From NCBI GenBank assembly GCA_965637545.1, contig OZ281500.1:8060001-8124000 (forward strand): 64,000 bases of DNA, in the 5' to 3' direction. Positions 1 through 64,000 of the stretch are shown here, piece after piece (within the stretch, counting starts at the first letter, position 1; each line of letters starts with the position of its first letter). The stretch is from Phallusia mammillata (lineage: Eukaryota). A program made the position numbers and the translations under genes. The notes under the pieces are model-generated. The model was not told the origin of the DNA. It saw only the letters and a list, made by a program, of their open reading frames with translations, and ran no database searches.

Positions 1-2
1 AC

Positions 3-3000
3 CTTGTCCGTAGGGGTGCGGTTCAGTGATGGATGGGTTGCCTTGGTAGAACTGATGTTGGGGTGAGGGCCCGGTCCTGGGGCTATAACCCTGTGCGGTG
101 GGGGTCGTGGGACCCTGCGGGAGGTGAATGGTTGGGTGTGGCAGTGTGTCCCCCGGCTTGTTAAAGTGTCCCGGCATGTTCGGGGTCCCGTTGTATGGTC
201 CTTGGCCCATCGGCTGTGCATGAAAGACATTGTCAAGTGGTGCTCGACGAAAGAAATCGGTTGCGTAACGTTTATTGCTGAAAGGTTCTGTTACACGCTT
301 TGCTGTTATTGCTTTGACCTTTATTCCGTGAGAAACAAGTTAACTCGAAATAAGAAAGTTGACGAAACAAATAGTTCTTATACAGTGCCCCGAAAAATGG
401 GATTAACTGAGCACGTTTGCATCTCATTTCTCATGCTTTTTCAAAGTCAAAATCAGAGGGCAAAAAAGCGAATCAAACCTGTTGTGGACGACATGATTGC
501 TTGTACATATCATTGTTGCACATTGACCCGTTAAGGCTAGCGGTCCGTGGCGAGGTCATTCCACCGCCCATTTGATAAGGAGCGGAAGAGGGCGGACCCC
601 GTCCGTAATGAGGGGTCATCTGGGGTCTCGTCCGGTTCGACTGGGACATAACGGGATACCCCATGCCATGTTGTTGGTTGGGAGAGTAATGTTGCCCAGG
701 GTGGTGCGAGACGTTTTGGTGCATATGATAGTTGGGGCCATGATGACCTCCCGGACCGTTTTGCATCTAAAAACAAGAAATTTGAATAATGAATGAATTG
801 ATGTGTACACACAATTTTGTGTCAACAAGTTTCATACAAGGTTAAATGTAAAAAGATTAAACGGGTAACCCAATCGAGCTCCCACAGATTTGTGCTACAC
901 CAATGAAAGGTCTTTTATGCGCTAAAGCAAATTCTCATTACATGTAATATAAATTCAAAAACAGGGATCAGACATAGTGTAATCAAAATACAAAACACAT
1001 AGTAATATCATTCATTATACTTTCATTTCGCACTACGCAAAGCAACCTATACATTGGCAGGTAAACATGATGATGAAACAACAAACGCTCAATACAAGGA
1101 CGGATATCAACTGCAACGTGAGCACGATCACAGGGCCGACAATTCTGCGATCACACCAAGTGGGATAATGGATTGTCCCGGGCGTAGTCCTCTGTCAAAA
1201 CAACACAAAGCGCGCGCATTCCAACCCTGATCCCATCTCCGGGTTGTTTGGCAGCGGGTGCTCCCACGATGCAAGGACTCAGGTGGTAAGGCGCCATTTT
1301 GTCGCGCACGAAATCGTAGAGCAAACTGTATGATCGCTTATCATTCCCGAATCAATAACGAACCTGTCATAGAGGGAATATCACCCAGCTAACTCACATG
1401 ATTGACTGGTAGGCACTGTTTTCTGTTCATTCATACGAGAGCTTTGGCTAAATCTTATAGGCAACCGCGAACGCTTCCGATCAAGGCAAAAGAGATTACA
1501 TTAATATTTTACCACGGGAGAGATTCGCCACTCGTCGATTAAAAACCGAAACCAGCACGTCCCGAGAAAAAGGTAACACGCTAAATTTCCAAACGAAAGA
1601 TATGTCATCTTACAAAACGGTGGATTTTTCAGTGTCCCCCTTTTCCAATTACAAACTAAACGTTTATGTTAAACCACGTAATTGGACTTTAAAAGCTTTT
1701 TTAAAGACAGTGACGACCCGATGGAATGTGTACATAGGGTTTATTATGTATTGCGTAAATTACTGCCTTGCTTTTATATAAAAAAAGAGCAATATAAAGC
1801 ACCGTCGAAGACTTTCTTTAATTCATAACCAGGGCTAATCTATAATGCCCCATTGCAAAGATCTGCTGGTTGAAATTGCAAAACGCCGTTTGCACGAAAT
1901 GCAACATATCCCTTTCTGGACATTTGCAGGGACAAATTTAAAGTGAAATAGTGTAAAGAACATTAAACGAAAACAGTATGTCTGTAGAAGACCAAATTCT
2001 GCAAAGAAGATTTAACTTATCTTCAAAAAATGGGCCCCATACTTTGCAAACGTGAAAATTACAGCAAGCATCAAACAAAAACCGACAATCGAACAACTGC
2101 AGCAAAGGGCGCGGCGCCGGGTCCATACATAATTACCTCGTGCCTTTTGGTATTTGCGACGTTCTGAATACACCACAATATCCTGCCGTCGATACACGAT
2201 GGTAATTGCAGCCGCCGATCCGGCAATTAGCCTGTCACCTTGGGCCAACCAGCACTAAATCGAAAAAATGCACCACAGTGATGATGGATTTGGCCCCACC
2301 CATATAATTTTCGCTTAGGATGAAGTCGGTGAAGCGCAACGGTTGCAGGTTTGGTAACCTTAACTGTGCCGCCCGAAACCGAAATAGTAACATTAGGCAT
2401 CATATCTCCCACATTAAAACAAGACAAGCTCTCAAAATGCGGCACAAAGCGCCTGTCAGATCGCAACAGTCAGTTAACTGCTTCGGTAGCAAGAATAAAC
2501 GAAGGGATTCTATTGATTTAAGGGATCTGGCGAAGATTAATTGTCGTTCAAGTTGTGCTGGCGCTCGAAAGGTTAAGAGAGGCACATCATGCATTATGCA
2601 CAAGGTCAGTGTGAACGGCATCCAACCGTACAATAATTGCAGGACTTGCGTGCAACCAAACAACACGAACACCGCCACACACCGAGGCCTGTTGGCATAA
2701 ACGACTCCTTCGAGACAAGATCACAGGTTGTGACGCGTGGGCTGTGACAAGATTTACCTTGTTGCGGACGTTATCTGCCTCAAATTACGCCAAGTGCGTT
2801 ACAACCGATGTACAAGAATTAGGAAACGTTGTCAAAGCAAGTACCAGGCCAAGCGACCGTCTCTCCCTGGCCAGACGTTGAGCTCTTGATGTGGTGAGCC
2901 AGGGAATATTTTCCTGACATCACATCATCGCCGTGTTACATCACTGTGGTGTGTTTATTTTGCTTGTGTTCGCCGACGCCAAACCGTAAATGGAGATCTG

Positions 3001-6000
3001 GATGTATCTGGGAATTGGCGCGAACTTCGGAGGCTCAATAAATCACGAATACCAGCAATCGGCTTGGGAAACGCATGAACTTGCATTCCGCGGATGTAGC
3101 ACCCTGATCGGCTTCAGCAAATCTGCCAAACCGCATCCAATTTGTCTTCGTTGGGCAGATCATGTTGCAGAAATATAACATAGGTGTAGTGCGGGCACGG
3201 GCGTTTTGGATGTATGAGCATATAAGCCCGTGTCTGTCGTCGCAGTGGGTGCCGAAATCAGCACGGTAACTTGACGGCCATCGAAAGTTGCTCGCGGTAT
3301 GCACCTATGTTTGTTTAGCAGATACAACGCTGCCGCACCTGCGAAACGCACGCCCTGTTCCCGCCGGACCAAAATAAATAGCACTCCGCGGCAAGGCCTG
3401 ATGCTTTCAGGGTGGTGGCGTCACGAACACGGTTGGAGCAACAAACAAACTGGCGACGATGTTGACGTAATAACATGTTGACGTAATAGCTTGCCCGCGA
3501 ATGCGGTGTGAATGGCAATTAAACTACACTCCCAAGGAGATTCGGGCTCCTTGTCCTAACCTGACTTAGATAGAGATCTTTTGAAAAGGCCGAATGATAA
3601 AGATGACAAAATCTTAATGATGATTATTGGTTAGATTGAAAATTGTGAACATCGCCTAAGCTAAAATCTTTGCATGTTTTGAAATGTAACGGCAGCAAAG
3701 CACAAAACAGATCATACATTAGCAAGAAAACTGATAAAAAAACATATTTGAGTTCTTGAATACGCCGTGTTCGATCAGGCAAAACAATCGCTCCATTATT
3801 TCGTCTGGAAGCTCAATCTGAAGAGTTCGCAGTTCTGCCGCCGAATGACGCATATCGGTGCTCGAAATTGTTGCCAAACAAAACAAAAAATGTGCATCCT
3901 GGGACATTAGCCGCCTTCCAGCAGGTCGCCGAACAAAACGTGGAACATACCAACAAGATTTTAACCTGCTGGGCACTCATCAGGCCAACGAATGAGTGTA
4001 AATGATCGGCAACAAGATGGCCTTGGGCATCAAGCCACGTTAAATCGTCTGTAATGTGGACTGTTTTGCCGCGACACGCCCGATGGAACATTATCAAGCC
4101 TGCATTAGGCAGCTTAGTACTGGTTTCTATGCTTTGCTACATGTTAGTTATCAACACAGACCTAAATTAGTTTGATGGTCGTTGACCCGCGCTGGAGCTA
4201 TAGGCAAACATATGAAAATCGTCCAAGCTGTGTAGACATTCCGTCTGTCACCGCTTTTCGCACCAAACAAGTTTAACGGCCACAAATTAAATCTAAGTCG
4301 ACCGTCTCGCTCCATGTCTTCTATGTACCATTATCGAAAAGAATGGCGGCGGCAATCTTTAAATAGACCCAAATTAAAATCAGTCAACAGAAATTATCGC
4401 ACGGAAGCGGAGCGGTTGGGTCACCAGAGTAAAAGTTCTGTTTCCTGTCACCAAGCTTGACACGCAACTCCCTGAAGCGCGAAGACGAAACGCAGACACA
4501 GACATTCGACCAGAAGCAATTTCCAGCAATATGTGTGGCAAAATCGAGAAACATAAAAACTTCTCTGTGCCGTGTGGCCAAGTGACAGGGAATGGATTAG
4601 AACTTACCCCATCGTAGGAAGGTACTTGGCCGTGGTCTTGCTCTTTCAGAAACGCTGTTGCTGTCGCAGTCGCCGTGGCTGCTGCGGCTGCAGCTGCTGC
4701 AGCGGCCGCGGCTGCCGCTGCTGCCGGAGGATGGTGGTTCTAAAAGTTACAGAAATTTTAACTTTAACCATACGACTAAGAACAATCCATCTGGAACAAA
4801 TTTCAATGTTAACCATCAAGTATAAAGGTCAACCGAAAGTCTTTGTACAAAGCTGTGTGAAAACATTATTACCTGCTCAGAGCCCATACGATGACCCGGG
4901 CCTCCCGTGTACCGCCCAGTCGGTCCCATTCCTCTGTGGTTTGGTGGGTACATGTTGTGGTGTTGATAGTTTCCTCCGGGTGACTTGGAATGCATACCGG
5001 GATATCCGTGGTTAAAGTTACCTCCCATCTGATCGCCTCCGTTGTGGCCAACATGCTGTTGAGCAAAGGTCGTGGAATTGACCGATTGACTGTGAACGGG
5101 GATTGGGGCAGTTTGTGTTGTTGAAACCCCCCACACCGTAGTGATAACAGACAAAGAAGGATGTTGATTCGGTGGACCTTGCTGGGAACCCTGGCTCCAA
5201 CTCCTGCAAATGTGTTTTAGTATAAATACAAAGTTTGCAGGTGTTTTGAACAAGGACGCCCGTACCTTTGAGCCATGTGTGGTTGAGGATATTGCATTTT
5301 TTGACTCATAATGTCCCCACCCATGGTGTTCTGGTTGGGAACAGGCATTGATGGGATGTTGTTTGGTTTGATTGCTTCATGTTGCAATGTCATAATCTTT
5401 TTCACACTGTGCAGCCACATTGTCAGCATCGCTGTAATGTAAACATTATTTGTTAACAAGGGGTCCTAAATTGACCCACAGTAACTTTTCCAATGTTTAA
5501 AACGCATATAATCCCATGCAATTGCCGTGAAACAGGTAGTGTACTGGACGAACATTTTTGGCAGTCTTTTAATTCGCCCATCGCGGTTTTGATCTTACAT
5601 TTAAGGCAAACTGCAGATTTCTATCACACATTCAGCGGTATTTAGCATTGAGAATTTCTTTGGCAAACCTTTATTTTCACATTTGTTCAAGTAATCATCA
5701 AGATCACAAAGTGCAACGCGATTTTGATTATGTGACACGAGTCTAGGCAATGACGTGCATTTTAAAGATTGCTTTCATCTTCAACGGCGAAAAGGCAACT
5801 GGAAAGAAGTTGTTTGCATTACACACTGGCAACAAGTTAACTCAGGTTGCCGGAGGCGCGTCCGAAACGCAGCACTGCCTGCGATTGTCCGATATTTACA
5901 TTAACCCAGCCGCGAGTCTGTCTTATCGCGCACTTGATCGGCGCTGTGAGATTTTGAAGTCAGAATTCGACGTGACAAGCCCTGAACGCGCGATACTCGC

Positions 6001-9000
6001 CCAGATAAAGTGATTTAATTTCGCGACGAGCAAGCATGTGCCTGGTATAACGATCATGGGCCGATATCGATTATTAAGTCGCTCGATATTCCTACCACTG
6101 TATTGCGTTTTTCGCGCATTATTAAGCAATGACACGAAAACCTTAACACGGCGCATTTCAATTTCCGTGTGTCTGCTTGACACCAGACGACACACAACAC
6201 TCTGTCTCGTTCTTAAAAGCGAATAGAAGTAAAACGTTTTCATTGTTTACACAGCAATGTTACCTAAGCAAGACATATCAAGCTGGAGTCTTTGTACTCA
6301 GCCGTCTATGGGAAACAAAATTTGAGAATTTAGGGGCTGTGAGAGGCATTAGCCGGATTACTTTGGGTAAATGCCACAAATTGGACAAAATTACGTGGGT
6401 GACAGAGCATTTGCGGGTGTGCGATTGTATCTGCGTGTCCAAGGTGCGTCACGCCACTCGGAGAAGTTGGACTCAATCGGTAGTTTTCCGAGATAACACG
6501 GTCTATCAAATTAGTTAAGAGAGGTCGCACCTGTTTTTGCATGGTTAAATGATGCACGCGAATTACAGTTTGTTTTTCTTGTCTGATATACAAAATAAGT
6601 AAATATTTATAAACTTTTTCCTTTTTATTCTCTGTTTTTAAATCAAATGTAGCGACCTATGGTGGAAAGATGCGATTTTTGTCACATGGTACTTGTTTGA
6701 CAACCGTACACCATATTAAAAAGCAAAACTAAACAAATCAGATTAATGATTCGGATAACTTGTTAAACGCCCATTTCCAGGTGCGCTGTACCACCGGTGA
6801 TATTTTTCGCTAGATATTACGCGCAACCGGCACCAGGCTCTTTTACGTGTTTTACCGCTCATATTACACTTAATGCACGCCGAAAGCAAATTGCGCAACG
6901 GTTTTGTTTATTTATCTTGCGGCCTGCGACGCCCGTCGATTACGAACATCGTGTTTCTTGGCTGACCTACGAACGACTAATATGGTAACTGGCACTGAGA
7001 CTGGTAACATACGGCTCTGAATACCAGATGAATTCATGCGCTGGTTAAATCAATAGGTAAAATCCATATGGCGATGTGCGGGAGTGCCAGAACGCCTGTC
7101 AGCATTGTTTAAAGGTCGTCTGGAGAAACGATCGCATTCAAACGCGTTGCATTATTAATGGAAGACACCAGTCGTGGCAAACACTAACGTGCCCGTAACA
7201 AACATGTATATCCCGATTGTGCATGCGCTTCCATACGGTACCAACTTACAAAAAACGGCTGCTTACCTGACGAGTTGTGTGGAAACCTGTCTCTGTGATC
7301 ATTGCAAAGAACGAGCAGGCGGTAACAGAGCTGCAGATCATAACCTGGTTTTCCTGCAACTTCATTGACGACCTGGGAACAAACAAAAATCACTTGTCAC
7401 TCTCTTTCATTTCACTTAATTCGGGCAGTGCCTTGTACGAATTTACGAGTTGCTAAATGCGCATAACAGCTAACCAGACTGAGGCCTCCCCAGCGGAATA
7501 AACACAATCGCAAGTTTCATATATGTTTGCTCTGGGGAGATTACTATGAAGACACGGTATTGTAAAAAAGTAGTGTCAGACAAGGACACTTTTTCAATGC
7601 AAATCTGACATTGACCTTGGCCGCATTGTCATGTCTCATCGTTGGTGGTCTTGTGGAATGTGACATTCAATTATTGAAAGGTATAAGAAATTATATGTGA
7701 CTGCCTAAAATAAAACTACAAAAATATAACAGATTCATGATACATTTATGCAACGAAGTTTGTCCTGTTCTATAGATGATGGGTTATCCAACCAAACGAT
7801 AGGTTAAAGTTTTAAACAAAGCACAGCCGTTGATGAATGGAAGGAGATGGATTTCCGATTTCCACTTATTAAAAAACCATATGCGACTAGATGGACGTTG
7901 TTTGCGAAAAAAATTCTTATGCTAGTGTGAGATTTTGCACAAGGCTTTTCCTTTAGGCAAGAAGTAGTTGAAGCAAGCCGCAAAACGGAAACTTGAAATA
8001 TTTTGCGGAATTCTTGTCATATATTGTATTTACGCTTAGGTTTTGAAAGCAAATATTCCAAGAAAAACACTCTAAACCCAATTAATTCACATCAAATAAG
8101 CGTTAAACGCCACAGCACGTCTTCAACAGCTTGAAAAATCGAATCCAAACGCCTGAGTGCCAAGCAAACGACTTAACGAGCGGAAACACACTTATGAATT
8201 TCATCGATGAATCCCTAATTACCGTGGCGCAGGGAAATAAAAGCGAGTGACCTCGCGAAGGCAAGTCCATCTGGCCAGCGATCGATTAAAGCAAGTAGCC
8301 ACGCATCACGATGGGCTTGCGATCATCCTTCCAAACGCCCCTACTACCTCCATGCTGTTGAAATTAGCAGAAGTCAGTAACTGGTGACGAGCGGCGGCGC
8401 GGGCTGAAGCACAAAATCGATTTGGCAAATCTTAATTATTAATGACCAGTGCAAGGTTGAGGGCAAACGCCGTTGTTTTCGCGTGAAGCGACCTGTTGTT
8501 GCGACGAGAAAACGATTCACCAGCTCAATCGATCGGCGTTCGTAGCATTGTATTTCGTTTATATATTAACGGCTATGGCATTAAAATTACTGACTATGCC
8601 CGGGTGTTGTTTGAGAACATGGATAACACACGGTTTAAGTCCTCATAAAAATCAAACCTGCGTGAGCCCGGGAAGATATATTATTTAACGCAGATTTAAT
8701 TGTCAATTGCGGCGCCGAGATTTTGCAGAACGCCTCGTTAAAGACAAGTCCTCATTCGACACTAATGCACACTCGACTGACATATCGGGTTGAACGCGAT
8801 CGCGGTTAAACCGGAAAAGTGACCATTGTCTGGTACGGGTCAATTGAATCTCCTCATGCGTAAAAGCGTGGCCCGTCTTCTGTAAACTGACAATGAGCGG
8901 TTAGTTGGCAGTAGACCATGCCCGTCACCTTCCAATACAACTATGTACCAACAGCAGAGTTCATGTGGCAGCAGGTGCGCCATTTGCCAGGAAAATAAGT

Positions 9001-12000
9001 TTTAACCCGTAGACCGTAAAAGCGGTGGCCGCGGACGTAATGAAACTTGATCCGGGAGTGTCGTCAGCAGAGATTTTCTAACGACGCGAGAGCAAGGTAT
9101 TAAAAAGTGCTGATTAAGGAGATGGCACATTACCAGCCGGCTCTTTTAGAACCGGTCTAGCGCTATCGACTTTATAAAAGTCGGCCACAAGCCTACATGA
9201 CTGAAATTCTCCGCGAAATTAAGGTAACATGATCCCGCAACCGGCTTGTTGCACGCATGCAGGGCTATAGCGCAACCAAGTACCGCGTTTCATTTTTGGG
9301 GTTAAGTGCCAGTAATCACAGAATCCATTAACAGGCTGGTGGGCGATAGCAATTCGGACGATTAATTAAAACCCTTTCACTGGGCCAGGAGAAATGTCAT
9401 ATCACGGATACGCATTTTGATTCTTTATGGGCATCCACTAACACCAGATTTGCATTTAATTGCAATAGGCTTCTGTACGACGCATGTGTCAGATTCGCTT
9501 TGTGAACAAAAGTTGTGACGTAACAGGCCTGTGCAACTAATACCAGTGATCCGATGCGTGTGAACGAAAGGCTCCGGCCGTCTGTCAGTGCACAACGGAG
9601 CGGCAGTTTCTAACAAAGTAACACTTACAGCTAGACCGATCTTCCAGATAAACTTGCTAGATGTGAACATGTCGTAACCTAATATCGTTCAATTTAGATT
9701 GTCTGAGAAAAAGTCTAAAAAACAGGAAACATGCCCAGCGAGCTGTCTGTTGCATGCTTAGAGCGTCGCGCCGTGTCCATCGTTCACATATCGAGTGTAG
9801 CAACTGCGTTTTATTCCCGCTGTGTGCGAGTAATGCTATTTACACCGTTCCAAACCAATGCACAAAACTAACCACAGTGCAGTGAGTCTGCCCCCCTGCA
9901 GGCGCCCGTCAACTTTCATTGACAGCTACCTAGGATTTTCACGGACGGATTAATATTTACTGATTAAAGCGGACAATAAAAGTTGTGTTGTCTTAAACGA
10001 CGGTAGCACAGATTGGGCATTTGTATCTTTCTGTAAAGTTTTTGGATGTGACAAACTGATGTCATTACGCAACTGAGAAAGATCTTGACACTAGAGGCAA
10101 ATAGCATTTGTTTACACTGCCCTACGTAATCCTACATCAGATTGTCACGTGCACGTTATCAGCTACGTCATAGATAGAGAGTAAAAACTTCATAACTTAT
10201 CTCATCAAAAAACATCACCATCAAAACGTGGTTCGCAACAGACTGCAAGCAATCGGGATAATCCAGCCTGGTAAACAACTTTCCCAGCGACAAATTCCAA
10301 AAAAACAAAGCAAATGGAAAAACAACCCCGGTGACATTGTTATTTTCGCGAAGCACAAGACCCAAGTGTGATGGTGATATTAGCTTTGGGTCACCCCTGC
10401 GCACTGAAAAATCGATTTGCGTGATCAAATTAACCACTGTAGCCCGGGAAACGAAATTTGCTGAGCGTTGTCAAATAAAGACTTCCGCACTGCTATCGCA
10501 GAGCTCCCAGTTGATCCTTCAAATGATCGCTTTTCGAAACTTCGTATAGGGACGTACAAGGCAAATAGGCAGTCGGTTGTTTAAACTCTCCAACGCGAAA
10601 CGAAAGCAAGCGTGCGACTTGACACAACCATACGTTACCGTGCCGTTGTAAGTCGGGCGCGACGAGCGGATGTGGTCTTACTCGGTCCAGGGCGTTTCTA
10701 AAGCACTTTTACCTCCAAGACAGAATATAGTGCTGTATGTTTGTGCTTTCATTGCATCACGAGGATTCAGACAGACTGACATTGCTGCGCAGGTGAAATC
10801 CCCCACATTTTCAAATCAAGCTTCTTAATTTACTATCGCATTTAGTTGTTCGCAGTCAGCGATGCGCGAAATAGCGTGATGTGTAGACGACGATGGTGAT
10901 CGAAGTCGAAGTCATGTAACGTCATACTTGCGTCTTTGATCTGCGTCCGTCCAGGAATGTCGACAGCACAATAATCACGATATCGTCAACTCTCGAAGGC
11001 GTGCGGCGGAAATTCGCCCCGAAGCAGCTACATTTTCGCTCAGAACAGGGCAATAAGCCACCGACAGACAGGGGAGATTTGACGGGTGTCATTGGCTTGG
11101 GTCACGTTTCGAATTTCGTGCTGTTCGGTCACGGACCACCGGCAGGAGGCATGCCCCGGCGAGACGAGCCACGCGGCGACACCTTCCCCTGCCCCCTGTT
11201 GACGATGGGAAAGGCAGCGAGCAGCAAAGAAAATCGTTTGCCGGCGAGCAAGTGTGCCGACCGCATACAAGTATTACTGTAGCCGCGAGGTTGCGGTTCG
11301 ATAACCGTGTCGTTCAACTATAAGGGTTCGTCGTGATCGAGGACAGCTGAAAAAGGCGCCCTGGCAGCAAACAATGCGCAAAACTGCGATAAAGGCGGCG
11401 TTTTGTCTGTCTCGCGCTAACCGAGATACATATTTGTATTGGCCTTGCCGCGAGTCCGACCCCAAGTTTAACGAACGCGGCGAAGCGTAACTCACAGAAA
11501 CTGTTAGGATGCCACGACAAGGCACAGTGACTTTGGAAAGCAGAGTTGTGTTTATTTAACACCCGAGCCCAGTTCACGCCAAAGCGACTATTTGCTGAAC
11601 AGAACACAACTAAAACAATCACTTAGGCTTAACACAGCTTCAAACCACATTTCAACACCTAAAGCGGGTATACTATTACTGCTGCAGCAGTATCAATGTA
11701 AACAAAGTTATTTTGTGTTTGGTTAACTTAAGGCCATAAACAGTATTGACTACACAACGTAACAGCGGTCATATGATTACGAAATACTCTTTTTCGAACG
11801 ACGCTCCTTCGATGTTTCGCACTTTAACAAGCAATCTCACGACGGCCATTCTTTGTTCCGCTCCATTTGGCGTCTGATTGATTGCCTGGGATCGCGGGCG
11901 CCATTTCTCGTTGAAACTTAGCGCGTTTAATTGAGCACGTTGGACGACTTGAACTTGTGTGGCTGCGTAACATGGACGGGAGCGCTGACTACTTGGGTGT

Positions 12001-12657
12001 TCAGTTTGTAGCACATTGTTAATATGTCTGCCACTTTCGTTTTGACTCCTTGGAGTCAATTTCGTCCCATTTCCTCTCGTTGCATAACCTACTTTTCGTC
12101 TGCCACTAAAACCAATTTCTAATGGGACAGGGGTTCAACAATGTAACACACTGGGTAGGGCAAATACGTCTTACATCACTCAGTGTTAGAAAATCAATCG
12201 CACATTACTTCGTAATATTATTACATCATAAGTGAATGTACAGTTCAATGTTAAGCATTTTCAATGTTACAAGTAGGCTAAAGGGGAATCAACAGTTTGC
12301 TTCTAACTTACCGCAAGACATCCCATTAGAGACTGATGAAAGTGCGATTGAAATGCTCTTGCGTCCGAACACCAGTCCAAAAGTTCACGTGCAGACTTAA
12401 TAAACAACTGCGGGTCGCGCAAATGCTGAAAATGCAAAAACTTTCAGGTAAAATCAGCTCTGTGCTGGGAACAACATTAGACTTGAAAGCAAAATTTGAC
12501 TTACGTTCTGTATGCACTGAAGTCTATCAAGCGTTTGTCGCGTGTGTGGGTCGTGACTTAGGGGGTTCGGACCCCCCATCGGAGCGCCCATTGTTCCACC
12601 GACACCACCGCCCACAGGCAGTTGGCGCATGGCGTGGTTCACAGTTGTTGAGCTCAT
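3..12657 (-). CDS. ZMIZ1: Zinc finger MIZ domain-containing protein (ZMIZ1/ZMIZ2, tonalli orthologue); 5' portion, gene continues beyond the left edge
   Basis: Phase-consistent GT-AG exons: 12657-12505, 12425-12312, 7372-7267, 5431-5266, 5203-4873, 4739-4608, 766-479, 213-3 (~500 codons). The translation [84 protein letters not shown] matches the human ZMIZ1 N-terminus ([21 protein letters not shown]...[24 protein letters not shown]...GFDLDLGYRLL). [11 protein letters not shown] and the poly-Ala/TATATA tract are also present. The MIZ finger lies outside the window. Small extra exons between 767 and 4607 cannot be excluded. Confidence 0.93.
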
Positions 12658-13282
12658 CGGGGTTTAAAAAGGTTACAATCCAATAATCCGAGAGATTTTC
12701 TTGCTTCTTCGACTTGTTCGGAACTCAATGAACAGTCGAAGGTGGTGAGGACTCATCGGATAGCTTCGTCTGACCCCGTACAACCTCTGTGTACATCTGC
12801 TTCCTAGTTGCCGCTTTGTTATCACGTGCACTCGATAGTTGCGAAGAGAGTTGGTTTGTCAACAAACAATTAGCTCAACAACTTTGCGGCTAGACTTGAG
12901 GCTCTGTTTGAAGAGCCAATATCGTTCTTTTTCGGTTTGGGACTGTTCTTGCCACAAAACAATAAATAATCCAAGTTTAGCAACTATGATCTCTTTCAAA
13001 GTGGCGTTTTAATACAATGACCTAATCTGAAAAAATATCGTTCTAGTTAGATCGCTGCAAAATTATTGTAATTTCACTTTGCCTAAATCATATAATTACG
13101 ACATACAGCTAACAGCTAATATTCAGCTTCATTCTTCTCGATTACTCTCACATTTCGCGTAGTAACATTACAGCATTCATATCGATCAGTCCCCAGGAAC
13201 ACCCGGACGAGTTCTCGCTGCAGTGCTGTGTCTGTATCAACGCGCGGCAAGCTCCCGCACCCTCACGAGCAGGTTGCCTCAC

Positions 13283-13520
13283 GTTATAATGGGCGAAGAA
13301 TTCACTTAGCCCGTCGCTTTAGCGGAGACGCAAAACACAGAACAAATTTCGCTGCACATTCTCTCTTTTTCGCGATGATCCATCTTTAAATGCGCGACGG
13401 CGCTGGAGCATAAAGATAAAGAGATCGCCAGCGAGCGACAAGGAGGGAGCGACTGGGAGTGGGAGGAGTGAGAAACAGCAGCAACAGCGGCGGCGGTGTC
13501 GCACTCGTATTTCGTCAATG
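13283..13520 (-). other. Candidate non-coding 5' exon of ZMIZ with a 25-codon uORF
   Basis: A pyrimidine/GC-rich leader-like tract, ATG 13383 to TAA 13306 (MDHREKERMCSEICSVFCVSAKATG), and donor-like GTGAGG motifs at 13282 and 13266. Confidence 0.3.
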
Positions 13521-16500
13521 CTTAGCTGGCTCAGCTAATGGGATTTTTCTGTGCCACTATCCTCGACTAACTGCCACTGCGAGATTTGCGAGCCGCGGAA
13601 AGAAAGTGGCTATCTGGAGGCAAAATCATCGATCGTCGCGTCGCAGGCCACCGCGGTGGAAGAAGAATCGTGTAGGCAAGGGTTTGATTGTTTAAAACGA
13701 ACGCTGCGGTGTTCGCGGAGAGATAGAGTTGCATGGGTGGAGTGATTTGTGCGCGGTACATAATTCAATAATTGTGGGAATATCGTCTGACGAAAATGCG
13801 CCACTGCTATTAACCTTTCCTACGTCATTGCCACGCTTTCAGTACGTCATAGCAACCCGTACGAGTAATTTGGTTACCACCACCTCATAACACAAGATTA
13901 TTACCCTAAAAACAAATGTCATAAACTGCCCTGTCTCCGCCGCTCTGAGCAAACTGTAATCTTTGTTTCGAGATCAGGAAGCCACTATTGTTTGAGAGAT
14001 GACATTTAGTCTACTGATTGACATTTGTCGGCGCGTCGAATTTACGCTGACGACTACGGCCCACGAAACCACAACTATAACAAAGCAAACGTTACTTCAC
14101 AGAAATATAAATTATACGGACAAGATTAGCAGATACGTGACATTTCATCCCCCTCCCTCCCACTATGTCTTCCATTTATCGGGCATTTGACGAGACAAAT
14201 AATTTACATTCTTTCTAATTATTTTCGTCTAACTTCTATAGACAACATATTGACTATTGTTCTCTTTCTACACAACGACGTTATAGTTTCAGACAGATTT
14301 AATTATTGCATTTCTAAATCGGACAGCCTCTCTCTCCGGTTATTTAGCTACAATGTTTATTAACTAATACAGTTTCATTAAAACTTATCAATATTGCCTG
14401 GTCTCTAGCGCAATGCGACAATGTGAGGCGGAAGCCATAGATAGCTTCAAATCGATTGATTCCAGTCTATTTTTGGATTTCCTAGCTGTGTTTTGTTTGA
14501 AGCAACGCTCACGAATCTGCATCACGACCAATTGCGCTTTCCGCGCTATTACGTCACCGCACGTCAAACACTGGGTGAGAAAATCTGAGCCAAAGAGGAA
14601 CGTATGATTTAACTATAGTAATATCAGTTATCCTTCTAAACTCACTCGAGAAGTTTTTCAAATAAAACATTGCAGTTCCATTCAAACTGACTTAGAACGA
14701 ATCTTATCACAAAAGGAAAACAGACAAAGTTTTTGCGGAAACCATGAAAAAACTCATTATCTACAACTATACAAGCTGCTTTTAATATCTCTACCAGCAG
14801 TCTGTGAGTGGTGCATCCCTGTCAAACGCACGAAGTGGTATCATACGGCTGAGCCGAAAGGAAATCAGCCTAAGGTTTCGTATCGGATATCTGCACGCAG
14901 AACTTTAGGAAAAGTGGCCAGCATACTGCGAGGCTGAAGAAGGCTCCATAATCCGAGACCGACACGTAAACAAGCTCTAGCCGCACACCGCACCACATAC
15001 TTTCATGTGCCGTGAGTAACACGCTCGGTAAACAGACAAGTGCCCGAATTGTTTCTGAATCAAGACCACCTACGGGACGTCTGTCGCGTATGGCGGGCGT
15101 TGGCTCCACCGAGTCGTTTATTCGGTCAGAAAATCGAGATTTTATGAAGTACCTGGTCTGAATATGCCCACACATACAATAGATCAGACTCAACGTCTAC
15201 CGCACAAGTTTCAAACAAACCTACCGCTACGCTTTATGTGGTATAAACAATGTTAAATTTGGTCACTTGTTCCCGCATATACATATCTCCCAATGTTATC
15301 AACTACTCGTTTGTGTTAGCAAGTCAAGCTATTCTCCTGGGTCATATAGACGGGCTGGTCTGGCTCCCTGGCTCGCAACTCTGCGGTCGTCTAAAAGTGT
15401 ATTCGGCCAGATAACATATACGTCACGCGACAGCATATGACGTCACAAGTTTAACATGGCGTAACGTAATAAATGAGTCAGCAGTGTTGGACATTTGAAT
15501 GATGTACGCTCGCGTCAATTTGTCATTGGATTAACTTGTAATTCTCATCTATATTGCGACCTTTGGTTTTCTAACCAAAAAATTCTTTCAGGAAGAAATG
15601 TTCCTTTTCCTTTTACCTGTGTGCACAAGACATCATTTCTAACTTGTTTTCGTGGTGGGCTGCTGCTAAGAGAGTTTCCTTTCGACATGTTTGCCTAACA
15701 GCGCGTTTTGGACCCGCACCGCACTGACCTACGTCAATAGTGTTTTGTCAGGCATGCCACTAACGTCACTTCATCGATTTTTCAACCTCGAAATGGCAAC
15801 ATTTAATGTTTTCCGGCATTGGCATTCGATGGTCCAGTTCTCATCAAAGGATATACATCATGAAATCAACGCGGGTGCACTTGGAGGATCGAACAATGTT
15901 AAACCGTGTACCTTGAGCGTTTTCTATGTTTTGCAGTAGTAAGCTGACAGTGCAAAACAGACAGATTAACAGGGTATCACGGAAAACAATTGCAAACAGG
16001 TTTGAAACATCAAAGGCTTCCGCGAAGTGACAGTCAGGCACAATTTGACGATAAACCAACAAGAAACATCAAACGACAGACACTTTAGGCGCCAGGAATT
16101 ACTCCCGAATACCGCATACTAGTATTGTTTTGTGAAACATGGTGATACACAAATAGGCGTTGTTGTTGTCAAAGATCCAATCCCCAACAGTTGCCATATC
16201 GGCGACGCAAGATTACAGAACAGAGTCTCTCGGGAGAACAAGCTTAAAAGCCAATGTACGAGCAACCGGCAATCTGTCTATTTGTGTTTGACATAATTAA
16301 CTTGCACTCTGGGCGTTAATTTTAAATTACATTTCGATACTGCGCTTGATGTCAAAACTGGGAGCATTTAACGAAGAGATAACATTCTAAGGATCATCGA
16401 CATTAATGCTCCACACAAAATTGAGCAGAAACTGGGAGCAAAGTGAGCGTAACATCGCTAGTGTTTAAGTGCGATAATTAACAAAGTAGAGTGCATGGAC

Positions 16501-19500
16501 GGCATTCCAAGCGTCGGTGACCTTATTCTACGGTTCGGTTGTAATCCATTTATCACTCTCCTATTCCGATCTTTGGCGATAAGACCCACAATCGGACCTG
16601 GAAGGGCATTAGTTACATTGCAGGGCTGAAGTTGTCGTCTAGACGCCGCATCCGTCAGTTCGCGGTCAAAGGTTAAAACGGAAGGCACAACGATGCCCCA
16701 TTTAGAGCAGGCGAGTAAATGAAACCGTCGGCACCGGCGCCGTGATCGACTGTAGCTGTTTCGATGGAAGTCGCCGCAAGATATACGAGCCAGCATGCCG
16801 CACTCCCCACTGACTGAATAAAAACTACCGGTCTGTTTAGATATAAACAACAACAGAATAGCTGGAGTTCCTGTGTACATAGCTGGTAATCTGAAGCTGG
16901 TAATATCGTAAATTGATAACACTCTTCATTTTAGCCTGTATTATCAATGTTTCCTGCAACTAAACATTACAAGTCTAAATGCAAATAATGAAGAAAAGAA
17001 ACTAAAAAAAGAATAACTAAAAGAAACTGCTTCAAATTTCACCATTTGATACCACAACACTTAATCATGACAGCTCCATATATAACTTAACACATCCTGT
17101 TACAAATTACACACTGAAAAACAAGCAAACACCAACAGAGCGATGAAACGATGCGCATTATTAGTCTCACTTCATGACATCCTCTCCGTCACTTCTAAAC
17201 TGATTGGCATGGTCACGAATTGGAGGGTGATCGGCGCACGCGCGCGTAATGGCATTGTAACCAGTCATTGTAAACCGCCAGAAGGCCTGAATCTAAACCG
17301 ACGAACGCGTTCCTTCGACTTGCACACATATAGGAAGCCCGCCCACCACTATGCTCAGTCTTTTGTCGCTTCTTCACAACGCAGCCTACTCGACTAACTA
17401 AACGATTCACCAACACATGTTCTCACACTCTGTCCAGGTCCTTGTAAAAAGCGAAAGTTTTCACTACACTATGTGTCGCGTCGTTGAAAATCACGATTTC
17501 CTCTCAAGCAATGACAAACTATTTTGATATCACGTGCTTCGGTGACTCACCGACTGACCATCCCTTACAAGGTTACAGCAGACTATTGGCGTTGCCACGT
17601 GAATGATGGTACAACTATTAGTAATAAACTGTGGGCAAAAGTAACGCAGGCTGCTAACAATACATTCCATGTGATCAGCTTCGTTGCCCTGATATTTGAA
17701 TACTAGTTGCAAGAAGATGCTTTTTCAATACTGTCATGTCACGATCGAGCGCGCGATGGGGCTGAAAGCAGAAGTTGCATATATGCTTGTCAGCTACCGC
17801 TGTCATAAATGTCAAATAACAGATTTAATACGCACTGACCATTGCATAATACACGTATAAACTAGTCAAGTAAGCAAAATAGGTTAAAACAAAGCTATCG
17901 GGAATATCCATTACACTTTTGTGCAGGGAAGGACAGGATTAGCCCATAGGCTAATATTAAGCACTTTGAGGTTATTGTCAAATAATACCCAGTACTTTTC
18001 CAAGAAAGGGAAGAACAATGTGCCTTGGCGGATTCTCCAATCCACATTGATTAATGGGCACATCCTTTTAGTACGCAACCACAGAGGGGCACGACAATAT
18101 GCGATCTCCATAAATAAACTCATCTTTATTGTTGAATGTGGGAATGCATGGTAAACGTGATGTAAAGCAAAATCATTAACTTTCATATTGGGCGAAACCC
18201 TGTGGTCGTATTGTCCAATGCGAGAACCAAAGGTTGTGTTCTGCGTTGATGTTGAACGGGGTCAAATTTGTATTAATTATGTTTCGTTTGCCCACTAATT
18301 ACGCGCAGCGACGCTTACTCCCCTCCTGGCACAACTTAATGAATTTTGTCAAAGCAACTAAAGCCGCAGTCTTATGATTAATATATATATCTACGTTAAA
18401 AGCAGGCAATTTGATATACTGGTCTGGACTTGCTGTCTGAAGCAAACATCAAGTTTACCAACACAATTGAGTTGTCAAGTTTGAAGGAGGGCAAAATGCG
18501 CCCTGACGTGAAAGGCCAAATTGCTTTTTTGTCAGGTAATGTCTGGCGATCGACTTTGTCAACAGAAACATTGGACAAGGAGTTGCTTTACAGAACCTAC
18601 ATGACGTCTTCGTCAGCCGGCGTCGAGTTTCAAGGCACACACACTTACGTCAATTTCCCATTGTCAACAAATTGGCGTCTTGGCGCAGTGTTTAAAACAT
18701 CATCCACTAGCTTCGCTGATGCCACCCTTGCAGGTCAACGCAGTTCAGTCAGTCCCTAACTGTTGTCGCGCTTTGAGTCGTTAGTGTGTTCAAAAAGATG
18801 ATTCAACAACCAAAGGCAGTTACCTAAAATATAATGAAACCGCTACACAAGTCTGAACAACAGACATCTTTCGTCACCTGTCAAACGAGCAGGCATTTTT
18901 CTTCGGCCCCAGACTTCAAGCGAACGTTTGCTTCTCACGAACTTGACATAACTCTCACCAAAAACAACGTGACTGCTGCTATAAGCAAATCATAGCACTT
19001 CATATCAAGGCAAAAACTTCAAAGACCCAGTGGCTTATAATACCGATTCGTCATCGTGTCATGGTCAAATTCAGTCTGTCCATCATCGCAACACGGTAAT
19101 GTGTCTGGTCGTAAGGCGCCATTATTACGGATTATTATCGATTCAATGGCTTTCCGTTCGCATTTTAACAAGTGTAGATTATTTTCTGTGTCCAACGCTG
19201 TGTACTATGTGACCTCTGATGGTTTATTATTGATTATCTAATTACAACAATTTCAAATCTTATGTAAACTGTACAAATGTCCAGACAAGAGCAATAACAT
19301 TTTAAGCCAACACGTTTAGGATACACTGACCAATGATTAGTACCTAATTGTTTTTAAACTGTTAATCACTATCTTGAATAAGCCTAACAAGCATAACGAA
19401 CTTTTACGCTAACTGAACATTACTAAATATCTCCAGCTCAACTGTTCTCAAACTGTTCCATTGTTCAGCACACACAGTTGTGCCAACAAAGGCCCGCTTA

Positions 19501-22500
19501 AATCTACTGTCACCAGCATATCAAGCTTTTTACTTCAAGCAGCCGCATAAATCTTGCCCTGGAAACATTTCGCGCCGCTCTGTACACAGGCCCTTCATCG
19601 ACACAAGCGAGAAGTAAAGTGTCTACTGAGTAATCGCCGCGCACTGGCCTGTCGTACATTGGAAGTCAGTCGTGCGTGCTGACACTGCGCGCAACAAATT
19701 ACCGCGCGGTTTCGCATCGGGCGCGCGGCAAATATGATTGTTTTCTTAATGCTGGAGCTGTAATTTTATTAAGATGGGCGGCTCGTCACATAGCGACGCC
19801 GCCGCAGTGCCCCCGCTGTTAGTATGCGCGCAAGAGAAAGGAATGTACGCAAAACGAGCACCGACGCGCTCCTAAGTTGTAAGTGTAACGCGCTGGGTTG
19901 CCGTAGAACGGCGTTAAAGTTTTTTATGGATGCCGTTACTATTAAAATTGTCCGAGCGGACGCGCGTGCTTGTCGTAGAAAGTGACGCGGTTCGAGTTTC
20001 AAGCACAGCTCTGACGAGTCAGTTTGGGCCGAGTGTGTCACTTGATAGACACGCCATATTGCCTACCTGACTCGCAAGAAAGCATCGCAAATATTGACTC
20101 ACTTGCGCCAGTATCGTTGGCCACATGTGTGGCGAGGTTTCCGTTCGCGTGAAAGCAGCTGTAAACCACGAGATGCCATACCCTGCTTGTGCCTGATTTT
20201 AAGGGAGCTGCGACAAAAACATTATCATTTCCACCCGAGGTAAACGCTCCAGCCCAGGGGCGAGATTTACGAAAGGCGTTTTTGGTCGGATGTGAGTCTG
20301 TTTACAGCTTTCACAGAAGCAGCTCGCGGTCGCGTTTCAAAGTAAATGAATCATGACTATTGTCGTTTAGCGATTTGTTAGGTCGACCTGACGATGTTTT
20401 TCACAGCCATAAACGGCCTCCGACATAACTGAGTGCCAAAAAATGAAACACCTCGCAAACCCTGTGGAATGGTCACAAAACAATTATCAAGGTTGAGGCC
20501 CGGAATGTCCCACGAAGAGAGAAGGCGCAACTAAACATTACATCTGAAATATTTGATGGAGCGCGAGTGGGTTGTATAACGTCATCGGGGAGCTTTCTAG
20601 TGTCGTCGATCGACTGTGGGGCGCGATCCTGGAGGAACATCTAAGGCACGACCGACAAACAGAGTGAACTGAGGAAAGGTGGGCGCAATCCGCCCAAAAC
20701 AAACTTTTCGCGAGACAGTGCAGGTGCGTGTTAACGGAGAAAGCTTGTCCTTCTGGGCACGTGTCAAGCAACTTATTGTCATTTGGCTGGAACCCTAAGT
20801 CAGATATAACAGACTACCTGATCGTAAAGACACATCGATAAAAGACACTTCGTTTACCTTTCCCTGATTACGCTAACCGTGTTGTAAACTAATTGCAGGA
20901 AAAATGTCCTTCTGTGTCACATGTTTACAGAACCTTCTTTATTATGGTGTGTGAACTTTAACAGAGACAAACACCGAATCAGTGACAAATTTACGCCCGC
21001 GCCTAGTTAACCATTCTACAAATTCACCACTAGTCGCGAAAGATGCGTGCATCGGAAAATAACAATTGTACTCGTATTCACAAGAAACCGCCGAACGACA
21101 ACTTCCGGAAATGATAAAGTAGAGTAAGGCAAGGGCGCTGTCGTTGACGCAGGCGCGGCGCGATTAGGGAAAGACGTATCCATCCCAAACACAATGGAAA
21201 GCCTACTTTCAACTTGGAAGGTGACCTTTTTCGGGTTTGCCCAATACAAGTACCCACATTATTTTCCTGTCAGCGAGGATTTTGCCGTTTTTACAATGCT
21301 TACTGACATACTGAAGGGTAATAGTTCACCGGATTGATCCCGGGAAAATGGGCGGAAGAGATTCGGGATTTCTGCCGGTTGTGGCAGGATAATTCTCCCC
21401 CTCGGGTGCCGTGGATACGTCATCGGCAAGGTAAACTATGATAGAGAGATTCGAGACGAGTCGCGGGTAACCAAAAACAAGGGGCGTGACGTCAAACCAG
21501 ATATTAAACAAAAATAAGCAGTTCGGGAGACGCAACAAAGATGAAACGAAAAGGTGCGGTTTATGTTCATTTGACATGCCTAATTGTGGTTTCACATCCC
21601 ACTCTTCAAGCAAAAATTTTACAACTACTAAAGAAACTTCTTATGGATCAAATAACGATTTGGACTAACGAAGTTTTGAGACTATTAATTTTATCAGCAC
21701 AATAACTCTTAATTGTCAAATGCTTTTAAAAACAGGTTCAATCCTTCCAGCAGTTATTATTGTAAATTGCTCACAATGTAGCCTTAAAATTTATTTACAC
21801 TATTTATTTACAAATTTACAACATTTTGTTTCCCAATGGGAAACTCGTCACTGCATATTCCTTTTTAACGCTGATACAAATGTGTTCCACTGTAGCTCAC
21901 ACACTGCCTGGCGAATTCCTGCAAATTACAACACAGCATAATCGATGTTGACTTCTAAACTGCGCAATACTGTTACTGTTCTGATGCAAGTACAAGCCAT
22001 GCCCTGCATCGATTGATTGGCATGACGGGAAGCGTTGTAAATTGATGCCAATTCCCGAGTTGAAAAAAGGAGAGATGACTGTTACATCGCCTATAAACTA
22101 ATGCGAACCCTAAAGATTTATGACGATCTGGTATTCTCAGCGGTTTCAAAGCCACGCATTTTACAGCCGCATAATTCACACTAGAATCAAACCTTAAATC
22201 GCGGTCGACATAAAGTTTTAATTAAGAACTCGTGCTTCTTGTGTGCTCTGTCACCTGGTGACAAGACCCGGTCTCTGATGGCAAGAAACGAGTTAATTAA
22301 GATGATACCAACCACCTGTTACCCCTAAAATTGTCTGTTATTCGACTAAGACCTTGTATCGCGGCACAGGCGCATCTTCGAAAGAAGACGAGTTTATTTG
22401 CAAATCGTCCCTTTTGTGCTTAGGTGCAGATAAGTTTGTTACCACAGTAAATCCAACCTTGGGCCTTTCATCGTAGAAGCACAAAGGCGCAGTCACACAG

Positions 22501-25500
22501 CGCGTTTTCAGATTTCGCCGCAGCCCTCACACGTTAAGCAATTACTGAACACCTTACGGATGCGGAAAGTACATTTGTGGATTAGTCGAGCGCGTTATTA
22601 TTCATCCTATTACACATGCTCTTTGTATTCGGGAAAACAAAAAGTAACGAAAGCAGAGCGCATGGGGGTAAGGGTGCTCGGCACAGACACTAAACCGCCC
22701 TCGAACGTTGTTAAAAGGCCCTCGAAAACAGAACCAGCATTGTGCAGCTATCTGGTTTCAGGCGCGGTGATAACCAGGCACCGTACAACTGGCGAAGAGG
22801 TCGTGATACAACTTTCCTCGGCTGGCGAGCGCGTAATCGAGTGTTTGGAAGGGACTCGCGACGTATTAGGTCAATTTTATCCAATAATGCGTAACTGCCG
22901 GATGACAGTTAAATCGAAGGTTCGAGCACACGCGGACAATGGTGTCAAACCTAAACAGCCTGACGACAACTTTAAGTGGAAACTCGGCAGGACCTTACGT
23001 GGTCATTCAGCAATATTAGGTCGCCTTGAAACACTTTCGACGTGGCAGCGCAGGAAACACGGCAGCAAATACACACTGTTTGAGGTTTCCGCAACTCGGC
23101 CCACTGGAAATGGCGCGAATCGCTTGCCATCTCATGACATTTGCCCGTACGCAAACAACATCAGCCGCGCGGTTGGGGCGAAAATAAATTTCCTGCGTTC
23201 CTCTTTATCGGGGGCAGGTGCCGGAGATAAAAACCGAAGCCCTTTCGTCTGACGTACCGCGTCATGCCTGAATGAACAGCCACCCACACGGCATGAACGT
23301 TTGACCCGTAGCTCAACAACATTGTTTCGCGCAGATCGTGCACTCGAGATGTCAGTTACACAAATCATGAGGGCACACAATATGGGTTGTCGCTCCCTCT
23401 AACTCACTGAAAGTAATCCACCTCACCGACAAAATCTTTTAATATTGTCTCATCCTGTGCTAACATGCAAGATCACGTGTTCAATTGTCGGTGAAGGTCA
23501 CCTGTACCAAAATCGCGTTTCTTGCTATTGGACTCGTTTATCTGTTGTACAACAAATATTTTAATTGCAGTATTTACCTTTTGTGGCTGACAAATGCCAC
23601 GAGAGCTCTAATACCAGCCTTCTGTCTTGCCTGTCCGCATTTTTGGACTCCACTGCAATGATGAACGTAATCAAATGCGTGAGTGCGGTTGCAAGTGATT
23701 GCTGCAAGCAATACGCAGTTATTTGAGACAGGGCGATGATGCCAACACATCACAGTGATGAAGCGCGCGGTTTCCTGCAATCTCGAACACGATCCATCTC
23801 CACCAGGCAACTGACACAAAGTCCCTGACGTCAGAGACGGACAATTTGAGCGCCTGGCGGTGAAAAAAACTTGGCGGGTGCAACGATTGTTTACGTTTAA
23901 CACAACAGTGGTGGGTTTGTATGCGCGTATCCCTTGCGATACTGCATTGCAAGTGAAAGCGCAGCGCGAGCACCCGTGCATGGGTATAGCTCGTCATTTC
24001 CACGCCGCCAATTGAACGACAGTAAGCAGACACAACAAACGCCGGCCTGCAGTGCGGATGAAGTTACTGACAGCGGTGCTTAGTTATGATATTTAACAAT
24101 AAAGTTTTTTGTCGGTTGAATACCGACTCCCCTGCCCGCTTTGTCTGCGATTGCTTGCTACTGCTATTCTCACCGCAAGAGTAGTTTCCTGTTTGGTTGC
24201 AAACAGGCAAATTGCGGCCAAGCGTTTGCTTGCAATTGTATTTAACAAGTGCTGCGGTTGCCATTTCTTTACTGCTGAAAAGATTATTATATTGTCATAC
24301 AATAAGCTGCAAATCAATCTAAAATATGGGCCCCGAAACAGTTTTTTTCTGTCAATTGTTCCAACATGTAAAGTCCTTGAACAATACGCAAGCTTAATCG
24401 AATTTTTGTCACCGCAGCATAATCAAGGAAATAACCTTAAAACACTATTGTTCATCGTTAATAACAATCTGTTTTAGCAACCAATCAAGCCCAATTAATC
24501 TTTCAACTTAGTACTGCGGGCAGCCATTGACTAAAGTCAACTGTTCCTCACTAAAACGTCGATCATCTCTGATTTGCCAAATGCACAGATAGGAAGCGCC
24601 TGAACAGGATAAAGCAATCACACAAATTCTAAGAAAGGTAGCGATGTCCCTATGCACACTACCAAAAGATTCGACAACACCAGAAGCGCACGCACACGCA
24701 CCCAGAAAGTCGAGCATTGGAAAACGTAGGATATAAATCATTCATGTAGGATATTTACGTCAATGCGGCAATACAGGGAACGATATCAACGACAACTACA
24801 TGATTTTTGTGTGAGTGAATTCCTATTATTTGTTGAAATGACGTTTAACGGTCACGCTACCAAATAAAACAGTCTTTTTTAGTTTTTTTTTAAATTTGTT
24901 TGTAAGAAGAGTTTATACATAAGGTTTTTATACAATGGCTGTAAAGGGTTTTGATAACAAAAAAACGGATGCGTTCCTCATTACAAAGAACACACCTTAG
25001 CAATTCTGTCAAACTGATTTAAACTTTAACCGTCGTTATTATAACAATTCTACGCATAGAATCATAATACAATTGCATGAAATTTCATGATCATAATACG
25101 AGCTTACCAGCCAAATGTTTTCACATAATAAACACAGGGAAGATATATGACAAACCGATATAATCACGACTTAATAAAGCAACAGACATTCACACACACA
25201 CCAATAGTTTACCATGTTATATCCAATGCCCACCTACTCTCAAACACAATAGCGTTGTGTCAAATTAGGTGTAACATTAAGTAACAGCGCGCGTCGCTCC
25301 TTTCAACAAAAGTTTTTCCGATTTAAACAATCTGACTTGTCATTCGCTTTGTTACGCGTGGTCCCGCTCATTACCAGTCTTCCCCATGCTAAGACTGGCT
25401 GCTAGTAGGAGAAAATCACACCCGGTAACCCTACACTTTGGATTGATTCTTCTTTTGTATGTCCTGCTTATCGTTTTGTCCCAGACTTGTGTTGTCTCCA

Positions 25501-27689
25501 AACACCGCTAAGCTCCTATCATCGCTTATAAGGTAATTTGTTTCCATCAGTTTGTCGTTAAATACAACGCTTTATATTTACTTAGGACGCGCAAGGCCTC
25601 TGTCAGGCATATGAGCTTTGCCCTTGGTTTTAGCTGCAACAATATTGTGTGCAGTGCAATTCGCTTCAAGTTGTGGCCCCTTGGGAACGTTCAGCCAAGG
25701 GGAGTTTCTTGCTAACACATCGATTGATGTTTGTCTTGCAAGGCCAAGTGTAAACACAATCTTCAATCGGGTCTGATTCTGTGTACGTTTTTTGTTTTTT
25801 AAGACACTTTGTTCATCGTTTAACATGGTTTCCTCGTCGCCTGGCAGCATTAAAAATCTCATCCACCACAACGTTTATGAATGATTGCGGACATCGTTTG
25901 AGTCTAATCGCAGCGGAACCACTATGATCTAGTCCACATGTTCGCAAGTACTTTGGTGCACCATGTAATTACACTGCGTGTGCAAACCGCTACTGCCGGG
26001 TTAATACCACTTAAAGTACAGGGAAGTGCTAATCTGCAAACATTGCGTACGTTTTACAATGAAATGTTGGATTTACAACTTTCAGCTACCCTACATTATT
26101 GTTGCAACTCATTGCAATATCTTCTTATGAGTGGTGATGCTGAAGTTGTTTTGTGAAGGGCGATAAATGACAAAACCATCGTTTGTGACTTCGCCCTTGT
26201 CTTGGTTTTGTACTCATGTTGACGAACGGCGATAAGATGTAAAACGTCACTAGGGCAATGCTCGTCTTGCCAAAAGCTTTCTCGGTGATCGCACGTACAC
26301 GTACCCCACAATAGCGATTATTGTCGTAGCAACCATCAGACCCGAAACCGCTTGAAGTTTCACCGGTCCAAGGTAACTGGCCTATTGTGTACAGAAGCGT
26401 CTTGTTGTTTCAAACACCCTTCTGTTAGACCAGCGGGCTGATACAGGTAAGAAACATCTGTTTGGCCCCGGCAAATACTTCACTTTCTCCATTGAGTATA
26501 AATGATTTGCAAATCAACTTGATGCGACCTTGCACTTTGGCTTCAGTTAATTGCATTTTTTTGCAACTTGCAAGAAAACAAAGAAAAAAATTAACAATAA
26601 GAAAGTCATTAATTACATTTTGACGTGCAACGCTAAAATATTATGTGCCAAGGAGCACGCGCGTCGTCGGCAGGGGAGTACCAATCCATAAGAATGTTTA
26701 ATGATTAATTTAGTGATCCACGCCGGCTTCGTGTGTCGACAAATACTGATAATTCTGCTTCCATCATTTCGCTCTGGATTGAGTTACGTGACGACAGGGC
26801 TCGAAAATCGGGACTGTTAAACAAACAAGTCGTGTCACCACAGGGTCGAATAAACGGGCGAAGCGCTGTTGGCTGTCGCTTCCATGTTTGGGAGTCAAGT
26901 CACTCTTTTCCCTACTCTAAACCATCTCTTTCTTTCTCTTCCATCGAACACTTTACCACTGTCTCAACGAAACGGAGCAAAAGCAATGCCTTTCGCTGCG
27001 AGTGAAAGCTACAGACCGGTTTGTTTCATCGCCTGATTTGCATTTGGCACAAAAATTAGCATATCTAACGACGGTTTCAGCTTGCTTGCTTTGGTGTGGT
27101 TCACTGGAACGGTTGTTCAACCTGCGCACTACATGTTAGTCAGGCAATTCGGGTCAAATCAAAAGGCGCGTCCCAACAAATTAAATACAAACCGTTTCAG
27201 GGGTGCTAATTTCATCAGATTCATGCGCTGTAGATGTGGCTAAACGAATCAATTTGACAGCCAGGAGAGCGACGCCCACGCACGCTGTCAAACAATTATA
27301 AAGTTTTGTGTCCTAGTGTAAAAGTTTGATGTCGTTGTAATAAGTCTTCCGTTTGCATGTGTTTCTTCAGTTTTCTTCGGTCTAACCCAATGACTTTTAC
27401 CAATCTTGAGAATTATGATGTGCTTTTATTTAAAGTTGTTTGATGAATGTTTCGTTTATATGTAGGCTAGTGTGATCAATGAACTGAAGTTAGACAATTA
27501 CACTTTATTAACGGACATAATATGTTTGAAGAGAAGACGCAGGAATGACGGCCTAGAAATCACTGCTACCACCACTGCGATCAGATTTCGTTTTAAAATT
27601 TCACATGTAAAGATATTGACAGCGCATCATAGAAACTGCACTATGGGTCCATTTCAATTCTGAGCGGAACAAAATTAGTAACTTACATT

Positions 27690-28355
27690 GGTGATAATTT
27701 CACATTACGATTTAGCCGATTATTAAGCAATATTTTGACAAATGAGGCGTATAATAACCTGAAACAACCCTTGTTATCCAGTCACATACACTAAATAAAC
27801 ATCTCGCAAGCTTTTGTAAATCAATATTCAGAATTATTTGGAGCGATGTGCACGGCAATAAATAACCTAAACAAACCAGGACAATGCGGAAAACGAGGAA
27901 ACAGGTAATACACATTATATTTCGTTGAAAAACATAAAAAGGAAATGATATTTTGTCAAAGTGCTTTGTCGGTCAGTTTTAAAACGTTTGTTTTTCAAAC
28001 AATCGAAGAACCATTTAACTGTGGTGCTTTACCGCCATCTATTGGAGTTTAAAAATACCGGCTTTGTCTTAAGCAGAAAAATGCTCAAAAGAGACTCTGA
28101 TAAAGTAAATGTAATTTTCTGCTTTCTTCCAATACAACACGTAAAAGTTAAAACTTAATACACAAACAGAAATATTTCAATATTTTTTAACATTTCTATA
28201 ACTTTGCTCTTTGTGAAAATAAGAAGGTAGTTCCCCCAATTTTGCCCGCTCGAAACAAAAATCTTTGGCAAAAGTTTAGTGGCCAGTCGCGAACTGTGTT
28301 CCTTTGGTGACAATTTCGACTTGCCTTTTTTCGGTAACAGATGTGATGGTTCACA
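27690..28355. promoter_or_regulatory. Probable promoter region of RAD51AP1, possibly bidirectional with the ZMIZ 5'-most exon
   Basis: It lies immediately upstream of the RAD51AP1 ATG. A strong minus-strand donor (CCAAT|GTAAGT) at ~27686 points into the ZMIZ locus. Confidence 0.35.
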
Positions 28356-31300
28356 ATGACTAGAAGACAATCTGCAAGGTGAGTGTGTGCCATTTTGTAG
28401 TTATGTTTGTTAATCTAGTTAACAAAACGGAATGAAATGACCGACATTAAAATGTTTACATATTTTCAGATCTCATAGTTCCATTAATTACGCTAAGATT
28501 GGAGTTGACGATAATGCAAGTGATGGTTAGTAAATCCTTTGTTTTTTTTTGCATTGTATCTTTTCACATGCAGTGTTTACATGCGTTTTACAGACGATTT
28601 TGCAGAAAGTACCCCTCCAAAGAAAAGAGTTAAGCTAAAAAAGGAGATAAAGGCCACAGCAAAATCAAAAAGGTAAAAAGTCGATGAAGTATAAAATGAT
28701 TCCCAAAAAATTATCATAATTTTAACAAACCTAATATCAATTCCCAAACTGCAAATTTATTGTGTGTGACTCTACAGTTCCAGATTGCCAGAAAAAGCAA
28801 AGAAAAAGTTTGAGGAGGAAATCCAAAAAGCTCTCGAGTTATCTTTATCTGCCTCTCAGGTAGAAAAACAAATCAGTTTTACTTTTCTCACCACTAATTA
28901 ACAGTGCAACATTTAATATGCACAGGATTAACTATTCGCTTGGTGCACATGGTGAAACATAGGACTATTGAGAGCATCTTTAACTTGTTGCTACTTTTAG
29001 ATAGCCTGATGTACCATTATATCGTTTTGTGCACCTTAACATCACTTGTACAGCTTTTAATCACTCAACATTGTCTGGTGCACATTCATATGGCTTTGTG
29101 CACCTTTTTTTTATCACTTCATGCAGTTTTTGTAACTTGGTGGACCCAAACTTTGCTTGATATGATGGTGCACCAAGTGATCCAAATGATTATGCATATA
29201 TATTTTAATAGATACTGATTTACATTGTAATTTGAGTGTCATTAAGCTTATGCTTGCTTGGATACATTTGGTAGTACAAGTGCTTTTGTCTAGGGTGAAA
29301 AGAGTGCTGTCCAAACATCTGACACAGAGTTGGAAAACAAAGTTGAATCAGATGTGTCAAATAGATCCGGTTTATCAGACATGAAGTGAGTTTTTATTTG
29401 CATCAATTTTATAACATAAATTATTATATATATGCATATCTTGGTTTATCAACAAAAAGTATTTTCCGCCATATAATTTGCTGTTGCAGGGGTGCAATAT
29501 GCAATGTTCAAGATGAAATTGAAGTAGTAAGTAAAGAGGATTCAAAGAAATCTAAACTGAATAAAAATGATGATGACTATCAGCTGTCTGATAGCATTGA
29601 ATCAGATAGTGATGAAAAAGAAGGTAAATAGCTAATGTAAGAAAATATTGTGTTGTGCATTTGTACTAGTGGTCTACAAACTATGTATATTATCCTGTGG
29701 CTTTTATTTTTTGTGAAGTATAACATTTGCAGCAAACTATGTGTGAATTGTAGAATATGTTTTAGATATGAGCCAATTTCCTCTGGGGTGTATGCCCAGT
29801 TGTGACATCGCACAGACTAGGCGAGGCATGGGTTTTTACTCTGTTACTCCCAACAAACTGTAGTGCCGTGGTATGGCTACACTAGCCAATATGGCCGATC
29901 TCTCGCCCCACTGTAGCTTATCATTTATTGGCTTAATGCTTTTACATTGACATTTTAGATTTCATGTCAGAAAGTGATGATGGAGCAGAAAGTGACAACA
30001 GCTTTTCCAAACCAAAAGCCAAATTGAAAAGGAAGACAATGCCGAAAAACAATAAACCAACTAAATCCACCCAGAAAAAAACTTCAGTGAAAATAGAAGC
30101 AAAAAAGCCAACTAAGGGTGTTCTTAAGGAACAAACAAATGCGAAACATAAATTACCTGGTATGTCTAACCTGTTGTGTTTTTTTTACATAAACTGTATG
30201 GGTAGCTTTACTGTGTGTAAAATTTTGAAAATATATTTGCACTACTACTGGCCAGACATGGGGCAATTCATATTCGAATGCATTCGAATACAGGTTTACC
30301 ACCTTCGTGCTGTATTCGAATGATTTTGGCTTTTATTCGATAGTGCATGAATACAATTCGAATTGTTGATGTTAATTTTTGAGTAACAATTCACGATACA
30401 AAAGCTTGAATAAATTCATTCGAGTACAATTCGAATTGTTGTAGGTCTTTGCCAACTTAAGAATTCGTAAAATCGAATACATGACTACATTTTTACGAAT
30501 ACAATTTGAATTGTTGTCTGTCTTTGGTAACATAACAATTCGTAAAATCGAATACATGACTACATTTTTACGAATACAATTCGAATTGTTGTCTGTCTTT
30601 GGTAACATAACAATTCGTAAAATCGAATACACGACTACATTTTACGAATACAATTCGAATTGTCAATTACCTCCAGACTAGGAGTAGTCGAGAATATGTT
30701 GCCACATATTTTTGCCAAATAGATTCAAATTGACAATGATCTGTGACCTGATTTGACAAGTTTTGTTTATGTTACGAAACAATGACACATAGAAGTTTGT
30801 TTGTGACGTTACATAAATGGAATTGTGTTACAAAGCTTGCAACATTGGTTTGTTCTCAGCACATAGCGTGTTTGTGAAGCGAAAATCTCATGTTAATTAC
30901 ATCAGTCAAGCTAATGTGGCAAAACAAAGCTCGTTGGTTTACATTTTCACCAATAAATTTGCAATTCATAAACCCATATGTTACATTTTGTTCAAATACC
31001 ATTTGAGTTTCGGGGCGCTTTTATTTCTTTTATTTTCCACAACTACAAATACCCGAATCGGTGCATTCGAATGCTATTCGAATTGTTGGCTTCTTACAAC
31101 GACTGAACAATTCGTGAACACAAATAACTAGAACTATTATTTCGAATACAATTCGAATTGCTACATCTAAAACAGGAAGGAAGTATTCATCAATACGAAT
31201 ACACACTTGGGGTTTATTCGAATAGTATTCGAATTACACAGCGCTGTTTTTTTGTCAAACATTCATGAATACAAATACTTGAAACGTTTTATTCGAATAC

Positions 31301-31933
31301 AATTCGAATTGCTGTCACCTTAGCATTACGAAACAATTCGTGAATACAAATGCTTTACTGGCATTATTCGAATACAATTCGAATTGCTGAAATTAAAAAA
31401 GAGTGTAAGTATTCATGAATACGAATACATGGTTTGTTTTTTTCGAATAGTATTCGAATTACATGTCGTTGTGGTTTGGTCAACAATTCATGAATACAAA
31501 TACTTGACTCGTTTTATTCGAATACTATTCGAATTGCTGTCACTCAAAAATTACCAAAGTATTCATGAATTCGAATATAGTCATGCAGGTATTCGTAAAG
31601 TATTCGAATACAGGACGCGTGTATTCGACCCCATGTCTGCTACTGGCATTTATTGAGGAACATGGTTCTTTATTTTAGCACGTCCAAGTGTGCCGTCAGT
31701 GAAGACTTACCATACATCACCAGTCAGTCCTCTTCCTCAAAGAAAATGGAACCCCCCAGGTTATTGTACATGCTAGTTCTTTATTTGCAAAAGTTCTCTT
31801 TATGATTGAAATAATGTATTGTGACAGATGTATTGTTGGTTTTGCAGGTCTTGCTGGCTGTTCGAGTGTACGTGATGTTTCTTCTACTAAATCACCGAGC
31901 ACACTACGAATTGGATTGTCACGAAATGTGTGA
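28356..31933 (+). CDS. RAD51AP1: RAD51-associated protein 1 homologue, ~275 aa to the first stop (TGA 31931-31933); the frame stays open to TAA 31970-31972
   Basis: Exons 28356-28378, 28470-28525, 28594-28672, 28784 (or 28778)-28859, 29294-29385, 29490-29623, 29959-30159, 31679-31759, 31848-31933, all phase-consistent. Motifs match RAD51AP1: INYAKIG...SDDDF (human VNYSQF...SDDDF), FEEEIQKALELS (YQRDLEVALALS), an acidic/Lys-rich middle, RKWNPPG (KWVPPA) and KSPSTLRIGLSR (KSPNQSLRLGLSR). Confidence 0.88.
30270..30665 (+). repeat. 75-bp minisatellite, left array
   Basis: Near-perfect units start at 30466, 30541 and 30616 (CGTAAAATCGAATAC...), with more degenerate units upstream. Each carries GAATACAATTCGAATTG or a close variant. 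Confidence 0.9.
31040..31615 (+). repeat. 75-bp minisatellite, right array
   Basis: The palindrome ATTCGAAT recurs at about 31151, 31226, 31301, 31376, 31452, 31527 and 31602 (period ~75), in the same orientation as the left array. Confidence 0.88.
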
Positions 31934-32391
31934 TTAAAACCACTCCACCCTGCAGCGTCTACTAAAACCTAACAATTTGAAAGCCATGTGTTTTTTTGCC
32001 ACCACCTCCATGGTGGCACCAATGTACAAACATGCGCCATGGCTTTGGTTTGCATTATCTTCTTGTGGATTTTCAATTTTACCTCATTCAGATCCAAATC
32101 TGCCTTTGTATTGGATGTTAAGAACGGATTATATTTTATCCGGTAAAACATTTAAACGTGCGATTCGATTGCACTTTGACGACGCTTGTCTTCGTATTTG
32201 TTTAATACAGAACATTTTAAACTTTTCATTTACGTCGTATTTTTATTTTGAGAGGAGCTAAACCCAAAATAAATAGCGTTTTATTCACTAACATAATCTT
32301 AGGTTATTCACGACCCAAGTGCGCCCACCTACCTGATTACAAAATATCCAGAGGTGGGCGCTGCTGCTCAGGTTTAAGATGGTCGTGTGGT

Positions 32392-32430
32392 TACGTGATT
32401 GTCAAAAAAAAAAAAAATACGTGATTGTCA
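32392..32430 (+). mobile_element. Poly(A)-only retro-insertion footprint with 13-bp TSD
   Basis: TACGTGATTGTCA (32392-32404), then A13 (32405-32417), then TACGTGATTGTCA (32418-32430). Confidence 0.6.
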
Positions 32431-33159
32431 GTGGTGATACCAATGGTGATATTCTGACTTAGACCTTACAGTTAAAGACGGTTTTGAAACTATTACGGGA
32501 CTGTAAGGGCTGCTCTCAAATACGCAATCTATATGCATTTTACTAAAAAATCACATAAAAATCATGACGGTTAGGGCCAGAACATCCCTACATCAATTCT
32601 ATTTCTGCAAGAACATCTCTATATTAAATCAAACACGTCTATAAAGGCGACCTGTACAGAGGACATCGAATAATCGGTACAAACATACAATTGCCAGAAG
32701 AACTCTATATAGTTAAACAAATATAAGTTATGTTACGTATTTTTTAACTTGAAAAATTATTTGTAAATAATTGTTTGTGCAACCTGATTTTTTAATTTGA
32801 AAGCACCCGAATCAAACATTCGCTTTCGACCAGGATTTATTGTCTAGTAATCATTTTACTATATTTTTGTCTACGATTTTATTTTCAAGTAGGTAAACAA
32901 GCCCTCAATCCCTTCCAGGTAAAACCGGTTTGCACCAGATACATTTGTGGCGCAATTGCAGTCGTATCTGGGTCAAGTGAGTTCGATCTTTAATCTACTG
33001 ACCTTTGCTTAGCTTTTGTTTGTAATTGAGTAACGACCGTGTTCTTTTGTGTCTTCCTTAAGTGGTAAAGGTGTTTACCGACTGTTAAATTAATGTGGAA
33101 CTATGGTAGAATTATATTTAGTAAAAATTTAGCACTTACGGAAAACGATTATTCTACAT

Positions 33160-33545
33160 TAGAGTTTCTCAACCTGGTGGTCGCGACCCCAAAAGGGTTC
33201 GCCAAGCACTTTTGAGGGGGTCGCGAAGACTCGGGATGATTTTATCCGTATCATAAAACGAGTCTTCTGTTATCATAGTAACTCACACGACAGTTTGATT
33301 GGCACAACAGCATTTGTAATTAAATACTTCTATGAATTTGGTATTTGGCTTTTCTTTACATAAAAAGCAGTAAATAGTGAAAATGTTTATGGTGACGTGA
33401 ACCATGACCACAATTTTGAACGGGTTCGCTGCAGATCTAAAAGTCGAACTCTTACAGCGACATTTGATAGTAAATGGTAATGAGTACTCTGGTGTAGTGA
33501 AACTTCTTACATGCTTGCAAAGGGGGGAAAGGTTGAGAACCACTG
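33160..33545. mobile_element. Older hAT-Charlie-like MITE
   Basis: Ends TAGAGTTTCTCAACCT...GGTCGCGACCCC and AGGTTGAGAACCACTG resemble the CAGTGGTTCTCAACCT TIR family. No TSD match is left. Confidence 0.7.
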
Positions 33546-34399
33546 TCTTTTCAAAGCAGGCATATTAACTGCCATAGAAATCTTCTTTCAAAAAGTACGT
33601 TCTTTCATTGTTGATTAAAAATACACTAAACGCTGACCTAAATAGCTGCCTTGACCGCATGTTGGACCTTGTGTATGAGGTGTGGACTCAGCAGGTGCAA
33701 ATACAACTAATTTGCGTTTATCGTTTTCTAGCACATTTGAACGTGATAACACCATGTCAACTTGGACGATATCTCGACAGATTACATGGAGAACATTCGT
33801 AACTACATCAAAATACGTGTAGTTAAACCCCAGGTGGCACTAAAGCGACATCATTGTACTACATTGGTCTTAAACTCAGGTTATGTATTGATCATGTACA
33901 AAATGAAAGGTTAGGTTCGAAATAAGACACTTGGACATTTTGGTACAAAAACGGGGAAGAGGTGCCTGCCACGCCCAACACATTTTGTCTGAAGTTGCAG
34001 CAACACCGAATGCAGAAGGGGACTGTACACAATTATATACAATACATGATTTGGAATGAGAGGTCGTGTAAGAAAATGCACAAGAAGCGAAATGTACAGT
34101 GGTTTAGCGATTTAATTCAGGAATTTCAATGACTTTTATTGCTGAAAACTTTGGAAGTATGCGCAAAGCAAAATGTTTTTCTTGACAACAATTGCAGCAC
34201 AGTTTCTCACTAAAACTAACTGAAATTTGAAAGAGTAATGGTGACACACATAGCAATATTCCAAACCATTTCAACCACATATAGAAGACTGTGATATGGG
34301 CTTAACGAAAGCCAAAATGGACGTTTACTTCAAGGCAGTGTAGATGGGACAAAGACCAATACAGTTTCCGATAAAGCAAATCAGTTTTAGTCAGTACGT

Positions 34400-37300
34400 T
34401 TAGACATCGGAATTGTAGGACGGTGGATCTGACGTTTTTGAGGTGGTTGAATCGTCATCGTTTTCAGACTTTTTGCTGATGTTTATCAATTCCTTCGGTT
34501 CAACGTTTTCGGTATGTCGATATTTGTATTTAATTTTAGGATCCCGTGGACCCCAGTCTGGATCACACTTCAACAATTCCCGAACTCTCTGCAACAAAAT
34601 TCAACTTAAATATGCTATTGAATACAATTTACTAACGTTATGTGTTTCGTGCCTTGTGGTCGAACTCATTTCGTACCCTGCGTTATAATTGCACGATTTA
34701 CATTTTTGTGCTGCTGCTAAGAATACAAAGTTATGTAATATTGCGCGACATTTCCGTTTCTAAGTATCACCAAGTGGTTTGTTACCAATATTATTTGCGA
34801 ACAAACCTCGGTGAACGTTCCCTTTGCTCTTGGGTGGTAAAGAATTTGGTAAACTGCCCATCCAGGAATGGACAGAATAGAAAGCATGGCTGACAACCAA
34901 CCCAATGCTTCAGCCCACGATGGAAAAGCAACCCCATTGTAGGTTGCAGGACTGTAGAATGCCAAGTGTGTGATCATCAGAAGCTGAAAATATACGTGTT
35001 CACTTTAAAACTTAGCGTAGACTGTTTAACATAACTTACCAACAGTTGCCCAAGGTCATGCATTTCCACAATGTTTTAAAAATTTTACATTTGAAATTAG
35101 GTCTTTTTACAAAGCTATTGGTGATACCTATTGCTGTAAAGTTTTATTTAGCTGAAACATTATGGCCTAATCTGTTATTTTGGCGAGGTTTCACTTTCGG
35201 TCAGAACAAGCTTTACAATTTGTGAAATTACATTCAACCAATAGACACTCAAAAAGGTAACTGCTTTCAGTTTTAATTTAAAGCCTGTAATCCGGTTTTA
35301 GTACATCATGCGTTAATACAGTCACACTTTACACTTACGGCGCCCTTCCATTTTAACAATGACTAACATATTCTAAAACCAATCTATAAGCAGAAACACA
35401 TTGGTCCCAGACAAAATGTATGCGATAAATAGCTAACTACCATATGTTAGAAATTACGAACACAGCATATTGAAAACTTACAACTATGGTAAGTGGCGTC
35501 ATAATCATCCAGGCGAACCACCACCATTGCCAGAGCGCGGGTTTGTAGCCAATCATGCATTCAATGTCGTACAAGAAGCGCTTGACACCTGCAAGTACAT
35601 GCGCCGCATGGTGAAACTGTTTTTAGCAAATGACACGAATGGTTAAATTTGTGCATACCGTACACCCATGCGATACAGCCGATCTCACAGACCGCAGCTA
35701 TCATAAGAGAGAAACCAGATGCGTACCAATCAATCAAAGTCACCCAGTACATTCCGCTCTGCACGTGAAAAGAATAAGGACATGCAAAAAGGTTATGATA
35801 AAAAATATAGTTTTGTTGAAAAATTGAGTGTTTGAACTGAGCAGTATCGACTCTTTAACAGACAGCATGGTCATCGACGATATATTTCACATTGTTGCGT
35901 TTTATTTACTTTTGTTCTTCTTTTATTGATGTTTTATTTTGTGGTTTTATAGGAACTGGAGATGCCAATGAGGCGATATATGTAAATAAAATATATTTAA
36001 TGATATTGATCGACTGATTTCGTTACTAGTAAAACATTTTCCATTCTTGGTTTAGTTTAACGAACTAACCTCAGTCACCATAGGGATCGCTAAAATAAGT
36101 TGAATGAAACACATGGCGGCCAAAAATTTCACTCGATTTTTTCGGAAGATGGGGAACTCGTCAAACAAGCCGTTGACAACAGCCTCGATCATTCCAAACT
36201 TAATGAAGAAGAGAAAATGTTAGACGTAGTGCCAAAGCAGCATGATAAGTAAAATGCATTGCTGGAAATTGAAAGAGTAATGTTTGGTGCATAGCAAAGG
36301 CGGCGAATGCTTTTCCTGCTGGGGCTCTTGCAAAGCGAAAATCGTTTACTCAGCGAAAAATAAGTATTACATTTCAAATAAGCGGCAACAACATAAATGA
36401 AAATAATCGACATAACAATTGGCTCAGGTAAAAAAAGTTTTTTTTTACTGGCTTATATAAATGGTCCATGAGATTAAAATATTTTCTTACACGAGCATCG
36501 GAATTATCACCAATTAATTGCCTTGTTTTACTTTGTTATCTTTAAGCGCATTAACATTTTTTAGTATAGGGTAATCCGATATTAATATTATTACCAAGAA
36601 GAGAGCTCAATTAAATAGATAATAATGGTATTCGTATAGCAAAGTAGTATGACAAACAGCGATAATTTATCTTTATCACATTGTTTTTTGGCGGGTTGTA
36701 TGTTAATAAGATACGAATTGTTTTTCACAAGCAGTTAGCTGATGATGCGCTTGGTTCTGTCATAAAATGCCCGACGAAACAAATTGAAGTGGTCGGCAAA
36801 TCGTTTATCATGCACGTCGGATTCTCTTTGATCAAATCGTTTTCAGGCGTAATAAACAATTATCTTTTTATAGTTATCGCAAAGTCAGCTTTTGCGATGC
36901 GCGGCCCAACCCTGTCTAACGTCTGGAAAGACAAAACCAAGATTGCGAGCACCCAAATCCAAGATAGACAAACGCTTTGCCTCGCAGGAGCGCCGTTTTG
37001 TAGACGATGCACAGAAAAACACTATTGCGACCAGACAGTTATTACGAACTAAAAGCGTACACACAGTTGTTGACAAATTTGATTACCGGCTACCGAGGGG
37101 CAAAGGGCTTGCGAGTCGGAGAACCACCTCGCTCAACTCGTTGCTGCAGCCCGGGCCTGCCCCCTAACGGACACAGAAGTATAAAAAGGAAGATCTCGTG
37201 GTTAGTTTTCTCAGCCAGACACATCAACCACACCTCACCACAAATCACCACCAAGGAACCCCTTCTACCATTTTTCTACCTACCAGGGATCGTTTACAGC

Positions 37301-40300
37301 CATTACATCGAGGGCGGTTTCAGACATTACATCAAGCGAATGATAGTTTAAAAAATGATTTTGACATTAGTTTTGGCATAAGAGCGGTTTTAATTCATGC
37401 ACACAGTCTTAAATGTGATATAACATGCACCCTTCATTTAATGTCGTTCGATACTTTTTTAAACATTACCAATGTTTCTACCATGCAGTTGTTGAAATTT
37501 ACTTCATTCTAGCATGCAACGGCAAATTATGGCCAATCCCCCATGTTGAATTAACAATCTATTACTATTTCTGGCATTCTGTTAGGGTGTTTTTTTAGGA
37601 TGTTTTACTAATTAAGTGATATTCAGTTGTTATATTTCATAGAAACAGTCATCGCCACACATTCACGTACTCAGTACAGTTTTCAGACACACAAGAAAAA
37701 CAAACAAAAAAGAATAGAAAATAAAATACAATAATAAAAACACGGGGATTGTCACCTGCAATACAGAATAAAAGAACGTTATGAAAACTACCTCTGCTGC
37801 CTTGAAATTCCCAAAGCAAGCATGCCATTCAACATGCCGACGTGGCATTTTCATAGCAAAAGTTTCAATGGTTGCCTCTAACAGTGCTCCAAAGTCAAAA
37901 ATACATTGGTTTGCATTTGTATATATTCCTTTTAGGAACTTGAAATTTTGGGATTTATTTATAGCACCAACGATTTGTGATGTGCTGTAGTAATTAGGGG
38001 AACACAAGGTCAACAATATTGCAATTACACACAACAAATGTGCGACAGGCAAGTGAAAGTTTTGCTATGTGGGTATTTCGTGTATGCAACAACGGCATTA
38101 AAAATTTTTCAAAACTTAAGATAATTTACAGCAAACTATTTAATTTATTTATATCCTAAGTAGCTCCAACATACCTGCACTGCCTTCTGTGAGGAAGAAA
38201 AGTTAGAACTAACAGTGGCCAAACGTAGTTGAAACAAATTTGACAGTCATTGTTCGAAATCTTTGAATTTGATTGATGCAAACGTACGTGTTATGCTTTA
38301 AAGTGAACTACATTCGTAAGAAAAAATACAGCTTTAGTCTTTCTACTACATTTAACATAGTTTCGGCCACTGTTGTCGTTTGGTTTACAATTTAAACAAG
38401 ACTTTACCTGGCTGTCCAAACCAAGATTCAAAAGCATGAAGAAAAAAAGAAATGCCCAGATGGGGGCGAAGGGAAGATTGGCCACAGCAGCAGGATAAGC
38501 GACGAACGCGAGCCCGGCACCTGAAGATCACAAAACACATACAAGGTAAAAATATTTTGTGAATCAAGGGAAGGCAACCTTTTTGTACTGCGGACCGTTA
38601 TTGAAACTAAAATTTTATCGCGGACCGGCGTTTAAAAAACTACAAATATTCAGTAAATGATTGATTAAGAAGCAAATGCTTCTGACCCAAAATCAGTAGA
38701 CACTGGGTAGGTATATTCGAGATATATATTTCATAAGTTTTTGGAGACTGACGATGCCTGAATAGGTGAAATATATATCTAGAATACACCAACCCAATGT
38801 CTACTGATTTTGGGTCAGAAGCATTTGCTTCTTAATCAATCATTTACTGAAAGAGTTTTGATTCAGTGATCGTGGATATTAACATGCCTACTATTAGAGA
38901 GACAGATCCTGTGAATAGCATTTATGTTTACAAATATTCAGCAATGAAAACGATTAAATAGTTTATCATCCCCGGGCTACATGGGTAAAATGTTTTGAAG
39001 CATTTAACCTGTAAAAGTATACGGCCCGTTAACGAACTCCTCGCGGACCGGTTGCCGACCACTGGTCTAGATAAATGTTGGATTGAATAGCTTTTCGAAT
39101 AGACGATGATCGTAAAAAATATATAAGCCACTGTGTCTTCCGATGTTTGACAAACAAACAGAGAATTCGTTGTAGTGATTTTACTACCGGCGCAAAAGTA
39201 AATTGGCCAGACAGTCAAGATACAGCGAGCCGCACGGACCGGCAGCATTGTCCGGTTTAAAGCGGATCTTCCCGAGCTAAACCGGTCTGAACAAAGGTTA
39301 ATTTTGAGTGGTTAAAAAAATCTAAGGGTTGTAAATATTGCAGACCCACCCTGATCTACAACGTCGGCTACATCTCTGCCTGTCTGATGGGCTAAAGCAC
39401 CGAGTACCGAGAAAACGACGAAACCTGCAAGGATGCTTGTCCCACAGTTGATGGCACAAATTGAAAGAGCATCCCTGAAATTGCAGAAATGCCGACGTGA
39501 CAACGAAAAACGATTATACCAAACGGTGTATCGACAAAGGCTTTACTCTTGCTCTATTGAAAATACACTCGTAAAAACTTCTAATAATTGAAATTGGTCA
39601 AATTGTAGTCCTGTAATGTATGTAAACCTCTCGGTGGTAATTATGTGATGTTACTGTTACTTGTTACTGTTAAGCTGCTGCAAGCCTTTATTACACTTTT
39701 TCATACCTGTACACATTATTGTTGAACTTGTTCAGCGAAGAATATGACAACAAAACTCCCCAGGCCGCCCCGAGCGAGTAGAAAATCTGAACGGCCGCGT
39801 CCGACCAAACCTGTGTACGCATTTAACTAAATAATTAATCTAAAATTTTATACAAGATCACTAAAATATGCCAATTTTTGGGATGCAGATTTACATTTAT
39901 TCAAAGTTGGCAAATTTGTACTCTATGCTATCCAGTATCAAAACGTGTATAAGTTGTAGAGACCAAACAACTTTTTTTTCAACTTGAATACCTATACACC
40001 CATTTTTGGTATAAAACGGCAATCAGTTGGCGATTCACAACATAAAGATGTCATATGCGATGTGAGAACCACGTTTGTGTTTGTAGCATACTTGTGTCGT
40101 GATAGATTTGCATGGGAGCAGAACGTTGAAAAATGTTCAAGTTTGTGAAATTAATACTGTTACTGGTTGCATTGGTCGGATTAGGCGACTGTAAACTGTA
40201 GGTAAGTAGATTCTTGGAGTTTTTTTGCTTGTAGATGTGAGATGGTTAAGTCTCTACGATTTACATGATTGGGTACAGAGTGCAAATAAGTGGTTAGTTT

Positions 40301-42608
40301 CAAAGCTGCCGATCCCATATGCGATGCGAGGTCCTCTTTTGTTTTCGGCAGCCTCTCAACCAGCCACCGATTTCCGCTTCGTATAATTGTGTTCATAATT
40401 TATTGCATTGTTTTGTTGAGAGCAATGGTGCAGCAGGGTACGTTAAAAATGCAAGGTTACCATTGGGCAAAATATTTAAATTTTACTTACCCGTATGTCC
40501 CCTAACTTGGTGATGTTAGGTGTTATGTAGTACTCTACACCCTTGTAGGCTCCCTCCTCCATTGCACCGCGAATGAGTAAAATCAAGAGAACCACATAAG
40601 GAAAGGTTGCGGTGAAATAAACAACCTAAAATGCATATATTCTACTTCAAACAGAACCGAGAACACAACAACGCATTACAAAGCGCCCATCGTGTAATGA
40701 GGAAACCGATCAAGTTACTGGAAATCGTCCGTATCCTGATTGGTTTCAAACAGCCATATTGTTACATGTGGCACCATTTTGTGTGCGAGATCGTGTTTCT
40801 GAAACGGCCGGCACTCTGCCTTCCAAAAATCCATACCTTCCCACTCCACTTGACTCCCTTGAAGAGGCAGAAAAACACTATGACCCAGGCGAGTACGAGA
40901 AAACCGAACAACTCCCACTGCATGTTGCCCGTTACTTCGATCCCTTCCGTGAGACGCAGAACCTTGTACCTGGAAAACAGCACGAATTTCGTATCGCAGA
41001 ATAAAGTTATGCGATAAGTTGAGGTAATACTAACGTGAAGTATTCCTGGGAAGCAGTTTTAAACTCGACACAACTCCCGTTGATTTCGGTCGTGTTCGCC
41101 CAGTCGCTACGGTTCAGATATAAAACTGCATTCAAGTTGTCGGCTGATACGTTTGTCTGGCCGTTTCCATCGAACCACCCGAAACCTTTGGAGCAGTTGA
41201 CTCCGGTCCATTCTGGCGGGGAGCTTATTGTTGAATCTATAAAACATGTTTTTTGTTATTGCTTATGCTGGCTTTGCAGAAGGAAAACTGTAAATGCGCT
41301 GATATTATCCAAATCCATTATTGTGTGGACATTTTCCTCGCTGTTGAAAGTGATGGCCATTTTCCGCCGAACGATCCTTCAATATGAATGGCTTTTAAAT
41401 GCGAAATATTCTGATCGATTGTGAATAGGCGCACAAAATTCTTGACCAAACATTTTAGTTTTGTTCGACGATTTTAGTTTGCAAGATTTTATCGTAGATG
41501 GGAATCAAAGCCTCCACTCGAGCTTTTGATGGAATACGCTTAAATAAACAGGCGGTATTGGCACATATATGTATACCTTGCTCTTGTTCTTTTGGCATAT
41601 AACCCTACTCGATATTACACAACCCTATTGTCTAAACAAGATAACTGATAGCAAAACAAAAAACAAAAAAAATAAACTGTATAGCAGTGCTTGAAAAAAA
41701 AGATGCTTACTGAATGACTTGTCTCTGCAATAGTCAGTGTTCCAGTCGTTATTGCATGTAGACCACGGCAAAGTGGACGTAAACGAATTTACGATGAAAT
41801 GAAGGCTGTATGCAATGATCACGTTGTAGTAGACACACACCACAAATGAGATAATAATCATGCAGTAGCCAACACCTGCAAAATTTGAAACAATAGTTGG
41901 TATCGATGATACATTTTTTGATGGATGGTTAAAATTCGTTAAAACTATTTGGAAAAAAATACCTTTAAACATTGGACAAACTTTCCAGATGGAAACCGGC
42001 CCGAGAGCTCCGAATTGACCCAATGACAGCTCAAGGAAGAAGAGCGGGATGCCGCAAATTAACAGAAAGATCAAATAGGGAACAAGAAACGCGCCTAAAA
42101 ATACAGTAACTCCAATCATACACATAATAAATTATTTTGTGGATGTTCTCGATATTTCGGAAAATAATTTACCGCAAGTTATAATTTTTGGAAAACCCAA
42201 TAAGACGCATTACAGACTATTTTATTGAAAACATGTCATAAGAAAACGTTCTTTTTTCTACTTTTTGGTGCGGTATTTTCACCACCATAACGTGGCAATA
42301 AAGGCATAGCATCAACGTTCAAGCGGTTTGAGATCAAAAATAAAACTAAATTTGATTGATTTACCCACCTCCGCCATTTCTATAGCAAAGATAAGGAAAC
42401 CTCCAAATGTTTCCCAGCCCTACGGCATATCCTATGCAAGAAAGAAAAAAGTCGATTTTCTTGTCCCATGTTTCTCGTTCTGGCTCGTCCTTCAAAAAAA
42501 AAAAACATTATTAAAAATACATAATTAAATGGTTGTGAAATTGGTAACATGAAACAGGTGTACCTTTGCTTTCTTTCCCCCCTCGATCATGGGCTTCTCT
42601 GTATCCAT
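34400..42608 (-). CDS. SLC6 sodium/chloride-dependent neurotransmitter/amino-acid transporter (GlyT/proline/ATB0,+ -like), 658 aa
   Basis: Fifteen phase-consistent exons: 42608-42564, 42489-42369, 42094-41963, 41875-41711, 41236-41035, 40969-40837, 40625-40491, 39810-39707, 39474-39350, 38520-38408, 36198-36070, 35758-35659, 35588-35482, 34983-34807, 34588-34400. SNF signatures include [91 protein letters not shown] and LGLDSQF. Confidence 0.95.
38649..38851. repeat. 85-bp inverted repeat (81/85 identical) with 33-nt spacer
   Basis: 38649-38733 is the reverse complement of 38767-38851 with 4 mismatches. Confidence 0.95.
38741..38784 (+). ncRNA. Minimal type I hammerhead ribozyme motif (Penelope-like-element type)
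   Basis: TTGGAGA CTGACGA T GCCT-GAAT-AGGT GAAA TATA TA^ TCTAGAA. It has CUGANGA (38748-38754), a 4-bp helix II, GAAA (38768-38771), a palindromic ATATAT helix III, an AUA cleavage triplet (38775-38777) and helix I with 5/7 pairs. Confidence 0.7.
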
Positions 42609-43034
42609 ATTTTTCACAAAATATTTTTCTAAACCTTTTATCAAGCAAAACTGCGACAAAAATATAAATTTTAGCATAAAAAAAAGTTATGTCATTGTCA
42701 AAACACACACAAAAAAGAATTTCTGATAGTTTTCGCCATGTTGGTGTCAATAAAAACAACGCATTGTTTTGTTCAGAATAACAAACGCAGCAGGCCTCAA
42801 AGCACAAATATGGTCATGTTGACTGATTAGGTTATACACAAAGAAACAAGCCCCTCTCTCTTTCGATTCGGGGTATGTTTAAACAGTAATTTGTGCTTCC
42901 ACCTAGCAGGAGCGTGGAATGTTTTTGTTATTTTCATTTCTCGAATTGCGCTTTTCAAAGTTGTGGAAAAGGTTTTTCGACAAACTCGCTTTTTTTGGCG
43001 GACATATTTAACAAGTTTAACTAAAACGTATAAA

Positions 43035-44770
43035 ATGTTTAAACAGCAAAACGAACAACAGGCTCAACCAAAGATGGTCGATAACGAACTCAACAACGAG
43101 GTCCTCGAAACCCTTCAGTCTACCCGAACAAATTTTGTTGCTTCAAGGGAGAATGATTGTTGGAAAACATATAGGCCGTGCAAAGGAGGCTAGATGGTTG
43201 CTTTTGTTCTGTATGTTTGCCACCTTCTGTGCAAACATCCCGATCGTAGGCTATATCAGACCCGGCAATCGCCAAAATGTTTTTCGTATGCACTTAGCTC
43301 TATCAGGTACCAGTGACACACAACATTATTTTTTTTAAATCCGTCTTTATACCTACGAACTTTATTAATTTCTAGTTAATTCTATGTGCTGAGCGTGCTC
43401 GTTTTGTTACAGGCAAAAGCCTTCTAGTTTAACATTTTGCTTTATGCGTCCGACTAAACGTTGGTTTGCATTGTCGGTTGCAAAAACGTTTACTAAATAG
43501 AAAATGAACACCTTTTCTCCGAACTGCTCCCCTTTGAAAAATCGAACTCTGTGTAAAATGATTTTGAAATATTTCTCCGACCAAGGGCTCTGAAATCAGG
43601 CCAAATTGAGCGATTTGGGCCGGAATTTGACCAACCTGGTAAAATCGGTTTGTAATCTTTCGAAAACGCAGACTACTTTTGTTACTATTCCAAACCAACC
43701 ACCAACTTCAGAAAGCTAAAGCAATACATGCGCCTGCTCACTCCGAAGTCCGAAGTCAATGACAGGCTGGTGCATGCCTTCTTCAACCGCTGTTGCCGGG
43801 ACCACATGTCAAGCCCGCCCTTTTTCGTATGCTATCGCCACCTTTTTTTATTCCCGTGACTCTGCTTCGCTGTTAACACGTTGGTCGTTTCGAAAACACA
43901 TGTAAAAAATAAGATTACTGACCACGATTGGCGTAAATCATGTTATCGTCGGAAATTGTAAACATGTTGTTAGGGATCAATATGTTAACCAAAAGACGGC
44001 GAAGTTATGCTAATTTTATTAAACTTTTAAATAAAATACGCAGCTACGACTGCTTTTTGCATACAGCAATCTAAATAATGACCAAATGTATTAATTGCAT
44101 GAACTAAGGAATAGTTTTTCGGTAAATACAACATCAAAAAGGCGTTATTTTTTGTAAGATATAAACGCATCTTCTTGTTGATCATCTTTGCTGCTTTCGA
44201 GTCAATCCGGAAGCAACAATTTATTATCTTTTAGGAAAATGCGTTCGGCTAATTTAAATTGCAATTTGCAACATTGCCTGCACTGTTAAAACCTTGTTGT
44301 AAACCAAAAATTTTTGCTTGTACTTATCTTTGGCTTCACTGTACTGTTGCATTAAATGTTTTTTTAAGATTTAAAATGACTGTTTCTGATTAAACAAACT
44401 ATTTTTCTAAAGTCACATCTAACTAACTCAAACAGTTTTTAAACCCTCAAAATTATAATTGTACAAAAAAAACTACAACATCAAAAGTTGTTGACAAACG
44501 TAGCAGTGCCCTAACTAGGCTTGTAGATAGGTTACACAAAACAAACAGAACATCAGACACATATTTTGTGTACTTCTCTTCTGCTGTTTCAGGCTTGACC
44601 ATACACGCTATAACGCCCATACTACGTTAACAACTCGACTGGACAAGTGCTTTCAACAACAGAACAAAGCCCAGTTGATTGAATCGGAAAAAAAGAGCCT
44701 GTTCATGAGATTACACCCCAAGAAAGATTTAAACGCCGCTGGACATTCACTAAACCCATTGTGCAATTAA
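43035..44770 (+). CDS. Candidate small uncharacterised gene (~125 aa, or ~96 aa from ATG 43194)
   Basis: A strong donor (ATCAG|GTACC at 43306) and a strong acceptor (ttctgctgtttcag| at 44593) join in phase to a 58-codon open terminal exon. The ATG 43035 frame reaches it only if a weak 72-nt intron (43178-43249) removes TAG 43191. No homology recognised. Confidence 0.35.
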
Positions 44771-45424
44771 GTTTTTGGTGCATTTCGCTGCGGGGGAGTT
44801 GTTTTATGGGTATGCCTAAATAGCGACACACACTGTTTTCAAATTATTTTTCTGTTTAACGACGACTTGCTCGTACTAGTTGTACCCAACCTTTTTTGAC
44901 CAAGCGGCCCTTCTCACGACCAGTCCAGTGTTACATAGGTCAAAACTTGCATTCATTTTTTCTAGCCTGTTGCAACGGCACTATAGCATTTTTCCTTCCT
45001 TTACAAGCCTAATAAATCACCAACAAATACGTTTCTGCACATTAACAAAAAGAAAGTTTAAAATCCTGTTGTGTAAATAGGGTCATCGCAGATCCTAGCA
45101 ACAAAAAGTTACAGTATACAAGTCATATTACAGCACAATGCATACCCAGAAGACCTACTGCATACTCAAAGACCTACTCCTGCATGCAGGTCGAGTACAT
45201 AACACTAGAAACGCGTAACACTAAAAACATGCAAATAATATTCCTACTTCAAAGCTTCTTCTTTGATAGAATGGCGTTTGTCATTTGATTGTTTTGATAA
45301 ATGCTCATTGTTTCGTATGAAAAAACACACCACGCATTGTTTTCTTAGATGTTTTCGATAGTGGTTTGACATGGAAATAGAAAGTAATGATTTATCAAAT
45401 TTGCTGAATATGTTCGACTGAATC

Positions 45425-45683
45425 CATGGGCGCCGCCACGTAGGGGCAAGAGGGGGCACTTGACCCCCCTTGGAATTTCAGTGTACCTCAATTTAACATA
45501 TTTAGCAGCAAACCTAATTAAATTGGCAGCGCGGGGATTTGTGACATCGTTCAATGCTTTAACTTTTAGGCAACTCAATTGTGAAGTACACGATTTATGG
45601 CTTCATATGTAACAAATTCTTGATGCGGTAAAGTATCAGCCAAAATTTCCCCCCTCTTGCAAAATTTTCTGCCGGCGCCCATG
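45425..45683. mobile_element. Non-autonomous DNA transposon (259 bp), 8-bp TSD (hAT-like)
   Basis: TIR CATGGGCGCCG / CGGCGCCCATG and an exact TSD ACTGAATC (45417-45424 and 45684-45691). Confidence 0.88.
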
Positions 45684-45938
45684 ACTGAATCGGCCATCTT
45701 CACAAAGGTTCGTTTTCGGCAACAAACCTTACTGCCATTAATGTTTTTTTCGTGAGCAACTTTAAAGCGCAAAACGTGTCTGTTTCGTCTTATTTCATAC
45801 CACAATAATCTTTCAAACAGAACCAAACCTGACATCGCGTCCACTAGCATAAATTCATATCCATAAACTCACAGAAATTCCTTTGGTAAGTTTTACTAGC
45901 ATTACTCTTTTGTTGGTAGCGAACTTGAGTGTTTATGC

Positions 45939-46256
45939 CAGTGGTTCTCAAACTTTTTATGCATGCGGCACATTAAAGAACTAAAATATGTTGCCGTGGC
46001 AAACTTTGCAGGTAAACATAACAAAAGTTGTTTAAAAATGGTAATTTTCAACCTAATCGTGATGGGTAAGGATGCTTTCAATTAACAAATAACAAAAATA
46101 TGAGCTTAGAAACGTTGTCATACACACCAGTCTTTCATTATGAAGTCTTAAAACACCAGGAAATGTTTGCACTTTAAAACAAGAAGATTTCGCGGCACAC
46201 TTGGAAACCTCACACGGCACACTAGTGTGCCGCGGCACACAGTTTGAGAATCACTG
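45939..46256. mobile_element. hAT-Charlie-like MITE (318 bp)
   Basis: TIR CAGTGGTTCTCAAACT / AGTTTGAGAATCACTG (15/16) and an exact TSD GTTTATGC (45931-45938 and 46257-46264). Confidence 0.92.
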
Positions 46257-47418
46257 GTTTATGCCAAAGCCGTAGCGCATGACTTCGCAGGGCATCACAA
46301 GTAATTCGGTTTATAAGGCTGTTGATTATTCGGGTTCGGCTTAAATTAATCCGATTAGGTGCATCACTGTCAGAAAGAAAACAAAAACATGTACGGTCAT
46401 GTCCCTCAATTAAAAAATATACCATTTCCTGCATTGCATTACAGACAAACCACAATACTGGAACTGTCAACCGCCCCACAGGCTACAAGTACCGTAAAAT
46501 ACGCTAGCAAACCCAAGTCAAATATTTCATCTGTCGATGCAAAGTCTTGTAGGATTAAAACCTTTTGCATAGATCTACACTTAAAGGCACTTTGTGTTAC
46601 CAATATAAAATGTGTTGGTCCACTACTATACCTAATACCGGCAATGTCAATTGTAAAATAAGCAGCTTGCAAATAATATGTAACATCACCTCAAAGTTTT
46701 GCATTGAAGAAAGAACCTGTCCTGGCTAAGTAATATCTAAAATTCAACAGCAGTTGAGCAGTGTGTACCACTCAGTCTGATACATTATATTTTGATAAGC
46801 GCGTCGCGAAATCGTATGTGGAAGTACATGGGAGTTTACTATGTGTTGGACATGGGATACTCGAGTTGTTGGTGCACAGTAAAATTTCAACCAAGTGTGG
46901 TCAAGCAGCTTAACTGAAACAACTAACTGATCTATCAAAGAACAGAAAAATGCACAACACTAATACGACGAAACACGACAGCAACTCAACAAACAGCCAA
47001 AAAGTTGATTAAAACGACTAATTTGAAAATATATCAGTGTGCCAAGACCAGAAATTAACGTACAGTCAGTTTGCAGCTTTAACATTGCCAGCTGGACAGG
47101 GCAATGTACAAAATGGGTTCTCAATTCTGCTGTTCAGTAGGACTTTCTGTTGACAAAACGTACAAACAGCTTTTCAAGCGGCAAATTTAAGCGCCAGTGT
47201 TAAGCAAGAAGGGCCGGGCACAAGATTTTTGACATATACAGCAGCAGGATTCGCGACCGAGCTCAATCCGACGAAAACGATGGAAAACACAGGTGATATG
47301 GGACTTTTCTCACGAGCGGAACACTTCCAAGACATTGTCACTAGCGCTTAAATTAACCAAATAAAATTGACCTAACGCAAGAACGAGATTTTTACAGTAG
47401 AACAATGCTGAACTTATA

Positions 47419-58882
<11,464 letters not shown>

Positions 58883-59003
58883 TTAACGAACTAAAGCAAA
58901 CAGGTTTGTTTAGAACAATATTTACGTAAATGGTAAACATACACTTTTTCACGATCAGTTGTCACCTTAATAGAAAGCAACATTTAATTTAAACTCAAAC
59001 TCC

Positions 59004-59019
59004 ATTCTGGAAATTTCTG
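59004..59019. promoter_or_regulatory. Heat-shock element (three inverted nGAAn units) upstream of HSPA4
   Basis: TTC-TG-GAA-AT-TTC at 59005-59017, ~170 bp upstream of the HSPA4 ATG. This is the canonical HSF-binding pattern. Confidence 0.8.
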
Positions 59020-59687
59020 GTACATGCTCTTTCTTCACTGGACTATGTTCATTTGCGCTACAGCGATTTCACAGTTTTCAGGCATGATATCCTATCCCTC
59101 ATCCGAAAGAAAATACGAGAAGATGAAAAAAATTATTTTTCGGCCTGTATTTTTTTCTTTTCTGTAAATTAGAGTAAGAAAACGGCTTAACAATATAAAG
59201 TCTTGCTGTTCCGTAGCTACCTCCGACTTTTAAACCAGTTGTAAAATAGTACCCAAAACTATATGTACAAGCTGATGAAACACTTTTTATTCATATTGCG
59301 GTATTGTAGCACCACCATGTATATTGGAAAAATACATGGTAACCTGAGAATAAACTCAATACACAAAATGTAAATGCTGACCTTCTGTTTTTATTTCAAC
59401 ATAGTAACAAATCATTTTCTTTATTTCTTAAACGAACAATGTGTCTTAATCGTGTTCAGAAAGAAACAAGTTCAAATAATCAGCAAAGTATAACAGCTTG
59501 CACAAGCAAACATGTAATTTCACTTTTTCAGTATTAAATAAACTTCATAGAACTTGTAATGTTCTCTTGTGCGTTGCAGTGGCCCTTGGCCCGAAACTAG
59601 GACAACTCCTGCTTTCCAGTTCAGTTGCAAGTGTGGTCCTCCAGATGATAAATTTCACCCAGGTTGCATGTAAGTTTTTAGGGTAGT

Positions 59688-62125
59688 TCAGGAATTTTTG
59701 TTGTACTCCTCTGCACTATATGGATTTCCATTTTGTATGTAAGAACTGCCCAATCCATATAAATGGCCAGAATGTTTGGATATATCACTGTCATTGTCGA
59801 AGAACTTCTACACAACAAACAATTTATTAAAAAATCGAGCAGTGGTTTTCGAACTGTGGGTTACAACTTGTAACCCCCTTAGAAGGGTATGGGGGTGTTT
59901 GCCTTTTTTCTGGAGGGTGCAAGGGCTTGTGATAAACAATAAAAAAGTACTTATCCCAAAAAAGTCACTAGTAACCTTGTAATTTACCACATGTTTATAT
60001 TTCAGTATTTTCATCCTGCCCTTTAATAAACCACATAAAAATCACCAAGCTTCGTGTCAACCTGTTTTGGGTCCTATTATGATGAAAATAAATGCTTTGT
60101 TATGTGACTTAGAAGATAATTGATCCAAGAACTTGCCACTGTGCGGAATGGCACGGAAACAATAAAACAGACAGAAAAATTAGATGATAAAAGTTTGCTT
60201 ATTAAGTGTGTATGTGTGATAATGCAGGTTAGGCAGTTGTGAATAAAAAGTTGAAAGAATTAGTGAACTTTTTCTGTCTACAGTCAAACTGTAATCTACA
60301 AGGTGTTAAAAAAGGATGGAATTTTTTGGAAGGGGATCGTCAGTTGCATTTGGTTGTTAAAATGGGCCAGTTGAAAAAGGTTGAAACCACTGATTAAGAG
60401 TCATACTTCTTTTAGTTTGAAGAAGGTTAATCCAGTCAGAAGGCTATCACTGCCAGCCTGATGTTGTGATCCAACTCTTTTTACTTCCAACTGTTCAGCC
60501 ACCTCTTGCAGACCTCCCTAAAAAGTAGTGTTATTTCAATTTTGTATTTACTGTGCTTCTTGTTAAATTCCTAAGGCACATTCAAATTAATTTCCTCTTA
60601 AAACAATGACAAATGTAAGAAAGACACAAAAAAATGTACCTTTAGTGCTTTGCAGCTTCTCATCAGATACTTGACATCAAATATAGTAGGAAAGAAAAGC
60701 TTGAGTAACTCAAAAAATGTTGATTCATCAGTTGCCAGGTTGTTATTTGTAAGCAGTTTTAGCAAATACCCAAAATCATATCCACTGCAACATAACAACT
60801 GATGATGTAATTAAATAAAAAGAAACTAATGGCAAAGATAAAAATTAAATATACATGCTTTTGTTGGCAATACACATCAACAATATGACTGCAGTAAAAT
60901 GTACATAAAAGTTTAAGTAATTCACCTTTCCAAACCTTTGCATGATTTAAAAACAAACCTGTGAAACGAAACCCAGTGAACATTATCCATTAAAACAACT
61001 CCAGATGTCATTAACAGCTCAGCAAAATACAAGGGTTCTATTCCTTCCGCTTCATGCTTTTTAAACTGAATCCCAGATTCCTGAAGCAACTCAATTGAAT
61101 CTTGAGCATACATGTCTTCACTGCAAGAAAATAAAAAGTAAATGTTGTATATATATACTTGAAGTCAGTGGTTCTCTTTTTTGGGTGGGATTTGACTTTT
61201 TGGGTGCTCCACAGTACAATTATATTTTGGGTGGAATTGGAAATAGGCTAGTTGCATAGAATTTATTGCTTGATTGGCCATTTGTTATGATCTGTTATCT
61301 CTCCTTAAAATTAAATTATGTATTTAAATAATATATTTTAAGCCAACATGCTGGTTGCGGATGCTTTTTTTTCTTATTTGACAATGGACTGGTCCATGAT
61401 ATTTATTTCATTGGATTAGTGGTCCACGGCCTGAAATTAGTTGAGAACCACTGCTTTATGTGGTCCCTTTCGACAAACAGTCACCAACGGCCATATGTTA
61501 AAAGTGTTTAGGAACATTAAAAATATACAGCATTTAAAGAAAAGAAATTGTTAAAGTGTAAACGAGATTTGCATGTTTAGGTGCAGCTTTTTCACACAAG
61601 TTGTTTTATCCATAAAAAATCTTTTACTTCAAGTTAAATTTAAAGTTGAACTGCCAAGTTGATACACCAGTGGGGGTTTCACCACTTTCATTCATAAAAG
61701 TGAGGCCCAGTTGTATGATCTTTAGCATGTCAACATTGCATCGCAAAAGCTGGTACTGATAGTCTGAATTAGTCCGGAACTCTCCAATTGGCCGAGCCAC
61801 AACTCCAGGAAACTCCGTATCCTGCAACACAAACATAAAAACTTGACATTAAACAAACATAAACAGTATGTTTAGCTTGTTTTGCAAAACCATGTCAGGT
61901 ATTAGTTCCTTTACATTTTTCACCTGTAGACAAATCAAACTGATTTAATGAATGTTTTACTAAAGTTGAATATTCTTTGAGACTGAGAGGGAAAACCTAG
62001 CTTCTAGTACCCACCATAGCAATGTAGTTATATTGCTTGACAATTTTTCTAATTTTCTTGAATTCTGCCTCTATGTTAGTTGACCATACTTCTGTTATTG
62101 GATCATCTGTTTGTTGAGCAGGCAT
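59688..62125 (-). CDS. CNOT7: CCR4-NOT deadenylase subunit CAF1 (CNOT7/CNOT8), DEDD nuclease, 280 aa
   Basis: Exons 62125-62015, 61821-61628, 61120-60959, 60784-60640, 60517-60407, 59807-59688. Contains [28 protein letters not shown] and [11 protein letters not shown], so the catalytic residues are intact. The C-terminus [14 protein letters not shown] resembles CNOT7 more than CNOT8. Confidence 0.96.
59840..60392. mobile_element. Old hAT-Charlie-like MITE filling most of CNOT7 intron 5
   Basis: Ends CAGTGGTTTTCGAACT and AGGTTGAAACCACTG. The TSD is decayed. Confidence 0.65.
61166..61453. mobile_element. hAT-Charlie-like MITE in CNOT7 intron 2
   Basis: Ends CAGTGGTTCTC and GAGAACCACTG, with flanks CTTGAAGT / CTTTATGT (6/8 TSD). 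Confidence 0.75.
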
Positions 62126-63195
62126 TATGTTTTGATAGAAAACACAAGCACAAAAATGCCTAAAAATGAATCTACAGTCGCAACAATCTGTAGTAAAACA
62201 TAGATAACATGCACTTAAAAATAAAATTTTATAAGGATTTTCCATGACATAGAAAGTGGAAAACTATGACTAATTTTGGTCAAACTAAGGTTAATTTCAG
62301 ACACTTTTTTCGAAATGACACAAACATGCACTGCAATGCAAATGTGCACCTGGCGATAATCCGATAAAAAGGTGCATTTAGCGAAGTTAAAGTGTACCAA
62401 GACTTGGTCCAAGTAATGTTAAGGTCCACCAAGCGATTGAAAGTGATATTAATATGCACCATGCGATCCTGTATATTTGATATGCGCCGGTTTTCTATAT
62501 AAGAAATCATGAAAAAGTCTGACTTCATAATTGCTTATTGTTGACAAAAATGGGTAATTTTACTACAAATCGCCACAACAATGGATTTAGCCACATATAG
62601 ACTTCCTTACGTGCATGTTGTTTTACTATGAGGAAGGAAGGAATATTGAAACTGTTCGTTAACATCCGCAATTTAGGTTAAACACAAACCATTGTTTAAA
62701 GAACCCAAATGACTATGTCGACAATAACTAAACAGCCTGTTTAACTCTGACACGTAAATTCAAATGTGCTGGGTGAACTACACGTATTACATTTTCACAG
62801 GCGATGTGGAAATAACTCCAACTTTAACTGAGACTTGAACCTCAAAATGTTAATTTCCTGGCGCGCCGAAAATCAAAACTGCCGGAACAAAACATTACAG
62901 GGCAAAACATTTACCTGATATTGTAAGGGACAATTACAAAACACAATGGACGGTATTTTTCTGGCTTACAAGTATTGGACAAATTTGTGCCCCAATTCGT
63001 TTTTAATAGAGTTTGCCCTTTTACCAACAAATTATAATTACTTTGAATAAGATTTGCTCCTAATATCGAAAAGTTGACTAGAGTAAAGTTCAAAGCGTTT
63101 AAGGAGAAATAAAATCGAGAAACAATTATGTATGGTACCTAACAATGAATCTGATAAATTTGGTTTTCCAAAGATGCAAGCCCTTTTTCCTCCAA

Positions 63196-64000
63196 ATGCT
63201 TTGGTCACGCCTGACTGAGGTCTTCCGGTTGCGTGGTCTGTATGTTTTTTTTTTAAAGAAAATAACTACAAAACACCTGCGGGCTTGAAAGCCACAAGAA
63301 ACATACAGGGACGTCGATAATTTCATTGTGCCAAAATTGCTCACATATGAAGCCCAAAAGAATGAGGAAAAGTAATTATTTTATTTTCCTGTAATTACCA
63401 TAGTAATAGTGCTGTCAACATACTGGTTAATTGGTCAATTAATTATTGATAATCTAAACATAAAGAAGTTTTAATAACTACATTAGACCCGAGAAATAAG
63501 CCTGATATTCTGCAAATGTACATTGAATATTTATTCCATGAAAGCATCTTCCAATGCGTTTGATACGGATGATTGACTACAGCCTATATTTTACAAAACC
63601 AATTGATAAAACTGACTGGAACATTGGAATCTTGTGTTTTGAGCAACAGAAACGTATTGGTCATAAAGGCAGCTCGTATGTTCATTATTACATGCCTGCA
63701 GGCATATTCTTATTATTGTTAATTAAAACAGACAGGTAGCATACTATCTTAGCTTTTATATTTATCAGTTAAACTGTTTGTGTATGTGTGTTCTGTTGTG
63801 TATGTGATTTCTGCTTGGTTATTGAAGAGGATAATAAAGATTTAAACCATCTTTTTCATCCCCTAAAAAGTAGTTTACTTTAAAACGATTCTTTCAATAA
63901 AATTTTTGCCAGTTAAGGCTAAAAAGATAAATAACCCTTTTTCTTGAAAATCTCTTTTTATCTCATCTATATTCTACACAGATGCACACCAGCACCCTCA
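63196..64000 (+). CDS. Candidate 5' end of a gene divergent from CNOT7
   Basis: caaATG at 63196 encodes MLWSRLTEVFRLRG (Arg-rich, transit-peptide-like) and ends at a GTATGT donor after 63239. There is an in-phase open segment at ~63582-63735 and an acceptor ctacacag near 63981. No homology recognised. Confidence 0.25.

What the first reader, a model, noticed from the sequence alone, without database searches (positions are those of the whole stretch)
31910..31972. In-frame TGA in the middle of RAD51AP1's conserved RAD51-binding motif, with KPLHP still encoded after it
Seen: the last exon reads CTA CGA ATT GGA TTG TCA CGA AAT GTG TGA TTA AAA CCA CTC CAC CCT GCA GCG TCT ACT AAA ACC TAA = LRIGLSRNV*LKPLHPAASTKT*. 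Known: human RAD51AP1 ends LRLGLSRLARVKPLHPNATST, the C-terminal RAD51-interaction motif shared with RAD51AP2. The alignment is gap-free, the TGA (31931-31933) sits exactly on the Arg, and the 12 residues after it still match. Inference: either a recent CGA>TGA nonsense allele from methyl-CpG deamination (this gene body is CpG-poor), a base-call error, or programmed recoding (stop readthrough, or A-to-I editing UGA>UGG) acting as a switch for RAD51 binding.
Basis: partly seen in the sequence, partly recalled or inferred. Interest (0 to 1): 0.78.

Follow-up and report, generated by a model that had tools for sequence, protein, structure and literature searches.

The report
Segregating nonsense allele in RAD51AP1
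The stop codon inside the RAD51-binding tail of this animal's RAD51AP1 gene is a real, transcribed C-to-T nonsense variant at a CpG; other individuals of the species still carry the arginine codon, so it is an ordinary polymorphism and not programmed recoding.

Summary
Window 31904-31972 reads LRIGLSRNV*LKPLHPAASTKT*, with TGA at 31931-31933. It is the last exon of a 9-exon RAD51AP1 orthologue. Pfam RAD51_interact scores 39.8 bits with X at the stop against 21.5 bits before it, and the X aligns with the Arg of human LSRLARVKPLHP.

Laying public runs on the gene decided the case. Two DNA runs from two studies read C at 31931 (CGA, Arg). Two spliced RNA contigs from two other studies read T, as the assembly does. 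The T-bearing mRNA is fully spliced. The stop lies 83 nt past the last exon junction, so the exon-junction rule predicts no decay.

This is a C/T polymorphism at a CpG, in a coding sequence with CpG o/e 0.46. The downstream codons are intact because the change is young. I found no SECIS, no structure after the stop, no leaky context (UGA-U) and no second gene copy.

The T allele gives 277 aa instead of 290. It keeps Site-N and Site-M and loses Site-C (KPLHP), the recruitment anchor, so I predict a dose-sensitive hypomorph.

Orthologues could not be fetched. Allele frequency and the reference animal's zygosity are unknown. Interest is low.

The parts
28326..28378 (+). Exon 1 as far as the RNA contig reaches: 5' UTR with an in-frame upstream stop, and the start codon ATG at 28356-28358
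   Evidence: Spliced RNA contigs X12 and X14; reconstruction and GT-AG check
28470..28525 (+). Exon 2
   Evidence: Joint 28376>28468 (cut +2), GT..AG, in X12 and X14
28594..28672 (+). Exon 3 (DDDF...PPKKR, lysine-rich N-terminal part)
28778..28859 (+). Exon 4
29294..29385 (+). Exon 5
29490..29623 (+). Exon 6 (acidic, Ser-rich)
29959..30159 (+). Exon 7 (acidic stretch, then lysine-rich stretch)
30160..31678 (+). Intron 7 (1519 nt), filled with high-copy 75/150/225-nt tandem repeats
   Evidence: Joint; contig depths in the thousands in DNA runs (table 2); TRF arrays
31679..31759 (+). Exon 8. It encodes KWNPP at 31744-31758, the counterpart of human Site-N (K303, W304, P306, P307)
   Evidence: Site-N residues are from PMC12704761. 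The equivalence is read from the sequence; no tool aligned it (one search gave only a spurious hit)
31848..32225 (+). Exon 9, the last exon: end of the coding sequence plus the 3' UTR. The RNA contigs end at 32221 and 32225, 12-16 nt after an AATACA at 32204-32209 (a possible poly(A) signal, inferred)
31904..31924 (+). LRIGLSR, the counterpart of human Site-M (332-LRLGLSR-338). It is kept in both alleles
   Evidence: PMC12704761
31931..31933 (+). TGA in the assembly. The variable base is 31931: T in the window and in RNA runs X12 and X14, C (CGA, Arg) in DNA runs X3 and X4. It aligns with the Arg between Site-M and Site-C of human RAD51AP1
   Evidence: table 3, row 31931
31937..31951 (+). KPLHP, the counterpart of human Site-C (L345, H346). 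It is translated only from the C allele
   Evidence: PMC12704761 and PMC1636435
31970..31972 (+). TAA, the stop codon of the C (Arg) allele, which gives a 290-aa protein

Best explanation
Window 28326-32225 (+) holds a single-copy, expressed, 9-exon orthologue of RAD51AP1. Base 31931 is a C/T polymorphism within the species. C gives CGA (Arg) and a 290-aa protein that ends in the full RAD51-interaction motif. T, the allele in this assembly, gives TGA and a 277-aa protein that ends ...LRIGLSRNV. T is the derived state: a C>T transition at a CpG in a CpG-depleted coding sequence, the signature of methyl-cytosine deamination (inferred). The 12 codons after the stop still look coding because the change is young, not because they are translated. 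The stop is in the last exon, 83 nt past the final exon junction, so the exon-junction rule predicts no nonsense-mediated decay, and the T mRNA is indeed found fully spliced. The truncation falls between Site-M and Site-C. By analogy with the human protein, the product should keep Site-N and Site-M, the essential remodelling site, and lack Site-C, the surface anchor that recruits the protein to RAD51 filaments. I predict a dose-sensitive hypomorph for RAD51 binding rather than a null. Shown here: the polymorphism, the splicing, the homology and the single copy. Inferred: the deamination origin, escape from decay and the hypomorphic effect.
For: table 3: at 31931 the window has T. X3 (study P2) reads C at depth 23.2 of 23.2, 180 nt from the contig end. 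X4 (study P3) reads C at 9.06 of 9.06, 109 nt from the end. X12 (P6) and X14 (P5) show no difference. Their contigs of 1161 and 1152 nt cover exons 1-9 with 0 other letters and 8 GT..AG joints, so they are RNA-derived.

The C-bearing contigs also differ from the window at other exonic places: 28800 in X4; 30073, 30074 and 32013 in X3. They are therefore other haplotypes of the same locus, about 0.5-0.7% diverged.

the last two exons have one place only in the 240-Mb assembly; the match to RAD51_interact and to human RAD51AP1 runs through the stop, and the stop sits on Arg; a second gene on the same contig with the motif reads RIGLSRKHRVSPLHP, with Arg at the same place, so Arg is ancestral.

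the C allele makes a CpG; CpG o/e is 0.46 in the CDS and 0.97 in the window; in the human protein H329A/H346A and L328A (Site-C) lower RAD51 binding. The Site-C mutant binds about 2.5-fold more weakly and is rescued by higher protein concentration, whereas Site-M mutants lose all function. Rad51ap1 knockout mice have no annotated reproductive phenotype, so loss of function is tolerable in at least one animal.

(indirect): X1, the probable source run, holds 0.98 of the sampled words of 31848-32290. That leaves no room for a change at 31931.
Against: All four runs are Logan contigs, which are consensus sequences that drop minor variants. With one contig per run at the site, zygosity and allele frequency cannot be read. 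Run identities are coded, so X3 and X4 could come from a diverged population in which C is fixed, and the RNA runs could come from the same culture line as the assembly; the number of independent T carriers is therefore uncertain. No orthologues from related species could be fetched. There are no protein-level data. The hypomorph prediction is carried over from human biochemistry.
Confidence: 0.85

Rival explanations
1. The truncation is fixed in one lineage rather than segregating. T is fixed in the population or line that gave the assembly and the RNA runs, and C is fixed in the population sampled by X3 and X4. The gene is then permanently shortened in one lineage.
For:: the RNA contigs of two studies are identical to the window over about 1,150 nt. 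Both C carriers also differ at other sites (12-14 differences per 2 kb), so the T and C carriers fall into two haplotype groups.
Against: Divergence of 0.5-0.7% is ordinary within-species variation. All runs carry one species label. With five samples, fixed and segregating cannot be told apart. The mechanism (nonsense variant, no recoding) is the same as in the best explanation.
Confidence: 0.08
2. Programmed recoding. The UGA is read through, decoded as selenocysteine, or edited to UGG, so that a share of the protein regains KPLHP and RAD51 binding is tunable.
For: The 12 codons after the TGA are intact and add about 18 bits to the Pfam score. The T mRNA is stable and spliced. Basal readthrough of UGA is never zero (general knowledge).
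Against: The codon is CGA in two other individuals, so the intact downstream codons need no translation to explain them. No SECIS or any Rfam family was found at E<=10 in 31600-33000, nor at gathering score in the whole window. The 100 nt after the stop fold no better than shuffles (z 0.15). The base after the stop is U, not the leaky UGA-CUAG context (general knowledge). The RNA contigs read A at 31933, although contigs would hide minor editing.
Confidence: 0.04
3. Artefact. The T is an assembly or polishing error, or reflects C-to-U RNA editing that entered the assembly through RNA-guided polishing, and the genomic base is C everywhere.
For: In one search the two DNA-like runs read C and the two RNA runs read T. 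On its face this is the pattern expected of C-to-U editing.
Against: The window is a DNA assembly and reads T. X1, the probable source DNA run, holds 0.98 of the sampled words across the exon. The DNA runs also differ from the RNA runs at exonic places by changes that are not C>U (28800 A>G, 30073 A>C, 30074 G>A, 32013 G>A), which indicates haplotype differences rather than editing.
Confidence: 0.03

Closest known systems
Human RAD51AP1 (PIR51); PDB 9qn8 and 9qnc; Pfam PF15696 RAD51_interact
   Same: A lysine- and acid-rich, probably disordered protein of about 290 aa. Its C-terminus holds, in order, a WxPP motif, LRxGLSR and KPLHP. The Pfam score is above the cut-off, and the alignment to the human C-terminal peptide has no gap in the motif.
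   Different: The assembly's allele stops at the Arg between LRxGLSR and KPLHP. The rest of the protein is too diverged to align with these tools. The organism has a 240-Mb genome with CpG o/e near 1, so it is probably an invertebrate (inferred).
Engineered human Site-C mutants (H329A/H346A, L328A, deletion of L328-H329) in Kovalenko 2006 (PMC1636435) and PMC12704761
   Same: The T allele removes exactly these residues and leaves Site-M and Site-N. It is a natural counterpart of the Site-C mutant.
   Different: It is a truncation of 13 residues, not a point change. It occurs naturally and has not been tested biochemically.
Ordinary CpG-transition nonsense polymorphisms (CGA>TGA) in last exons that escape nonsense-mediated decay
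   Same: A C>T change at a CpG, an Arg codon turned into TGA, a position in the last exon, a stable spliced mRNA, and both alleles present in the species.
   Different: None found.
Programmed stop-codon readthrough genes of animals (UGA-CUAG type) and selenoprotein genes
   Same: An in-frame UGA followed by conserved coding sequence.
   Different: The stop is not conserved even within the species. There is no leaky context, no downstream structure and no SECIS.

Membership tests
RAD51AP1 / Pfam PF15696 RAD51_interact | C-terminal RAD51-interacting motif scoring above Pfam's gathering cut-off (25 bits) | tested here: met
   39.8 bits with X at the stop and 38.4 bits in the six-frame scan. The part before the stop alone gives 21.5 bits, below the cut-off.
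RAD51AP1 / Pfam PF15696 RAD51_interact | Site-M, LRxGLSR | tested here: met
   LRIGLSR at 31904-31924 aligns to human LRLGLSR. The site is defined in PMC12704761.
RAD51AP1 / Pfam PF15696 RAD51_interact | Site-C, KPLHP (Leu and His needed for RAD51 binding), inside the reading frame | tested here: not met
   In the assembly's T allele KPLHP (31937-31951) lies after the TGA. In the C allele of runs X3 and X4 it is in frame.
RAD51AP1 / Pfam PF15696 RAD51_interact | Site-N, the KWxPP motif (DMC1 and RAD51 site) upstream of Site-M | tested here: inconclusive
   KWNPP is read at 31744-31758 and fits residues K303, W304, P306 and P307 named in PMC12704761. No tool aligned it (one search gave only a spurious hit).
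RAD51AP1 / Pfam PF15696 RAD51_interact | Physical binding to RAD51 and stimulation of D-loop formation | not testable with these tools
   This needs purified proteins of this species.
Programmed stop-codon readthrough | The stop codon is conserved among individuals and related species, with constraint on the extension | tested here: not met
   The codon is CGA in X3 and X4 and TGA in the window, X12 and X14.
Programmed stop-codon readthrough | A leaky context (UGA-CUAG or UGA-C) or a stimulatory RNA structure just downstream | tested here: not met
   The context is UGA-UUA-AAA. The fold of 31925-32030 has z 0.15, and its only hairpin lies after the TAA.
Selenoprotein gene | A SECIS element in the 3' UTR | tested here: not met
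   No SECIS match at E<=10 in 31600-33000. No Rfam family at gathering score in the window.
A-to-I recoding site (UGA>UGG) | G at 31933 in RNA but A in DNA, with a double-stranded structure around the site | tested here: inconclusive
   RNA contigs X12 and X14 read A, and no structure forms around the site. Contigs drop minor variants, so low-level editing is not excluded.

The most novel reading that the evidence does not exclude
The T allele is common or fixed in the reference lineage and is not simply broken. Low-level readthrough of the UGA (or editing to UGG) would give a minor full-length form with Site-C beside a major Site-C-less form, so that recruitment of RAD51AP1 to RAD51 filaments is set by termination efficiency.
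Probability: 0.03. Interest if true: 0.6.

Novelty: new member of a known kind. Interest (0 to 1): 0.2.

Why it matters
The main value is as a caution. The reference assembly carries a truncating allele of a homologous-recombination accessory factor. Gene models built on it will report a RAD51AP1 without its RAD51 anchor, and comparative studies could mistake that for a lineage-specific loss.

The RNA runs that share the T haplotype may come from a widely cultured line. If so, animals of that line may have weakened RAD51AP1 recruitment, which could affect work on DNA repair, meiosis or homology-directed genome editing in this species.

The allele is also a natural Site-C deletion that leaves Site-M and Site-N in place. 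Comparing C/C and T/T animals could test in vivo the 'recruitment anchor' model proposed from human biochemistry.

Tried and rejected
Base-call error: rejected, because spliced RNA contigs of two studies carry T.

Second copy or alternate haplotig in the assembly: none.

Selenocysteine: no SECIS.

Readthrough-stimulating structure: none (z 0.15).

C-to-U editing: rejected, because the DNA assembly has T and the linked differences are of other kinds.

Word search of the protein database with the 43-aa open frame of the last exon (window 31802-31930), meant to count T- and C-type frames in other assemblies: no candidate. ORFs this short may simply not be in the collection, so this blank says nothing.

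PDB search with exon 8, to align Site-N: only a spurious repeat-protein hit.

Earlier findings by words: nothing.

Left out: a search with the full-length spliced protein (277 or 290 aa). It has no reference and is too long to type, and single exons fall outside the length band of the word search. For this reason orthologues from related species were not compared.

Read laying allowed one call only, so the other runs (P4, P7, P10) could not be genotyped. Their word shares (0.86 for the P7 runs, as for X14; 0.70-0.72 for the P10 runs) hint at T and at other haplotypes respectively, but this is weak.

Full report
**Observation.** Window 31904-31972 (+) reads CTA CGA ATT GGA TTG TCA CGA AAT GTG TGA TTA AAA CCA CTC CAC CCT ... 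TAA. This translates to LRIGLSRNV*LKPLHPAASTKT*, with the TGA at 31931-31933. The window has no N. With X at the stop, the exon matches Pfam PF15696 (RAD51_interact) at 39.8 bits (E 5e-10, cut-off 25). The part before the stop alone gives 21.5 bits, so the twelve codons after the TGA are homologous coding sequence and not chance. phmmer against PDB sequences aligns the exon to human RAD51AP1 (9qnc_B and 9qn8_B). The motif aligns without a gap, and the X lies on the Arg of LSRLARVKPLHP.

**Gene structure.** Two RNA-like public runs (X12 of study P6, X14 of study P5) each hold one contig of about 1,150 nt. Each contig lies on the window in nine pieces joined by eight GT..AG joints, with 0 other letters. 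With the cuts set to GT-AG, the exons are:

- 28326-28378
- 28470-28525
- 28594-28672
- 28778-28859
- 29294-29385
- 29490-29623
- 29959-30159
- 31679-31759
- 31848-32225

The ATG is at 28356, after an in-frame upstream stop. The frame gives 277 aa up to the TGA, or 290 aa up to the TAA at 31970-31972. The protein is rich in lysine and acidic residues. Near its end it carries, in order, KWNPP, LRIGLSR and, after the TGA, KPLHP. The contigs skip introns, so they are RNA-derived: the gene is expressed and the TGA-bearing mRNA is correctly spliced. The stop lies 83 nt after the last exon junction, so the exon-junction rule predicts no nonsense-mediated decay (established knowledge applied here, not tested).

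**The decisive result.** Table 3 has a row for place 31931. The window reads T.

| Run | Type | Study | Base at 31931 | Depth | Distance from contig end |
|---|---|---|---|---|---|
| X3 | DNA | P2 | C | 23.2 of 23.2 | 180 nt |
| X4 | DNA | P3 | C | 9.06 of 9.06 | 109 nt |
| X12 | RNA | P6 | T | no difference reported | not applicable |
| X14 | RNA | P5 | T | no difference reported | not applicable |

The C-bearing contigs match the window otherwise, with 1-2 differences in 427-498 nt around the exon. The locus is single-copy in the 240-Mb assembly, so they are alleles and not paralogues. They also differ from the window at other exonic places: 28800 in X4; 30073, 30074 and 32013 in X3. These differences include changes that are not C>T. 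The contrast between the RNA and DNA runs is therefore a haplotype difference and not RNA editing. X1, the probable source run, holds 0.98 of the sampled words of 31848-32290, which leaves no room for a mismatch at 31931; this is indirect. The conclusion is that 31931 is a C/T polymorphism: CGA (Arg) in some individuals, TGA in the assembly's haplotype.

**Direction and origin.** Arg is the ancestral state, for three reasons:

- The human protein has Arg at this place.
- A second gene on the same contig with the motif (G000 C7:7372904-7372984, 31.4 bits) reads RIGLSRKHRVSPLHP, with Arg at the same place.
- The C allele restores a full motif.

In the C allele the C is followed by G, so the change is a CpG transition. 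CpG o/e is 0.46 in the coding sequence, 0.84 in the whole gene and 0.97 in the window. This fits exon or gene-body methylation in a genome that is not depleted overall. Methyl-cytosine deamination is the likely cause (inferred).

**Recoding tests.**

- Rfam gives no SECIS or anything else credible at E<=10 in 31600-33000, and no family at gathering score in the whole window.
- The 106 nt from 31925 fold no better than shuffles (z 0.15). The only hairpin lies beyond the TAA.
- The base after the stop is U, not the known leaky context.
- The RNA contigs read A at 31933, though contigs would hide minor editing.

Nothing requires recoding, because the intact downstream codons are explained by the youth of the allele.

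**Likely effect.** In human RAD51AP1, the mutations R316A, L319Q, L328A and H329A lower RAD51 binding (PMC1636435). The 2025 cryoEM study (PMC12704761) defines three sites:

- **Site-N:** K300, K303, W304, P306 and P307.
- **Site-M:** 332-LRLGLSR-338. It inserts into a pocket at the protomer interface and is essential for all activities.
- **Site-C:** L345 and H346. It is a surface 'recruitment anchor'. Its mutation weakens binding about 2.5-fold, and the defects are rescued by more protein.

The TGA here falls exactly between Site-M and Site-C. The 277-aa product should keep Site-N and Site-M and lose only the anchor. I therefore predict a dose-sensitive hypomorph and not a null (inference from the human data). 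Rad51ap1 knockout mice have no annotated reproductive phenotype (PMC8754306), and this genome has a second protein with the motif. A weakened allele could thus persist.

**Limits.**

- All laid runs are contigs, so zygosity, allele frequency and minor RNA variants cannot be read.
- Run identities are coded. The T carriers may share one culture line with the assembly, and the C carriers may come from another population.
- Orthologues from related species were not compared. The spliced protein has no reference and is too long to type, and the word search with the 43-aa open frame found nothing.

**Verdict.** The explanation is the plainest of the three offered: a young CGA>TGA nonsense allele, transcribed and probably immune to decay, that happens to sit in the reference haplotype. 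It is an ordinary kind of variant in a well-known gene family. Its practical value is as a warning for annotation and as a natural Site-C deletion for testing the anchor model.

Noticed in passing
G000 C7:7372904-7372984 (L003:1501-1581; L007:8405-8485), about 720 kb upstream of the window on the same contig: A second RAD51_interact motif (31.4 bits, above the cut-off) ends an open frame ...RRIGLSRKHRVSPLHPRYTPYK* that follows a splice-acceptor-like site. Long Ser/Thr/Asp-rich open frames of 325 and 221 aa lie 0.6-2.6 kb upstream on the same strand (L007:5820-6797, 7181-7846). The layout recalls RAD51AP2, which was described as vertebrate-specific, yet this genome looks invertebrate (240 Mb, CpG o/e near 1).
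   Followed up: partly
window 30160-31678 (intron 7 of the gene): The intron is filled with tandem arrays of 75, 150 and 225 nt: 30421-30663 (3.3 copies, 93% matches) and 31136-31609. They share a TTCGAATACAATTCGAATT core. Contig depths in the DNA runs reach the thousands here, against about 8-23 in the flanks, so this is a high-copy repeat family of the genome.
   Followed up: partly
window 38741-38784: An earlier first-stage note (s1-399183) calls this a hammerhead ribozyme antisense in an SLC6 intron. The Rfam scan of the whole window at gathering score found no family at all, hammerhead included. I did not look at it at a looser threshold.
   Followed up: partly
window 1-24000 against 24001-64000: Base composition steps down from about 0.44-0.47 GC to 0.33-0.40 near 24 kb. 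CpG o/e falls from about 1.0-1.2 in the first 24 kb to 0.44 in 56001-64000. This suggests a mosaic of methylated and unmethylated domains.
   Followed up: no
L007:1786-3970 (-), G000 C7:7366285-7368469: Open frames on the minus strand hold the FYFSFENS...DYFTEKFW signature, which I recall from alpha-1,3-fucosyltransferases (GT10). They appear to be a neighbour of the RAD51AP2-like gene. This was not scanned against Pfam.
   Followed up: no
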